This document shows positions 1-64,000 of a stretch of 64,000 nucleotides of DNA, in pieces. The notes under the pieces were generated by a model. The model was not told where the DNA came from. It saw only the letters and a list, made by a program, of their open reading frames with translations, and ran no database searches. The stretch spans positions 7,587 to 71,586 of the forward strand of contig JBPCVZ010000098.1 of NCBI GenBank assembly GCA_051010015.1, given 5' to 3'. The translations under genes and the position numbers were made by a program. The number at the start of each line of letters is the position of its first letter. Position 1 is the first letter of the stretch. This DNA is from Hyphomicrobiaceae bacterium (GTDB taxonomy: Bacteria; Pseudomonadota; Alphaproteobacteria; Rhizobiales; Hyphomicrobiaceae).

Positions 1-255
1 CGCGTTCAGCCGCCGACCATCGAGCGCGCGCCGACCGGAGAGAAACCGCGCGTCGATGGCGTCAGGCGGGCTGCTCTGGATTGCGATGAGATGCACGACG
101 TGCCGGTATTCCGGCGCGAAGCATTGTGCGCCGGGCACAACATCACCGGTCCGGCGATCGTCGACCAGCTCGACTCGACGGTCTGCATACTCGAAGGGCA
201 GCGCGCACGTGTTGATGATTACGCCAACCTGGTCGTCGAGGAGGCAGCAGCATGA
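1..255 (+). CDS. Hydantoinase/oxoprolinase family protein, HyuA-type subunit (3' fragment; gene begins left of the window)
   Basis: Frame 1 is open from the window edge to TGA 253-255. The tail ...DVPVFRREALCAGHNITGPAIVDQLDSTVCILEGQRARVDDYANLVV resembles HyuA/OplA C-termini. The stop overlaps the ATG of the next gene (ATGA at 252-255). Confidence 0.7.
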   Translation, partial: RVQPPTIERAPTGEKPRVDGVRRAALDCDEMHDVPVFRREALCAGHNITGPAIVDQLDSTVCILEGQRARVDDYANLVVEEAAA

Positions 256-2045
256 CCGACCGTCAACACGCAACCGCCGCGGCGGCGGCATCGGAGCTCA
301 TCGCGCAGGAACTGATCAAGGGCAGCCTGAATGCTGCCCGGCAGGAGATGGAGGCGCTCATCGCGCGCACGGCGATGTCGCCGTTCATTCGCGAAAAGAA
401 GGACTATTTCACCGCATTCCTGGATCGCAACGGCCAACTCGTCGTCTCGACCGGCATCACGCTCGCCGGTAATCTTGTCGATGCCGTCCTCGAACACTAC
501 CCCGCCGACACCATGCGCGATGGTGACCTCTACTGGTACAACGATGTTTACGGCACGAATGGCGCCGTTACCCAGACCAACGACACGGTGTTCTTGATGC
601 CGGTCTTCGACGGCGACCGGCTTGTCGCGTTTTCAGAAGCCTGGGGTCACCTGTGGGATGTCGGTGGCACGTTTGCCGGTTCGGTCAGTCCGAACACGAC
701 CAGTATCTTTCATGAAGGAATCATGATTCCGCCCGTCCGGGTTCTGCGCGACGGCATTCTCAACGAGGAAGTGGTGCGGATCTACGCACGCAATTCACGG
801 TTCCCGGACATTATGAAAGGCGACCTCAATGCGTTGATGGCTGCATGCAAGCTCGGCAAGCGGCGCCTCGAGGAACTCCTGGCACGACACGGCGCGCCTG
901 CCGTGGAACGCAGTTTTGAGATCATGCTGCGCGAGTCGGAAACGATCCTGCGCGACAAGATTTCCGAGATCCCGAACGGGACTTGGCAGTTCCAGGATTG
1001 GATCGATTCCGATGCTGTCACCGACCAGTCGTATCAAGTCAATATCCGTCTGACGAAAGGCGATGACGGGCTTGCGGTCGATCTCAGCGGTTCTTCGGAT
1101 CAGGCGACGGGGCCGATCAATTTCGTGATGGACGACAGCGTCGTTGCACATATGACCGGGCTCTATCTGACACGCGATGAACCGGCCGTGCTTATGAATG
1201 CCGGTTTTGGACGGGCGATCGAGCGCGTGACCAAACGGCCGGGAAGCATCGTGTGGCCGGACTTCCCGGCTCCGGTGGGGCTGCGTTCGCACACGATGAT
1301 ACGGGTCGCGACCGCATTACAGGGCGTCCTGGCGCTGGCGACCAACGGCAATGCTTCGGCGGCCTCGTGCGTCTATGTCCTCTATTATCTGCGCGGTGCG
1401 GCGAACTCCGGTGCGCTCAAGTTCTGCGTCGAAGGGCTCTCGGTTGGGTATGGTGCGCGCCCGACAGCCGATGGCATCGATGCCGTCTACTTCGTTGCGC
1501 AGGAAAACTATCCTGTCGAGTTTGCCGAAATGGAGTTCGGCATCGAGATCGAGCAATTTGGGCTTCACAAGGATTCCGGTGGGCCCGGGCGCTATCGCGG
1601 CGGCTGCGGGATCGTCCGTGACATCCGCATCGGGCTTGATGAAGCGGTGCTGGGCGTACGCATGGACAACTGCCGTTACCCCGCATTTGGCGTGAACGGC
1701 GGTAGGGCCGGCCGGGCGGGAAGTATCGTCGTCAATCCGGGCTCGGCTAACGAGCGTGTTCTGCCAACGATGGGCGATGCGATTACCGTGCGGAAGGGCG
1801 ACCTCCTGCGCATGATAACGCCAGGCGGTGGCGGCTGGGGATCGCCCTTGGACCGGCCCGCCGACGATGTCCTTGGTGATGTGCTCGATGGATTCGTCTC
1901 GCCACAGAGTGCGCGCGATGGCTACGGTGTCGTCTTATGCGATGCGGATCGCAAGGTCGACGATGCGGCAACCGCGCAGCGCCGCTCGGCGATGTCACGC
2001 CACACGACGATGTTCGATCAACGGGAAGCTGTCAGGTCAGATTGA
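252..2045 (+). CDS. Hydantoinase B/oxoprolinase family protein (HyuB-type subunit)
   Basis: 597-aa ORF. N-terminal ...ELIKGSLNAARQEMEALIARTAMSPFIREKKDYFTAFLD and C-terminal GGGGWGSPLDRPADDVLGDVLDGFVSPQSARDGYGVV are typical HyuB signatures. Translationally coupled to the HyuA fragment. Confidence 0.9.
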   Translation: MTDRQHATAAAAASELIAQELIKGSLNAARQEMEALIARTAMSPFIREKKDYFTAFLDRNGQLVVSTGITLAGNLVDAVLEHYPADTMRDGDLYWYNDVYGTNGAVTQTNDTVFLMPVFDGDRLVAFSEAWGHLWDVGGTFAGSVSPNTTSIFHEGIMIPPVRVLRDGILNEEVVRIYARNSRFPDIMKGDLNALMAACKLGKRRLEELLARHGAPAVERSFEIMLRESETILRDKISEIPNGTWQFQDWIDSDAVTDQSYQVNIRLTKGDDGLAVDLSGSSDQATGPINFVMDDSVVAHMTGLYLTRDEPAVLMNAGFGRAIERVTKRPGSIVWPDFPAPVGLRSHTMIRVATALQGVLALATNGNASAASCVYVLYYLRGAANSGALKFCVEGLSVGYGARPTADGIDAVYFVAQENYPVEFAEMEFGIEIEQFGLHKDSGGPGRYRGGCGIVRDIRIGLDEAVLGVRMDNCRYPAFGVNGGRAGRAGSIVVNPGSANERVLPTMGDAITVRKGDLLRMITPGGGGWGSPLDRPADDVLGDVLDGFVSPQSARDGYGVVLCDADRKVDDAATAQRRSAMSRHTTMFDQREAVRSD

Positions 2046-2253
2046 CTCGCAACAACGAGTTGACGAGCAAGCAATTCAAGGATGAAGTCTGACCTGTCAG
2101 GCGATGCGTTCTGTGCGGGTCAGGCAATGTAACACTGGTCGGTACGCCCTAGTCCGAGGCGCCGCAATCGCTTCTTGGCGCAAAGTGGCTATACGGGGCC
2201 ATCTGTACAGTCTGTCGCCTCGGCCGACGCATCGGACGGAAGCAGCATCGGCT

Positions 2254-3240
2254 TCACTGTGGGTTCTCCGAGCGTCGGCGAAGTTCTCGCGGTGACAATC
2301 CGAACTGCAGCCTGAACGCCCGGCTCATTGCACCCGGATTTTGATACCCTGTCCGTACTGCAATCTCTGCGACGGGCAGGTGCGTGTTTTCCAGCAGGCG
2401 TCGTGCTGACGCGAGCCGGAGATGCTGGTAGATCTGAACGGGCGAGGCTGCAAATTCTCGTCGAAATTCCCGCTCAAGTTGCTTTTGGGTCGTTGCGACA
2501 TGGTCAGCGATGTCACGGATCGTCAGCGGCTTTTCTATTGCAGCCTGCATGACTGTGAGTGCATGAGCGGTTTTGCGAGACTTGGGAATGTAGGGAGCAA
2601 CGGAAGTCGCTCGTGTCGAATTCTGCATGAAGAGTGCCCCAACATCGAGGCTCAACGACTGGCCTGCGGTTCTAGAGATCAGGTAATGCGCAAGATCAAG
2701 TGTGGTCGAGGCGCCGCCGCACGTAATCACGTCGCCGTCAATGACGAAACTCTTCTGCACAAATGTCGTCGCAAGAAACTGCTCCGAAAACACATCGGCC
2801 ACATCCCAATGGATTGTCGCACTGCGCCCGTCGAGGAGCCCAGCGCCAGCGAGAAGCCAGGCGCCGGTGTCGAGACCAACGATTGTGTCTGCGGTCTGAG
2901 CCGCCTTGCGCAGAAGCCGCCGGGTCGCTCTTGTGTCAAGGTCTTTGTAGCCGTAACTCGAGACGACAAACAGCAGGCCATCGCGGCGCTGCGACGCTAT
3001 CGTGGCGTCAACTGCGATCTGCAAACCACTCGACGAAGTGACCGTCCCGCCGTCGATTGCGAGGGTTTGCCAATTAAACACTTTTCGGCGTGCAATGTCG
3101 TTTGCAGCCCGGAACGGCTCCAGCAGGTTGGCAAGACAGTAATTGGAGAACCGGTCAAACAGGAGGATATCGACTGGTACTGCCCAATCACTCACGGTTG
3201 ACCATCTCTGCGTAATTTTTGTCGATCCATGCACAGTCAT
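2254..3240 (-). CDS. cdhR: GlxA-family AraC-type transcriptional regulator (DJ-1/PfpI-like domain + HTH_AraC), CdhR-like
   Basis: N-terminal DJ-1/PfpI-like part (VDILLFDRFSNYCLANLLEPFRAAN...) and C-terminal AraC HTH (IRDIADHVATTQKQLEREFRREF...YQNPGAMSRAFRLQFGLSPRELRRR). Divergent from the BKACE/carnitine dehydrogenase genes, as cdhR is from cdhCAB in Pseudomonas. Start trimmed to ATG 3240 (MTVHGST...) because the longer ORF would overlap the divergent gene. Confidence 0.75.
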   Translation of the reverse strand: MTVHGSTKITQRWSTVSDWAVPVDILLFDRFSNYCLANLLEPFRAANDIARRKVFNWQTLAIDGGTVTSSSGLQIAVDATIASQRRDGLLFVVSSYGYKDLDTRATRRLLRKAAQTADTIVGLDTGAWLLAGAGLLDGRSATIHWDVADVFSEQFLATTFVQKSFVIDGDVITCGGASTTLDLAHYLISRTAGQSLSLDVGALFMQNSTRATSVAPYIPKSRKTAHALTVMQAAIEKPLTIRDIADHVATTQKQLEREFRREFAASPVQIYQHLRLASARRLLENTHLPVAEIAVRTGYQNPGAMSRAFRLQFGLSPRELRRRSENPQ

Positions 3241-3295
3241 TGTTGCGAAGTTCGCTAAGTTCCACCGATTGGTCAATGCTTCGCGGTGATGCCTT

Positions 3296-4204
3296 ATGCC
3301 CCTTGTCATGAACAGCGATGTATTCATCACTTGTGCCGTCACGGGCTCAGGTGGGACTCAGGATCGTAGTCCGCACGTGCCGCGTTCCCCGGCCGAGATT
3401 GCCCAAAGCGCAATCGCGGCGGCGAAGGCGGGCGCGGCCATCGTCCACTGTCATGTTCGAGATCCAGAAACCGGCACGCCGTCGCGCGATCCCAAGCTTT
3501 ACCGCGAATTGACTGAGCGCATTCGTGACTCACACGTCGACGTCGTTCTAAATTTAACGGCGGGAATGGGCGGCGATCTTGTCTTCGGATCGCCGTCGGC
3601 GCCGCTGCCGTTGACTGAAGCGACCGACATGGTTGGTGCTGAAGAACGTCTGGTCCATGTCGCAGAGTGCCAGCCGGAAATCTGCACGCTTGATTGCGGC
3701 ACTATGAATTTCGCGGAAGCGGACTACGTCATGACCAACACACCGGGCATGCTTCGGGCGATGGGTCGGCAAATCACGGAGCTGGGCGTGCGACCCGAAA
3801 TCGAAGCGTTCGATACCGGCCATCTATGGTTGGCCAAGCAATTGGTCAGTGATGGTGTGCTCGCAAGCCCGGCACTTGTTCAATTGTGCATGGGTATTCC
3901 CTGGGGGGCACCGGACGACCTCAACACGTTCCTGGCAATGGTCAACAATGTGCCCCGGGATTGGGTCTGGTCAGGATTTTCGATTGGGCGCAACCAGCTT
4001 CCTTACGTTGCCGCAGCGGTGCTTGCCGGGGGGAATGTCCGTGTCGGCCTGGAGGACAATCTCTGGTTGGCCAAGGGGGAACTCGCGACCAACGAGGCGC
4101 TGGTGGAACGGGCAGTCACGATTGTCGAGGCGATGGGTGCAAACATCGTGCGACCAGCCGCGGTGCGGGAAAAACTCTGCCTGAGGAAACGGGCACCACG
4201 ATGA
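3296..4204 (+). CDS. cdhC: BKACE family (3-keto-5-aminohexanoate cleavage enzyme / DUF849) protein; probable 3-dehydrocarnitine cleavage enzyme
   Basis: FITCAVTGSGGTQDRSPHVPRSPAEIAQSAIAAAKAGAAIVHCHVRDPETG is the classic BKACE N-terminus. Stop overlaps the ATG of the carnitine dehydrogenase gene (ATGA at 4201-4204). Alternative start ATG 3308 (MNSDVF...). Confidence 0.85.
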   Translation: MPLVMNSDVFITCAVTGSGGTQDRSPHVPRSPAEIAQSAIAAAKAGAAIVHCHVRDPETGTPSRDPKLYRELTERIRDSHVDVVLNLTAGMGGDLVFGSPSAPLPLTEATDMVGAEERLVHVAECQPEICTLDCGTMNFAEADYVMTNTPGMLRAMGRQITELGVRPEIEAFDTGHLWLAKQLVSDGVLASPALVQLCMGIPWGAPDDLNTFLAMVNNVPRDWVWSGFSIGRNQLPYVAAAVLAGGNVRVGLEDNLWLAKGELATNEALVERAVTIVEAMGANIVRPAAVREKLCLRKRAPR

Positions 4205-5619
4205 AGAAATGCGCAGCCATCATTGGCGGTGGAGTGATTGGTGCAGGCTGGGCGGCCCGCTTCCTACTTATGGGTTGGGACGTTGGGATCTTCGATCCCG
4301 ATCCGGACGCAGAACGCAAAGTCCGCGAGGTCATATCAAACGCGCGGCGTTCGCTTCCCGGACTCTATGACACCGCTCTTCCCAACGAAGGCAGGCTTTG
4401 TTTTTACACGAGCATCTCGGATGCTGTCCGGGAGGCGATCTGGGTGCAGGAGAGTTGCCCTGAACAGATTGAGATCAAGCATCGCATACTACGTGAGATC
4501 CAGGCAGCCAGCAGGGTCGATGCCGTTGTCGCATCCTCTACCTCTGGCATTCGCCCTAGCCAATTGCAGCAAGGCTCCGAACGGCCCGATCAGATCATCG
4601 TCGCGCATCCCTTCAACCCTGTTTATTTGTTGCCGGTAGTCGAACTGGTCGGAACGGAGTGCACCGTGCAGCAGGCGCATGCAATCATGGGCCAAGTCGG
4701 TATGAAGCCTATACATGTTCGTCGTGAGATCGACGCGCACATTGCTGACAGGTTGCTGGAAGCCGTCTGGCGGGAAGCGCTCTGGTTGGTCAATGATGGC
4801 ATCGCGACGACAGCTGAAATCGATGACGCTATCCGGTTCGGTTTCGGGTTGCGCTGGGCACAGATGGGCCTTTTCGAAACCTATCGCATTGCTGGCGGAG
4901 AAGCCGGCATGGCGCACTTCATCAGCCAATTCGGCCCGGCTCTCAAGTGGCCCTGGTGCAAGTTGGTCGATGTGCCAGAACTCACGGACGAACTTGTCGG
5001 TAAAATAGCGCGCCAGTCAGACGAGCAATCGGGCCACTATTCGGTTCGTGAACTCGAACGCATCCGCGATGACAACCTCGTTGCGCTAATGCGCGCCTTG
5101 AAGGGAAGGAACTGGGGTGCGGGTAGCCATTTGAATGAATCCGATAGGTTGTTGGCCACGCCCGTTGGCGCGGCCGAACGCGGTGCTCTTCGCACGGTGG
5201 ATCGCACCGTCCCGGTCGATTGGGTCGATTACAATCGGCACATGAATGAGGGTCGCTACGGCCAGGTATTCTCTGATGCTGCAGACAGCGTACTCGATCG
5301 TATCGGAGCGGATGCCGCCTACACAAAGAACGGCAACAGTTTCTTCACAGTCGAGACGCACACCCAGTATCTGCACGAAACGTGCGCCGGCATGCGCGTG
5401 TGGGTGGACACTTTCGTTCGCCAAGCGACTGGCAAAAAGCTGATCCTGCATCATGAGATGTACGGCGATGGTGTCAGTGGCTTGCTCGCGAGCTGCGATC
5501 AGACACTCGTCCATGTCAGCCTGGAGACTCGACGCGCGTGCGAACCGGACGCCGAAGTCAGCCGAAACATGGAGGTGTTGGCTGTGCAACACGCTGCGTC
5601 GAACAGTGGTCAGGGCTAG
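4201..5619 (+). CDS. lcdH: L-carnitine dehydrogenase (3-hydroxyacyl-CoA dehydrogenase fold) fused to a C-terminal 4HBT-type thioesterase domain
   Basis: MKKCAAIIGGGVIGAGWAARFLLMGWDV Rossmann N-terminus plus HADH C-terminal domain. The last ~150 aa (VPVDWVDYNRHMNEGRYGQVF...FFTVETHTQYLHE) look like a hotdog thioesterase (CdhB equivalent). The 577-aa track ORF is trimmed to ATG 4201 because its first 105 aa overlap the BKACE gene out of frame. Confidence 0.85.
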   Translation: MKKCAAIIGGGVIGAGWAARFLLMGWDVGIFDPDPDAERKVREVISNARRSLPGLYDTALPNEGRLCFYTSISDAVREAIWVQESCPEQIEIKHRILREIQAASRVDAVVASSTSGIRPSQLQQGSERPDQIIVAHPFNPVYLLPVVELVGTECTVQQAHAIMGQVGMKPIHVRREIDAHIADRLLEAVWREALWLVNDGIATTAEIDDAIRFGFGLRWAQMGLFETYRIAGGEAGMAHFISQFGPALKWPWCKLVDVPELTDELVGKIARQSDEQSGHYSVRELERIRDDNLVALMRALKGRNWGAGSHLNESDRLLATPVGAAERGALRTVDRTVPVDWVDYNRHMNEGRYGQVFSDAADSVLDRIGADAAYTKNGNSFFTVETHTQYLHETCAGMRVWVDTFVRQATGKKLILHHEMYGDGVSGLLASCDQTLVHVSLETRRACEPDAEVSRNMEVLAVQHAASNSGQG

Positions 5620-5678
5620 TCCGAACCTGCCTCGGCCGGCCAGGATCGTACCTTGACACAGAAAGATGGAAGCCAGAC

Positions 5679-6866
5679 ATGACAACAGATGCACTGCCAT
5701 GGACGCCGGATTTCGAGAGCTACGCGATCGTACATCATCTTAAGGCGGTCGCACTCGATGGTGATGCCGTGCAAGTGCGCTGGAGCGATGGCAAGCAGAG
5801 CCAACACTACGCTTTGTGGTTGCGCGAAAACAGCCCGGATCCACAGACGATCCATCCGTTGTCTCGGGAGATGCTGCTCGATCCGCTGGATATTCCTTCC
5901 GACATTGCACCCGCCGAAGCGAGCGTTGCAGATAACGGCTCGCTTCAGGTCGTTTGGTCCCACGGTGGATTGGTCAGTGCTTACCACCCCGGCTGGCTGC
6001 GGGCGCATGCCTGTTTTGAGGATGACTGGACGGCGGTTCAACCGTCCACCACTGTGGTGACGTGGCACGCTGCATCACTCAGTGAGCCGCCAACGTTCAA
6101 TGGTGCCGATGCGCTGAGGAACGAGTCGGTTTATTTGCAGTGGCTGGAGGCTCTGCATGATTATGGTTTGGCCCGACTTGAAGGTTTGCCGCTTGGCCAG
6201 GGCACCCTGGCAGAAGTCGTGGAACGGATCGGCCCGATGCGTGAAACCAATTTCGGGCGGACGTTTGACGTTGTGGTAACGGCTGATCCAAACTCGAATG
6301 CCTACACAACGGCGGCGCTCGTTCAGCACATGGATCTCGCCACGCGCGAGTTGCCACCGGGCTTGCAATATTTGCTATGTCGAGAGAATTCAACCAGTGG
6401 CGGCGAAGGTATTTATACGGACGGGTTTCGCATTGCTGCCGATATGCAAGCCGACGACCCGGAGCATTTCGAGGCACTCCAGTCGATTTCGTGGGAGTTC
6501 AAGAACCGCGCCAAAGACTGTGACTACCGCGCGGTTGGGCCGGTTTTTTCCCATGATGCGAATGGTACCATTACAGCAGTACGCTATACGCCCTGGCTGC
6601 GTGCCCCGCTCAAAGCGCCGATCAAGGAACAGAGGCGGGCCTACGCGGCCATCCGAGCCTTCATGGCCCGCAATCGCGATCCGAAATATCAGGTGCGCTT
6701 GACTTATAGAGCCGGTGACCTGCTCGCCTTCGACAACCGTCGAGTATTGCATGGCAGAGCCAGCTATGACTCCAACGTCGGCAATCGCCACCTTCACGGC
6801 TGCTATTTGGACCGAGACGACCTACTGTCCTGCATCCGAATGTTGCGGAGGCGGAACGCATTCTAG
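5679..6866 (+). CDS. Gamma-butyrobetaine dioxygenase-like Fe(II)/2-oxoglutarate oxygenase (DUF971 N-domain + TauD/TfdA domain)
   Basis: N-terminal VQVRWSDGKQSQHYALWLRENSPD (DUF971-like). HxD in LVQHMDLATRELPPGLQYLLC and distal His in AFDNRRVLHGR form a facial triad. Start trimmed to ATG 5679 (MTTDALPW..., GGAAG 8 nt upstream). Confidence 0.8.
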   Translation: MTTDALPWTPDFESYAIVHHLKAVALDGDAVQVRWSDGKQSQHYALWLRENSPDPQTIHPLSREMLLDPLDIPSDIAPAEASVADNGSLQVVWSHGGLVSAYHPGWLRAHACFEDDWTAVQPSTTVVTWHAASLSEPPTFNGADALRNESVYLQWLEALHDYGLARLEGLPLGQGTLAEVVERIGPMRETNFGRTFDVVVTADPNSNAYTTAALVQHMDLATRELPPGLQYLLCRENSTSGGEGIYTDGFRIAADMQADDPEHFEALQSISWEFKNRAKDCDYRAVGPVFSHDANGTITAVRYTPWLRAPLKAPIKEQRRAYAAIRAFMARNRDPKYQVRLTYRAGDLLAFDNRRVLHGRASYDSNVGNRHLHGCYLDRDDLLSCIRMLRRRNAF

Positions 6867-6918
6867 CTGATGATACACTAGGTCTGACCTTGCGGCACCG
6901 ACCGGTGGAGCAATCCAC

Positions 6919-7890
6919 CTACTGCGCGCCGCTGACGCCCAGTTCGTTGAGCCATCGTCGATAAACAACCGACAGCTTATCGGCACGAACGTGGAGTTCT
7001 TGGCGCAAAGCCTCCGGAATCATCGCCGGTCGCTGACTGTTGACGATCGGCACGTCCTCGCCGAACACGTCGTTGTTGCGTGCCGAGATCCGAGCCTCAC
7101 CGTCTTCCTTGTCAAAATTGGCACTGGTAAGGACCCACATTAGCGTTACGTCATCCTCTACCGGCGTCACCGGCATGAAGTGGGAAAAGCACCGCTGCGC
7201 GTCAAAGGATTTCATGAGATAGGGCATGAAGGGCCGCGGAATCCAGAACCGATACGTACTCTCGACAGGCTGTCGCCGATGATCGCCAGCCGGCTGTGAC
7301 ACCTTGATCGGGCCGGCGCGCAAACCATCGTTGGTCTGTTCGACATCATAGACCTCGATCGGGTCGGGTGCGCCGGCCTGCCCCAGCATCGCATCATGGA
7401 CGAACGGGAAATGCGAAACGTCAATGACGTTCTCAACCGCCCGTGGCGCGCTCGCCTCGAAAGTATAGGGCCCAGTGAAAACCTTGAGAAAGTTGTCGTC
7501 CTCCCATTCAGGATGCGCTGGCACCTCGTTCGTCGGTTCGCCAAGACAAACCCAAATGAAGCCGCTTTGCTCGCAGCAATGGTAAGCTTGCGCCCGCGCC
7601 CGACTTGGAATTGGATCACTCGGTTGCGCTGGCATTAGCGTGCAGCGCCCTTCGTTGTTATAGCGCCAGCCATGGTAGGGACAAACGAGTTCGTTCTCGT
7701 GAACGTGGCCAAGCGACAGACGCGCGCCGCGATGAATGCAAAGGTCCAGCCATGCCATCGCCTCGCCGCCGCTGCGCCACAGGACGAGATCCTGCCCAAG
7801 CAGGCGAACCCTATGGACATTGCCGTCAGCCAGGTCCTTTGAACGGTATACGACATGCCATTCATTTCGGAGAACATCGCTTTCGATCAT
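6919..7890 (-). CDS. Rieske [2Fe-2S] non-haem iron oxygenase, alpha-subunit type
   Basis: Rieske motif CIHRGARLSLGHV...LVCPYHGWRY. Catalytic-domain His pair in VIDVSHFPFVHD. Start set to ATG 7890 (MIESDVL...) preceded by GGAAGG 7 nt upstream. Confidence 0.85.
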   Translation of the reverse strand: MIESDVLRNEWHVVYRSKDLADGNVHRVRLLGQDLVLWRSGGEAMAWLDLCIHRGARLSLGHVHENELVCPYHGWRYNNEGRCTLMPAQPSDPIPSRARAQAYHCCEQSGFIWVCLGEPTNEVPAHPEWEDDNFLKVFTGPYTFEASAPRAVENVIDVSHFPFVHDAMLGQAGAPDPIEVYDVEQTNDGLRAGPIKVSQPAGDHRRQPVESTYRFWIPRPFMPYLMKSFDAQRCFSHFMPVTPVEDDVTLMWVLTSANFDKEDGEARISARNNDVFGEDVPIVNSQRPAMIPEALRQELHVRADKLSVVYRRWLNELGVSGAQ

Positions 7891-7953
7891 CGTGCCGCCT
7901 TCCCCATGCATACATGCTCACACCGCGTCTTGTGACATCGGCATTGGCGCCCG

Positions 7954-8349
7954 TCAGAGAAAACGTCCACCGCGTTCGAGCACTTCGATTTCGTAGCCGT
8001 CTGGATCCGCAAGGAAAAAGAAACGGGCGATACGCTCGCCTTCCGGCGCGAATTCGACGATCTTTCTCGGAGCCAGACCAAGTTGAACAAGGCGCGCGTG
8101 CTCGCTTTCGAGGTCATCAACGGAGACGGCGAGATGGCCATATCCATCACCTAACTGATAGGGGTCGGATCGGCCCTTGTTGACGGTCAGTTCTAACTCG
8201 AAACCTGTTTCAGGATTACTCATGTAGACAAGTCGAAACGTCTCAAAATCGAGCGTGTCCGCCACTGTGAGGCCGAACGCCTTGCTGTAGAAATCCACAG
8301 ATCGCTCGTCGTCGAGTACGCGGATCATCGAATGAATCAACTTTGCCAT
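7954..8349 (-). CDS. gloA: VOC family protein / lactoylglutathione lyase (glyoxalase I)
   Basis: MAKLIHSMIRVLDDERSVDFYSKAFGL...GYGHLAVSVDD...LADPDGYEIEVLE aligns by eye along its full length with E. coli GloA. Start ambiguous between 8349, 8352 and 8364. Confidence 0.75.
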   Translation of the reverse strand: MAKLIHSMIRVLDDERSVDFYSKAFGLTVADTLDFETFRLVYMSNPETGFELELTVNKGRSDPYQLGDGYGHLAVSVDDLESEHARLVQLGLAPRKIVEFAPEGERIARFFFLADPDGYEIEVLERGGRFL

Positions 8350-8562
8350 CATCGCCTCACTCATCAATTGGGCTGCCGAGCACTTTCTGACCAGCCTTCT
8401 CGATCGCATCGATCCTGGTCTTGCCTTCAGAGCGCCAGTGTAAGACCATACGCACTCTTCTGCGAAGTCGAAACCTCATCCAATCGCAACGATAGCCTGG
8501 GCGAGCGCAGATGAATACCGGGTAGGTCGGGCAATTGAACGAATTGGTCGGGAGACGTTCAC

Positions 8563-9696
8563 ATGGGAAATATCTCGTTCGGTTGGTTCCTGCCGACTTT
8601 TGGCGATACAACTGCGTTTGGCCTAGAGAGCGCTCGTATCCCTCCCGGCAATGCTTTGTTTGATGACGTTGCTGCGGCGGCAGATGAAGGCGGCTTCCAG
8701 TATCTGTTGATGCCTGTCGCGCCGAACTGCTGGGAAGCAACGATTGTCGGTGCCTACTATGCAGCGCTCACGAAGCGCATCGCGCCATTGATCGCCATTC
8801 GCTCCGGTTATGTAAATCCGACCCAGTCTGCAAAAATGTTTGCAACGCTCGACCAGATTTCCGGCGGTCGGGCGGCAATTAACCTGATTGCTGGCATCAG
8901 CGATGCCGACACGCTCGCTGACGGCATTCCGGACGACAAGACGGTGCGTTATGAAAAAATGTCGGAAGAGGCCGCGATCATGAAGCGGCTGTGGTCGAGC
9001 GACACGCCGATCGACTATCGCGGCAAGCATTATAACGTCAACCAAGTCATCGACACAAAACCGCTCCAGCAACCGCACCCACCGTTCTTTCTTGGCGGCG
9101 GCTCACAAGCGGCGGCTGCTGTATCCGCGGCGCACAGCACGGTTCATCTTTTCTGGGGGGAACGACCATCAACGATCGGAGAGAAGATTGTTGAACTACG
9201 CAAGCAAGCGGCAGAACACGGTCGGGAGGACATCATTCAGTTCGGGATGCGATTGCACGTGATCTGCCGTGACAGCAATGACGAGGCCTGGCAGGCGGCG
9301 CACGACCTCATTCGCAACGCCCCACGCCTCGAGCAGATCGAAGCGTTCAGCACCGGTCGCGACGCGATCGCGGACGTGGCCAGGACCTCGGAGGCTAATC
9401 GGCAGGTTTGGAAACTGCTCGAAGAATCCGGCAATGACATGAAGATTCACCCGCACATTTGGACCGGCATCTCGACCGTTCGCGTCGGCGCCGGTATCGC
9501 CATTGTGGGTGGGCCAAAGGAAGTTGCGCAGACGATCGACGAATACGTTGAGGCAGGCTGCACATCGTTCTGTTTCTCCGGGTATCCGCATGCCGAGGCT
9601 GCACGCGACTTCTCGGAGAAAGTCATGAGGCCCCACTTCGGCAGTCGCCTGCGGAAAGGCCTGCCGCAAGATCGCACGCCCAGTTCTCAAATGTGA
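8563..9696 (+). CDS. LLM-class FMNH2-dependent monooxygenase, SsuD (alkanesulfonate monooxygenase) family
   Basis: FGWFLPTFGDT..., RLHVICRDSNDEAWQAA..., IWTGISTVRVGAGIAIVGGPKEVAQTIDEYVEAGCTSFCFSGYPH parallel E. coli SsuD block by block. No ssuE or ssuABC is nearby. Confidence 0.8.
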   Translation: MGNISFGWFLPTFGDTTAFGLESARIPPGNALFDDVAAAADEGGFQYLLMPVAPNCWEATIVGAYYAALTKRIAPLIAIRSGYVNPTQSAKMFATLDQISGGRAAINLIAGISDADTLADGIPDDKTVRYEKMSEEAAIMKRLWSSDTPIDYRGKHYNVNQVIDTKPLQQPHPPFFLGGGSQAAAAVSAAHSTVHLFWGERPSTIGEKIVELRKQAAEHGREDIIQFGMRLHVICRDSNDEAWQAAHDLIRNAPRLEQIEAFSTGRDAIADVARTSEANRQVWKLLEESGNDMKIHPHIWTGISTVRVGAGIAIVGGPKEVAQTIDEYVEAGCTSFCFSGYPHAEAARDFSEKVMRPHFGSRLRKGLPQDRTPSSQM

Positions 9697-9878
9697 GCCT
9701 ATTTCGACGCCGAAGAGCTGGCGAATCAGGCGTGCTTGGCAAGTACTTCGGCGGCGCTGGCGCCACGAGCGCCAAATCGACATCGCCAGACGAGGGCAGC
9801 CGATGCTCTGCTATCTGTTGCTAGTGAGGTCGGCGCGACGGCCAATCGATGACGGACGGCATAAAACTCTTCTACGCC

Positions 9879-11612
9879 TTACCATCCTACAGCGTAGGCG
9901 ACGCGCCGCGGATCCGCCCCAGCTTTTTTCATGCCTGTCTCGCGATCGTCCAATATCGTGCAGATTGAGCCTGCGAGCCACGTCCTGTCCGGCCAGCGTT
10001 CGACACGGTGGCCGCGTGCTGCCAGTGCCTCAACGGTGCTTTCGTCCACACGGCCTTCGATCCTGAGCAGGCCCGGATGATAGTCATGCGGCTCGAACGA
10101 CGATGGGAAGGAATAACTCGCAAAACGGGGATGCTCGACGGCTTCCTGTGGTCCCATTCCGAAGACGGCGATGTTGGCGAATGTCTGAGCCATCGCCTGC
10201 GTCTGAACATCGCCACCGGGCGTTCCGAATGGCAGGAACGCCTTGCCATTGCCGCGCACGGCAATGGCCGGGTTGGGCGTCAGGCGCGGGCGTTTGCCGG
10301 GTGCAATGGAGGAAGGGTGGTCCGGGTCGGTCCACGACTGAACGCCCCGCGGGCTAACGTTCATGCCCGTCCCCGGCACGACGGCGCCGTTATACGAGCC
10401 ATCCGACGGTGTCGCGGAGAACACGTTACCGGCTTCATCGACCACACAAAGATAGGTCGTGTCCAATGCGCCGGCCGGATGCGGTTCGCCGCCTGGCGGA
10501 CTGGCGGCCGGCGTAGCCCGCCACGGCCGCCCTGACACGTCGCCGGCCGGCGGCATTTCTGGAAAAGCATTTGCCATGTTGATTCGGCGATATTGTGCGG
10601 CGGCATAGGATCCGGACAAGAGCTTCTCGATCGGTACATCTACAAAGCGTGGGTCGCCGAAATAGGCATCGCGGTCCGCCATGGCAAGCTTGGTCGCCTC
10701 CACATGGGCGTGAATATAGTCTGGACTGTTGTGCCCAAGCGCTCGCAAGTCGAACTGCTTCAATATGTTGAGTTTTTCCAACAAGGCAGGGCCTTGGCAC
10801 CAGGGGCCGCAGGCAAAAACGTTCCAGTCCCCGAACTGCGAGGAGACAGGGGCCTCAAAACCGACTTCGAACGCGGCCATATCGGCCATGCTGAGCCAGC
10901 CACCGATGGAGGCATGATAATCGGTGATCTTCTTGGCAAGGTCACCTGTGTAGAAAGCATCGCGCGCGGCACCGAGGCCTTGTAACCGGTTGCCGCCTTT
11001 GCCAAGCGCAGCTGCTTCTTGATCAATCATGAACTGAAGACTGCTTCCGAGGTCTTCTTGATAGAACAGCTCTCCGATTTCGGGCGGCTCGCCGCTGTTG
11101 GCGAGATAAATGCCGGCTGCGTATGGGAACGCCTGATAGCTCGACTTATTGCTCATGATCGTCTGACGCAACAGCGCGTTCATGGGGAAACCGTCGCGGG
11201 CAAAGCGCGTCGCGTAATGCGCCACGTCGCCAAAGCTCATTGTGCCGTGATGCTCGAGCGCAGCGATCCAGGCGGCCGGTGCCGCCGGCACGACCGTGCG
11301 CAACGGACCGACGGGAATTGCGCCGCCGTGCTGCTCGCGGAAGTAATCAATGTTTGCAGCGGCCGGCCATCCGCCAAGTCCGGATATCGTGATCATTTCC
11401 GAGCGCTGTGCATCCCACAGAATGATCGGGGCGACGCCTGCAACGCTGACCAGATCCGACTGCAGCACGCCAAGGGCTAGTCCGGCGGCGACGCCCGCGT
11501 CGGTTGCATTGCCGCCGGCCTGAAGTATCTCGAAGGCGGCCTGGCTTGCATAGTGATGTCCGGTTGAGACGGCAAAGCGGCTTCCCTGGATTTCTGGACG
11601 TTCGCTCGACAT
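9879..11612 (-). CDS. Gamma-glutamyltransferase family protein
   Basis: 577 aa. N-terminal AVSTGHHYASQAAFEILQAGGNATDAGVAAG. Autoprocessing/nucleophile region DTTYLCVVDEAGNVFSATPS. Also FGTPGGDVQTQA. RBS GAGGAG upstream of the ATG. Confidence 0.9.
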   Translation of the reverse strand: MSSERPEIQGSRFAVSTGHHYASQAAFEILQAGGNATDAGVAAGLALGVLQSDLVSVAGVAPIILWDAQRSEMITISGLGGWPAAANIDYFREQHGGAIPVGPLRTVVPAAPAAWIAALEHHGTMSFGDVAHYATRFARDGFPMNALLRQTIMSNKSSYQAFPYAAGIYLANSGEPPEIGELFYQEDLGSSLQFMIDQEAAALGKGGNRLQGLGAARDAFYTGDLAKKITDYHASIGGWLSMADMAAFEVGFEAPVSSQFGDWNVFACGPWCQGPALLEKLNILKQFDLRALGHNSPDYIHAHVEATKLAMADRDAYFGDPRFVDVPIEKLLSGSYAAAQYRRINMANAFPEMPPAGDVSGRPWRATPAASPPGGEPHPAGALDTTYLCVVDEAGNVFSATPSDGSYNGAVVPGTGMNVSPRGVQSWTDPDHPSSIAPGKRPRLTPNPAIAVRGNGKAFLPFGTPGGDVQTQAMAQTFANIAVFGMGPQEAVEHPRFASYSFPSSFEPHDYHPGLLRIEGRVDESTVEALAARGHRVERWPDRTWLAGSICTILDDRETGMKKAGADPRRVAYAVGW

Positions 11613-11770
11613 GACATCTCCTCGCTGTCTACGCTGACATCACTGCATTGACGACCACCGACCACCTCGCTGTCAACGCCTCGAGCCGCGGCCACTTGGA
11701 CAAAGACAGCAGATGGGCGATGACTTAGAGTGGTCGCTGAGCAGAAGACGGTTGCGGAAGGAGATACCCA

Positions 11771-12637
11771 ATGGCGAACACTTCGGAGACTTGGACCTGG
11801 CTTGATGGTGACTGGCACGAAGGCAATGTGCTGGTTGCCGGACCGCGAACGCATGCCTTTTGGCTCGGTTCCTCGGTCTTTGACGGTGCCCGCGCATTCG
11901 AGGGCGTAACCCCGGATCTCGACAGCCACTGTGTGCGGCTCAACAATTCCGCCCGCGCACTGAGCTTGGCTGCGACCCAGTCCGTCGAGACGATCATGGG
12001 CCTGGTACAAGATGGACTGAAGAAGTTCAAATCGAACGAAGCAGTCTACATTCGACCGATGTATTGGGCGGACGACGGTGGTGTCTCCGGTTCTTCCGTG
12101 CCGCCCAATCCGGAGACGACACGTTTTCTCCTATGCCTCTATGTTGCGCCAATGAATCCGCCCAAAGGCTTTTCGATCACGCTGTCCCCTTTCCGCCGCC
12201 CGACCGCCGAAACCATGCCGACCAGCGCCAAGGCCGGCTGCCTCTACCCAAACAATGCGCGCTGCGTGACGGAGGCGAAATCGCGTGGCTTTGACAATGC
12301 CCTTGTCCTCGACATGCTCGGCAATGTCGCGGAAGCCGGCACGTCGAACCTGTTCATGGTCAAAGACGGAGTCGTCAAGACACCAGCTCTGAACGGCACG
12401 TTCCTGGCCGGTGTAACACGCCACCGCACAATAGAACTTCTTCGGAGCGACGGCATTGCAGTTGAGGAGACGACGTTGACGGTGGCCGATTTCATGGATG
12501 CGGATGAAGTTTTCTCGAGCGGCAACAACTCCAAGATCGTCGCGATCAACCGCATTGAAGACCGTCAACTGCAGCCAGGCCCGATGATGTTCAGGGCGCG
12601 TGAACTCTACTGGGATTGGGCGCACAGCAAGGCCTGA
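11771..12637 (+). CDS. Class IV (branched-chain/D-amino-acid) aminotransferase family protein
   Basis: 288 aa. FDGARAFEG..., YIRPMYW..., AKAGCLYPNNARCVTEAKSRGFDNALVLD, GTSNLFMVKDGVVKTP, GVTR are fold-type IV motifs. RBS GGAAGGAGA. Confidence 0.85.
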   Translation: MANTSETWTWLDGDWHEGNVLVAGPRTHAFWLGSSVFDGARAFEGVTPDLDSHCVRLNNSARALSLAATQSVETIMGLVQDGLKKFKSNEAVYIRPMYWADDGGVSGSSVPPNPETTRFLLCLYVAPMNPPKGFSITLSPFRRPTAETMPTSAKAGCLYPNNARCVTEAKSRGFDNALVLDMLGNVAEAGTSNLFMVKDGVVKTPALNGTFLAGVTRHRTIELLRSDGIAVEETTLTVADFMDADEVFSSGNNSKIVAINRIEDRQLQPGPMMFRARELYWDWAHSKA

Positions 12638-12763
12638 CGAAGGCGAAACCGCACTGCACCTGGCGATCGAACAGCGCTTGCGGTTCGTTTTGATCCATGG
12701 CTTCATCTCGTATGCGGTGCCTGTGTCAGCGGGCCCGCATTTTCGACGTGATGGAGAGAGACA

Positions 12764-14062
12764 ATGGATCCCGTGTTGAGAGATGCCGCCAAAGACGTGC
12801 TGATTCGCTATGGTGGTGATGAATTTCCCAATCTCTTTCGATCAGCGAGAGGCAGCATCGTCACCGACGATGAGGGCCGCGAGATCCTTGATTTCACGTC
12901 TGGGCAGATGTGCGCCACACTTGGTCACAATCATCCAGCGATTACATCGGCCATCAAGACAAGCTGCGATACAGCGCTGCATATGTTCTCGGGCATGATC
13001 CCCGAAGCGGTCGTGCGCCTTGGCCGGCTGCTAGCGGACTGGGTCCCTAAGCCACTGCAAAAGTCGCTGTTTCTCAATACCGGTAGCGAATCGAATGAAG
13101 CGGCGCTGCGCCTCGCGAAGATCACGACCGGCGGTTATGAAGTAATTGCGCTCGGTGGTTCGTGGCACGGTACGACGGGTGGTTCGGCCGCGGCAACGTT
13201 TGCCAGCGACCGACGCGGGTATGGCCCGAAAGTCCCTGGCAACCATGTTCTTCCCGAACCGAACGCCTATCGCTGCCCCATCGAACACTGTCGCGATTCC
13301 TGCGATATGTCATGTCTGCGCGTCGGCTTGAAAATGTTCGATATGGCGTCGGATGGCGAGCCGGCTGCGATCATCACCGAGCCCGTAATTTCGGCAGGCG
13401 GGATCATCGTTCCACCCGAGGGCTACTTCGATCAACTCAAGACGGCCGCCCATGAACGCGGGATGAAGCTCATTTTTGATGAGGCACAAACAGCTTTCGG
13501 GCGACTCGGCGTGGCAACGGCTGCCGAGAAGCTCGGTGTCGTACCAGACATTATGACAGTTTCCAAAACACTTGGCGGCGGCCTGCCGCTTTCGGCGGCA
13601 ATCACTTCCACCGAGATCGAGGAAGCCGCACAGCGCGCCGGGTTTACGTTCTATACCTCGCACGTCTCCGACCCGCTGCTGGCCAATGTCGGAATCGCGG
13701 TTCTGCAAACCATAACGCGCGAGGAACTGATGCCTCGCGCAGTCACGATGGGAGCGTATCTCAATAAGGGGTTGCGAGATCTGCAACAGCGCCACGAAGC
13801 CATCGGAGACATACGTGGTGACGGATTGCTTGTCGGCGTCGAGTTGGTCAAGGACCGGCATGGTCGCGAGCCCTATCACGAGCTGGGCGCTCTGACGACG
13901 GAGCGCTGTTTCGAACTGGGATTGTCCATGAATATACGACGACGTCCCGAGCGGGGTTCGGTTTGGCGCATCGCCCCACCGCTGACGGTCACCGAAGATG
14001 AGGTTGATCGCGCCGTCAGCATTCTTGATCAGGCACTGACGGAAAGCCTGGACAAGTTATAG
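12764..14062 (+). CDS. Class III (omega-) aminotransferase, PLP-dependent
   Basis: 432 aa. TGSESNEAALRLAK, FDEAQTAFGRLG, and PLP-lysine context DIMTVSKTLGGGLPLSA. RBS GGAGAG. Confidence 0.9.
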   Translation: MDPVLRDAAKDVLIRYGGDEFPNLFRSARGSIVTDDEGREILDFTSGQMCATLGHNHPAITSAIKTSCDTALHMFSGMIPEAVVRLGRLLADWVPKPLQKSLFLNTGSESNEAALRLAKITTGGYEVIALGGSWHGTTGGSAAATFASDRRGYGPKVPGNHVLPEPNAYRCPIEHCRDSCDMSCLRVGLKMFDMASDGEPAAIITEPVISAGGIIVPPEGYFDQLKTAAHERGMKLIFDEAQTAFGRLGVATAAEKLGVVPDIMTVSKTLGGGLPLSAAITSTEIEEAAQRAGFTFYTSHVSDPLLANVGIAVLQTITREELMPRAVTMGAYLNKGLRDLQQRHEAIGDIRGDGLLVGVELVKDRHGREPYHELGALTTERCFELGLSMNIRRRPERGSVWRIAPPLTVTEDEVDRAVSILDQALTESLDKL

Positions 14063-14229
14063 GTCCGACGGCGTGGACTTGACGGCACGCTTGATAGCTT
14101 GTGCCTTGTCGGCAGCCTGATAGTGCCCGATGGTGAAACGGCACAGCGCCTGGAAAGGTCTTGCGCAGCCGGCAGGTGTTAGGTGCCAAGATTGCCGGAC
14201 GGCATGGGCCAAGCTTGGCGCCCATCCGG

Positions 14230-15078
14230 TTAACTGATCAACGCGGCGTACTTGTCGAGGAGAGGCAGAACGACATCGGTGCTCTCTGACGGCAGTGGAA
14301 GGATCACGCGACGGGCGCCGAGATCGGAATGGGCCTTGACAGCCTCAGAGTCTGCACCGCGCGCATAGAACATGCTCAAGGCAATGCTCGATGGGTCGCG
14401 ACCGATCTTGTCACAGGCCTCTTTGATTTGAGATAGACCGTCATCGATGCTGTGAACGTCACCGAGCGGTAACCAGCCATCGCAGAATTCGGCAATATGT
14501 GCGGCCGTCTTCGGGCCCACAGCGCCGCCCATCAGGATTGGTGGATGCGGTTGCTGTGTCGGTTTCGGCCACGCCCAGCTTTTATCGAACTGGATGAGAT
14601 CACCCTGATAGTGAACCTCATCCTCGGTCCAGAGTTGCTTCATGAGCAGGATTTTTTCACGTAGCAGCGCTCGGCGCTGATTGAAGACAACGCCATGGTT
14701 GCGCATTTCTTCAACGCACCAACCATAGCCAATACCAAGCTCGAAGCGTCCATTGGAAATCATGTCCAGACTGGCGACTTCCTTGGCGAGCCATATGGCA
14801 TCGCGCTGCGCAACCAGTGTGATGCCGGTTCCGAGCCTGATCTTTTCTGTGACTGCGGCGCAGGCAGCCAGCCCGACGAACTGGTCATGTGCCCGCCAGT
14901 ACATTTCCGGCAGAGGCGGTGCGCCCTTTCGTCCACCCCATGGTGTTTCCCGGCTGACGGGGATGTGGCTGTGCTCTGGAAACCAGAGCGATTCGAACCC
15001 GCGCGCCTCGACTTCCTTGGCAAGCTGCACCGGCTGGATCGACTTGTCGGTCGGGAAGATCATCACTCCAATATCCAC
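14230..15078 (-). CDS. LLM-class (F420-type subfamily) flavin/deazaflavin-dependent oxidoreductase
   Basis: IGVMIFPTDKSIQPVQLAKEVEARGFESLWFPEHSHIP is typical of the F420-type LLM subfamily. Start set to GTG 15078 (GGAGAC 5 nt upstream). Confidence 0.75.
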   Translation of the reverse strand: MDIGVMIFPTDKSIQPVQLAKEVEARGFESLWFPEHSHIPVSRETPWGGRKGAPPLPEMYWRAHDQFVGLAACAAVTEKIRLGTGITLVAQRDAIWLAKEVASLDMISNGRFELGIGYGWCVEEMRNHGVVFNQRRALLREKILLMKQLWTEDEVHYQGDLIQFDKSWAWPKPTQQPHPPILMGGAVGPKTAAHIAEFCDGWLPLGDVHSIDDGLSQIKEACDKIGRDPSSIALSMFYARGADSEAVKAHSDLGARRVILPLPSESTDVVLPLLDKYAALIS

Positions 15079-15155
15079 GTCACGTCTCCTGTTGGTTGAT
15101 CTGCCATTCCTCACGGCGATGTTGCTTGATCGCGCGATACCGCCGTCATGTTGCT

Positions 15156-16805
15156 TCAGCCAGCGGGCTCTGGCAAGACGACTGGCTCCAATGCGGGCTT
15201 GCCAAGAACCAGATCTGAGCCCTTCTCGGCGATCATCATAACGGCGGCATTGAGATTTGCCGAGATCATGGCTGGCATGACCGACGCATCAATGACCCTC
15301 AGACCCTTTAGGCCGTGAACCTGCAGCTGATCGTTGACAACTGCAGTTTGGTCCGTCGACGGGCCCATTTTGCATGTGCCCATGACATGGTAGGTCGTAT
15401 TACCCCAGCGGCGTGCCGCGTCGAGCATTTCATCGTCGCTTTGGACATCCTCGCCAGGGTAAACCTCGCCGTCGAAATAGGCTTGCATGGCATCCGTGTG
15501 CATCAGGCGCCGCGCCAGTTTTACCGCTTCGACGGCCATGCGCCGGTCGCCTTCGGTATCGAGGTAGTTCGGTTGAATGCGTGGCGCTGCAAATGGATCA
15601 GCGGACATGGCAGTAACGAATCCACGGCTTTCCGGTCGATGCTGCCAGGCGGCCACCGTATACCCAGGATGATCGTCGAACACGCCATGTTGCCCATCCT
15701 TGAAACTGGCCGGCGTGAAAATGAACTGCAGGTCATTGCTGCGTGTCTCAGGATTGGAGTGCCAGAAGCCATACACCATGGTGGCGCTCAGGTTGACGAT
15801 ACTTTCGCGGCCGACGAGGTATTTGCCAATCTCTGCCAGCAACCTCAGGCCCCGCGCGCGCTCATTGAGGGTCTCGATACCTTTCACTCGGGCACTCAAC
15901 CGAGGGGCATAGTGATCCTGCAGATTGTTGCCGACGCCCGGCAATGCATGGTTGACCTCGACACCAATCGAAGAAAGGTGCCCAGGGTCTCCAACGCCGG
16001 AAAGCTGTAGGATCTGCGGCGAGTTTATGGCGCCACCACTGACAATAATTTCGCGGTTGGCTTTCAATTGCAGCAGTTGACCGTTTCTCCCGCCCATCGA
16101 TACTTCGACGCCGATCACACGTTTATCATCCAGGATTATACGTGTGGCGTGTGCGCCGGTCTTGACTGCCAGGTTTGAGCGCGATTTTGCTGGATTGAGA
16201 AATGCGGTCGCCGTACTCACCCTTCGCCCCTTGTGGGCCGTTCGCTGTACGTACGAAATGCCCTCCTGCACTGCGCCGTTGTAGTCGGGGTTTTGCGGGA
16301 TGCCGAGTTCCCCGGCGCCGGAAATGAAGGCGTCGCATAGCGGATGCCTGATCGGAATGTCCGCCACGGTTAGCGGGCCTGATCGTCCCCGGTATGTATC
16401 ATCACCATCGCCGATACGTGTCTCGCAGCGGCGGAAGTAAGGCAGCACATCGGCGTAACCCCAGCCGAGATTGCCACGTTGCGCCCATCCATCGAAATCC
16501 AACCGATGCCCGCGGTTGTAGATGTGGCCATTGATCGAACTGGAACCGCCCAGTGTCTTGCCACGGGGCACCGGTGTTACACGTCCGCCTGTGCCGTTCG
16601 ATGGCTCGGCCTGATAAAGCCAATTGAGCTTGGGGTTGACGAGCGTCTTGATGAAGCCAGCTGGTATGTGGATGTACGGGTTCCAATCGGGTGGCCCTGC
16701 TTCCAGAAGGCAGACGCTATGTTTTCCCGTTTCAGTCAGTCGATTTGCCAGGATGCACCCAGCCGATCCGCCGCCCACAATTATGTAGTCATACTGCTCA
16801 TTCAT
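15156..16805 (-). CDS. GMC family FAD-dependent oxidoreductase (choline dehydrogenase-like)
   Basis: MNEQYDYIIVGGGSAGCILANRLTE FAD fingerprint, GKTLGGSSSINGHIY, and C-terminal HVMGTCKMG...LRVIDASVMP. RBS GGGAGGA. Confidence 0.9.
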   Translation of the reverse strand: MNEQYDYIIVGGGSAGCILANRLTETGKHSVCLLEAGPPDWNPYIHIPAGFIKTLVNPKLNWLYQAEPSNGTGGRVTPVPRGKTLGGSSSINGHIYNRGHRLDFDGWAQRGNLGWGYADVLPYFRRCETRIGDGDDTYRGRSGPLTVADIPIRHPLCDAFISGAGELGIPQNPDYNGAVQEGISYVQRTAHKGRRVSTATAFLNPAKSRSNLAVKTGAHATRIILDDKRVIGVEVSMGGRNGQLLQLKANREIIVSGGAINSPQILQLSGVGDPGHLSSIGVEVNHALPGVGNNLQDHYAPRLSARVKGIETLNERARGLRLLAEIGKYLVGRESIVNLSATMVYGFWHSNPETRSNDLQFIFTPASFKDGQHGVFDDHPGYTVAAWQHRPESRGFVTAMSADPFAAPRIQPNYLDTEGDRRMAVEAVKLARRLMHTDAMQAYFDGEVYPGEDVQSDDEMLDAARRWGNTTYHVMGTCKMGPSTDQTAVVNDQLQVHGLKGLRVIDASVMPAMISANLNAAVMMIAEKGSDLVLGKPALEPVVLPEPAG

Positions 16806-17002
16806 TTTTCGATCCTCCCACTGCCGGCCGTGCTGCTGCCCGAGTATATGACCTTCGAGGCGGTGCGATTGCCAGTCTTGTAGGTTGTGTTACCGTGACG
16901 ATCAGCATGTTGGTCATCGACAGTATCTTGGGCTGCCGGTGTTGATTGGGCCTGCTTGGCGCTTCGCTAAGGCTTGCCCACTAGTGAGGGAGTTGTTGAG
17001 CA

Positions 17003-17779
17003 ATGTTGGCCGGTCAAACAGCGATCGTGACAGGCGCCGGGCAAGGCATTGGTGAGGCAACAGCGCTGGCTTTGGCGCAAGCAGGAGCGAATGTCGTCGT
17101 TTCCGATATCGACCCGTTGCTCGCGCAAAAGACGACAGATGCAATTTTGGCAGCGCAGCATACCGGCATCGCCGTCACGGCTGATGCCGGTGATCTCGGC
17201 GATATTCAACGGCTCGTCGATGAAGCGACATCGGCATTCGGTAAAATCCACATTCTCGTCAACAATGCGGGTGTGACGCGGCGCGCCTATATCATGGACA
17301 TAACGGAAGCTGACTGGGACCGTATTCATCGCGTGAACGCCAAAGGCGTGTTCTTCTGTTTGCAGGCCGTGGCGCGGGCGATGATCCCCTATCGCAGTGG
17401 TCGCATCATCAACATCGCATCAATCGCTGGCAAAGGTTACGCGGGAACATCAAACGCAGCCTATGCGGCAAGCAAGGGGGCCGTCATAAGCCTAACTCGA
17501 ACGGCGGCGCAGCAACTCGGACAACACAACATCAACGTCAATGCCGTTTGTCCCGGCGTGACACGAACAGCCCTGTCCGATGCCAATCTGCAGGTGCGTG
17601 CGGAACAGGAAGGACTGACTATCGAGGAGATGGCGGCGCGCCGGGCCGCAATGATTCCGCTCGGTCGTCCGAATGAGGCGCGAGATATAGCCGATATGGT
17701 CGTCTTTCTCGCATCCCAAGGTGCCCGCAATATCACTGGGCAGACATACAATGTTGATGGCGGGATTATCCCTGAGTAG
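17003..17779 (+). CDS. SDR family oxidoreductase (FabG-like)
   Basis: TGAGQGIG cofactor motif, NNAG, and YAASKGAV catalytic YxxxK. RBS GAGGGAG. Confidence 0.9.
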   Translation: MLAGQTAIVTGAGQGIGEATALALAQAGANVVVSDIDPLLAQKTTDAILAAQHTGIAVTADAGDLGDIQRLVDEATSAFGKIHILVNNAGVTRRAYIMDITEADWDRIHRVNAKGVFFCLQAVARAMIPYRSGRIINIASIAGKGYAGTSNAAYAASKGAVISLTRTAAQQLGQHNINVNAVCPGVTRTALSDANLQVRAEQEGLTIEEMAARRAAMIPLGRPNEARDIADMVVFLASQGARNITGQTYNVDGGIIPE

Positions 17780-17820
17780 CGCATCTTCGCGCATTTCCGA
17801 CGAGCGAAAGGAGAGCGCAA

Positions 17821-18744
17821 TTGTCGCTTGGAACAGTTTTGGTAACTGGAGCGGGCGGATTGCTTGGCTCTTACGTCGTTCGAGAGTTGACCGGAAAGGC
17901 CAACGATATCGTTGGACTGGACATTGCGGCACCTGCCGATGTCCACGGTCTTTCTACTTTCAAGACAGGTAGCATCGAGGATGCCGAAACGGTACGCGAC
18001 GCTGTCAGCGGTTGCGATGTTGTTGTTCACGTGGCAGCGCGGCCGAACATTTGGAGCGGGCAAGGCCACGAAATAATACACACCAACGTTACGGGCACTT
18101 GGAACGTTTTGCAGTGCGCTGAGGAGGCGGGCGTCAAACGTGTGGTCATCACGTCAAGTGACTCAGTTGTCGGCTATACCGTGCTTGAAGGCGCGATGCT
18201 GCCACCGGAATATCTGCCGGTTGACAGGGCTCATCCGTTGCGGCCGACTGACCCGTATGCTCTTAGTAAAGCGCTCTGTGAGCGCACAGCGCAAGCGTTT
18301 CTGGATCGGGGAAAAATGGAGGTCGTCGCCTTACGTCCGGTCTATGTACTTTATCCCGAGTTCGAGTGCGAGGTGGTCGCGCGGGCCGCCGATCCAGACG
18401 GATATAAGGGACCAGCGGCGGGCGGGCGACAACCAGCCGGCGGCGGGGTGATGTGGCACTACGTTGATCCGCGTGACGTTGCCCGTGCCTTTCGATTGGC
18501 GCTCGAAGCGGAGCGACCGGGCTTCGGGCCCTACTTCATTTGCGGGCCTAATACGCTGGCACCGGATTCTACCATTGAGCGTCTGGCCCAACGTATGAAC
18601 GGTGTGCGTGTTCCCGTAAAATCGCCGGCGTTATATGACACGTCACCGTTTGCGCCACTCTATGACCTGACTGAAGCGCGGGACGCATTTGGCTTTACCG
18701 CAGAGCACGATAGGCGTCGGGATCTGGTCGGTTTTGGTGAGTGA
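17821..18744 (+). CDS. NAD-dependent epimerase/dehydratase family protein (extended SDR)
   Basis: VLVTGAGGLLGSYVV Rossmann motif and YALSKAL catalytic YxxxK. TTG start preceded by AAGGAGAG. Confidence 0.85.
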   Translation: MSLGTVLVTGAGGLLGSYVVRELTGKANDIVGLDIAAPADVHGLSTFKTGSIEDAETVRDAVSGCDVVVHVAARPNIWSGQGHEIIHTNVTGTWNVLQCAEEAGVKRVVITSSDSVVGYTVLEGAMLPPEYLPVDRAHPLRPTDPYALSKALCERTAQAFLDRGKMEVVALRPVYVLYPEFECEVVARAADPDGYKGPAAGGRQPAGGGVMWHYVDPRDVARAFRLALEAERPGFGPYFICGPNTLAPDSTIERLAQRMNGVRVPVKSPALYDTSPFAPLYDLTEARDAFGFTAEHDRRRDLVGFGE

Positions 18745-18765
18745 TCTCGGGCGATCAGCCCAAGC

Positions 18766-20223
18766 CTAGATCGATGGGTTCTTCGAAATGAAGTGAAACC
18801 CTTTGATTGTCGGCCGGTTTGCAAGTTCCCGCACCAGTGTGAGCAAGGGTGTTTCCATCACCGGATAGTCCGTGTTGATTGGTCCGGCTTCCTTGAGAGC
18901 ACGGTATTGCTGATCGTCGTAGAAGGCGGCCAGCAGCAGATCATCGTCATTTGCGAACGGTCCACGGGAAGCGCGCAGGCGTTTGAGCGCAGGCGGCACC
19001 AGCGCGCCCGGGCGCTCGGTGATCGGTTCGGTCCCGCGTGTGATCTTGTCGTAAAGATTGGGCTCGATCGTTCCGGCAATTTCTCCGTAGCCGCCGCGAA
19101 CATACAGGCGGACTTCGTCGGGAACGGTGTCGTAGCGCGCCTTGCCCTGGTCGCGTCCCATGACATTGAGGATCGCCATCGTGACGATGTACTGCGCGAA
19201 CGGACTGATCACGATCGGATAGCCAAGGTCCATGCGAACGCGACCGGCCTCTTCGAGGATTTCCTCCAGGCGGTCCGCGATGCCGATGGTCTCGAGCTGG
19301 TAGGCCAGATTCGACACCATGCCGCCGGCACATTGGTGGTGGTAGTGGAACTCATCGTATTCATTTGGCGTGCCGACCGGCTTGTCCTCCTTTTCGGCAA
19401 TATACGCCAATCGTTCTGCAACTTCGTTGATTGGTGCGAGATCAATATCGACATCGTAGCCGCGTCGCCGACAATTGGCGGTGAAAAGTTCGGTCGGGCT
19501 GTGGGAAACGCCATTGGCAAGCGTCGACGTGGCAGTATGGACGACGTCGACACCATGTTCGACGGCTTGCAGCACGACATAGGGAGCGAGGCCGGAATTG
19601 CAGTGCGTGTGGATCTGCAGGGGCATCTCACCGATCGCTTCCTTGATCGCCGGGACGAGCGTGGCAACGCGTTCCGGCCGCAGCAAACCGCTTGCATCCT
19701 TTATGAACACGGCGTCGACGCCGTGCGTGACGAGCTCTTTGGCCTTGCCGACATAGTAGGCGTCGGTGTGGACGGGACTGTACGTATAGGCGAGGCCGCC
19801 AACGACGTAGAGGCCATGCCGCTTGGCCGTTTTTATCGGAATTTCGAGATTGCGCATGTCGTTGAGCGCATCGTAGGGCGTGTGGTAGCGCATACCGTTG
19901 GCGGCGAAGCGCTCCGCGGCAAGCTGCACGACATCGTCGGCGAAGAACTCGAAGGTAAAGAGGCTTTGCCCGCGTGTATGAATAATGAGCGGTGTTTTGG
20001 TGATCCACTTGTTCAGTATGCGCATCCGCTCCCACGGATCTTCGCGCAGGTAACGCACCATGACATCAAACACGGCGCCGCCGACGAGATCGATGGCCTC
20101 AAAGCCCGCCTCGTCGAGACGCGGCGCGATTTCCTTCATCATCGCCGTGGTCATGCGCGTTGCCCAAAGGCATTGATGGGCATCGCGCAGTGTGACATCG
20201 ATCAATCGGATTGTGCGTCCCAA
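18766..20223 (-). CDS. OadA/PycB-type carboxyltransferase subunit (HMGL-like TIM barrel + PYC_OADA domain), no biotinyl domain; paralogue 1
   Basis: IDVTLRDAHQCLWATRMTT, VFIKDASGLL (lysine at the carbamylated-Lys position) and LQIHTHCNSG (HxH) are the metal-site motifs of pyruvate carboxylase CT / oxaloacetate decarboxylase alpha. It ends without an (A/V)MKM biotinyl domain. The TTG start abuts the TAA of the biotin carboxylase gene. Confidence 0.85.
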   Translation of the reverse strand: MGRTIRLIDVTLRDAHQCLWATRMTTAMMKEIAPRLDEAGFEAIDLVGGAVFDVMVRYLREDPWERMRILNKWITKTPLIIHTRGQSLFTFEFFADDVVQLAAERFAANGMRYHTPYDALNDMRNLEIPIKTAKRHGLYVVGGLAYTYSPVHTDAYYVGKAKELVTHGVDAVFIKDASGLLRPERVATLVPAIKEAIGEMPLQIHTHCNSGLAPYVVLQAVEHGVDVVHTATSTLANGVSHSPTELFTANCRRRGYDVDIDLAPINEVAERLAYIAEKEDKPVGTPNEYDEFHYHHQCAGGMVSNLAYQLETIGIADRLEEILEEAGRVRMDLGYPIVISPFAQYIVTMAILNVMGRDQGKARYDTVPDEVRLYVRGGYGEIAGTIEPNLYDKITRGTEPITERPGALVPPALKRLRASRGPFANDDDLLLAAFYDDQQYRALKEAGPINTDYPVMETPLLTLVRELANRPTIKGFHFISKNPSI

Positions 20224-21591
20224 TTAGCTGCCCTTTTTGCTGAAACGGTCCAAGAACACACGCTCCACCCAACGCGTGTCGATCCGGCTTGAAATGAAGT
20301 CTGGATCGTCTACGAGAGCACGATGAAACGGCCGAAGTGTCGAAGCGCCGGTGATTTCGAACGTGTCGAGTGCGCCACGGGCGCGTTCGAGGGCGGCAGA
20401 ACGGTCAACGTCGTGCACGATAAGCTTGGCAATCATCGAGTCGTAGAATGGCGGAATCTCGATGCCCTGATAGACGAAGCTGTCGACGCGAATACCTTTG
20501 CCTTGCGGCGGGCGCCAAGTCGTGACGCGACCGGGTGACGGTCGGAAGTTCTGCGTCGCATCCTCGGCATTGATGCGGAACTCGATGGCATGTCCACCGG
20601 GCCAGTCCGACTCTTGCGGCACTGACAATGGTTCCCCGAGGGCGACTCGCAGTTGCTCGACGATCAGGTCATGACCGATGCGCAACTCGGTAACCGGGTG
20701 CTCTACCTGAATGCGGGTATTCATCTCGATGAAAAAGAACTGACGAGCGCTCTCGTCGAAAATGAACTCGACGGTGCCGGCACCCTGATAGCCGACACCC
20801 TCGGCGAGCTTGACCGACGCATCAAGCAGCGCTGAGCGTTCGTCATCCGACAGCACTGGCGAAGGGCTTTCTTCCACTAGTTTCTGATGCCTTCGCTGTG
20901 TCGTGCAATCGCGTTCCCCGAGATGGCGTACCGTACCGTGCGTATCACCGAAAATCTGCACTTCGAGATGGCGCACAACCGGGAAATAGCGCTCCAGATA
21001 GATCGCCGGATCGCCGAATGCTTCGCTCGCCTCCTGCGTCGCTTGATTGAACAATCCGGTGAATTGAGTCGCCTCTTCGACAACCCGCATGCCGCGCCCG
21101 CCACCGCCTGCGCTGGCCTTGAGCAGCAATGGGTACCCGATTGCGCTGGCCGCCTCGACCGCTTCATCGGCAGTCGTGAACGTGCTGGCAGATCCCGGAA
21201 CGATCGGGACGTCGTAGTGCTCGGCCGTCGCACGTGCCTGCGCCTTGTCCCCCATCGTACGGATGCACTCCGGAGACGGGCCAACAAAGACCAGGTCTTC
21301 GCGCGCGCATCGCTCGGCGAATGTGGCGTTTTCGGCAAGGAAACCGTAACCAGGATAGACAAGTGTGCATGAGGTCTTTCGTGCCACGTGCAACAGCGCG
21401 TCGACGTTGAGATAGCTGTGTCGGCTGGGCGGCGGTCCGATGCAGATGGCTTCATCCGCCATTAGCACGTGTGGAGCCGAACGGTCGGCCGCCGAATAGA
21501 CCGCGACACTCTCAAGCCCTAGCGCCTGACAGGCACGGATTGCGCGAATCGCAATCTCTCCCCGGTTGGCAATCAATACTCGTTGGCGCAT
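20224..21591 (-). CDS. Biotin carboxylase subunit (AccC-type ATP-grasp)
   Basis: MRQRVLIANRGEIAIRAIRACQALG..., GYPLLLKASAGGGGRGMRVV, FIEMNTRIQVEHPVTE. Trimmed from the 505-aa ORF to ATG 21591. Confidence 0.9.
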   Translation of the reverse strand: MRQRVLIANRGEIAIRAIRACQALGLESVAVYSAADRSAPHVLMADEAICIGPPPSRHSYLNVDALLHVARKTSCTLVYPGYGFLAENATFAERCAREDLVFVGPSPECIRTMGDKAQARATAEHYDVPIVPGSASTFTTADEAVEAASAIGYPLLLKASAGGGGRGMRVVEEATQFTGLFNQATQEASEAFGDPAIYLERYFPVVRHLEVQIFGDTHGTVRHLGERDCTTQRRHQKLVEESPSPVLSDDERSALLDASVKLAEGVGYQGAGTVEFIFDESARQFFFIEMNTRIQVEHPVTELRIGHDLIVEQLRVALGEPLSVPQESDWPGGHAIEFRINAEDATQNFRPSPGRVTTWRPPQGKGIRVDSFVYQGIEIPPFYDSMIAKLIVHDVDRSAALERARGALDTFEITGASTLRPFHRALVDDPDFISSRIDTRWVERVFLDRFSKKGS

Positions 21592-21754
21592 GCGCTGGTC
21601 ATGTTTGTTGGCGGGCTCGGACGAACTGGCAGACAGTTGGCGAGCTTGGATATTGGCAGGCTGAGGAGCGCTGTGCAATTGTATCAAGCATGGCAATGCG
21701 CCTATGGTTCTGATATTCGGCCCGGCGGGGAACGGCAACACGGAAGGTCATCGC

Positions 21755-22249
21755 ATGACGTTAACGTTCAAGGAAGTGTCCGAGATCATGAAGATCATCG
21801 ACGCCTCTGAATGCGAAGAGGTTGTGTTGGAGTTGGAAGGCATGAAGCTTGTCGTGCGCCGCGGCGCAACCGCCAATGCTGGCGTGCCGGTTGCGGCCTC
21901 CGTCGCGCCCCCCGCTGCCACGGCGACGCCGTCAGTCCAGGCCGTTGGCCCGGTACCGGGCGAAGCCGCGCAGCAACCCGCTCCGATTGCCGTCGAAGCC
22001 AGCGCAGAGGGTGTTCAGGTGCGCGCGCCGATGGTCGGATCGTTCTATCGGCGACCGTCACCGGACCAGCCGCCGTTCGTCGAAATTGGTTCCAAGGTGA
22101 AGGCGGGCGACCCGCTCTGTCTCATCGAGGTCATGAAGCTCTACACCACCATCGAGGCGACGGTGGCCGGCACGGTCAAACAGATTGCTGCCGAGGATGC
22201 CGGGCTCGTCGAATTCGATCAATTGCTGTTCGTGATAGCACCGGACTGA
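21755..22249 (+). CDS. Biotin carboxyl carrier protein (free-standing BCCP)
   Basis: BCCP-like N-terminus MTLTFKEVSEIMKIIDAS, an Ala/Pro-rich linker, and a biotinyl domain with GDPLCLIEVMKLYTTIEA. GGAAGG RBS. Transcribed divergently from the biotin carboxylase. Confidence 0.85.
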   Translation: MTLTFKEVSEIMKIIDASECEEVVLELEGMKLVVRRGATANAGVPVAASVAPPAATATPSVQAVGPVPGEAAQQPAPIAVEASAEGVQVRAPMVGSFYRRPSPDQPPFVEIGSKVKAGDPLCLIEVMKLYTTIEATVAGTVKQIAAEDAGLVEFDQLLFVIAPD

Positions 22250-22289
22250 GTGCAACCCGGCGCGTCGGCAGCTGCATCTCGCAAGGTTC

Positions 22290-23684
22290 CTACTGACCGT
22301 TCACCCTGAATTTGAAAGGGCGCCGGCTCCAGTAGGTTGGCGCGACGACCGTCACCGGCTCCCGGCCGACGATCCGCGTCGCCTGCTGCCAAGCATGGTC
22401 GAAATCGCGCGCCGGCGAAATGCCGAGCCGGCGAAACAGGCCGGGATTTTCGGTGCCGGCCAGAATGACCTTCGATGCCCGGCTCAGCATGTAGTCGCAC
22501 GAATACATCAGCCAGAACGGGTGGATCGGGTGGTAGGCATGCGCGTGGCGGTATTGCTCAAGATAGGTTTTGTTCGCTGCAACCGACGATTGGAACTTTG
22601 ACAACTCCGATATATCCGACACCTGATCGAATAGCTCCATGACCTCTCGCGTCGACGCATAAGTAGCTTCGTCGTACTCTCCCGTTGAAGGATTGAGCCC
22701 AATGATCACGCCGCCTTCGCGCAGCACGTGGTCTCCGAGCCAGACGCGCGGCGGATAGCCCATGCCGATCGCCGCAATGAGCGGGTTGTTGGCGCTGCCA
22801 TAGGCGAAGGCGGCGGGCAGGCCGAGGACAAGCACATCGGCTTGCGGGACGTCGACGATGCTGAAGGCGTCGGCCGCGGCCCAGGCCGGCTCCTCGAGTT
22901 CGGGCGAGTAGCCGGCAAAGATGTTGTTGATCGTGCCGCCAGTGCCGCCAATCCAATTGATGTAGAATATCCGCTTTCCCGTCTGCTGTTCGATTTGGGC
23001 GTTGATCTCCGCTTTCAACTGGCGAAAGTACATCGCACGATGGTCACCGGTCGTGGTCTTTGGGTGATTGACGACGCGATGGTTGTGATGCGAAGCAATC
23101 GAACGCGTTGAGGCAAGGCCGATGGCGGCGCCGGTGCCGGTGTATCCACCCCAACTGTGGGCGACGACCTGGCCGACATAGATCATGAGGTCGGCTTCGA
23201 GAAAGCGGCGATTGTGGTCAACGATTGCGCCCCCCGGCGTCTGGCCGAGATCCTTGAGCTCGGCCGGATCGAGACAGTCGTGGTTGGTGACCTGCCCGCT
23301 TGGATGGAACGCGTCGAAGATCTCGTTGCCCAAGAAATTGCGCAACTCGGCATCGGTCCATTTCTTATGATTGCCGTTGGCGGAAATGAACACGATGTCG
23401 TCTTTGGCAATGCCCCACTCGAGCAGCTTGTTGACGAGAACACCGAGAATTCGTTGCCAAGGCGGTGGGGGCTTGGTTGGATCATCATGGCCGATGGCAA
23501 CTGTCATGCCCGGCTTGATCAACGACCGGAGCGAGGGCGCGCCATGGGGAGAGCTGAGCGCGGCTTCGAGCAGTGCCACGGGATCCGGATGGACGGGCGG
23601 GTCTTGAAACTCCGCAACGACAGCACTGTCAGGCAGGTCAACGGTGATCTTGTCCGCACCGAAATCGATATCGACGTGTTTCAT
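22290..23684 (-). CDS. LarA-like / DUF2088 domain protein (nickel-pincer racemase superfamily, divergent)
   Basis: By-eye alignment to L. plantarum LarA: VAIGHDDPTKP vs ISSDHTRP, ANGNHKK vs ATGFHRP, EADLMIYVGQVVAHSWGGYTGTG vs EADLLISEGFIESHFFAGFSGGRK, and IASHHNH vs IMANHSG. N-terminal layout (DLPDSAVVAEF...PVALLEAALSSPHGAPSLRSLIKPGMTVAI) matches Lar_N. Confidence 0.65.
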   Translation of the reverse strand: MKHVDIDFGADKITVDLPDSAVVAEFQDPPVHPDPVALLEAALSSPHGAPSLRSLIKPGMTVAIGHDDPTKPPPPWQRILGVLVNKLLEWGIAKDDIVFISANGNHKKWTDAELRNFLGNEIFDAFHPSGQVTNHDCLDPAELKDLGQTPGGAIVDHNRRFLEADLMIYVGQVVAHSWGGYTGTGAAIGLASTRSIASHHNHRVVNHPKTTTGDHRAMYFRQLKAEINAQIEQQTGKRIFYINWIGGTGGTINNIFAGYSPELEEPAWAAADAFSIVDVPQADVLVLGLPAAFAYGSANNPLIAAIGMGYPPRVWLGDHVLREGGVIIGLNPSTGEYDEATYASTREVMELFDQVSDISELSKFQSSVAANKTYLEQYRHAHAYHPIHPFWLMYSCDYMLSRASKVILAGTENPGLFRRLGISPARDFDHAWQQATRIVGREPVTVVAPTYWSRRPFKFRVNGQ

Positions 23685-23708
23685 AGGATCGTTCCGCGTT
23701 CGATGATG

Positions 23709-25163
23709 TCAGCTATTGTAGTGGAATCTGAACCCAGGCTTCTCGACGCTGACCATGGTTTTCGCTGGTTGTTTGTTCAGCTCCTTGATCAAATGCAGCA
23801 CTGGCGATCCAACCACGCTGAACGCTTGCGTATCAATCGTGCCACTGATGGCGGTATCGACCAATTCCTTGTCGAAGAAGTAGCGGAGCAACCGTTCGTC
23901 GTCTGAAATGCTGGGATATAGCTTGCGTAGTTTCGGCACCACCGGTTCGAGATGCGGTGGTGTGAGCGCCACCTCCTTCGGTCCGCGCTCGACGATTTTG
24001 TCGAGCACATCAGGTGCGATCGGGGCGAGCAGCCTGCCATAGTAGCCGAGCGCATATTTCTTCATCTCGAGCGGCACGATGTCATAGCGCTCTCCGCGCA
24101 CGACATTGAGGGTCGCTTGGACGCCGATCAGTTGGGCAAATGGGGTCACCTGTATGGGGTAGCCGAGTTCAGCGATCACGCGGGTACTTTCCTCGAGCAC
24201 TTCAGGTAGCCTGTCGCCAAGGCCGGCAGCATCGAGCTGTGCCTTGAGGTTCGAGTGAACGCCGCCGGGAATCTGGTGGCCCATGAACGACGCATCGAAA
24301 TCGCGTGGCGCGCCGCGCGGTTTGCCGGTTGTCTCGGCGACGGCGTCGAGATGCACGCTGATTTCGGCGATGAGTGCATCGTCGATGTCGACGTCGTAAC
24401 CCGCGTACCGCAGGTTTCGCACGGTCGTTGTCACGGACGGCGGGGCGTTGGCATCGGCCAGCGGCGGCACGGAAGTGTAGAGATGATCGACACCGAGATC
24501 GATAGATTCGAGATACGTCTGCTGACACAGCCCGATCAGCCCGTGACTGTGCAGGCCAAAAGGCATGTCTCCCATTTCCTGGCTGATGGCTGGCACAAGC
24601 GTACGCGCGCGTTCCGCGGTAAGAATGCCGCCGGTATCCTCGATCATGAGTTTGTCAACGCCGATGTCGTCGATGAATTCACGCGCCTTTGACGCATACA
24701 ACTCGTCGCTGTGGACCGGGCTGAGGCTGTAGGTCAGCCATCCTGTCACCTCGGCTCCCAATTTGCGCGCATGGCGGATCGCTGGTGCAATGTTGCCAAG
24801 ATCATGGAGGCCGTCGAAGGCGACGAACTTGGTTATGCCGTTCGCGAACAACCGCTCGGCCCAAAGTTCGCTCAGATCATCGGGAACCATGTCGAAGCCG
24901 AGCACACACTTGGACCGGAACAACGCCTGCATCGGCGTTCGCGTGATGCGCTCGGAAAGCAGCCGGAGCCGTTGCCAAGGATTCTCACCAAGATAGCGGA
25001 CGCATGCATCGAACTGAACGGCGCCGACGACTTCAACCACGTCGAAGCCGGCGCGATCCAGCCGCTCGGCGGCGGGTAGCATCATCGGCGTCGTCATGCG
25101 GGTTGCCCAAAGGCACTGCTGCGCGTCGCGAAAGGTCGTATCAACCAAACCAATCCGCTTCAT
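23709..25163 (-). CDS. OadA/PycB-type carboxyltransferase-like subunit, paralogue 2 (metal-site lysine replaced), no biotinyl domain
   Basis: VDTTFRDAQQCLWATRMTT, LMIEDTGGIL (Glu where CT enzymes have the carbamylated Lys) and GLHSHGLIG (HxH retained). Colinear with paralogue 1 at roughly 35-40% identity by eye. The 730-aa track ORF is trimmed to ATG 25163 (MKRIGLV..., GAGGA upstream). Confidence 0.8.
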   Translation of the reverse strand: MKRIGLVDTTFRDAQQCLWATRMTTPMMLPAAERLDRAGFDVVEVVGAVQFDACVRYLGENPWQRLRLLSERITRTPMQALFRSKCVLGFDMVPDDLSELWAERLFANGITKFVAFDGLHDLGNIAPAIRHARKLGAEVTGWLTYSLSPVHSDELYASKAREFIDDIGVDKLMIEDTGGILTAERARTLVPAISQEMGDMPFGLHSHGLIGLCQQTYLESIDLGVDHLYTSVPPLADANAPPSVTTTVRNLRYAGYDVDIDDALIAEISVHLDAVAETTGKPRGAPRDFDASFMGHQIPGGVHSNLKAQLDAAGLGDRLPEVLEESTRVIAELGYPIQVTPFAQLIGVQATLNVVRGERYDIVPLEMKKYALGYYGRLLAPIAPDVLDKIVERGPKEVALTPPHLEPVVPKLRKLYPSISDDERLLRYFFDKELVDTAISGTIDTQAFSVVGSPVLHLIKELNKQPAKTMVSVEKPGFRFHYNS

Positions 25164-25313
25164 GATTTGAGGTCCTCGGCAGCAAACGTCCAGGCCGGCA
25201 AGTGCCGGTTTCATTGGACCGGTGGTTGTCCATCTATTAAAGATAACCACAGACGGAAAGACGTTGAAAGATGGCCTGAGTGACATCGGGGCGCTGCAAA
25301 CGAGGGGAGGTCT

Positions 25314-26603
25314 ATGGAAAGCATCATCCTGCTTCTGGCTTTGGTCGTCCTGATTCTTCTCGGATCGCCGATCGGTTTCACCCTGATCCTCTTGCCGACA
25401 ATATATGTGCTGATCACCGATGCGGCACCGCTCACGCTCATTCCGTTCAAGATGTTTGACGCGATCGATTCGATCCCGCTGACCGCAATCCCGTTCTTCA
25501 TGCTGACCGGCGAACTGATGACCAGCGCGACGATTACCGATCGGTTGGTTGAATTGAGCCGACGCATGATCGGGCGTATGCGCGGCAGTCTTGCCCAGGT
25601 CAACGTGCTGGTCAGCATGTTCTTTGCCGGCATGAACGGCTCGGTCGTCGCAGATGCTGCAACTGTCGGTTCGCTCTTGATACCCGCCATGAAACGCGCC
25701 GGTTATCCGTCCGCATTTGCGGCCGCGATTACGGCTGTGAGTGGAACGATTGGGGGGATCATTCCGCCCAGCATCGCGATGATCATTCTGGCGAATGCCG
25801 GTGGCATCTCGGTTGGCGCGTTGTTTGCGGCCGGGATCGTTCCGGGCCTTCTGATCGGTTTCACGTTGATGTTCATCAACTGGACATTGGCAGTGCGCCA
25901 TGGCTATGAGCGCAGCGAAGAAGCCTTTAGTTTCGGCGCGCTCGGCAAGGCGGCTGGCGCGGCATCGTTTGCGTTGATTATCCCGATCGTGTTGGTTGGT
26001 TCGGTGGTTGGCGGCATCGCCGGCGTCGTCGAGGCCGGCGCCATTACCGCGACAACCGCACTGATCGTCGGGCTGTTCATTTATCGCACGATCACCTGGA
26101 CGAACTGTAAGGGTGCTTTTGTGCGCGCCTTCCGGACCAGCGCTTCCGTCTTCATTATCATCGCTGCGGCGGGCCCGTTCAGCTGGCTGCTGACCTCCCT
26201 CGGTGCCATCAAGGAACTAGAAACATGGTTGCTGACGTTCAAGGATGATCCGCTGCTCTTTGCGTTCGTCATCGTAGCGTTCATCTATATTCTCGGGATG
26301 ATCATGGATGCTGCCGCGAATATCATCGTCGTCGGTCCGGTGTTGATCCAGGTGATGGTCGCAGCAGGCTATCCTGAAGTCCAGGCAGCCATGGTCTGTG
26401 TCGTTGGGTTCCTGATTGGCACGGTGACGCCTCCGCTCGGCGTTGCGTATTTCACGACCGCCGCGATCGCCAAAGCCAGCCTTGAAAATGTCGCGCTTGC
26501 GATGTTGCCGTATCTGCTGGCCCTGTTTGGCTTGTTGTTCCTATTGGTCGTCGTGCCGGATGTGACGATGTGGTTGCCCGGCGTGTTGGGCTTCGTCAAA
26601 TAG
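25314..26603 (+). CDS. TRAP transporter large permease subunit (DctM family)
   Basis: 429-aa polytopic membrane protein. IPLTAIPFFMLTGELM and MFFAGMNGSVVADAATVGSLLIPAM are DctM hallmarks. RBS GGGGAGG. Confidence 0.9.
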   Translation: MESIILLLALVVLILLGSPIGFTLILLPTIYVLITDAAPLTLIPFKMFDAIDSIPLTAIPFFMLTGELMTSATITDRLVELSRRMIGRMRGSLAQVNVLVSMFFAGMNGSVVADAATVGSLLIPAMKRAGYPSAFAAAITAVSGTIGGIIPPSIAMIILANAGGISVGALFAAGIVPGLLIGFTLMFINWTLAVRHGYERSEEAFSFGALGKAAGAASFALIIPIVLVGSVVGGIAGVVEAGAITATTALIVGLFIYRTITWTNCKGAFVRAFRTSASVFIIIAAAGPFSWLLTSLGAIKELETWLLTFKDDPLLFAFVIVAFIYILGMIMDAAANIIVVGPVLIQVMVAAGYPEVQAAMVCVVGFLIGTVTPPLGVAYFTTAAIAKASLENVALAMLPYLLALFGLLFLLVVVPDVTMWLPGVLGFVK

Positions 26604-26616
26604 CTGGAGCTGACGG

Positions 26617-27177
26617 ATGGTCGATTTTCTCGTCGCGATTGACAAATGGTATCGCAATATCTTGGCCGGGATCTGCATGCTCGCACTGTTCTTGATGGTG
26701 GCCTTTACGGTCTACACGGTGTTCATGCGCTATGTGTTTTGGGACCCGCCGGTGTGGGGCGACCTGATGACCGTCCTGAGTAATATTTGGCTGGTCTTCA
26801 TCGCGCTCGCATTGACGGTCCGGGAGAAAGAGCACATCGCGCTCGATTTCCTCTATACGCGCCTGCCGTTGTTCTGGGGCTTCGTGATTCAGTTGTTGTG
26901 GGCCATCATAATATTCGCGCTTGGTCTCGTGATCTGCATTTATGGTTATGAGGCGGCCATCACGAACTTCGGTAAGTACTGGGAGATGTGGTACTTCGCA
27001 TGGCAGGACGGCGGTTTTGTCTTCAAGCCGAACTATATGCCCAAGAGTTACCCGATGATGATCCTGCCGTTGGCCGGCGGCTTGATTGCTTTTTCAGCAC
27101 TGGTTTCCGGCCTTGAAGACATCTTTCGCTATCGCAACGGCACCTTCACGGTGGCAGCCGGCAGTTCAAGCGGCTGA
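26617..27177 (+). CDS. TRAP transporter small permease subunit (DctQ family)
   Basis: 186 aa with four predicted TM segments. It sits 13 nt after dctM. N-terminal DKWYRNILAGICMLALFLMVAFTVYTVFMRYVF is DctQ-like. Confidence 0.75.
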   Translation: MVDFLVAIDKWYRNILAGICMLALFLMVAFTVYTVFMRYVFWDPPVWGDLMTVLSNIWLVFIALALTVREKEHIALDFLYTRLPLFWGFVIQLLWAIIIFALGLVICIYGYEAAITNFGKYWEMWYFAWQDGGFVFKPNYMPKSYPMMILPLAGGLIAFSALVSGLEDIFRYRNGTFTVAAGSSSG

Positions 27178-27203
27178 ATTGGCGCCCGCCTCAGTTGGCA
27201 AAA

Positions 27204-27230
27204 AATTGGGGGCCAACCCGGCCCCCAATT
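27204..27230. terminator. Bidirectional intrinsic terminator between convergent dctQ and dctP
   Basis: Perfect 11-bp inverted repeat AATTGGGGGCC-aaccc-GGCCCCCAATT. Flanked by an A-run on the left (27200-27205) and TTTCATTTC on the right. Confidence 0.65.
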
Positions 27231-27254
27231 TCATTTCACTCTGGCTGAACGCTG

Positions 27255-28301
27255 CTATAGCGCCTTCGCCGCCTTCAGCTTGGCGAGGAGATCGGTCAGG
27301 CCCTGCTCTTTCAAAGCACGTTCGGCCATCTTGGCATCGTAGGTGCCTTTTGCGCCCTTCCAGGCCAACACGGCACCGGCGTTCCATTTTGCCTGCTCTT
27401 CCGCGTTCGGCTTGTAGTATGTTTTCACATTCTTCTTGATATTGGCCGCGCCTTTGGCGGTCCATTTGCCATCCAGGGCAATGGCTGCCGGAATTGTCTC
27501 ATCCATCGCCTTTTGGAGTGCTTCCTGGGCCCACTTCGGCAGTTTCTGGAAACGCTTTTCATGCATGTAGATGACGTTGGCACCCCAGGCACCGCCCATA
27601 ATCGTATAGTGCTTTGTAACTTCATGCAGCTTGCTAAGGTCCTGCCAGGGCTGCTGCACATACTGGCCGTTGACGACGCCCGTTTGCAGACCTTGGTAGA
27701 GCTGCGTCCAATCGTATGGGATCGGCACCCCGCCCCATGATTTGATCAAAGTGAATTCGACCGGGCTCTTGGTGACCCGGATCTTGATCCCTTTGAGGTC
27801 TTTCGGCTCCTTGACCGGGCGAACGCTGTTGCCAAGCGCGCGAAAGCCGCCAACCGAGAACACACCAAAGACGCGGAACGGTGTCTCCTTCAAAGCGCGC
27901 GCATGCAGCTCCTTGCCAAACCAGCCCAAGGCAAGCTTGTTCGCGTTGTCGGAGTCCTTGAAGATGAATGGTAGGTCGGTGATTGCGTAGGTGGCGGAAA
28001 AGTTACCGAAATTCGCCGTTGAGCTCGTTGCGATATCGACAAGCCCCTGCATCGCCTGCTCGCCGCACTTCTGTTCACCACAGATTGATCCCGACCAGTG
28101 CGGCACGACCTCCATCTTTCCGCCCGAGTACTCTTTGACCTTAGGCATCAGCACTTCGACGATTGCCTGGCCCATTGACACTTTTGGGTTGGCGACCGTG
28201 CCGAGTTTTAGAGTGATCTCTGCGGCAAGCGCCGGGCCCACAAGCACCGTCGAGGCAATGGCCGCCGTTGAGGCGAAAGTCACGAATTGTCCCAACTTCA
28301 T
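27255..28301 (-). CDS. TRAP transporter substrate-binding protein (DctP family)
   Basis: Signal peptide MKLGQFVTFASTAAIASTVLVGPALAA. DLPFIFKD. GGFRALGN contains the conserved carboxylate-binding Arg. Also DLKGIKIRV and LQTGVVNGQ. Confidence 0.9.
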   Translation of the reverse strand: MKLGQFVTFASTAAIASTVLVGPALAAEITLKLGTVANPKVSMGQAIVEVLMPKVKEYSGGKMEVVPHWSGSICGEQKCGEQAMQGLVDIATSSTANFGNFSATYAITDLPFIFKDSDNANKLALGWFGKELHARALKETPFRVFGVFSVGGFRALGNSVRPVKEPKDLKGIKIRVTKSPVEFTLIKSWGGVPIPYDWTQLYQGLQTGVVNGQYVQQPWQDLSKLHEVTKHYTIMGGAWGANVIYMHEKRFQKLPKWAQEALQKAMDETIPAAIALDGKWTAKGAANIKKNVKTYYKPNAEEQAKWNAGAVLAWKGAKGTYDAKMAERALKEQGLTDLLAKLKAAKAL

Positions 28302-28588
28302 TTTCAGCGTTCTCCCTGGGTCAGGCCGGCCTTGCCGGCCCGCAATTTGAATCAGGCCGTGCCGAGTAGCTATCTGATGAGCTGTGGTTGCCGTTCAACC
28401 ATTGCGCGATCTTTGCGAAGTTCACGTCAGGCTGGACCAACGATATTGCCGCTGCATGTTCAGACGAGCCACGAAGCACCGATGTTATCATTGACATCGA
28501 TTGCAAACGCTACATTGTCGCATAGGGCCCGTCAAACAAAGGGTTTGCTGTTGCTCGCCATGGCGCGCCAATCGATAGGTACGATGCG

Positions 28589-29620
28589 ATGAAGTTTGGA
28601 ACGTTTCACTTGATGGAGCAGCCGTTTAGCAAGACGGAAGCGCAAGTCTATCAAGAGCAAATGGTGCAGATGCAGCTTGCCGATACGCTCGGTTTCGACT
28701 GGGTTTGGCTCACCGAGCATCATTTTTCATCGTTGCCTCACGCACCCGATGTGCCGGGAGAATACTGCGTAAGTGCATCGCCATTCGCGATGGCGTGCGC
28801 CGTCTCGCAGATAACAAAGAGTGTGCGCATTGGCACGGCGATAAAGGTGTTGCCGCTCGAGCATCCGCTGCGCACGGCAGAAGACGTTGCAATGGCAGAC
28901 ATCATGAGTAACGGACGCATCGATTTTGGCGTCGGGCTTGGTTATCGCCAGTATGAATTTGATGGCCTTGGGGTTCCCATCGAAGAGAAGCAGGCGCGGT
29001 TCGAAGAGGCATTGAAGATCGTGCTGGGCGTATGGACGACCGATGAATTTTCCTACGATGGCCAATTCTGGAAAGTGCCGCGGATGACGCTGGTGCCGCG
29101 CCCCCTACAAAAGCCACACCCGCCCGTGTGGTATGCAACGCGCCTCGGAACGCCCGCCGCCATCGATTTCGCAGCCAGGAATGATTATCGCCTGCTATGT
29201 GCCTGGGCGCCGCGCCATGATCTCAAACTGACGTACGATCGCATGGCGCGCGCGCATTCCGAGCGCGGTCGTGAAGGCAAGCCGTTTGACTTTACGTGCC
29301 TACGCCACGTGTTCGTGGGTGAAAGTGATGCCGACGCCAAGCGACGCGGCACGGAATACATCGAGTACTATATGGAATCGACCAAGTTCTTTCGGCCGAT
29401 CGGTGACCACGAACGCGACGAAATGATTTTCGGCGGGCCGCAGACCTGCATCGATAAGATCACCAGTCTTGGCCTCGAAACCGGGGTCAACAATCTTATT
29501 TGTTGGATGAACTTCGGTGGCCTGCCGCAAAACATGGTCGAAGCCTCAATGAAACTGTTTTCGCAAGAGGTCGTTCCCGGCGTGCGCAAGTGCCTTGGCT
29601 CAACTCAGTCCTTGCATTGA
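28589..29620 (+). CDS. LLM-class flavin-dependent oxidoreductase (luciferase-like monooxygenase)
   Basis: MKFGTFHLMEQP..., GFDWVWLTEHHF, SNGRIDFGVGLGY, PRPLQKPHPPVW. Confidence 0.85.
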   Translation: MKFGTFHLMEQPFSKTEAQVYQEQMVQMQLADTLGFDWVWLTEHHFSSLPHAPDVPGEYCVSASPFAMACAVSQITKSVRIGTAIKVLPLEHPLRTAEDVAMADIMSNGRIDFGVGLGYRQYEFDGLGVPIEEKQARFEEALKIVLGVWTTDEFSYDGQFWKVPRMTLVPRPLQKPHPPVWYATRLGTPAAIDFAARNDYRLLCAWAPRHDLKLTYDRMARAHSERGREGKPFDFTCLRHVFVGESDADAKRRGTEYIEYYMESTKFFRPIGDHERDEMIFGGPQTCIDKITSLGLETGVNNLICWMNFGGLPQNMVEASMKLFSQEVVPGVRKCLGSTQSLH

Positions 29621-29786
29621 ACGATGCATCAATTGCAATGATTCACGACAAGACAATACGTTCGTCATCGGCGTCCAACGACGGCGAGCCGTCCGAACTC
29701 GGTTGCTTCGTTGTCTGGACTGGCTCGGCGCCGCCGCCTTGTGCAATGCTGACGAACCGGAAGGTTTGAAACAAGGCGCTAAACTC

Positions 29787-30119
29787 ATGACCATTACTGT
29801 CGCACTCCTGATAAAGTACAACAACGACAAGAAGAAAGAGATGCTCGACGCACCGAGCGACCGTGCCGCGGTTTCTCGCAAGGCCGTCTCTGCCATGGGC
29901 GGCAAGCTACTTCATGCCTGGGGGACGTGTGGCGAATACGACATGATGTTTGTCTATGAGATGCCTGATATGACGACTGTCGCCGCGAACATGCATCTCG
30001 CGGAGGCAACGGGAATGTCGAAGTACCACAAGATCATCCCTCTGTTTAGCAATGAAGACTTTGTTGAGTCTCAAAGACGTGCCGGGACCCTGCGCGACAG
30101 TTATTCCGGCGTCACCTGA
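29787..30119 (+). CDS. GYD domain-containing protein
   Basis: 110 aa. ...AMGGKLLHAWGTCGEYDMMFVYEMPDMTTVAANMHLAEATG carries the G-x-YD motif and has the length of the GYD family. Trimmed from the 174-aa ORF to ATG 29787. Confidence 0.65.
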   Translation: MTITVALLIKYNNDKKKEMLDAPSDRAAVSRKAVSAMGGKLLHAWGTCGEYDMMFVYEMPDMTTVAANMHLAEATGMSKYHKIIPLFSNEDFVESQRRAGTLRDSYSGVT

Positions 30120-31849
30120 TCACTGGCTTTGCTGTGAGTGCGCGACGCCTGATCGGGAGGCGATTGCTTGACGTGATCGGCAGGATGCGTGCTAAGAGCC
30201 GAACTGTTCGTGCGACGGGTATCGCCCTTGCCCCAACCGCCACCGCCGGCTGTCTCCATGATTAGTTTGTCGCCTGCCTTTAGATGTCCAGCAAGCGTCT
30301 TGGACCCTAGGGGCGTGTTTGACCCGTCGACATGATGGATCAAGAAGCGCGCTGTCCGGCCGTCACTGCCGCCGGCGGCGCCCGGTGCTGGGTGCAACGC
30401 CCGCTCGAACAGCAGCGAGAATTGGACGTCGTCGACAAGTACAAGCACGGATCGGCGCACGCCCATACCACCATCGTCAAGGCCTTTGCCGCCAGACCCG
30501 TCGATCAGTTCATATGCATCGATCCGGATCGGTAACGCTGCCTCAACGGCTTCGATCGGCAGGTTCATGGTGTTTCCCATGTGCACGCGATGACCATCAA
30601 GGCCGGCACCACCACTGGACGCACCCATGCCGCCGCCGGTGGTTTCGAGATGCACGAACCGGCGATCTCGAATTGGGTCGACGCCACCAATCGCCCAAAC
30701 GCCGGCACATCCGTAACTCGCACCAATGGCCAATTCCGGTGCCGCCGGTGCTAGCGCTTCTAACAGCAGGTCGACCAGCCGGTTGGACATCTCGGTGTTG
30801 CCGGCCACCACAGGCGCCGGATATCGCGGGTTAACAAGGGTTCCTTCGGGAGCAGTGACGCGGAGCGGCCGATAGGCGCCCGAATTCGGCTGTACTTCGC
30901 CGCCGGCAAGTGCGAGGAGGACGTAGTTGCATGCCGATGTTGTGACGGAAAGCGGCGCGTTCATAGGGCCACGAGCTTGTGACGCGGTCCCGGTAAAATC
31001 ACAGTGGAGAGCGGTGCCGGTCTTTTCGATGGTGACGTGAATGCGCAGCGCACCATCACCGCAGTCTTCGACAAAGCCGTCGCCGTCGAGGTGCCGGGTG
31101 GCCGAGTAGATACCATCTGGCAACTTGGCAAGTGTTGCTTCAATGAGGCGATGGCTATAGGTCTGTGTCGCGCCCAGGATCTTAACCAAGGTCAAGGCAC
31201 CGTATCGCTCGGCCAGGCTCTCGGCGCGTTCGACGCCGCGCGTATTGCCAGCGATTTGCGCCTTGAAATCTCCGATGCGATCCAGCGGAACGCGAACATT
31301 CGCGAACAGCACTGACCAGAGTTCGTCGTCGACCACGCCGGCCTTGATGATCTTGATCGGCGGCAGGCGCAGGCCTTCCTTGATGATCTCGTCGGTGACC
31401 GACGAACTGCCGGGTGTTGCGCCGCCGACATCCGGCCAATGGACACGGCTTGCCGCGAAACCAATCAATTGATTGTCGGCGAAGATCCCCGTGAGCAGCG
31501 TCATATCTGGTAGATGCGAGCCGCCTGAATAGGGATCGTTGTTGAGCACGGCATCGCCGCGTTGCCATGTCTCGGCCGGATAGCGTGTGAGGATGCCGCG
31601 CGCCGAGTGCGGCATGGCACCGAGGTGTACGGGAATGTCGTTGCCTTGTGCGACCACCTGGCCATGAACGTCCAGGAGCGCACATGAAAGGTCGGCGGAA
31701 AGGCTGAGCAGCGGCGAGAATGACGCGCGCATAATAGAAGACTTCATCTCTTCGCAGATCGCATAGAGGCCGCTGCGCACAACCTCGAAGGTGACCGGGT
31801 CGACGCCGTCGAATAAGGCATTATCGTTTGTTGTCGTGACGCTGGACAT
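30101..31849 (-). CDS. Hydantoinase B/oxoprolinase family protein (HyuB-type subunit), second copy
   Basis: DPVTFEVVRSGLYAICEEMKSSIMRASFSPLLSLSADLSCALLD... and ...METAGGGGWG. The start overlaps the stop of the upstream HyuA gene (TAATG at 31847-31851). Confidence 0.9.
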   Translation of the reverse strand: MSSVTTTNDNALFDGVDPVTFEVVRSGLYAICEEMKSSIMRASFSPLLSLSADLSCALLDVHGQVVAQGNDIPVHLGAMPHSARGILTRYPAETWQRGDAVLNNDPYSGGSHLPDMTLLTGIFADNQLIGFAASRVHWPDVGGATPGSSSVTDEIIKEGLRLPPIKIIKAGVVDDELWSVLFANVRVPLDRIGDFKAQIAGNTRGVERAESLAERYGALTLVKILGATQTYSHRLIEATLAKLPDGIYSATRHLDGDGFVEDCGDGALRIHVTIEKTGTALHCDFTGTASQARGPMNAPLSVTTSACNYVLLALAGGEVQPNSGAYRPLRVTAPEGTLVNPRYPAPVVAGNTEMSNRLVDLLLEALAPAAPELAIGASYGCAGVWAIGGVDPIRDRRFVHLETTGGGMGASSGGAGLDGHRVHMGNTMNLPIEAVEAALPIRIDAYELIDGSGGKGLDDGGMGVRRSVLVLVDDVQFSLLFERALHPAPGAAGGSDGRTARFLIHHVDGSNTPLGSKTLAGHLKAGDKLIMETAGGGGWGKGDTRRTNSSALSTHPADHVKQSPPDQASRTHSKASDQVTPE

Positions 31850-33933
31850 TATGCTTCCACCCCAATCGACAATGAACCGCTCTCACCAACCGTGACGACT
31901 TGTCCGTCCAGAACGCGAATGGTAGCCCCAAAATCCTCGATGATAACGGGTCCGACCAAGCGTTCGCTGGGCGATAACGACCCACGGGCGACTACATCCA
32001 TCGCGACGTGATCGTCGCCTGATATCCAAACCTGTCGCGTGCGTCGTGATTGCATCTCGCTGTGCGTCGCGCTCTGACGAACACGGCTGCCTTGGAACAC
32101 CGGTGCACGCGCAACGAGGCGCAGGTTGACGATCTCGACCACATGGTTTGGTAGATCGAAGCCATAGACCTCGATGTATTTATCACGAAAGTGGCGTTCT
32201 AGGTTGACGGGTTCCAGGTCACCATCTCGGTCGGCCGACACAGTCAATTCGAACAACTGGCCTTCAAAGCGCAGGTCGATGTTCCTCTCCGTTACGCGTT
32301 CCAGTGCGTCATTGGCAACGTCAGCTTGCATCAACGTGTCGGCTTTGTCCTCAAGCGCATGAAATAATTTGCGTAGCGCATTGGAGTCGACCTGCGAGAC
32401 CCGGCGCAGATAGGTCTGCACAAGGTCATGACGGTACTCTCCGAGGATCGTGCCGATCGCGCTGAACAAACCCGGATAGGCGGGTATGATAATCCGCGGA
32501 ATTCCGACGTCACGGGCGATTTCCGCGGCGTGCAGAGGGCCGGCGCCCCCGAAGGCGACCAGCGCAAAATCGCGCGGGTCCAGGCCGCGGCGCAGCGTTG
32601 CCAAGCGTACCATCTCGGCCATGTTGGCATTTGCAAGTCTAAGTATCCCGAGCGCGACAGTACGTATTGACCAGCCAAGCGGTTCGGCCAAATGCCGCGC
32701 GATGGCGGCTTCGGCTAGATTGCGGAAAATGGCGACATCTTCGTTGGCAAAACCGTCCGCAGCGATATGCCCCAAGACAACGTGCGCATCGGTGACGGTG
32801 GGGTGTTCGCCGCCCTTGCCGTAGGCGGCCGGCCCTGGCGCGGCGCCAGTGCTCTCCGGGCCGACCTTGATAACACCGGCCGAGTCCAGCCGTGCCACTG
32901 AGCCGCCGCCGGAGCCAATCTCTATGATATCGACAGCTGGGCTCGTGATCGGGTATCCGCCGAGGTTCCGGCCATTGACGAATTGATCGGCATGAAATTC
33001 CGTGCTGAGGCGTGGCTCGCCGTCAACGATCACACCGGCCTTCGCGGTTGTCCCGCCCATATCGAAGGCGATCAGGTTCGACCGTCCTTCGACGCGACCC
33101 AACGTAGCGGTGGCGATGACGCCAGCGGCTGGCCCCGACTCGATAAGGTGCACGGGGTAGCGCTTGGCGTTCGTTGTGGATGTGAGACCGCCGTTCGATT
33201 TGGTGATCGAAAGCGTGTCGATCTTGCGGACACGCAATTGGCTCTCGAGTGACTCGACATAATGAGCGACGGCAGGACCGATATATCCGTTGACGGTCGT
33301 CGTGCTGGTTCGTTCGAACTCACGGAACGCACCGCTGACATCACTCGACCGGGTGATGTAGATATTCGGGAAGGCGTCTCGGAGCGCGTTTGCGAGCAGG
33401 CACTCGTGAGCATCGTTGGCATATGCATGCAGCAGACTGATGGCGACGGCCTCGACTTTTGACTGCCGCACGAGTTCGGCCAGACGCTCGATCTCGGCTT
33501 TGGTCAACCGTTTCTCGATGCTGCCATCGAATAGGATCCGCTCATTGGCTTCGAAACGCAGGGCGCGCGGCGTCAATGGCGGTGATACGACGGGCTTCAT
33601 ATCGTAAAGGCGCGGACGTGCCTGGCGACGCAGGGCGAGGACATCGCGGAAACCTTTTGTCGTGATGAGGGCCGTGATGGCACCGCGCTTCTCGATCAGG
33701 GTGTTTGTGCCAACCGTTGTCCCGTGAAAGATTGCGCTTGCCTGCATCTTGGTGCGCTCGACAAAGCGATCGACGCCCTGAACCGCTGCATTGGCCGGAT
33801 TGTCCGGGGTCGATGGCAGTTTGAAGACGGCGGCCACGGTTCCACTGTTGCGGTCTAGCGCGAAAATATCGGTAAACGTGCCGCCGACATCGATGCCTAT
33901 AGCAATATCTGGGTGTGAGGGAGATTTGATCAT
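31849..33933 (-). CDS. Hydantoinase/oxoprolinase family protein (HyuA-type subunit), second copy
   Basis: IAIGIDVGGTFTDIFALD ASKHA-fold N-terminus and FDMGGTTAK. 694 aa after trimming the 834-aa track ORF to ATG 33933 (MIKSPSHPD...). Confidence 0.9.
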   Translation of the reverse strand: MIKSPSHPDIAIGIDVGGTFTDIFALDRNSGTVAAVFKLPSTPDNPANAAVQGVDRFVERTKMQASAIFHGTTVGTNTLIEKRGAITALITTKGFRDVLALRRQARPRLYDMKPVVSPPLTPRALRFEANERILFDGSIEKRLTKAEIERLAELVRQSKVEAVAISLLHAYANDAHECLLANALRDAFPNIYITRSSDVSGAFREFERTSTTTVNGYIGPAVAHYVESLESQLRVRKIDTLSITKSNGGLTSTTNAKRYPVHLIESGPAAGVIATATLGRVEGRSNLIAFDMGGTTAKAGVIVDGEPRLSTEFHADQFVNGRNLGGYPITSPAVDIIEIGSGGGSVARLDSAGVIKVGPESTGAAPGPAAYGKGGEHPTVTDAHVVLGHIAADGFANEDVAIFRNLAEAAIARHLAEPLGWSIRTVALGILRLANANMAEMVRLATLRRGLDPRDFALVAFGGAGPLHAAEIARDVGIPRIIIPAYPGLFSAIGTILGEYRHDLVQTYLRRVSQVDSNALRKLFHALEDKADTLMQADVANDALERVTERNIDLRFEGQLFELTVSADRDGDLEPVNLERHFRDKYIEVYGFDLPNHVVEIVNLRLVARAPVFQGSRVRQSATHSEMQSRRTRQVWISGDDHVAMDVVARGSLSPSERLVGPVIIEDFGATIRVLDGQVVTVGESGSLSIGVEA

Positions 33934-34189
33934 TCTAGACCTGCGATTGGTTTGTCGGCGTCTTCTATCGAGCGCGCCAAGATATTGCGATGATGCATCA
34001 CATTTCGGTAGGGTGTGAAGACTGCAAAGTTGACGCTGATCATTCGGAAGGTTGTTCAGTTTGGAACGAACGCTCCAAAACAATTTGAAGTCGAATGAGA
34101 TCCACTTTCTGCGAGTTTCGTCGGAAGTGCGCCAGTGGCGACGCGCAGAGACGTGGAACCGACTAGAATGACGCAACAGGCAACGGAAC

Positions 34190-35056
34190 ATGGCAATCAC
34201 TGAGAATCGCAATGACCTCATCTTCCATCCGGACCCGCGGTCTGTTGCAACAGGTCGTGCTGCTCGGTTGCAGTATCGAGCCAAAGAGCTCGCACCATTT
34301 ACGCAGACGACTGGCGTTGCCGCCGGATATGTGCAGGGCAGCCCGGTAATCATTCCCAGTGTCCTCGCTCTCGACTTTCTGACTATGTGTCAGCGCAACC
34401 CAAAGCCTTGCCCGCTCATCGCGGTTTCGAACCCAGGTGATCCGTCGCTACCGACGCTTGGTCACGATATTGACGTGCGTACAGATATCGGCGGTTATCG
34501 CGTCTGGCGGCGTGGTGAACTTGTCGATGAGGTGGCCGATATTGGCGGATTATGGCGCAATGACTTCGTCACCTTCGTCATCGGTTGCTCCTATTCTTTC
34601 GAAGATGCCCTGATGCGCGACGGGCTCGAATTGCGCCATCACACGGAAAATTCATGTGTGCCGATGTATCGAACGAGCCTGCCGCTGGTGTCGTCAGGCC
34701 CCTTCTCGGGCAACGTGTGTGTGTCGATGCGTCCGTTCAGAGCACGCGATGCGATCCGGGCCATCGAGATCACCAGTCGATTTCCACTGACGCACGGTAC
34801 GCCGGTCCATCTTGGCGATCCCACGGAAATCGGCATCACGGACCTAGCGGCGCCGCTTGTCGGCGACCCTGTCACCGTTCGTCCAGGGGAACTACCAGTG
34901 TTCTGGGGATGTGGGATCACACCACAGTATTCCCTGCTTTCGGCGCGGCCGGAGATCGCGATCACGCATAAGCCGGGATGCTTGTTGGTCTCGGATGTAT
35001 TGTCGACATCGGATGCGATGGATCTGCCGGCCGTGCAAAGCTCGAACGTCCACTGA
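34190..35056 (+). CDS. DUF1445 / UPF0317 'putative hydro-lyase' (D-glutamate cyclase-like) protein
   Basis: [63 protein letters not shown] and [11 protein letters not shown]...[10 protein letters not shown] are the family's conserved blocks as I recall them. Confidence 0.8.
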
Positions 35057-35141
35057 AGCGGTCGGCAGTCATCAGGCGCCACCTGTCAATACGGCTGGCG
35101 CAGAGCTCACGTCAGGGGCCGTCATTTGATCTAAGCGGTGA

Positions 35142-37082
35142 TCACGTGACGGCACCTGAATGTGCTTTGTCCCGCTGATTGGCGATGTGCGGCACAATGA
35201 TGCCAATCGCCAACAATGCGAAGAAGGCCAACAAAATGATGATCTGCTGGTCGAACACGTAGCCAAGACCGACAATCGCAGCGGACCCAAGCACGACACG
35301 CAAAAGTGGACCGATGGGCCGGAGCATATAACCGTACATGGCAGCCGACCCGGCAATGCTTGCCAGCACAAGGCATCCGATCGCTGTCCATCCCTGGATA
35401 CCCACCTTGTCGGGAAAACCGAGAATCGCAGGCGTAAACGCCATGGCGAACGGCAATAGATACCCGACAATGGAGAGGCGGATCGAATGCGCGCAGGCCT
35501 CGAGGAAACCGCAGCCGGCTATTCGACTGGCCGCCAGAACCGAAAGTGCAACCGGCGGCGTTAGAGTTGAGAGGATGGCGAAGTAGAAGGCGAAGAAGTT
35601 GGCGGCGAACATGTCGACACCGGCGTCGATCATCAGCGGAACGACGGTGACGAACATGACGACGTAGGCAACCGGTGTCGGCAATTCCATGCCGAGCAAG
35701 ATGGCAACGACGGCTGAAATCAGCAGGATCGGAATGAGTTCGACGCCGACGAGACCAATAACACTCTGGCTGAGCTTCGTTGCGATATTGGTGGTCAGCG
35801 CGACTTGCGCCAGGATGCCGACAAGCGCCAGGATTAGCGCCAACTGCGATCCAACCTTCGCGGCTTCGGTAAATCCTTCACTCCATTGCGCTAGGCTGGG
35901 CCGGGTCTCTTTTTGAACCAGGGCTACCAAGACCATCGTGAGAATGCCCGCGAACGCCGCATAACCCGGTGAGTAATAGCCAACCAGCAGCCAGATCACG
36001 ACCGTCATTGGCAGCACGAATACGGGAAGCGTGCGCAGGACGAGGCGCATGCTAACGTCCATCTTGGGTGGGTTGAGGCCGGCTGAACGGATAAGGAAGT
36101 AAACGCCGATGCCCGCGCTGATATAGAACAGCAGCGCCGGAATCAGCGCTTTCTTCATAATCTCGACGTAGGGCACTTCGAGGAACGACGACATCAGGAA
36201 TGCGGCCGAGCCCATGATCGGTGGCATAATCTGACCGCCGGTCGAGGCGACGGCCTCAATGGCCGCGGCATGCTGTGGTTTGAAGCCGGTTTGCTTCATC
36301 GTCGGAATGGTAGCCGAGCCTGTCAGGACAACGTTAGCGACCGCTGCGCCCGTGACAGTGCCAACGAAACCGGAGCCGATAACCGCTGGAAACGCTGCGC
36401 CGCCGCGTACCAAATTGCCCACTGCCTTGCCGAGTTCGAGAAACAGCGGCAACACGCCGGTATAGCGAAAGAGTGATCCAAAAATGACAAACAGAAAGAT
36501 CACATCCGCGGAGACCTTAAGGATCGGACCGAACATTCCGAGCGTGAGGCTCGCACCCATGTACGACATGATGAAGTTCATCTCGTACTCCGGGTGACCT
36601 AGTGCTCCGGGGATATTGTGCCCCCAAATGAAGTATACGATCGAGGCAAGCGTAAAGAGCGTGATGATGCCGCCCCAGTGTATCCAGCACAGAACCATGA
36701 TTGCCGAAACGGCAAAGCCGGTCACGATCATGGCCGTCTCGGTGATGAAGGGTTGCGAAAGCTCAAGCTCCAGCGCATTCACGGCATAATATGCCATGGT
36801 CGCGAGGCCGGTGATCAGGGCATAGACTGCAGCCACCATCTTGAGCTTGTTGATGCCACGGTCCCAACCGGCAGCTGCATCTGCGATTGCAGCAAGCGCC
36901 GCGATGACCAGGATGATGGTGAGATGCGCAATGTAGTGATAGGTCGAGTCCCATATGTTCACATGGACAAGCAGCATGTGGTAGGCGACGGCGGCGATGC
37001 CCAGCACCGTCATTAGCCATTTTGCGGCGCGGGCGACGCCCCATGATGACGTCTCCTGGGTCGGACTTTCGGGCGAGGTCAT
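35142..37082 (-). CDS. TAXI-type TRAP transporter fused (DctQM-like) permease
   Basis: ~646-aa polytopic membrane protein immediately downstream of a TAXI-family binding protein. Start ambiguous (ATG 37082 or GTG 37121). Confidence 0.85.
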   Translation of the reverse strand: MTSPESPTQETSSWGVARAAKWLMTVLGIAAVAYHMLLVHVNIWDSTYHYIAHLTIILVIAALAAIADAAAGWDRGINKLKMVAAVYALITGLATMAYYAVNALELELSQPFITETAMIVTGFAVSAIMVLCWIHWGGIITLFTLASIVYFIWGHNIPGALGHPEYEMNFIMSYMGASLTLGMFGPILKVSADVIFLFVIFGSLFRYTGVLPLFLELGKAVGNLVRGGAAFPAVIGSGFVGTVTGAAVANVVLTGSATIPTMKQTGFKPQHAAAIEAVASTGGQIMPPIMGSAAFLMSSFLEVPYVEIMKKALIPALLFYISAGIGVYFLIRSAGLNPPKMDVSMRLVLRTLPVFVLPMTVVIWLLVGYYSPGYAAFAGILTMVLVALVQKETRPSLAQWSEGFTEAAKVGSQLALILALVGILAQVALTTNIATKLSQSVIGLVGVELIPILLISAVVAILLGMELPTPVAYVVMFVTVVPLMIDAGVDMFAANFFAFYFAILSTLTPPVALSVLAASRIAGCGFLEACAHSIRLSIVGYLLPFAMAFTPAILGFPDKVGIQGWTAIGCLVLASIAGSAAMYGYMLRPIGPLLRVVLGSAAIVGLGYVFDQQIIILLAFFALLAIGIIVPHIANQRDKAHSGAVT

Positions 37083-37219
37083 GCCGATCAGCCTTGGGTA
37101 TTGGGCCGACCAGCATGCCACGTGCCGGCTGCACTTTAGGAAGGCAAGCTGATCGACTGTTCAAAGGGATGTCGGACGCGCCAAATCGTCATTGGCGCAT
37201 CGCACGGATGTTGAATAAG

Positions 37220-38248
37220 TTACTTGAGGATCTTCGGTTCGATACCGAAATCCTTGCAGGCCTTGAGGGATGCTGGATGCGGCTCGATGCCCTTCGGCAC
37301 GATGCACATGCTGGCTCGTCGATAAAGCTTGCCGCCGCCGAGGTATTTGCCGGCTGCAGTGTCGATCTCCAGATAGACCTTGGTCAACTCGTAGGCATAA
37401 TCATCTGGAAAGTCCTTGTGCGATGCCATGAAGACATAGTCGCCCATGCACTCAAGCTTTCCCTTCTGTCCGGGAATTTTTCCTTCCGCGATGTTGTGAG
37501 CAACGAACGGTGCATTGAAGTCTTTATTGACCTTTTCGACCGCCGATTTGGGAATTGGTACATGGAAGTAGGGACGTCCCGTCGCCGCCAGTTTTCGCAC
37601 CGGTCCAGCCGGGAAGACGACGGATTGGTCGGTTGTTATGGTTGCGATGCCGACAGCCACTTGCACCTTGCCATCGAGCAGGGCGGATGTGCCAGCATGA
37701 TTGCCGAGGTATTCGAACTTGGCGTCCGTGACACCCATGCCGTTCTCGATCGCCTTGCTCGTGAACAACGCCCAATGGGTCTGTGACCGTCGGCCAAGGC
37801 CGATACGTTTTCCGCTGAAGTCCTTGATGGACTTGATGTTCTTGTCGAGTGTCGTGAACCAAATGCAGTTTGACGAGCGCGTCACGACCCAACGAAAATT
37901 GTCGCGCTTGATCGGCTTTGCGAAGAAACCTTTTTGTGCGGTATCGGCGGCCCAGAGAGCGCCAGTCGATGACCAGAATGTCGTGGTTTTGAAGCGCTTC
38001 TTGTTGTTGGCCATTTCCTTTACGTTGTAGACGAAGCCAGGGCTCTCCTGTGCGACCAGTCGCATCCATGGATGCTTCTTTGCAATCAAGCGTTCAAAGA
38101 TGACGACTTGCTCGGTGATGCCGGCACCAAAGGGGGCAGTCAAAGAAGGCACGCGCACCTCGTCACGCGCTTGGGCCGTGCCGGCGATTGCTGCAGCCAA
38201 AGTGAGAGCTGATGCACTTGTCGCAACTCTGCGAAATCCAATTTTCAT
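37220..38248 (-). CDS. TAXI family TRAP transporter solute-binding subunit
   Basis: Signal peptide MKIGFRRVATSASALTLAAAIAGTAQA. ~340 aa, with the TAXI-like blocks ...ESPGFVYNVKEM... and GKRIGLGRRSQTHW. Confidence 0.85.
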   Translation of the reverse strand: MKIGFRRVATSASALTLAAAIAGTAQARDEVRVPSLTAPFGAGITEQVVIFERLIAKKHPWMRLVAQESPGFVYNVKEMANNKKRFKTTTFWSSTGALWAADTAQKGFFAKPIKRDNFRWVVTRSSNCIWFTTLDKNIKSIKDFSGKRIGLGRRSQTHWALFTSKAIENGMGVTDAKFEYLGNHAGTSALLDGKVQVAVGIATITTDQSVVFPAGPVRKLAATGRPYFHVPIPKSAVEKVNKDFNAPFVAHNIAEGKIPGQKGKLECMGDYVFMASHKDFPDDYAYELTKVYLEIDTAAGKYLGGGKLYRRASMCIVPKGIEPHPASLKACKDFGIEPKILK

Positions 38249-38549
38249 GGCAATGATTTCCTTCCTCGCTAGTGGTCAAGAATTGCTCCGGCTCATTTTG
38301 TCGTCTTTTTGGGAGAAATGTTCCCCTGGCTCGTTGTAGAACGCAAGCCTTCAGGCAGCGGGCACGCCGGCACGATATCAAATCTCTGATCAAGCTTGTG
38401 ATTTAACGGGGTCATGTTGTTTCACGGTTTGCAGCATTTCATTTGACTTGCCCGCGTTCTCGTAAACCGGTGTGAATGCGTGCATCTTGTCAGGCCTGGA
38501 TTTATGGGTGCGGCGGCAGCTGCTGAGGGAATTTGTGAAGGAGAGCATT

Positions 38550-39320
38550 GTGCGAGACATCAAAGGTAAGGTTGCCTGGGTCACAGGTGCCGGCACGGGC
38601 ATTGGCGAGGCAGCCGCGATTGCCCTCGGAAAGGCCGGAATGAAGGTCGCGCTTACCGGACGACGGCAGGCGTTGCTCGAGGATGTTGCCGCGAAAATCG
38701 AAGGGGATGTATTGGTCAAGCCAGCCGACTTGGCGGATTGGCTCGCGGTCGAGCAGGCCGCGCGAGACATAAGCGAGGAATGGGGGCACGTCGATGTTCT
38801 CTTCAACAACGCCGGCGTTAATATTCCTGATCGATCATGGTCTCGGGTTAGCCCGGATGGCATCAAGACACTTATCGACAACAACCTGACCAGCGTCGCC
38901 TATTGCACGCAAGCTGTCCTACCAATCATGCGCGCGCAGGGGGACGGGCAAATAATACACACATCTTCGATGGCCGGACGCATCGTTGCGCCTGTGTCCG
39001 GACCAATCTACACTGCTGCCAAGCATGGCGTCGTCGCGCTCAGTCATACGATCAACCTAGAGGAATGCACAAACGGTATCCGCTCGACCGTAGTTTGCCC
39101 GGGCGCAGTCGCCACACCGATCATGGAACAGCGCGACCCGCCGGAACCGGCCGAGGAATTGGCGAAGATGGTGCAGCCGTCGGATATGGCCGAAGTGATT
39201 GTGTTTCTCGCTTCACAGCCGCCCCATGTATGCATCAACGAAATTCTTGTTACGCCCACTCACAATCGTGGCGCTATCGCCCAGATGGATGCGCAGCGCG
39301 CACGCCAGAAAGGTGTTTGA
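38550..39320 (+). CDS. SDR family oxidoreductase
   Basis: VTGAGTGIGEAAA, NNAGV, and YTAAKHGV catalytic YxxxK. GTG 38550 is preceded by GAAGGAGAG. Confidence 0.85.
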   Translation: MRDIKGKVAWVTGAGTGIGEAAAIALGKAGMKVALTGRRQALLEDVAAKIEGDVLVKPADLADWLAVEQAARDISEEWGHVDVLFNNAGVNIPDRSWSRVSPDGIKTLIDNNLTSVAYCTQAVLPIMRAQGDGQIIHTSSMAGRIVAPVSGPIYTAAKHGVVALSHTINLEECTNGIRSTVVCPGAVATPIMEQRDPPEPAEELAKMVQPSDMAEVIVFLASQPPHVCINEILVTPTHNRGAIAQMDAQRARQKGV

Positions 39321-39326
39321 TGGGTG

Positions 39327-40280
39327 TTAGCGACAGTTCTTCGGGTTGTCGCTTTTTATTGCGCAGACTATGGCGCGCGCACGCCTTGAGCCGTACGTGC
39401 TCTTGATGCGTTCCTCGAAGTAAGACCACTTGTCGCTGGTATCGGCAATCGCCGCCTCAACAGCTCTTGAAAAATTGCCTCGGATTTTGCCACGGCTCGA
39501 CCGTGCAACTTTTGCGCGGCCGGTCCTGATGTCGATCAGGCCCTTATCTTTGTTCAGTACCTTGTGGCGAACACGCAGCTTGTCACCATCGTAGGTACAA
39601 TACCTGTGTTCGGGAATACCTTCGAAACATCCGCTTATCAGGCCATGCGGCATACGTTTGCGCAATCGCGGATCGAGCCACGGTGCCCGTCCCGAGCGGC
39701 CAAGCCCCGGCGGATTGCTTGGACCGACGGATTTGTTTGCCGCCCGGTCTGTCCAGTTTGTGTGTGAGTAAAAGTCCTGCGCCGCATGAAACGCAACACC
39801 AAGCGAATCGAGCACATTGCATTTGGCACGCCCTTTTTTGCCATTGAAGACACATGGCAAGAAAGTTGGAATCTGGCTGTTGTCGATACGGCCATGCTTG
39901 TCTGCCACAGTGCCGGCATAGCGAATGGCATTGTTGAGATGCCTGAAAATCCATTTGCGGCATTGGTTCAACTTCTCGGCGGCAGCCATTTTACTCTGCG
40001 GATAGCCCGGTATGTTTAATGTGTCGCCGCCGTCGCAATGTGCAAACGGTTTGCTGATCAGGCCACGTAGTGGGTTGTCAGGGGCACCGACAGCGCCGAA
40101 AGTGCCGCGCTTTCCCGCCAGCTCGGACAAGGTTTTTGAGCCGAAGCCGAGTGAGCGAAGCGCCGATTTGGTAATTCGTTCATGCTCGGCATGTTGTCCA
40201 AGAGTGTTGATTGTACCAAAGGCAGATACGGGCGATGAAGTAGTAAGGACGATCACAAGCAACGCAAGCTTCTTCAGCAT
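39327..40280 (-). CDS. Secreted cysteine-rich protein, HET-C / zinc-phospholipase-C-like superfamily (tentative)
   Basis: Signal peptide MLKKLALLVIVLTTSSPVSA|FG. GQHAEHERITKSAL near the mature N-terminus and VAFHAAQDFYSHTNW match the HET-C-type signature as I recall it. Eight Cys in the mature part. Trimmed to ATG 40280 because the longer ORF overlaps the thiolase gene. Confidence 0.5.
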   Translation of the reverse strand: MLKKLALLVIVLTTSSPVSAFGTINTLGQHAEHERITKSALRSLGFGSKTLSELAGKRGTFGAVGAPDNPLRGLISKPFAHCDGGDTLNIPGYPQSKMAAAEKLNQCRKWIFRHLNNAIRYAGTVADKHGRIDNSQIPTFLPCVFNGKKGRAKCNVLDSLGVAFHAAQDFYSHTNWTDRAANKSVGPSNPPGLGRSGRAPWLDPRLRKRMPHGLISGCFEGIPEHRYCTYDGDKLRVRHKVLNKDKGLIDIRTGRAKVARSSRGKIRGNFSRAVEAAIADTSDKWSYFEERIKSTYGSRRARAIVCAIKSDNPKNCR

Positions 40281-40356
40281 TTGTTGATCCACCGCAGACC
40301 GTGTTTCGAAGGCAATCGGTCTATCCTGCCATGAGGCGAGACGTTGATTTCCTTTT

Positions 40357-41523
40357 CTAAACGACTTCGATGATGGTGACGTTCGCGACGCCGCCACCTT
40401 CGCACATAGTTTGCAGTCCCCAAGTCTTGCCGCGAGCCCTGAGAGCATTGATGAGAGTTGCCATCAATTTCGTCCCCGTGGCCCCGAGAGGGTGGCCGAG
40501 CGCAATCGCTCCGCCATTGACATTGAGTTTTGTCGGGTCGGCACCCGTCGCTTTCAACCACGCCAGCGGCACGGAGGCGAAGGCCTCGTTGACCTCAAAG
40601 AGATCAATATCATCCAGTCGCATGGCAGCTTTTTTGAGCGCCTGACCGGTCGCCTCGATTGGTTCCTCCAACATGATGACGGGATCGCCTGCAGAGACAT
40701 GCATTTGATGAATTCGTGCGATCGGCGTCAGGTTGTGCGCAATGAGGGCGCGCTCATTGACGACAAGAGCTGCAGACGCACCGTCACATATTTGGCTGGC
40801 GTTGGCTGCCGTGATTCGGCCGCCGTCTTGAATAGGTTTGACACCCTGTATGCCCTCGATTGAGGCGTCTCGGCGCACGCCCTCATCTGTGTCATGAATA
40901 CCGTTGTCGACTTGAACGCCGACGATTTCGTTGGCAAACGCGCCAGCTTCGATGGCTGCGGCCGCTCTCCGGTGACTGGAGAGCGCGAATTCATCCAGCG
41001 CATCTTTGCTCAAACCGTGTTTCTCGGCGATCATCTCTGCGCCTTCAAACTGGCTGAATTGATCGTCGCGCGCGTAGCGCTCCTTGACTCGTCGGCTGAG
41101 CGGACCTTCGCCAATGCCAGCCTTTTGGTGAAGCGTGAAGTTTGACATCATGGGTACGCGAGTCATGCTCTCGGCTCCAGCGGCGATGACAACGTCCTGG
41201 GTACCCGACATCACTGCTTGAGCTGCAAACTGAATTGATTGCTGCGAGGAGCCGCACTGGCGATCGACAGCGACACCGGGCGTCGTTTCCGGTAGGCGAG
41301 AGGCCAGGATGGCATTGCGCGGAAAGGCATAGCACTGTTCGCCAGATTGCATCACACAGCCAAGGATCACGTCCTCGACCGCACCCGGGTCAAGATTGGG
41401 GTTTCTGTCTATCAGCGCATTGAACGTCTCAGCGGCAAGATCGGCCGGATGCCAATCCCTAAGTGCTCCATCACGGCGTCCGCCGGCGGTCCGAACGGCA
41501 TCAACGATATAAGCTTCGGCCAT
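40357..41523 (-). CDS. Thiolase (acetyl-CoA C-acyltransferase) family protein
   Basis: MAEAYIVDAVRTAGGRR..., VDRQCGSSQQSI (nucleophilic Cys), NVNGGAIALGHPLGATG and MCEGGGVANVTIIE. Trimmed to ATG 41523. Confidence 0.9.
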   Translation of the reverse strand: MAEAYIVDAVRTAGGRRDGALRDWHPADLAAETFNALIDRNPNLDPGAVEDVILGCVMQSGEQCYAFPRNAILASRLPETTPGVAVDRQCGSSQQSIQFAAQAVMSGTQDVVIAAGAESMTRVPMMSNFTLHQKAGIGEGPLSRRVKERYARDDQFSQFEGAEMIAEKHGLSKDALDEFALSSHRRAAAAIEAGAFANEIVGVQVDNGIHDTDEGVRRDASIEGIQGVKPIQDGGRITAANASQICDGASAALVVNERALIAHNLTPIARIHQMHVSAGDPVIMLEEPIEATGQALKKAAMRLDDIDLFEVNEAFASVPLAWLKATGADPTKLNVNGGAIALGHPLGATGTKLMATLINALRARGKTWGLQTMCEGGGVANVTIIEVV

Positions 41524-41852
41524 GTGTTCCTCACTTTGATCGGTGGCAAACAGAATGCCAAACTGATTGGCAGGCGAACTCAGTTCGAACCGATTGGGCG
41601 GTGTTCGGAATAACAGCTGCATGCTCAATCGGCAAACGTTCACGCGCAATCCCGAGCGCTATCGTTCTATGGAAGTTTGCCTAGTGCGCGTTGATTCGTG
41701 TCGATTCGACAGTCGTCCATATCGACGCCTCGGCTCCGGCAACCTTGTTGACAAGGCCGCGTTGATCCGCCTCCCGTGCAGAGATGGTCGTGCTGTTCGG
41801 GACGACGGCTCGATGTCTACCATTCTCTTACCAACAGCCATGACCGCTTTGG

Positions 41853-43088
41853 CTACTTCTTTGAGCCAGTCGGAATCTTGTTGAACGCGACATCTTTGTC
41901 GACACGCACGTCCGAAGGCAGACCGAGGACGCGCTCGGCGATAATGTTGCGCATCACTTCATCGGTTCCACCGGCAATCCTGAGTGCAGGTGAGTAAAGC
42001 AAGGCCTCCTCGAAAATGCCCTCGAGCGGCATATCACTGCCCGCGTCAGGTCCGGCCATGCCGAGAAGGTCGAGGCCAAAGGCGGAAATATCCTGCAGTT
42101 TGGGCGCGAGTACGAGCTTGTTGATCGAGGATTCCGGACCCGGCGTATCGCCGCGCGAGAGAGCTGTCATCGTGCGAAAGCGTGTGAACTTCAGTCCTTC
42201 GCCCCGCACATACCACTCTGCAATCCTTTCTTCGATCGCTGGATCGTCTGCGAGCAGGCCGTCGGGTCCGTCGGTCTCCTGTACAAGTCGAAGCAGCTCA
42301 TCAACATCTGGCCCTGGTGTTTCACCAATCGTGAAACGTTCGTTCATCAACGTCGTCAACGAAACTCTCCAGCCATCGCCAACTGCGCCAAGACGCTGAC
42401 TGTCGGGAATGCGTACATTGTCGAAATAGACTTCGTTGAAGTGGCTTGAACCGGACATCTGCTTTATCGGCCTGATGTCGATTCCCGGCGACTTCATATC
42501 GAGGAAGAAGTACGTCAGACCCTTATGCTTTGGCGCATCGAAATCGGATCGCGTGACAAGAACTCCGAAATCCGAGTAGTGCGCACCTGATGTCCAGATC
42601 TTCTGACCGTTGATGATCCAATCGTCGCCGTCACGTTCTGCACGTGTGCGCAGGGCTGCGAGATCCGAGCCACCTGCGGGTTCGGAGAAGAGCTGACACC
42701 AGACCTCGTCGGCCCGCAGTGCCGGTTGGGCGAAGCGTTCGATGTGTTCGGCTGTACCCCAGGTGCAAACCGTCGGCAGGCACATACCAAGTCCGATCTG
42801 GAAAAAGCGCGGGTCGACATCGAACTTCGCTTCCTCCTGCGAGAAGATCACTTGCTCGATTTGCGAGCCGCCGCGACCGCCCCATTCCTGTGGCCATGCA
42901 ATGCCGGCAAATCCGGCTTCGGCTTTCTTGGACTGATAGGCTTTTGCAGCCTCCAGTGCACCCGGCTTATCCTGCCCCCGGCGATAGCCGCGCACTTCAC
43001 CTGCTTCGCGCCGTTTGGCGTTTTCTTCGAGGAAGGCGATTGCCTCGGCGCGGAACTCGGCTTCTTTATCCGTATCACCAAAATCCAT
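41853..43088 (-). CDS. Acyl-CoA dehydrogenase family protein (411 aa)
   Basis: WCQLFSEPAGGSDLAAL, WIINGQKIWTSGA and C-terminal RIAGGTDEVMRNIIAERVLGLP. Start ATG 43088 (MDFGDTDKE...). Confidence 0.9.
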   Translation of the reverse strand: MDFGDTDKEAEFRAEAIAFLEENAKRREAGEVRGYRRGQDKPGALEAAKAYQSKKAEAGFAGIAWPQEWGGRGGSQIEQVIFSQEEAKFDVDPRFFQIGLGMCLPTVCTWGTAEHIERFAQPALRADEVWCQLFSEPAGGSDLAALRTRAERDGDDWIINGQKIWTSGAHYSDFGVLVTRSDFDAPKHKGLTYFFLDMKSPGIDIRPIKQMSGSSHFNEVYFDNVRIPDSQRLGAVGDGWRVSLTTLMNERFTIGETPGPDVDELLRLVQETDGPDGLLADDPAIEERIAEWYVRGEGLKFTRFRTMTALSRGDTPGPESSINKLVLAPKLQDISAFGLDLLGMAGPDAGSDMPLEGIFEEALLYSPALRIAGGTDEVMRNIIAERVLGLPSDVRVDKDVAFNKIPTGSKK

Positions 43089-43105
43089 GGGTCTCGTCTC
43101 CTGCC

Positions 43106-44233
43106 TCAGGCGGCTTGTGTTGGTGCGGTGTTGCGGGCCTTGAGTTCGCGGGTCAGCCGGCGTTTCCATTCGCCTGGACCGCCCAGCGCCAGTCTCAGCA
43201 GGCTCGCACGGCGATAGTTCAGATGGCAGTCACCCTCCCAGGTGTATCCGATGCCGCCATGCGTCTGGATGTTCTCTTTGGCCGCCTGCCAACCGGCATC
43301 GCTTGCAGAAATCCTGGCGACGCTTGCGGCAATCGGCAGTTCGGCAGAGCCGGTCGACAACGCCCAGGCGCCGTAATAGGCATTCGATCGCGCAAGTTCG
43401 ACGGCCACGTAGATGTCAGCGAGCTTGTGCTTGATTGCCTGGAACGATCCGATCGGGCGTCCGAAAGCGTAACGCTCTTTTGCGTAGGCAGTTGCCATAT
43501 TGAGTGCTGCCTGCGCGGCGCCGACCTGCTCGAACGCCATCATGACAGCGGCTCGGTCAATCAGGCGCTGCACGTCCAGCGGACTGCGTGCAGCCTCAAG
43601 CGGTTCTGATTGCGCGCCTTCGAAGCTCAACCGCGCCAACGAACGGCTGGGGTCTATCGTCTGGCTCACATTGACCTGCACATTTGGCTGGTCGAGTTTA
43701 ACGATATGCAACCAAGGTCCTTGATTGTCTGACGGTGCCACAACGATAGCAATGTCGGCGCACTCACCATCAGAGACGGCAACTTTCTTCCCCGTCAGAC
43801 GTCCAGCTCGCGCTCGAGCTGCAAGTAACTCCGGGCGAAAGGCACCGGGGCGTTCGGCAGCGCCGAGAGTCCCGATTGATTTGCCTGATGCCAATGCGGG
43901 AAGGTAAGTGTTCTTCTGTTCACCACTGCCAAACAGCAAGAGCGCTTCAATCGCGGAATAGACCGATGAACTGAACGGAACCGGCGCCAAATGCATTCCG
44001 ATCTCCTCTGCCAGTACGCAGGCAGCAAGGTGTCCGAGGTCGGAGCCACCATAAGCCTCAGGTACCGTGACGCCGATCCAACCCATCTCGGCCATTTCGC
44101 GCCAAAGCTCGGCGTCATGCGATTGATCGCCCTCAAGGACGCGCCGTGGCGCCTCCGGCCCGCACTTGTCGCTCAAAAACCGACTGGCCTGTTCACGCAA
44201 AATCTTCAGTTCTTCGGGAAAATCGAAGTTCAT
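43106..44233 (-). CDS. Acyl-CoA dehydrogenase family protein (375 aa; probable partner subunit)
   Basis: MNFDFPEELKILREQASRFL..., FGRPIGSFQAIKHKLADI and HGGIGYTWEGDCHLNYRRA. It ends only 17 nt before the next ACAD gene. Confidence 0.85.
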   Translation of the reverse strand: MNFDFPEELKILREQASRFLSDKCGPEAPRRVLEGDQSHDAELWREMAEMGWIGVTVPEAYGGSDLGHLAACVLAEEIGMHLAPVPFSSSVYSAIEALLLFGSGEQKNTYLPALASGKSIGTLGAAERPGAFRPELLAARARAGRLTGKKVAVSDGECADIAIVVAPSDNQGPWLHIVKLDQPNVQVNVSQTIDPSRSLARLSFEGAQSEPLEAARSPLDVQRLIDRAAVMMAFEQVGAAQAALNMATAYAKERYAFGRPIGSFQAIKHKLADIYVAVELARSNAYYGAWALSTGSAELPIAASVARISASDAGWQAAKENIQTHGGIGYTWEGDCHLNYRRASLLRLALGGPGEWKRRLTRELKARNTAPTQAA

Positions 44234-44287
44234 TGTCCAAACCTGTTCTTCTGCGGAGCAACTTGCTTGCTCCTCGCATTGCCTGTG

Positions 44288-45835
44288 TCACGCGCGCCGT
44301 TCCTGATTCTTTTCCCAGTAGGCATCACGCAGCTTTCGTTTGTAGAGCTTGCCGTTCTCTTGGCGAGGAAGTTCTGGAACGAAGTCAATCGATTTCGGAC
44401 ATTTCACCGGGCTTAGTTGAGCGCGGCAGTGCGCGATCAGCTCTGCCTCGAACTCAGGGCCGGCAAATGCCATATCCACCGGATGCACGACGGCCTTAAC
44501 TTCTTCGCCAAACTCAGCGTTTGGAACGCCAATGACGGCGGCATCGTAGATCTTGGGGTGCTGGACAAGGACATTCTCGGCTTCTTGCGGATAGATGTTG
44601 ACTCCACCGGAAATGATCATATGCGCCTTGCGGTCTGTTAGGTATAGGTAGCCTTCTTCGTCGAGGTATCCGATGTCACCCAAAGTGCTCCATCCGAGGC
44701 GATTTCGCGAAGCCGCGGTCTTGTCGGGATCATTGTGATATTCGAAAGTTGCGCCACCCTCGAAGAAGATCGTGCCTTCCTGCCCAACCGGTAAGGGGTA
44801 TCCCTCCTCGTCGCAGATGTGCACCTTGCCATGGTTCGGGCGACCGACGGAGCCCGGATGGGCAAGCCACTCTTCGCTCGTAATAGATGTATGCCCGTTG
44901 CCCTCGGAACCGGCGTAGTATTCTTTCAGGATTGGTCCCCACCAGTCGATCATTTGATGCTTGATTTCGACCGGACAAGGCGCCGCTGCATGAATGGCAC
45001 AGCGGTGAGTTGTGAGGTCGTAGCGTGTGCGTATGCCCTCACTGAGCCTTAACATCCTGACAAAGTGCGTCGGCACCCACTGGCTATGCGTGATCCCCTG
45101 CTGCTCAATGTGGGTCAGCGCCTGCTCAGCATCAAATTTGCGCATAATGATCGTCGTGCCCCCGACACGTAGCGTACGCAGGTTGAAGCCTAGCGGAGCA
45201 GCATGATAGAGCGGTGCGGGCGAAAGATATCGGGTCGTTGCATCGATGCCGTATAGTTCGACGCTTCTGCGATAGGTTGGAGAGAGCGTGCCGAACGGTG
45301 CCTCTGGCAACTGTTTCCTGATGCCCTTTGGCCGCCCCGTAGTGCCCGATGAGTAGAGCATTTCAATGCCCTCTGACTGATCGCCAATTGGCACCAAGGG
45401 CTGTCCTTCGAGAAGCTGTTGAAGATGGCTAAAGCCTGATTGAGATGCGTCGAGCATCAAACGGCGTTCGACAGCTATTCCATCAAGCGCAAGTCGACCC
45501 GTTTTTTCAGCAAAGCCCACAGAGGTCACAAGTACTTTTGCGCCGCTGTCTGACAGTATGTAGTCGATTTCCTCGGGCGTGAGATGCGTTGCGATGGCCG
45601 TAACCCGAAGTCCAGCGCGCATGCCTCCCCAAACGAGGGGCAAGTATTCCGATCGATTTTCGAGCAGAACAGCAAGACCGTCACCTCGCTGGATGCGCGA
45701 CGCTCGAAGCAAATTGGCAAAGCGATTCGAAGTTTCCTCGAATTGGCGGAAAGTGACCGTCTCGCCATTGTCAGCCATGATGACCGCCGGCTTATCGGGT
45801 TGCAAGTCCGCCATCATGCCAGGGTGCTCAATCAA
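44288..45835 (-). CDS. AMP-dependent acyl-CoA synthetase/ligase (ANL superfamily)
   Basis: LYSSGTTGRPKGI AMP-binding motif, GDIGYLDEEGYLYLTDRK, and GKLYKRKLRD at the C-terminus. TTG 45835 or a downstream ATG as start. Confidence 0.9.
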   Translation of the reverse strand: MIEHPGMMADLQPDKPAVIMADNGETVTFRQFEETSNRFANLLRASRIQRGDGLAVLLENRSEYLPLVWGGMRAGLRVTAIATHLTPEEIDYILSDSGAKVLVTSVGFAEKTGRLALDGIAVERRLMLDASQSGFSHLQQLLEGQPLVPIGDQSEGIEMLYSSGTTGRPKGIRKQLPEAPFGTLSPTYRRSVELYGIDATTRYLSPAPLYHAAPLGFNLRTLRVGGTTIIMRKFDAEQALTHIEQQGITHSQWVPTHFVRMLRLSEGIRTRYDLTTHRCAIHAAAPCPVEIKHQMIDWWGPILKEYYAGSEGNGHTSITSEEWLAHPGSVGRPNHGKVHICDEEGYPLPVGQEGTIFFEGGATFEYHNDPDKTAASRNRLGWSTLGDIGYLDEEGYLYLTDRKAHMIISGGVNIYPQEAENVLVQHPKIYDAAVIGVPNAEFGEEVKAVVHPVDMAFAGPEFEAELIAHCRAQLSPVKCPKSIDFVPELPRQENGKLYKRKLRDAYWEKNQERRA

Positions 45836-45874
45836 GGGGCCGGCTCCGTCTGTTTTGCGATGTCACACAGTTGC

Positions 45875-45900
45875 GCATGTTTGTTGAAGCGCAAACATGC
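45875..45900. promoter_or_regulatory. Perfect 9-bp inverted repeat GCATGTTTG-N8-CAAACATGC in the crotonase/ligase intercistronic gap
   Basis: Read directly from the sequence. It lies 40-65 nt upstream of the ligase start. No U-tract follows on the minus strand, so it looks more like an operator or RNA hairpin than a terminator. Confidence 0.3.
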
Positions 45901-45972
45901 TGGCTTCATCTATCGCGCTCGAGATCATGTGGCGGCGATGATCTGCGTTCGTCGATTTCGTGCAGTCGTTGG

Positions 45973-46740
45973 TCAACCCTCATCACGCCACTTGCCGTGT
46001 TGGGCACGAGCTTCCTGCGTCATTCCCAGTGCCATGAAGCGATAGGCATCGACCCAGGCTGCATCATCAAGGTTCGGAATATCCAATCCCCGATTAAGTG
46101 ACTCCTTGGTCAGGCAGGCTGCCATAGGAGGCAGTTCGGCGATGTGTGCAGCGACCTCACGCGAGGTCCGCATCAGGTCGTCATGAGGAACCAGCCACTG
46201 GGCGAGTCCGATGCGGTAAGCCTCCATCGCTGACAAAGGGAATCCCATTGCCAGTTTCATCGCGTGTCCTTTGCCAATCCAGCGAGCTAGGCGAACGGAC
46301 CCACCGTAGGCAGGCAAGATTCCGAGCGCGGCCTGCGGCAAGCGCCACTCCGCTTTGTCCGAAGCGACGATCAAGTCGCAACAGTACGTAAGAATGCAGC
46401 CAACGCCGATCGCATAACCATTGACGGCCGCGATCGTTGGTTTGGGAAATGCATCGAGCTTTCGCACGACGAAATTCCGCCACTTGGGCAGTTCTTCGAA
46501 GAAGTCTTCGATGTCGTTGATCGTGTGTGTATTCGGGTCCTTGAGGTCGGCGCCTGCCGAAAATGCTCTGCCCTGTTCGTCCCCAGTAATGATGACAGCG
46601 CGCACTGACTTCTCTGTTGTTAGGCGCTCCAACTCGGTTTCGAGACCATCGCTGAAATCCTTACCCCAGCAATTGCGCGAAGCGGGTCGGCTCAGCGTGA
46701 GAATGGCGATACCATCATATTGCTCAACTAGTACGGGCAT
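45973..46740 (-). CDS. Enoyl-CoA hydratase/isomerase (crotonase) family protein
   Basis: 255 aa. VAILTLSRPASRNCW, AFSAGADLKD and AAVNGYAIGVGCIL are crotonase-fold motifs. RBS AAGGA. Confidence 0.9.
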   Translation of the reverse strand: MPVLVEQYDGIAILTLSRPASRNCWGKDFSDGLETELERLTTEKSVRAVIITGDEQGRAFSAGADLKDPNTHTINDIEDFFEELPKWRNFVVRKLDAFPKPTIAAVNGYAIGVGCILTYCCDLIVASDKAEWRLPQAALGILPAYGGSVRLARWIGKGHAMKLAMGFPLSAMEAYRIGLAQWLVPHDDLMRTSREVAAHIAELPPMAACLTKESLNRGLDIPNLDDAAWVDAYRFMALGMTQEARAQHGKWRDEG

Positions 46741-46913
46741 GGTCGAAGTCCTTTATACGATTATCCGAGTTTTTTGTGTTCACGGTTGGCCGAAGGCTCG
46801 CTGCGGCGTGCCTCAGCCCGGTTCCCGTGAGGACGGCCGGTCGCTGCATCGAAACTCACCGGAAAACACAATCGAACGGCGCGACGGCCATCCGATGTCG
46901 CTCGGCCAGCATT

Positions 46914-48449
46914 CTAATCCGGTTGCGCTGGCGCAACATAAGGCAGGCGGGCGCGTGCCTTTGTATCAGCGGCGCCGGCATTTCGGATATATCTTTGATT
47001 GTCGTCTGCCCGTACGATGTTGACGTAGGTCGGATCACCGTTCGTGACGTCGTGAATCATCAAGCGGCGCTGCTGATCTGCCGCAATCTCGGTGAAATAG
47101 TAGTCGGGGTCCCACCCGTTCATTGCTGCTGCATGGAGGTCCGCCTCAATAACGGCATGGTCAGCGTCACCGCTCTTGTTGACGAGTTCCAACGGGTCGT
47201 CAGAGATATTGTAGAGCAATGTATCCTGGCCTTCGAGCCACATATACTTCCAGTGACCTTTCCGGACCATCCGACTTGGCCCTGTCGAACCATCAGCCGC
47301 AAACTCCGATATCACCACATCTGACAGGCCGCTGGAATCCCCGGCCAGCGCCGGAACCAGAGACTGACCGTCGATGTCGCCAAGATAGTTTCCAAAACTG
47401 GAGCCTTGTGCTGCATCGAGCAACGTTGGCATGACGTCGACGAGCGAAACGTTTTGACCAACACGCGACGCCTTCCAACGATCGGGGAAATGCACAACCA
47501 ATGGAATGCGCGCCGCCCACTCGAAGAAGTGCTGCTTGTACCACATCCCGCGCTCGCCCATCATTTCGCCGTGGTCAGCCGTGAATATGACAATAGTGTT
47601 GTCGGAAAGACCGGTTTTCTCAAGTGTGTCAACAAGAGCGCCGAGTTTTGCATCAATGTACGAGATCATGCCGTAGTAGGCGTGGCGCGCATTTCGGCGA
47701 TGATCGTCTGTAACCGTGAATAGATGTCGTGCCTGGCAGTAATGCAGGTTGCGGCTGAGGTGATCTTTCTCGCTCAGCGGAATTTCGGGCACGGATGGCA
47801 GCTCGATATCGTCGTGCCGGTACAAGTTCCAAAACTCGTTACTGATAACGAACGGAGAATGGGGTTGCGTGAAGGATACCGTCAGCATGAACGGACGGTC
47901 ATCGGGCGCACGTGCAAGGTCATAGAGGGCCTGCACGCCGTGGTAGGCAACCTCGTCGTCGTAATCCATTTGCATCGTGCGTATCGCCTGACCGGATTCT
48001 ATGATCGGCGCCATTGTCAGGTTCGTTGGTCGATATTCGCGCCCTTTTGACCAATCAACCGTCCAACCGAAATTGGCGGGATAGATCTCAGTTGTGTGTC
48101 GTTTCTCGTAGCCGTGCAATTGATCGGGACCGACAAAGTGCATCTTGCCAGACATCTCGACTCGGTACCCCATGCCTCGTAGATAGTGTGCGAACGTTGG
48201 GATGTCGGCGCCAAAAGCGCTCGCGTTGTCGTACATGCCAAAAGAGAACGGCAGGCGGCCGACGTGCAGTGATGCGCGCGACGGGGCACACATCGGCAAG
48301 TTGCAGTAGGCGTTCTCGAAAACGACGCCTTCGTTTGCCAGTCGCTCCAGGTTTGGCGCGATGACTTTGTTGTTGCCATAGATCGGCAGTGCCGGCGCTG
48401 CCAATTGATCAGCCATGACGAAAAGGATGTTTGGTTTTCTATCGGCCAT
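46914..48449 (-). CDS. betC: Choline-sulfatase (type I sulfatase family)
   Basis: KPNILFVMADQL..., and the formylglycine motif CAPSRASLHVGR (C-x-P-x-R). GKMHFVGPDQLHGYEKR and the ~510 aa length fit BetC. Confidence 0.75.
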   Translation of the reverse strand: MADRKPNILFVMADQLAAPALPIYGNNKVIAPNLERLANEGVVFENAYCNLPMCAPSRASLHVGRLPFSFGMYDNASAFGADIPTFAHYLRGMGYRVEMSGKMHFVGPDQLHGYEKRHTTEIYPANFGWTVDWSKGREYRPTNLTMAPIIESGQAIRTMQMDYDDEVAYHGVQALYDLARAPDDRPFMLTVSFTQPHSPFVISNEFWNLYRHDDIELPSVPEIPLSEKDHLSRNLHYCQARHLFTVTDDHRRNARHAYYGMISYIDAKLGALVDTLEKTGLSDNTIVIFTADHGEMMGERGMWYKQHFFEWAARIPLVVHFPDRWKASRVGQNVSLVDVMPTLLDAAQGSSFGNYLGDIDGQSLVPALAGDSSGLSDVVISEFAADGSTGPSRMVRKGHWKYMWLEGQDTLLYNISDDPLELVNKSGDADHAVIEADLHAAAMNGWDPDYYFTEIAADQQRRLMIHDVTNGDPTYVNIVRADDNQRYIRNAGAADTKARARLPYVAPAQPD

Positions 48450-48592
48450 GGATGAACACTTTCCTTGATTAACCCGTGCAAGCGCTAGACGGCTGGGTCA
48501 CCGAGCGCATGTGCCAGTTCTTTCATCAAATATACTCAGGCTCCAGCGCAAAAGTGGAGTCGAGCCAGCTGCTGAGGACGGGAACTGACGAG

Positions 48593-49981
48593 CTACGAGT
48601 TCAATCGGTCAACGGGCCGGTATGACGGAGTGCGTACGTGATGACTGGTCTCTAATTGAAAGGCATGGCCTAGGCGCATGGCCGCTGTCTCGTCAAACCA
48701 GGGAGCAGCGATTTGCATGCCAAGCGGCATTCCGTTGCCATCGAAGCCGCATGGCACGGAAAGGGCCGGCACCCCCGCAAACGACCAGCAGTAGGTAAAA
48801 CGTGTGATTTCGCGGATGGTATCAAACCATGCAGCGCCTTCTTGTCCCGCCTCTGCCTTGGGTGCGCCGAATGGAATCGTTGGCGAGAGGATCGCATCGA
48901 CTTTGCCAAAGATGCCACGCAATCGTTGTTTGAAGCCTTCGTTCCAACGCAAAGCGGCAGCGTATTCGGACCCGGTCACCTCCTTGCCGAGCATTGCACG
49001 CGTATAGACATCGCGGCCGTAGTCATCTGGGCGTGCTTCAAGCTGCTCTTTGTGGACGTGATAGGCATCGGCGAGCAGCACCTTGAATGCCAGCAACTCA
49101 TGACTACGCTCTACATCGCCAAGGTCAATCTCGACGATCTCAACGCCCAACGAGCGAAATACCGCAACGGCTTCTTCCATGGCCGTGGCCGTCTCCGGCG
49201 CGAGATCGTCGAAAAACCATCGCCGCTGGATTCCGAGACGCATTCCGGAGACCGGTCGGTCCAGTTCGGCCATGACATTTGGTACCGGCACATCTTGCGA
49301 AATCGGATCTTCAGGGTCGTAACCGGCAATCACGGAAAAGATCCGAGCAACGTCTGATACGCGCTTCGCCATGGGGCCAAGAGTGTCGAACCAGGCTGAA
49401 ACCGGAATGGAACCGCGACAGGAAATCCGTCCAATGGTTGGCCTCAAGCCACTGACACCACAAAAGGCAGAAGGGAGCCGGACGGAGCCACCGGTATCCG
49501 AGCCGATCGAGCCAATGCACATTCCTGCCGCCAAGGAAGCGCCCGAACCGCCGCTCGAGCCGCCAGGAATGCGTGTATTGTCCCACGGATTGCGGACGGG
49601 TCCATAGTGAGTGCTCTGGCTGGTTGGGCCAAACACCCATTCATGGAGATTGGCCTTGCCAACAATGACAGCGCCGGCCTGCTTTAGCCGGTCAACGATG
49701 AAAGCGTCACGATTCGTCATGTTGTTCGCGAGGATCTTGGAGCCGGCCGTCGTAATCGTGCCGGCTATGTCGATATTGTCCTTGATCGACATTGTCATCC
49801 CGGCAAGTAGACCACACCAATCGCCCTTGCGTTGGTGTTCATCGATCCGTGCAGCCGACTCTTGAGCAGCATCCGAAAGCACCGTCAACATCGCCTTCGT
49901 CTCTGAGTTCCAAGTCTCGATGGCGGTGAGGCTGTCGCGCAGTGACGTGCCTGCGGTTTTTGGATCTGGTGACTGGGTCAA
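48593..49981 (-). CDS. Amidase signature (AS) family amidase
   Basis: KDNIDIAG... and GGSSGGSGASLAAG AS motif, with ...GSDTGGSVRLPSAFCG. Start tentatively TTG 49981 (GGAGA 6 nt upstream). The longest ORF starts at 50089. Confidence 0.85.
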   Translation of the reverse strand: MTQSPDPKTAGTSLRDSLTAIETWNSETKAMLTVLSDAAQESAARIDEHQRKGDWCGLLAGMTMSIKDNIDIAGTITTAGSKILANNMTNRDAFIVDRLKQAGAVIVGKANLHEWVFGPTSQSTHYGPVRNPWDNTRIPGGSSGGSGASLAAGMCIGSIGSDTGGSVRLPSAFCGVSGLRPTIGRISCRGSIPVSAWFDTLGPMAKRVSDVARIFSVIAGYDPEDPISQDVPVPNVMAELDRPVSGMRLGIQRRWFFDDLAPETATAMEEAVAVFRSLGVEIVEIDLGDVERSHELLAFKVLLADAYHVHKEQLEARPDDYGRDVYTRAMLGKEVTGSEYAAALRWNEGFKQRLRGIFGKVDAILSPTIPFGAPKAEAGQEGAAWFDTIREITRFTYCWSFAGVPALSVPCGFDGNGMPLGMQIAAPWFDETAAMRLGHAFQLETSHHVRTPSYRPVDRLNS

Positions 49982-50208
49982 TACGCGTCTCCGGGAAGGT
50001 TGCCGTCGGGTTGGTCCGCTTATCTGCCTGAGCCCCGTCTGAGGGTTGGCCCAGCACAAATGATATTGCAGAATGACCTCTCCTCGCAATCAGACGTTTG
50101 CTATTGAAGTGGGCGAATCGATGCCGAGGGTATTCGGCAACCGAAACGACATCACATCGCATTTTTTGCCTGGGTGTTGTGACGGATTAGATCGTTGGAC
50201 AGAGCCTT

Positions 50209-50805
50209 ATGAGCATATCAGTCGCGAAAGACCCATTGGAGCTGTTCAAAGCCTGGTTCCAGGACGCTCAAGACAGCGAAGTCAATGATCCCAACGCCGT
50301 TACGGTCGCAACGGTTGATGAGGATGGTTTGCCGAACGTCCGTGTGGTTCTGCTGAAGGATTTCGACGCACAGGGGTTTGTCTTCTACACCAACCTGGAA
50401 AGCGCAAAAGGCCGCGAGATTGTGAGCGCAGGCAAGGCCGCGATGTGCTTTCACTGGAAGTCCCGCCAGCGACAGGTTCGCATTCGTGGCGCGATTGAAT
50501 TGGTCAGCGACGAGCAGGCGGATGAATACTTCAACTCGCGGCCCCGGCAAAGCCGGATTGGTGCTTGGGCCTCGCAGCAATCACGACCGATGAAAGGCCG
50601 TGGCGATCTGCTCCAAGCCGTCGCGAAATACGCGGTCAAATACGCAGTCGGGCGGATACCGCGTCCCAGTTACTGGTCGGGGGTCCGATTGAAGCCCGCG
50701 TCAATCGAATTCTGGCAAGCCGGTGAATTCCGGCTTCATCATCGCATCGAGTATTGCCGCAGTCCCGACGGGACCTCCTGGGAACAAAGGATGCTCTTCC
50801 CGTGA
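50209..50805 (+). CDS. pdxH: Pyridoxamine 5'-phosphate oxidase
   Basis: [59 protein letters not shown] and [17 protein letters not shown] match PdxH end to end. Confidence 0.9.
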
Positions 50806-50848
50806 GATTATTGCACGTCATTGATGCCAATGAACCCGTAACGCGTTT

Positions 50849-52153
50849 TCAGATCTCGCGGGCATCGTTCCATCTAAACTGGACGAGCCGAAGCGGCGCC
50901 AGGTGACGCAGGATGTTATGCCCGAGGAGTGGCTTCGGCTCAGACACCGGCAGTCCGAGTTCGGTGACGGGCACGCCTTGCAGCGCTTTCGCGAACTCAC
51001 GGCCGAGCGCGACCGATAGTGCGACACCGCGGCCGTTACAGCCGGCCCACGCGTATCCGTTCGGACCCAATTGGTGAAAGCGCGGCATGAAATCCGTTGT
51101 CATGCCGACATAACCCTTCCAAACGTAGTCAAAACCAATGTCACCGATTGGCTCGAACATAAGCTTTAGCCGCGCGCCTATACGTGCCTTTATCCGGTCG
51201 ACTCCGTTCACGGGGATCATCAAGGCGCCGCCGGTAACGAGCCTGTTACGGGCATCGTATCGAGTAAAATGCAGATCGCCGTGGGTGTCCGATACAGCCT
51301 GACGACCGGGAATGATGTGGCGACGCAGATTGTCACCAAGCGGTTTGGTTGCCAGTTGCCAGGAAACGATCGGTACGACCTCGCGTGCGACCGCAGGTGC
51401 CAACGTTTTTGCGAACTCTCCTGTATAGGCATTCGTCGCGAGCATTAGACGACGTGCGGACACGCGCCCGTTCGGTGTTTCGATGAGCCAGCGTCCACTC
51501 TCCCCTTGCCCAGTGTACTTAAACGATCGAGCTGGTGTGTGGTCAAATATGCGCGCACCGGAATCGATCGCTGCGCGTGCGAGTTCGCGTGCAAGAGCCA
51601 GTGGATTGATGTGTCCGCCGGTCGAGTTGGTCCAGCCGCCGTGCCAGATATCAGAGCCTGTCAAGTCGCGAATTTGATTGCGTGATAGCAGTTCGACCGG
51701 CGCACCGTGCTTGGACCACTGCTTCACCCGTCGTTCGGCGACCTTCATGCGGCCTGGGGTGTGCACAGGCTGTATCCAACCGGACTGCTCTGCCTCCGCG
51801 TTAAGCTCAAACCGGCGCACAACATCAAACAGGTAGGCTGCGCTGTCACGCAACACCGCAACAAATCTCTCGCCGGCGGCGCCATGCTTGGCGACGATAT
51901 CGTCCGGCTCGGGCCGTGTAAGGGTCGGAATGACTTGCCCGTTATTGCGTCCTGATGCGCCCCATCCGGGCTCCGCGGCCTCAAGCACGGCAACGTCCAC
52001 ACCGTCTAGGGCGAGATGAAGGGCTGTCGACAGTCCCGTAAAGCCAGCGCCAATGACGACCGTGTCCGCGTCAAAGTCACCGTCGAGTGCGGTGAGTTTC
52101 GGTCCTGGCGGACTGACGGCAGCCCAGATCGAATTTGGAAGCCCTGGCGTCAT
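50849..52153 (-). CDS. FAD-dependent oxidoreductase (DAO family; PuuB/OrdL-like)
   Basis: DTVVIGAGFTGLSTALHLALDG dinucleotide fold. 434 aa. SIWAA...P.L.GD N-terminal pattern as in gamma-glutamylputrescine oxidase-like proteins. Confidence 0.8.
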   Translation of the reverse strand: MTPGLPNSIWAAVSPPGPKLTALDGDFDADTVVIGAGFTGLSTALHLALDGVDVAVLEAAEPGWGASGRNNGQVIPTLTRPEPDDIVAKHGAAGERFVAVLRDSAAYLFDVVRRFELNAEAEQSGWIQPVHTPGRMKVAERRVKQWSKHGAPVELLSRNQIRDLTGSDIWHGGWTNSTGGHINPLALARELARAAIDSGARIFDHTPARSFKYTGQGESGRWLIETPNGRVSARRLMLATNAYTGEFAKTLAPAVAREVVPIVSWQLATKPLGDNLRRHIIPGRQAVSDTHGDLHFTRYDARNRLVTGGALMIPVNGVDRIKARIGARLKLMFEPIGDIGFDYVWKGYVGMTTDFMPRFHQLGPNGYAWAGCNGRGVALSVALGREFAKALQGVPVTELGLPVSEPKPLLGHNILRHLAPLRLVQFRWNDAREI

Positions 52154-52381
52154 AATTTCCTCCTACTCGATTTTGCGGACTATAACAGTAATCGATGAGA
52201 CGACACCTCAATCCGTAGTTGGCTTGTTCGGGCGATATCAGCCGCTGACGTTGCACCGCCGCTGATAGTGCACCGGCGGGCAACTGGCAGAGGTGTCATT
52301 TTGACGAAGATCAATGAGTGCGCTCGCTCCAGCCTTAAGTCTGCGCGCGAATAGTGCCGCGGGCGCAATGTGCAGGATGTA

Positions 52382-53392
52382 ATGATGTCGCTGAGTAGAC
52401 CCTTGGCTATAGGCGCCCTAACTGTGCTGGCCGCATTGGCTTATCTTCTATTTGGTGGTGGTGACGACGATGCCATTCCGGACGGTATCGTTTATGGCAA
52501 CGGCCGGATCGAAGCGGTGCAAGTCGATATTTCAACCCGCATTGCTGGTCGCGTTCACCAAATTGCCGTGCAGGAAGGCGATCTTGTGCAACCCGGCGAT
52601 ACGGTTGCGTTGATCGATTGCGCACAATTGGAGGCTCAATTCCTGCGAGCACAGGCGGATATCGCAAGTGCCGAAAGCCAAGTGGCGTCAGCTGAGGCGG
52701 TCATTGCGCAAGCCAGCGCCCAATTGATACTTGCAGAACGAGAACTCGAGCGGGCCAAGCGTCTCGTTGGCCAAGGCCATACCAGCCAGGAGACATACGA
52801 TACGCGGGTCAATGGACGTGACGTTGCAAAAGCCAATCTGGCGGCCGCCAAGGCCACGCTTGTTTCGCGCGAACGCATCGTTGATGCATCGCGCGCCGCT
52901 GCCAAGGAAATCAAAACGCAGATTGACGATTGCACGCTCAAGTCGCCGGCGATGGGGCGGGTCCTCTATCGTCTTTCTGAGCCAGGTGAGGTGCTTGGCA
53001 GTGGCGGAAGAGTCCTAACGCTCGTCAATCTTGGCGACGTATACATGGAGTTTTTCTTGGCGGCGGCGCAGGCGCACCGAGTGAGTATAGGTGCTGAAGC
53101 GCGTATCAAGCTCGACATCCTTGATTTTGCAATACCTGCGAAAGTCAGCTTCGTTTCTCCAAAGTCACAGTTCACGCCAAAACAGGTCGAGACCCCGAGT
53201 GAGCGGGACAAGCTCATGTTCCGAGTCAAAGTCCGGGTGCCACCGAATCTGGTCACCAAACACATCGATAGGGTGAAGACTGGGGTCCGTGGCGTCGCTT
53301 ATATTCGCCTTGGAGACGAGGCAGCACCAGAGTGGCCGGAGTTTCTCAAGAGATTGCCGCCTGAAGCACCATCCGCGACAAGTAAAAAGTGA
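52382..53392 (+). CDS. HlyD-family membrane fusion protein (YhiI/YbhG-like)
   Basis: N-terminal TM segment, then GNGRIEAVQVDISTRIAGRV..V.EGD.V..G, a coiled-coil (AQADIASAESQVASAEAVIAQA...) and CTLKSPAMGRV. Stop overlaps the next ORF (GTGA). Start 52370, 52382 or 52385. Confidence 0.85.
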   Translation: MMSLSRPLAIGALTVLAALAYLLFGGGDDDAIPDGIVYGNGRIEAVQVDISTRIAGRVHQIAVQEGDLVQPGDTVALIDCAQLEAQFLRAQADIASAESQVASAEAVIAQASAQLILAERELERAKRLVGQGHTSQETYDTRVNGRDVAKANLAAAKATLVSRERIVDASRAAAKEIKTQIDDCTLKSPAMGRVLYRLSEPGEVLGSGGRVLTLVNLGDVYMEFFLAAAQAHRVSIGAEARIKLDILDFAIPAKVSFVSPKSQFTPKQVETPSERDKLMFRVKVRVPPNLVTKHIDRVKTGVRGVAYIRLGDEAAPEWPEFLKRLPPEAPSATSKK

Positions 53393-53406
53393 CCGGAGAG
53401 TTCGGC

Positions 53407-56181
53407 ATGAACGGCACTGAGCAGCCCGTCGCGGAATTGGTGGGTGTAAGCCATCGTTACAAGACGACGTCGGCCCTGGAAAACATTTCCATTGATATTC
53501 CGCCTGCGTGCATGGTTGGGCTGCTTGGACCGGACGGCGTTGGCAAGTCAACGCTGCTGGGACTGGCAGCAGGTGTGCGAAAGATCCAGCAGGGTCGGAT
53601 CAAAGTTCTCGGTGGCGACATGGCCGATTACAGGCACCGTAGCGCTGTCGGGCCCCGGATTGCTTACATGCCCCAAGGGCTCGGCAAGAACCTCTATCAA
53701 GAGTTGAGCATTGCCGAGAACCTCGACTTTTTCGGCAAGCTCTACGGCCAAAGTCTCGGCGACAGGCGCGCACGGATCGAGAGGTTAACCGCTGCAACGG
53801 GTCTCAGGCCGTTCCTGGGTCGGCCAGCCGGTAAGCTCTCAGGCGGCATGAAGCAAAAGCTCGGCCTTTGCTGCGCACTGATCCATGATCCGGATTTTCT
53901 TATTCTCGATGAGCCGACGACAGGCGTTGATCCGCTGGCTCGGAGGCAATTCTGGGAACTAATCGCTTCCATCAGAGATGAACGTCCGGACATGAGCGTA
54001 CTCGTGTCGACGGCCTACATGGATGAGGCAGAGGCGTTTGACCGGCTCGTCGCGATGAATGCCGGTCGGATATTGGGTACAGACAGCCCTGCCGCCCTGA
54101 AGCAGAAGACAGGCGCGGACAGTCTCGAGGAAGCATTCATTCGTTTGCTACCGGGTGAGGAAAACCGGCGAAGGACAGTCATTGCACCGCAACCGAAAGA
54201 AGATGCACCCGCATCCCAGGCGATCGTGGCGCGGAACCTCACACGCCGGTTCGGAGACTTCACCGCGGTTGATCGCGTTAGCTTCGAGATTCAGGAAGGC
54301 GAGATCTTTGGTTTCCTGGGGTCGAACGGCTGTGGCAAGACGACAACGATGAAAATGCTCACGGGGTTGCTACCGGCGAGTGAGGGGGACGCACATCTAT
54401 TTGGCAAGCCCGTTGATGCACACGATCTAGAAACACGCAAACGCGTTGGCTTCATGTCGCAGTCGTTCTCGCTCTACGGCGAACTAACGGTCGCCCAGAA
54501 CCTGGATTTGCACGCCCGTCTCTTCCACTTGCGAGCGAATAAGCGCGATGAACGAATACAGCAATTGGTTAAGTGGTTCGGCCTTGGTCCACACGTTGAT
54601 GCGCTTGCCGACGCGCTCCCTCTCGGCTTGCGGCAACGCCTGTCCTTGGCCGTAGCGATCCTGCACGAACCTGAGATGCTCATCCTCGATGAGCCAACGT
54701 CCGGCGTCGATCCCGTCGCGCGCGATGAGTTTTGGGGAATACTGATCGAACTCTCGCGCAGAGACAAAGTGACAATCTTCATTTCAACGCATTTCATGAA
54801 CGAAGCGCTGCGTTGCGATCGAATCTCGTTGATGCATGCCGGCAAGGTACTGGTTTGTGATACGCCACAGAAGATCATTGACGAACGAAACGTAGAAACG
54901 CTCGAGGAGGCATTCGTTGCCTACATTGAGGACGCAATTGACGAGCCTGACGTCGCAGAAGCTGTCAGTAGAGAGCCTGCATTGCGGCCTGGATCAATCG
55001 TTCCGTCTCGTTCATCATTTGATGAAGGTCGATCCCAGCATTACGAACGTTTGGGCTTCAACCCATGGCGGGCGCTTGCTTACAGTTATCGTGAAATGAC
55101 CGAGGTGCTGCGAGATCCAGTACGTCTAGGATTCGCATTCATTGGTAGTACCATTCTTTTGTTCATATTCAGTTACGGCATCACAACAGATGTCAACCAG
55201 GTCAAATTCGCTGTCTTCGATCAGGATCGAAGTCCGGAGAGTCGAGCCTATCTCAGCCCGTTTCGCGGCTCGCGTTACTTTGAAGAGACGCCGGAGATCG
55301 CATCGAAGGAAGATATGGAACAGCGATTCAAGGCACACGGCCTTGCGGTAGCGGTTCTGGTGCCACCACAGTTCGGACGTGATCTAAGGCGCGGCGCCAG
55401 GCCGGAGGTCTCGGTTTGGATCGACGGCGCCAACACAATGCGTGCCTCGACCATCGCAGGCTACGTTACCGGCACGCATGCCCTATATCTGGAGGCGCGC
55501 AATGAACTGACAGGGCAGGCGGCGCAATCTTCTCCACCGGCGGAAATCGAAATGCGTTATCGTTACAACCCTAGTTTCGAAAGCATATTCGCAATAGGTC
55601 CGTCTGTCCCAGCGATGCTGCTCATTCTTTTTCCCGCAATTCTAATGGCCGTCAGCGTGACTCGTGAAAAGGAGATCGGGACGATCACGAACTTTTACGT
55701 AACGCCTACGCGGCGGCTGGAGTTCTTGATGGGCAAGCAACTTCCCTATATCGGAATTGCGATGCTGAATTATCTGATCATGACCTTCATTGTGATCACG
55801 CTATTCGGTGTCCCGCTAAAGGGTAGCTTCATTGCTTTAACACTCGGCGCGCTTGCCTACTCCGCGGCTACTACGGCTTATGGATTGGTGATTGCCACCG
55901 TAACGTCGAGCCAGGTGGCCGCAGTCTTTGCCACTGCGATTTTGTCGCTCATGCCAACATTCCAGTTTTCCGGATTTCTACAACCAGTGTCGGCGCTGGA
56001 GGGCGGAGCACGGGTGATTGGAAATCTGTGGCCGGCAACGTACTACATGCACATGAGCGTGGGTGCCTTCACAAAGGGACTAGGATTCATCGAATTGCTT
56101 CCCGATCTGATTGCTCTTTGTGCCTTCGTTCCCATTTTCTTGGCTGTTTCGGCATTCGGTCTCAGAAAGCAGGAACGGTGA
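53407..56181 (+). CDS. RbbA/YhiH-type ABC transporter: two ATPase domains fused to an ABC-2 permease
   Basis: Two Walker A (GPDGVGKST, GSNGCGKTT), two signature motifs (LSGGMKQKL, LPLGLRQRL) and two Walker B (LILDEPT twice). The C-terminal ~370 aa are a polytopic ABC-2 domain. ATG 53407 is preceded by GGAGAG. Confidence 0.85.
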   Translation: MNGTEQPVAELVGVSHRYKTTSALENISIDIPPACMVGLLGPDGVGKSTLLGLAAGVRKIQQGRIKVLGGDMADYRHRSAVGPRIAYMPQGLGKNLYQELSIAENLDFFGKLYGQSLGDRRARIERLTAATGLRPFLGRPAGKLSGGMKQKLGLCCALIHDPDFLILDEPTTGVDPLARRQFWELIASIRDERPDMSVLVSTAYMDEAEAFDRLVAMNAGRILGTDSPAALKQKTGADSLEEAFIRLLPGEENRRRTVIAPQPKEDAPASQAIVARNLTRRFGDFTAVDRVSFEIQEGEIFGFLGSNGCGKTTTMKMLTGLLPASEGDAHLFGKPVDAHDLETRKRVGFMSQSFSLYGELTVAQNLDLHARLFHLRANKRDERIQQLVKWFGLGPHVDALADALPLGLRQRLSLAVAILHEPEMLILDEPTSGVDPVARDEFWGILIELSRRDKVTIFISTHFMNEALRCDRISLMHAGKVLVCDTPQKIIDERNVETLEEAFVAYIEDAIDEPDVAEAVSREPALRPGSIVPSRSSFDEGRSQHYERLGFNPWRALAYSYREMTEVLRDPVRLGFAFIGSTILLFIFSYGITTDVNQVKFAVFDQDRSPESRAYLSPFRGSRYFEETPEIASKEDMEQRFKAHGLAVAVLVPPQFGRDLRRGARPEVSVWIDGANTMRASTIAGYVTGTHALYLEARNELTGQAAQSSPPAEIEMRYRYNPSFESIFAIGPSVPAMLLILFPAILMAVSVTREKEIGTITNFYVTPTRRLEFLMGKQLPYIGIAMLNYLIMTFIVITLFGVPLKGSFIALTLGALAYSAATTAYGLVIATVTSSQVAAVFATAILSLMPTFQFSGFLQPVSALEGGARVIGNLWPATYYMHMSVGAFTKGLGFIELLPDLIALCAFVPIFLAVSAFGLRKQER

Positions 56182-56185
56182 TGCG

Positions 56186-57309
56186 ATGCGCTCGTTCTTG
56201 AACATCTTCTGGCTGGGCACCAAGGAAGTGCGCAGCCTGTCTCGCGACATTGTCATGATATCTCTGATCATCTGGGCTTTTGGCCCGGGCCTCATGATGC
56301 GTGCAGCCGGCATCAAAGAGACGGTCAACAATGCCTCCGTCGCGTTTGTCGATGAAGACCGTTCGGCGCTGTCGCGTTCACTGATGGAGACGTTAACCAA
56401 GCCCTACTTCAGGGCGCCTGAAGTCATCGATGCAAAGGAAGTCGATCAGGCTATGGACAACAGCCGCTATACGTTTGTTGTCGTTATTCCACCAAATTTC
56501 GAGCGAGACATACGTGGACGTCGGAAGCCTGAAATTCAACTGAATATCGATGCAACTGCTGTCACACTGGCAGGAACGGGCACGTCCTACATCCAGGCGA
56601 TGATTCAAAAGCGGATTGCCGACTATGCGCAACGATCGGACGCGCTCAGCACTTCGGCGGTCAATGTCGTGATGCGCCGCGCATTCAATCCAAACGGCAC
56701 ACAAGTCTGGTTCCAAGCAATCGTGGCACTGCTCGACCAAGTGTCGATATTGACGATCGCTCTGACAGGGGCGGCACTGTTGAGAGAACGTGAGCACGGC
56801 ACGATCGAGCATCTGCTTGTTATGCCATTGACCGCATTCGAAATCGCGATGGCGAAAGTCGCTGCCAACGGATTGATCATACTGGTGGCATTCGGCGTTT
56901 CGATGATCATGGTGGTGGAGTACGCCTTGGAAGTTCCCATTGCTGGTTCGCGCCCTTTGTTGTTTCTAGGTGCGGCGCTTTATCTGTTTTCCGCGGCGGC
57001 CATCGGCATGTTTCTAGGCACCATCGCCAGAACGATGGCACAGTTCGCTTTGCTTATGCTTATGACGATCATGCCGTTGCTCATGCTGTCCGGCGGCATG
57101 ACACCGATTGAAAGCCAACCGGGTTGGTTGCAGCCCATCACTTCCTTCTGCCATCCCGGCACTACATGGCATTTGCGCAGGCAGTGGTTTTTCGCGGAGC
57201 CGGCCTGGACATCGTTTGGCCTCAGCTTGTTGCCCTCGCAGGGCTGGGAGCGACCTTTTTTACCGGCAGTCTGCTTCTGTTTCGTCGGTCGATCGCAACG
57301 ATCAAATAG
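56186..57309 (+). pseudogene. YhhJ-like ABC-2 permease, interrupted by a 1-nt frameshift near 57148
   Basis: Frame 2 reads a good ABC-2 permease up to ...SGGMTPIESQPGWLQPITSF, then turns into Cys/Trp/Arg-rich text. The expected C-terminus LPSRHYMAFAQAVVFRGAGLDIVWPQLVALAGLGATFFTGSLLLFRRSIATIK is in frame 1 (track ORF 57124-57309). Confidence 0.7.
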
Positions 57310-57492
57310 AGCTTGGCAACCATGCCACGGCAATGGCAGCGGTTGCCAATGCGATATCCCGAGATCAAAAGGCGAACCGAGCTTTTCGAAGATCTCGCAG
57401 AGATGTTTTGATGCCTGTCAATGCGTGCTGGGACAAGGTTTACCGAAACTGGCCTCGGAATTTCGACGAGCCCTGAGCAGAGGAATCACAAA

Positions 57493-57834
57493 ATGAGGAT
57501 TAGCAGTTTTTTGGCGGGCGGGCTGATTGCTGTTGCCTGCAGTGTCTTGACACCGGCGCTTGCGCAGAACCTTGCGAAAGGCGAGGCGCTTGCTGAGCAG
57601 CGATGTGCGCGTTGTCACGGTATTAAGCCTGGACAGAAGAGCAAGCACGGTTTGGCGCCTACGTTTCCAAAAATTGCCAATCGGTATTCGGTGTGGGGGC
57701 TGCAAGAAGCACTGGCAGAAGGCATCGTCGTCGGTCATGCGGATATGCCTCGCTTCGTGTTCTCACCGGAAGAGATCAACGATTTACTGGCTTTCATGGA
57801 CACGTTCAGCCGAAAAAAAGGCAGTAGCCAATGA
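57493..57834 (+). CDS. Monohaem c-type cytochrome (class I), periplasmic
   Basis: Signal peptide [24 protein letters not shown], haem motif CARCHG, and distal HADMP (Met ligand candidate). RBS AGAGGAA. Stop overlaps the VIT1 start (ATGA at 57831-57834). Confidence 0.8.
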
Positions 57835-58559
57835 CGGACGATCGACTGGAGGCCGAGCATACGCCTGCGGCCGTGCGGCAGCGGCTCGCCACAATGCCTC
57901 GACCGTCCTATCTACGCGATTGGGTTTATGGTGGCATTGATGGGGCGGTGACGACGTTTGCCATTGTTGCCGGCGTGGTTGGCGCTGAGCTGAGTGCGCG
58001 CGTGATCTTGATATTGGGGCTCGCCAATTTGCTCGCTGACGGATTCTCGATGGCGGCCGGAAACTATAGCGCCACCAAGAGTGAGATTGATGACTATGAT
58101 CGATTGCAGGCGATAGAACGCCATCATATCGCGGCGGTTCCGCATGGAGAACGTGAAGAGGTGCGTCAACTACTCAAGAGGCAAGGCATCAGTGGGGAGG
58201 CGCTGGAACAAGCGACGGCGAGCGTGACGGCAGACCCGGATCGTTGGATTAATCTCATGATGCGGGAAGAATACGGCCTTGCAAGCGTGGTCCGCTCACC
58301 AACAAAGGCCGCAGTGGGTACGTTTGCGGCGTTCGTCTTGTGTGGTGCTGTTCCGCTATTGCCGTTTGGGCTCGGGTTGCCGCAGGGCTTCGAGATTTCG
58401 ATCGTAGTTACCGGTTGCGTATTTGCAATGATTGGCGCGCTCAAGAGCCGCTGGTCGCTGGCACCTGCATGGTGGTCTGCAATGGAGACGTTGTCGATTG
58501 GTGCGGCAGCGGCGCTGGTCGCCTATGTCGTCGGCAGCCTTCTCAAGTCGATTGTGTGA
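57831..58559 (+). CDS. VIT1/CCC1 family iron/manganese transporter
   Basis: [44 protein letters not shown], and a cytoplasmic acidic/helical insert followed by three C-terminal TM segments. Confidence 0.85.
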
Positions 58560-58568
58560 TCTCCGGAC

Positions 58569-58916
58569 TCATTGATTGGCTGTTTTCAAGCTTAGAATGT
58601 AGGCGATGATATCGTCCAGATCATCACCTCTGATGATCAAGTTGGGCATCGTTGGGTGTGGTGATCGGAAAAACACAAAAAGTGCCGTTCGCGTGATACC
58701 GGCGGTATTGGCGATTGTCTGAAAAGGCGTTGCCGCGGTGACAGGTGATGAATTGCCGTCGCGGACAACTGAGTGACAAGAGACGCAATGGGTCTGGGCG
58801 TAGATTTTGCCTTTATCAGGGCTGCCGAGGGTGGCTGCTTGCACTGAATTGAATGCCATACAACCCAAAGCTCCAACGACCAGACGAAAAGACAGCATTG
58901 ATTTCGGAATGACCAT
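58569..58916 (-). CDS. Monohaem c-type cytochrome, paralogue of 57493-57834
   Basis: Signal peptide ...GALGCMAFNSVQA, haem motif CVSCHS, HPTMP, and C-terminal DDLDDIIAYILSL parallel to [13 protein letters not shown] in the other copy. Confidence 0.75.
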   Translation of the reverse strand: MVIPKSMLSFRLVVGALGCMAFNSVQAATLGSPDKGKIYAQTHCVSCHSVVRDGNSSPVTAATPFQTIANTAGITRTALFVFFRSPHPTMPNLIIRGDDLDDIIAYILSLKTANQ

Positions 58917-58991
58917 GACGGTTACCTCTTTGTGAGATTGCTAACGTTTTGTTGCTTGAACATGACCTCAGATTGATTGGTGATATTCGTC

Positions 58992-60248
58992 TTAGAAGAG
59001 CCCAACGATCAGGAATGTTACGCAACACAAGAATCCGATCAACGGGACCCAGATAGGCGTGATGAAAGCCTCTTTAGGTGCGGGTTCGTTGCGGCGCTTG
59101 ATGTTCCACAGCGACAGGTTGACCAGTCCAAATACGGTGAGCGTGATCAGGGAAGTTAGTTCGGCAAGGCCTTTGAGTGGAATGAGGGTCGCAAGGATAA
59201 GGACCAGCGCGCCAATAATTCCAGTGGCTACTAACGGTGTACGCGTAATGGGATGAACGTAGCCAACGATCGCCGGCAAGTTGCCTTGACTTGCAAGGCC
59301 ATACAGGACTCTCGAACCCATGATGATTTGGACAATTACACCGTTCAGCGTCGCTACGATTGCAATTGCGCTGATGGTGGCAGGGGATGCGCCGGTGGTG
59401 ACTTCGAAGACCAGACTCAAAGGGGCTTCGGCGTCTGCCAGCTGCCGTATTGGAACGCTCGAGACGGCGACAATCGAGACCAGCACGTAAAGCGTTGTTG
59501 AGATGATCAGTGTCAGAAAGATTGCGCGGGGCAGGATAGTGCCTGGGTTGCGCGTCTCCTCTGCCATGTTGACGAGGTCCTCGAAGCCAATAAATGCGAA
59601 GAATGCAAGAACCCCGCCGCTCATTACACCAAACCCAATCTGCATTAGTGTTGCGCCGTCGGGCAAAGCTGATGGGGTTGGCAGGGACGTTGATGACGTG
59701 TCGACAAATCCACCGACAACGATAACGAGCAGACCAACAATCTCGATTACCGTCATGATGGCGGCAAATGTGACGGATTCGCGAACGCCCCAAGCCGCAA
59801 CAATCGTCATCAGCGCAACCACCATTGGAATCAGAATAACCGATTCCATGTCAATGAATTGCCGGATGTAGCCGATGCTCCCAAGGCAGATTGCAGCGGC
59901 AGATACTGTGCCTGCAGAAACAACGAGGAGGCCAACGGTAACTGCCAGGGCCTGTGAATTGAAGCCAGACCGAACATAGGCGGCTTCACCTGCACTGACC
60001 GGGAGACGGCCGACGAGTTCCGCAAATGAACAAGCCGATGGTAGCATGACGAGAGCTGCCAAGGCGAAGGATAGAGGAGCATAGACGCCGGCTACGCCCG
60101 CAGTTGCACCAACGAGCACATAGATCCCGGCGCCGATCGTCACGCCGAGCCCGTAAAGGACAACGAGCGGTAGCGTTAAGGAGCGCTTGAGCTTCGACCG
60201 CTTCGCATCAGGCGATGCTGCGTTCGGTGCTATCGTAGTTGGCTGCAT
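58992..60248 (-). CDS. APC superfamily amino-acid permease
   Basis: 418-aa 12-TM-type protein. LVVLYGLGVTIGAGIYVLVG N-terminal motif and FIGFEDLVNMAEE. Confidence 0.85.
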   Translation of the reverse strand: MQPTTIAPNAASPDAKRSKLKRSLTLPLVVLYGLGVTIGAGIYVLVGATAGVAGVYAPLSFALAALVMLPSACSFAELVGRLPVSAGEAAYVRSGFNSQALAVTVGLLVVSAGTVSAAAICLGSIGYIRQFIDMESVILIPMVVALMTIVAAWGVRESVTFAAIMTVIEIVGLLVIVVGGFVDTSSTSLPTPSALPDGATLMQIGFGVMSGGVLAFFAFIGFEDLVNMAEETRNPGTILPRAIFLTLIISTTLYVLVSIVAVSSVPIRQLADAEAPLSLVFEVTTGASPATISAIAIVATLNGVIVQIIMGSRVLYGLASQGNLPAIVGYVHPITRTPLVATGIIGALVLILATLIPLKGLAELTSLITLTVFGLVNLSLWNIKRRNEPAPKEAFITPIWVPLIGFLCCVTFLIVGLF

Positions 60249-60284
60249 GTGCCTTTACTCAATCAAGAGCGGCGTGGTTGGCGT

Positions 60285-60869
60285 TCATCGGGCTTGACGG
60301 CCAAGAGCTTGCATATCGCTCAACCACTTGGATCGCTTGGCCTCACTCGCGGCATCGACCATGCCATAGATCGTTTCACGTATGGGCTTGATTCCGGCGA
60401 ACGCAAGGATGTTCCGTTCAAGTGACTTCAGGCTGTGCGCGCCAAAAAACCAGCGATAGACCCAACCGGGCATTCCCATCGTAATGACGATGCGTGCGGA
60501 GCGCCCTGCCAAGTTGCCCTTCGGCCAGCCTTTCGATTCAGGATCGAATGCAAAACCCGGCCGTAGTACCTGCTCAAAGAATCCCTTTAGGAGGGAGGGC
60601 ATCGTGCCAAGCCAGAGCGGATATACGATCAAGATGTGGTCGCACCAACGAAAGCCCTCCTGTGCCTGCCTGATGTCCGTTGGCAATTGACCGCTGTCGA
60701 ACTCTTCGGCTGTTCGCAATAGCGGAAAATCGATCTCAGAGACCTTGATCGTTCGCACCTCATGATCGCCGGCGTCGCAACCGCCCCGATAGGCGTTGGC
60801 AAGCGCATGACATAGTCGCTCTTCGCTGCGGTCTGGATGACCATCAATGATCAGGATCTTCTTTGCCAC
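60285..60869 (-). CDS. Flavodoxin-like fold NAD(P)H dehydrogenase (quinone) family protein (KefF/MdaB-like)
   Basis: KILIIDGHPD..., ...WCDHILIVYPLWLGTMPSLLKGFFEQV. GTG 60869 is preceded by AGGAGG. Confidence 0.8.
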   Translation of the reverse strand: MAKKILIIDGHPDRSEERLCHALANAYRGGCDAGDHEVRTIKVSEIDFPLLRTAEEFDSGQLPTDIRQAQEGFRWCDHILIVYPLWLGTMPSLLKGFFEQVLRPGFAFDPESKGWPKGNLAGRSARIVITMGMPGWVYRWFFGAHSLKSLERNILAFAGIKPIRETIYGMVDAASEAKRSKWLSDMQALGRQAR

Positions 60870-60971
60870 GTCGCTCCTCCTAACGTTTTGCAACACCAGT
60901 GCTCATAGCTCAGCTTGCAAGAGTGTGAATTGATCAAAGACAATTGTTTACCTTCGTTTTACGTCACGCGG

Positions 60972-62555
60972 TCAAGACGGCGATTGGCAACTCGGGTCTA
61001 TGACCGACCTGACCTTGCAAATGGTGTCTTGTATTGGCCGATCGGTGTTGATTGCTGCCCAACGCGTGACATCAACTTTCCGTTCGAGTTGCAATTTGAT
61101 TACCGAAGAATCGGCGTCCGAAGCATCGTTCTTTCGCCCTAAGACCCTTTGGGTAAGCTTGTCCTTTGGTGCTTCCAGCCAGATGCCTTGAAATGGTACG
61201 TTCTGCCTGATTGCAACCTGTTCGATTTGGCGTCGTCGCTCCGTCTCCAAGAAGACGGCGTCAACAACGACGGAGCAGCCGGCTTCAAGTGCATTCTTCG
61301 CTCGGTCACAAAGTCGCTGATAGACGTGATCGGATGATGATGGCGAGTAGGCTTCTTTGGGCAGTGGCGTCAATAGATCAACGCCTGCCATCCGCTTGCG
61401 TTCGACGTCGCTTCTCAAGTGGAACGCGCCCGGCGGCGGGCCGATCTCAGGTGAGAGGGCAGCGGAGATCGTTGTTTTGCCCGTCCCCGAAAGCCCCCCA
61501 ATTGCGATCAAGACCGGTGGCCTCGGCTCAATAAACGCGGTTGCGAGGTTAATGTAATCTTCGAGGTCCTGAAGGCTGCTGGAGCTGTTCTGTTCGGGGC
61601 TTAGGCGATACTTGTCGATTGCAACCATGGCCCGTATCGCAGCTCGTACCGACATGAACATCGGAAGGGCGGCCAGGCCTGCGAGGTCAGCGGTCGCGAT
61701 CGCCTTGCTGGCGTAAGTACAGAAACAGAGGTTCGCATGACGTTGAAGATCACGATGCCATAGGTCCATGAGCAGGAAGGCCAGGTCGTAGAGCACGTCT
61801 ATCTTTGCCAATCGGTCATCGAACTCGATTGCATCGAAGAGGGTCGGCCGGCCATCATGAAGAACGATGTTGCGAAGATGAAGATCGCCATGGCAGAGAC
61901 GAACAAGGCCTTTGTGCGACCGGGCACGGAGGAGGTCGGCGTTTTGATTGACTAGCGACGTGAGGTGATCGACGTATGCTTGGGTTCGGATCGGCGCGAT
62001 GAGGTCGTGAGCGTTCGTGAGAGACGTTGCGACCTGGGTGACGACACGAGAAAGTATGCAGCTGCCGTCAAATGAAGGGAACGTCCGAGCCTGATCATGA
62101 TAGTCGGCAATTTGTTCAGCCAAGGTGGACATCAGAGATAGCGGCAGGCAGCAGCGGGTGGCCATGTCGTCAAACAATTCCGCTTGATTGAACCGGTTCA
62201 TGACAACGAGCCAATCCACCGGTGTGCCCTCGCGACCCAAGGTAAGAGTACCGTCTCTTGCCCTCGTGACCGGGAGCACCCCGATGTAGATGTCGGGAGC
62301 TGTGGATCTGTTACGATCGACCTCATGTCGGCAAGTTCGCTCGCGCTTTTCCAGGGTCGAGAAGTCCAGATACTGGAACTTGACAGATCGCTTCAGCTTG
62401 TATGCCTGATCCCCTGCAAGAAAAACCAGAGCACCGTGCGTTTCGATACATTCGACGTTGTCGACTTCGGGTCCGTACGTCGCTGGCGAACGCAAAAATT
62501 CAATGACTTCAGCCTGACATCGCGACGTCGCAATTGGCTTGTCGGTGTTGCTCAT
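60972..62555 (-). CDS. Bifunctional APH-like protein kinase-fold domain + P-loop (AAA_33/zeta-like) kinase domain protein
   Basis: N-terminal half has the catalytic loop LCHGDLHLRNIVL and DAIEFDD. C-terminal half has Walker A IAIGGLSGTGKTT and ...VVVDAVF. Confidence 0.8.
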   Translation of the reverse strand: MSNTDKPIATSRCQAEVIEFLRSPATYGPEVDNVECIETHGALVFLAGDQAYKLKRSVKFQYLDFSTLEKRERTCRHEVDRNRSTAPDIYIGVLPVTRARDGTLTLGREGTPVDWLVVMNRFNQAELFDDMATRCCLPLSLMSTLAEQIADYHDQARTFPSFDGSCILSRVVTQVATSLTNAHDLIAPIRTQAYVDHLTSLVNQNADLLRARSHKGLVRLCHGDLHLRNIVLHDGRPTLFDAIEFDDRLAKIDVLYDLAFLLMDLWHRDLQRHANLCFCTYASKAIATADLAGLAALPMFMSVRAAIRAMVAIDKYRLSPEQNSSSSLQDLEDYINLATAFIEPRPPVLIAIGGLSGTGKTTISAALSPEIGPPPGAFHLRSDVERKRMAGVDLLTPLPKEAYSPSSSDHVYQRLCDRAKNALEAGCSVVVDAVFLETERRRQIEQVAIRQNVPFQGIWLEAPKDKLTQRVLGRKNDASDADSSVIKLQLERKVDVTRWAAINTDRPIQDTICKVRSVIDPSCQSPS

Positions 62556-62738
62556 TCTGGCAGTCAGAGCATCGCGTCATTCACTCTACCTTGACCCTGA
62601 TCAAAAAGATGGCGGATGACCACGGAGTCGCTGTGTCGCGGCGTCGGAAAATAAATTGTGCGTGCCACGATCTCTTCGGTGTGACTGACAGACGCGAGCG
62701 CAACAGGAGCATGGCTCAGGAGCTAGATTTGGTAAGCG

Positions 62739-63137
62739 TCAAGCCATTTTCAATGCTGCGGATAGACCGATCATTGCCAAGCCAAATGTTGCAATATTCC
62801 AGCTGAACGTGCGGAGCCAGGGAACACCGATTGCGTAGAGCGGCAGGAAAAAAATACGCCCGCCCAGATAGAGGATACAGCCACATTTGCTCAGTACTCC
62901 TGTTGATTGAGTTGCACCAACGAGAAAGATACATGCTACAAAAAGTGGAAACGTCTCCATGAAATTCGATTGCGCACGATGCAAACGCCCGGACAGTCCA
63001 AAGGGTTGCAGCCCTTCGTTGCGCGCGCCAACCGTATAGGCGTTGCCGACCTGTGCATTGAAAGAGAAAGCAGCAGCCGCTATATGAACCAGGGCCAGCG
63101 TTGCAGCGAGCAGTAGTGTACAATACTCAAAGGTCAT
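62739..63137 (-). CDS. MAPEG family membrane protein
   Basis: ~132 aa with 3-4 TM segments. RLHRAQSNFMETFPLFVA matches the MAPEG R-x3-N-x-E/P motif region. Start ATG 63137. Confidence 0.7.
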   Translation of the reverse strand: MTFEYCTLLLAATLALVHIAAAAFSFNAQVGNAYTVGARNEGLQPFGLSGRLHRAQSNFMETFPLFVACIFLVGATQSTGVLSKCGCILYLGGRIFFLPLYAIGVPWLRTFSWNIATFGLAMIGLSAALKMA

Positions 63138-63609
63138 AGTCGGTGCGTCTCCATTCTTGTGTGTCGCTGTATCGGCACCGGGAACAAACGAAGTGCGCGC
63201 GGTGCCCAATTATGACCAAGTTATCCGCAATGTCTGGTCCTACGTTTGGCTTTGACCTCGATTGCCGCGTCCAAGTCTGGCGTGGGTCGTCGACGAATGG
63301 AACTGATCGGTTGTAGCGTGTAGCAAGTTTCTTGATCAGGGTCGCATTCTTAAGAGTGCGCCACGAAAACCGACCGAGCGCGACGTTCGTTGATCGCGCC
63401 CGATCGGCAAGTCTACAACAGTCTGTTAGCGTCGGTTTGAACGACGGTTGATACGGCGCCGTTCAATGCGGTTGCGCGATCTGGCAATCCGACCACGGCT
63501 ATGTCGAAGCACCTTGCGTGCGCCACGGCGGTGCTTGCGAACTCTGACCGGACGACCCCAAACCGACTTGTCGCGTGCGATCGGACGTCGCTTTCCACGA
63601 TGGCGACCA

Positions 63610-63636
63610 CTGCAATTCTCAAACTTGGAATTGCAG
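63610..63636. other. 9-bp perfect hairpin CTGCAATTC-N9-GAATTGCAG
   Basis: Read directly. On the minus strand it lies ~22 nt after the frame-c TGA at 63658-63660. No clear U-tract. Confidence 0.35.
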
Positions 63637-63657
63637 AATGGTTTTGATGGTTTGATG

Positions 63658-64000
63658 TCATGTGATGTAATCGGCTTCGGTCGCTGAGTAGATCGCCGCG
63701 GCGGCGGCACCGCCCGTGCCGGTTTGCGGCGGGGCGGAACCCGTCGTGCGGATTGGCGTGATGGTAAAACCCGTCGCACACGCTTGCGCGTTGACGGCAA
63801 ACCGATGCGGACCCGGTCATCGAGGATGGCTTCGCCAACTTTCTTAGCAATCCGGGCGCCGCGCTTGACCTTGCGGATACCGGCCTTGCCGGCACGCTTG
63901 GCACTTCTGCCAACGGCTTTCACACCGTCGACCGCTTTGCCGCCGATCGCCTTGACGGCCCCCGCGGCGCTCTTGCCGACCTTCCTGGCTGCATTCGCCG
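63658..64000 (-). CDS. Lys/Ala-rich protein, partial (continues beyond the right edge); apparent frame switch near 63800
   Basis: From the edge: ANAARKVGKSAAGAVKAIGGKAVDGVKAVGRSAKRAGKAGIRKVKRGARIAKKVGEAILDD, with high GC3. Downstream, the high-GC3 frame changes to ...FAVNAQACATGFTITPIRTTGSAPPQTGTGGAAAAAIYSATEADYIT*, ending at 63658. No family recognised. Confidence 0.3.

Follow-up and report, generated by a model that had tools for sequence, protein, structure and literature searches.

The window analysed here, a 64,000-nucleotide stretch of a Hyphomicrobiaceae genome, encodes two carboxyltransferases (CTs) that share approximately 41% identity and are the only PYC_OADA proteins found in the genome (91.7% complete), in which no canonical pyruvate carboxylase (PC) CT domain was found. 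CT1 (18766..20223, minus strand) is of the Lys type, named for the residue at the carbamylated-lysine position, has a serine at the threonine site and starts directly after the stop codon of a biotin carboxylase gene (BC; 20224..21591, minus strand), the product of which belongs to a clade common to CT1 and the Glu-type loci. Next come a biotin carboxyl carrier protein gene (BCCP; 21758..22249, plus strand), divergent from BC, with an intact biotinylation motif and a TIGR00531 score above the cut-off, and a LarA-like gene (22290..23684, minus strand), so that BC, BCCP and the LarA-like gene all lie between the two CTs. The second CT, CT2 (23709..25163, minus strand), is found 24 bp upstream of the LarA-like gene and has an intact frame that runs from 25163 to 23709 and encodes a stand-alone, Glu-type CT subunit of 484 amino acids with HMGL-like and PYC_OADA domains and no fused biotin domain. 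Divergent from CT2 are the genes of a TRAP transporter (25314..28301), with dctM and dctQ on the plus and dctP on the minus strand. Throughout 18766-28301 the orientations are unusual in that BCCP is divergent from BC and convergent with the LarA-like gene, as are dctM-dctQ with dctP; since the strand layout is repeated in a second locus, L001, and its TRAP part also in L247, it does not result from an assembly error.

The LarA-like gene is local to the genus, and the nearest matches of its product are 9q2u and 9q3j, both LarA-like structures, and the LarAH14/15/16 model (score 217, far short of the cut-off of 740); it is apparently without the lysine that follows the GGY motif in the 9q2u and 9q3j chains. 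Both the LarA-like gene and the window TRAP genes accompany CT1 in a congener that is devoid of CT2 (G094); they were rejected as partners of CT2 and thus left out of the substrate inference. Elsewhere in the window (3296-4204), a gene for a beta-keto acid cleavage enzyme (BKACE) lies 14 kb from CT1 and shares only 30% identity with the type linked to CT1, of which contig C125 has a 67% fragment at its edge. Two further contigs of the genome, C29 and C447, carry likely orthologues of a long DctP (58%) and a hydrolase (59%), the counterparts of which flank Glu-type genes in other genomes.

In phmmer alignments, Glu175 of CT2 (codon GAG, 24639..24641, minus strand) falls opposite the lysine of Vibrio cholerae OadA (PDB 2nx9) with no gaps around the site, and the lysines of M. 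flagellatus PycB (5ks8) and transcarboxylase 5S (1rqb) are likewise ungapped opposite it, so that all of the solved CTs aligned have a lysine at the equivalent of position 175. The carbamylated lysine of V. cholerae OadA is numbered Lys178 (PMC2881705). The first-pass annotation had claimed that the lysine is replaced by glutamate in the second paralogue, and the alignments bear this out; the motifs it had quoted were all found in both proteins. Its view of CT1 as canonical holds for Lys175 and these motifs, but not for the essential threonine of PC, in place of which CT1 has a serine. The AlphaFold model of CT2 (pLDDT 92.9) superimposes on 2nx9, 5ks8 and 1rqb with TM-scores of 0.81-0.82 and consists of a TIM barrel and the PYC_OADA subdomain, which is the fold of the pyruvate-type (DRE-TIM) CTs. 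The carbamylatable lysine at the end of strand 6 is absent from it, and no substitute is available: Lys85 is shared by 91% of the Lys-type sisters and Lys171 shows no conservation, which argues that no lysine has migrated to replace Lys175. Among the 120 best homologues of CT2 (55-97% identity), position 175 is glutamate in 114 and glutamine in six, and never lysine; in other lineages it is tyrosine, glycine or alanine. Conservation among orthologues, on which the annotation had made its claim depend, is thus found throughout, and alignment places no alternative lysine at the site. Judged by these alignments, the change from lysine to glutamate in CT2 is real and clade-wide and is not a lesion.

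The other residues of the active site are retained. Arg12, the metal ligand Asp13 and Gln16 (25116..25130, minus strand) are invariant, as are Asp176 and Arg83 (24915..24917, minus strand) in the alignment of 120 homologues, and the latter we take to be the anion-binding arginine of pyruvate CTs. The metal ligands His205-x-His207 (24543..24551, minus strand) are kept in 119/120 and 120/120 homologues, respectively, and together with Arg12, Asp13 and the downstream Glu44 the metal-site set of CT2 is complete except at position 175. The biotin-site Thr340 (24144..24146, minus strand), the threonine that shuttles a proton to biotin, is kept in 119/119 homologues and, by motif alignment, is presumably the equivalent of Thr882 in Rhizobium etli PC. 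Its retention matters because Thr882 is catalytically essential in that enzyme (PMC5895798). The substitution of His by Gln in the RDAHQ motif, to which the annotation had attached meaning, turned out to be uninformative, since position 15 varies among the orthologues (60 His, 57 Gln) and glutamine also occurs there in Lys-type proteins, and it was dismissed as a second lesion. The tryptophan of the pyruvate pocket, located in the strand-2 loop, is replaced by Val46 in CT2 and by Met, Val, Ile or Ala in its orthologues; with Arg83 kept and this tryptophan lost, the substrate of CT2 is probably anionic and larger than pyruvate. CT2 is under purifying selection, with dN/dS values of 0.037 and 0.051 against two orthologues, compared with 0.025 and 0.034 for CT1 and 0.093 for BC, all of them rough as dS is near saturation.

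The Glu/Gln proteins form a single clade (support 0.999 and 100), the closest relatives of which, at 45-53% identity, all have lysine. Compared with 54 Lys-type relatives, Cys86, His120, Trp142, Asp237 and Pro241 are fixed in the clade, Gly203 and Tyr229 are nearly so, and Cys208 is lost. Within the active site, the exchanges that accompany Glu175 are Cys208 to Gly or Asn, Asn237 to Asp, Gln241 to Pro and Ala142 to Trp, and of these Asp237 and Pro241 (24441..24455, minus strand) are clade-specific loop changes at positions where Lys-type proteins have Asn and Gln/His. Positions 208, 237 and 241 are located on the loops that adjoin the HxH pair and the strand after it, which suggests that the metal surroundings of CT2 have been rebuilt rather than simply broken. 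An altered metal site, which the annotation had offered as one of two explanations, is therefore supported by the clade-wide change, the retained catalytic residues and the co-changed neighbours; with glutamine at the site in six orthologues, the Glu carboxylate itself is a candidate metal ligand. Family-wide, Gln, His or Asn occupies position 241 in 77/94 Lys-type and 2/48 non-Lys proteins by raw count, but only four phylogenetically independent pairs are available, of which three are concordant (p 0.25, not significant), and the coupling of Lys175 to Gln/His241 is treated as a lead only.

Of 150 representatives of the family, 96 have Lys at site 175, 16 have Glu, seven Tyr, five Arg and four Gly. 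Some of the Glu proteins constitute a second clade distinct from that of CT2, and a joint grouping of the two was rejected (AU p = 0.0002, LG+G4 model, with the groups picked after a first tree); by this test the change from lysine to glutamate arose independently more than once. On the two Rhodococcus plasmids searched, all CTs belong to the second clade: it accounts for the sole CT of the 984-kb plasmid of Rhodococcus oxybenzonivorans and for all three CTs of an R. pyridinivorans plasmid, one of which lies in a cluster of the order kinase-BCCP-BC-CT-OB-fold-thiolase-phosphatase. Clusters for Hpe-like phosphorylation and carboxylation are found in cultured strains on Rhodococcus plasmids (L170:3246-10774 and L176:11872-23777) and a Novosphingobium plasmid (L175), and in their CTs Glu or Tyr replaces the lysine. 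Non-Lys proteins of the whole family mostly retain Thr340 (44/48), Arg83 (43/48) and Gln16 (46/48).

What a decayed copy looks like is seen in a Paraburkholderia tandem pair, the first gene of which has visibly degenerated and lacks Arg12, Arg83 and Thr340, all three of which are present in CT2. Such tandem CT pairs follow BCCP and BC in L012:6490-9434 and also in L013, L014, L016, L021 and L098-L100, from Paraburkholderia and metagenomes; the first CT has arginine at the lysine site, and the second has glycine or alanine there and asparagine for His205. By these residues, the L012-type tandem is a better candidate than CT1 and CT2 for a pair of pseudo-subunit and catalytic subunit. A different tandem, of Glu-type and Gln-type paralogues with BCCP, occurs in L028:8603-11455 and in JGI 3300072015, where neither BC nor a Lys-type CT lies within 10 kb; the Gln-type copy in L028 also carries glutamine for His205. 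In L047:13409-14938 and related Lys-type sister clusters, an acyl-CoA-type carboxyltransferase (PF01039) adjoins the keto-acid-type CT, BCCP and BC. Random samples of the class, the order and a Burkholderiaceae-type family yielded no further Glu-type genomes, and literature searches found neither a Glu-type CT nor an assayed non-Lys CT.

That the two paralogues are linked, as the annotation had supposed, is evident from their distribution. CT1 is present in 13/14 Glu-type genomes and in 3/81 other genomes of the order that supplies most of them, although seven of the Glu-type genomes (G637-G643) appear closely related and the count overstates independence; the fourteenth has another Lys-type CT, so that none of the 14 CT2-clade genomes is without any. 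The BCs beside Glu-type genes and beside CT1 form one clade (support 1.0). Adjacent CT1 and CT2 genes occur in four different arrangements (the window and L001, L025, L035 and L002), and CT1 is found within the fetched DNA at about 5/33 Glu-type loci. In the opposite direction, of the 15 genomes in the family sample that have a CT1 orthologue, 12 are without the Glu type, and the congener G094 (100% complete) has the cluster of LarA, TRAP, CT1, BC and BCCP and lacks CT2. The G094 cluster (L247) also holds a TauE-family exporter and a BKACE gene, and CT1 often adjoins a BKACE gene elsewhere.

The Glu type also occurs on its own with the biotin machinery, being the sole CT in the BC/BCCP clusters of four metagenome contigs (L112, L032, L114 and L030); in L112 the order is IclR-BC-x-BCCP-CT-ligase-SDR-SDR, and BCCP overlaps the start of the CT. 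BCCP adjoins the Glu-type CT in 16/23 loci and BC in 8/23, many of the contigs being short, and some loci (L026) have neither within 10 kb. Marivibrio halodurans has a Glu-type CT and no CT1 match, and its BC of the CT1/Glu clade is divergent from BCCP and has no CT beside it; it also encodes a Lys-type sister that has a separate BC and BCCP, so that a Lys-type partner for the Glu type is possible there. The orphan BC/BCCP pair (L251:11078-13478) adjoins a PF03601 membrane protein, presumably a YeiH-type exporter, and is approximately 5 kb away from pyruvate carboxylase. Speculatively, this exporter, the one in L247 and the NMT1-type transporters at CT1 loci could indicate a sulfonate substrate for CT1. 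The simplest reading of these arrangements is that CT1 and the Glu type draw on a common BC/BCCP pair, which the Glu type can use even where CT1 is lacking. Among its other neighbours, a TRAP transporter with a long DctP occurs in 10/23 Glu-type loci compared with 1/75 sister loci, and an acyl-CoA ligase (5), a fused E1 dehydrogenase (5), OB-fold/thiolase proteins (3) and SDRs also recur in the 23 loci. Naming a substrate from the long DctP was abandoned, since its PDB matches are only distant.

The organization of the CT2 system resembles that of HpeCBA, AcvCDE and XccABC, which are three-component biotin enzymes; CTs of such architecture carboxylate methyl ketones, and HpeCBA carboxylates 4-phospho-acetophenone with one ATP per turnover (PMC9618137; bioRxiv 2022.04.28.489975). 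Like these phosphophenylethanone carboxylases of Rhodococcus rhodochrous GD02, Sphingobium SYK-6 and Aromatoleum aromaticum EbN1, respectively, CT2 belongs to a catabolic cluster with separate BC, BCCP and stand-alone CT genes, and enzymes that process beta-keto acids are found near Glu-type loci too. In contrast, the phenol kinase and HAD phosphatase are absent from 23 Glu-type and 21 CT1 loci, and the syntenic stand-ins (L171, L172 and L181) through which the comparison was made, in place of the characterized HpeA and AcvE (UZF45673.1 and WP_014074976.1; PMC12624787) and XccA (WP_011236023.1; PMC9618137), keep the lysine, have threonine in place of Arg83, are 32-37% identical to CT2 and fall into a different clade. 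The comparison suggests that CT2 works like the Hpe, Acv and Xcc enzymes but is not one of them. The best PDB sequence match of CT2 is OadA (2nx9, E 5e-81), with the same fold and the same Arg/Asp/Gln/Arg/HxH/Thr set; however, CT2 has Glu for Lys178, Val for the pocket Trp and no fused biotin domain, and lies far below the TIGR01108 cut-off for OadA (339 against 756). A Na+-pumping role was rejected, as no OAD beta subunit was found in 5/5 Glu-type genomes, including that of the window at 91.7% completeness. Transcarboxylase 5S of Propionibacterium (1rqb) is likewise a stand-alone CT of similar length with a separate biotin carrier (TM 0.82), but CT2 lacks the lysine, has BC in its cluster and scores 253 bits against a cut-off of 827, and no 12S-like partner (Carboxyl_trans) was found among the cluster ORFs. 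With the PC CT domain and PycB (5ks8), CT2 shares the CT fold and catalytic core and a BC partner encoded nearby; it differs in its separate BCCP gene and in the changed lysine and pocket Trp, and it stays under all PC/PycB cut-offs (NF006761, 389 < 402; NF009554, 183 < 965), with no Biotin_lipoyl match.

We favour, with moderate confidence, the reading of CT2 as an active subunit of a three-component ketone carboxylase of the Hpe/Acv/Xcc kind that would act on an anionic substrate through a rebuilt, carbamate-free metal site. Activity is supported by the catalytic residues retained in about 120 orthologues and lost in the decayed Paraburkholderia paralogue, by the Glu type as sole CT beside BC/BCCP and the orphan BC/BCCP pair of Marivibrio, by the independent Glu clade as the only CT type on the Rhodococcus plasmids, and by Thr340 and Arg83 being mostly kept in non-Lys proteins. 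The main argument against it is that mutation of the carbamylated lysine in 5S and PC reportedly destroys or nearly destroys activity and that a glutamate side chain is several angstroms shorter than carbamyl-lysine. The presence of some Lys-type CT in all 14 Glu-type genomes counts against stand-alone activity, as does the fact that the four sole-CT clusters are known from metagenome contigs rather than whole genomes, and the lysine kept by the Hpe-like proteins checked also weighs against the favoured reading. Carbamate-to-glutamate swaps are known in amidohydrolases, on which our literature search found no paper.

We infer the catalysis, reaction direction, metal geometry and substrate class of CT2 as follows. 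First, BC would spend ATP and bicarbonate to load CO2 onto the shared BCCP. Next, CT2 would bind a ketone with an anionic group, as Arg83 is kept and the pocket residues are unlike those of pyruvate enzymes, and enolise it with the metal held by Asp13, His205 and His207 and with Arg12, Gln16 and Thr340; here the carbamate would not be needed, and Glu175 probably acts directly or via water, aided by the changes at 142, 208, 237 and 241. Finally, the enolised ketone would be carboxylated to a beta-keto acid, which CoA ligase and thiolase-type enzymes would then cleave. The neighbours fit such a route of organic acid import, carboxylation next to the ketone and beta-keto acid cleavage. CT1 and CT2 would both be catalytic subunits, each with a substrate of its own, and would be served by the same BC and BCCP.

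An improbable alternative, which nevertheless fares best among the rivals, is that CT2 is an active carboxyl donor, in which the carboxylate of its substrate, a beta-keto acid, would occupy the carbamate position, and that the CO2 removed would pass to BCCP for CT1 or another Lys-type CT to spend as carboxybiotin, so that two keto-acid-type CTs would make up an ATP-sparing transcarboxylase. It would explain the recurrent CT1-CT2 adjacency, why dependence runs one way (CT1 in nearly all Glu-type genomes, and alone in most of its own), why the Glu type adjoins BCCP at twice as many loci as BC and how carboxybiotin is discharged in five genomes where no OAD beta subunit was found. However, one common BC/BCCP accounts for the co-occurrence equally well, the apparent close relatedness of half the genomes inflates the count, the Glu type is found with BC and without CT1 in the four metagenome clusters, and Marivibrio retains BC despite missing CT1. 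The related idea that residue 175 sets the direction of carboxyl transfer, with the Glu type specialised in decarboxylating a beta-keto acid and the Lys type in carboxylating another ketone without the cost in ATP, is a shade less probable still.

The annotation's other explanation, a non-catalytic or ligand-sensing subunit paired with CT1 in a heteromeric CT, is disfavoured, and we give it a low probability. The loss of a supposedly essential residue, the co-occurrence with CT1 and the common BC clade speak for it, as do the tandem pairs with one decayed copy that exist in the family; but CT1 mostly occurs without CT2, even in the complete genome of the congener with the same cluster, CT2 retains all other catalytic residues, CT1 is within reach at few Glu-type loci and is missing from Marivibrio, and the Glu type stands alone with BC and BCCP or in tandem with a Gln paralogue and no Lys type nearby. 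An obligate scaffold for CT1 is thus an unlikely role for CT2. Non-biotin DRE-TIM enzymes carry a small residue at the carbamylated-lysine position, and CT2 could, with a probability lower again, be a biotin-independent member of this group, a beta-keto acid decarboxylase or a retro-aldol lyase, resembling relatives in which the lysine was never present. Weak matches of CT2 to aldolase and synthase models and loci such as L026 are in line with it, whereas the retained Thr340 and PYC_OADA subdomain and the BCCP genes that adjoin most Glu-type CTs, overlapping the CT start in L112, are not. A strain-specific lesion, sequencing error or decaying pseudogene would require just one transition, AAG to GAG, but has a negligible probability and is refuted by the absence of lysine from all 120 homologues, their synonymous use of GAG and GAA for Glu175, a dN/dS of about 0.04 and the intact frame.

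The overall architecture of the CT2 system is familiar, but the change that it carries at a textbook residue is conserved and convergent. The family as a whole appears as a large unexplored set of putative CO2-fixing ketone carboxylases that are labelled as oxaloacetate decarboxylase alpha or pyruvate carboxylase B, and these database labels sit in genomes where no OAD beta subunit was found. Two roles have been proposed for the carbamylated lysine of PC, OadA and transcarboxylase, that of a metal ligand and that of a CO2 relay, and in the relay model Lys178 of OadA carries CO2 between the substrate and biotin (PMC2881705). Since glutamate is unable to form a carbamate, a relay of this type would be impossible in a Glu-type CT; activity in a Glu-type CT would mean that the relay is not general, and the co-changed positions 142, 208, 237 and 241 would tell how the site compensates. 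The Glu-type family thus offers a natural test of what the carbamylated lysine does.
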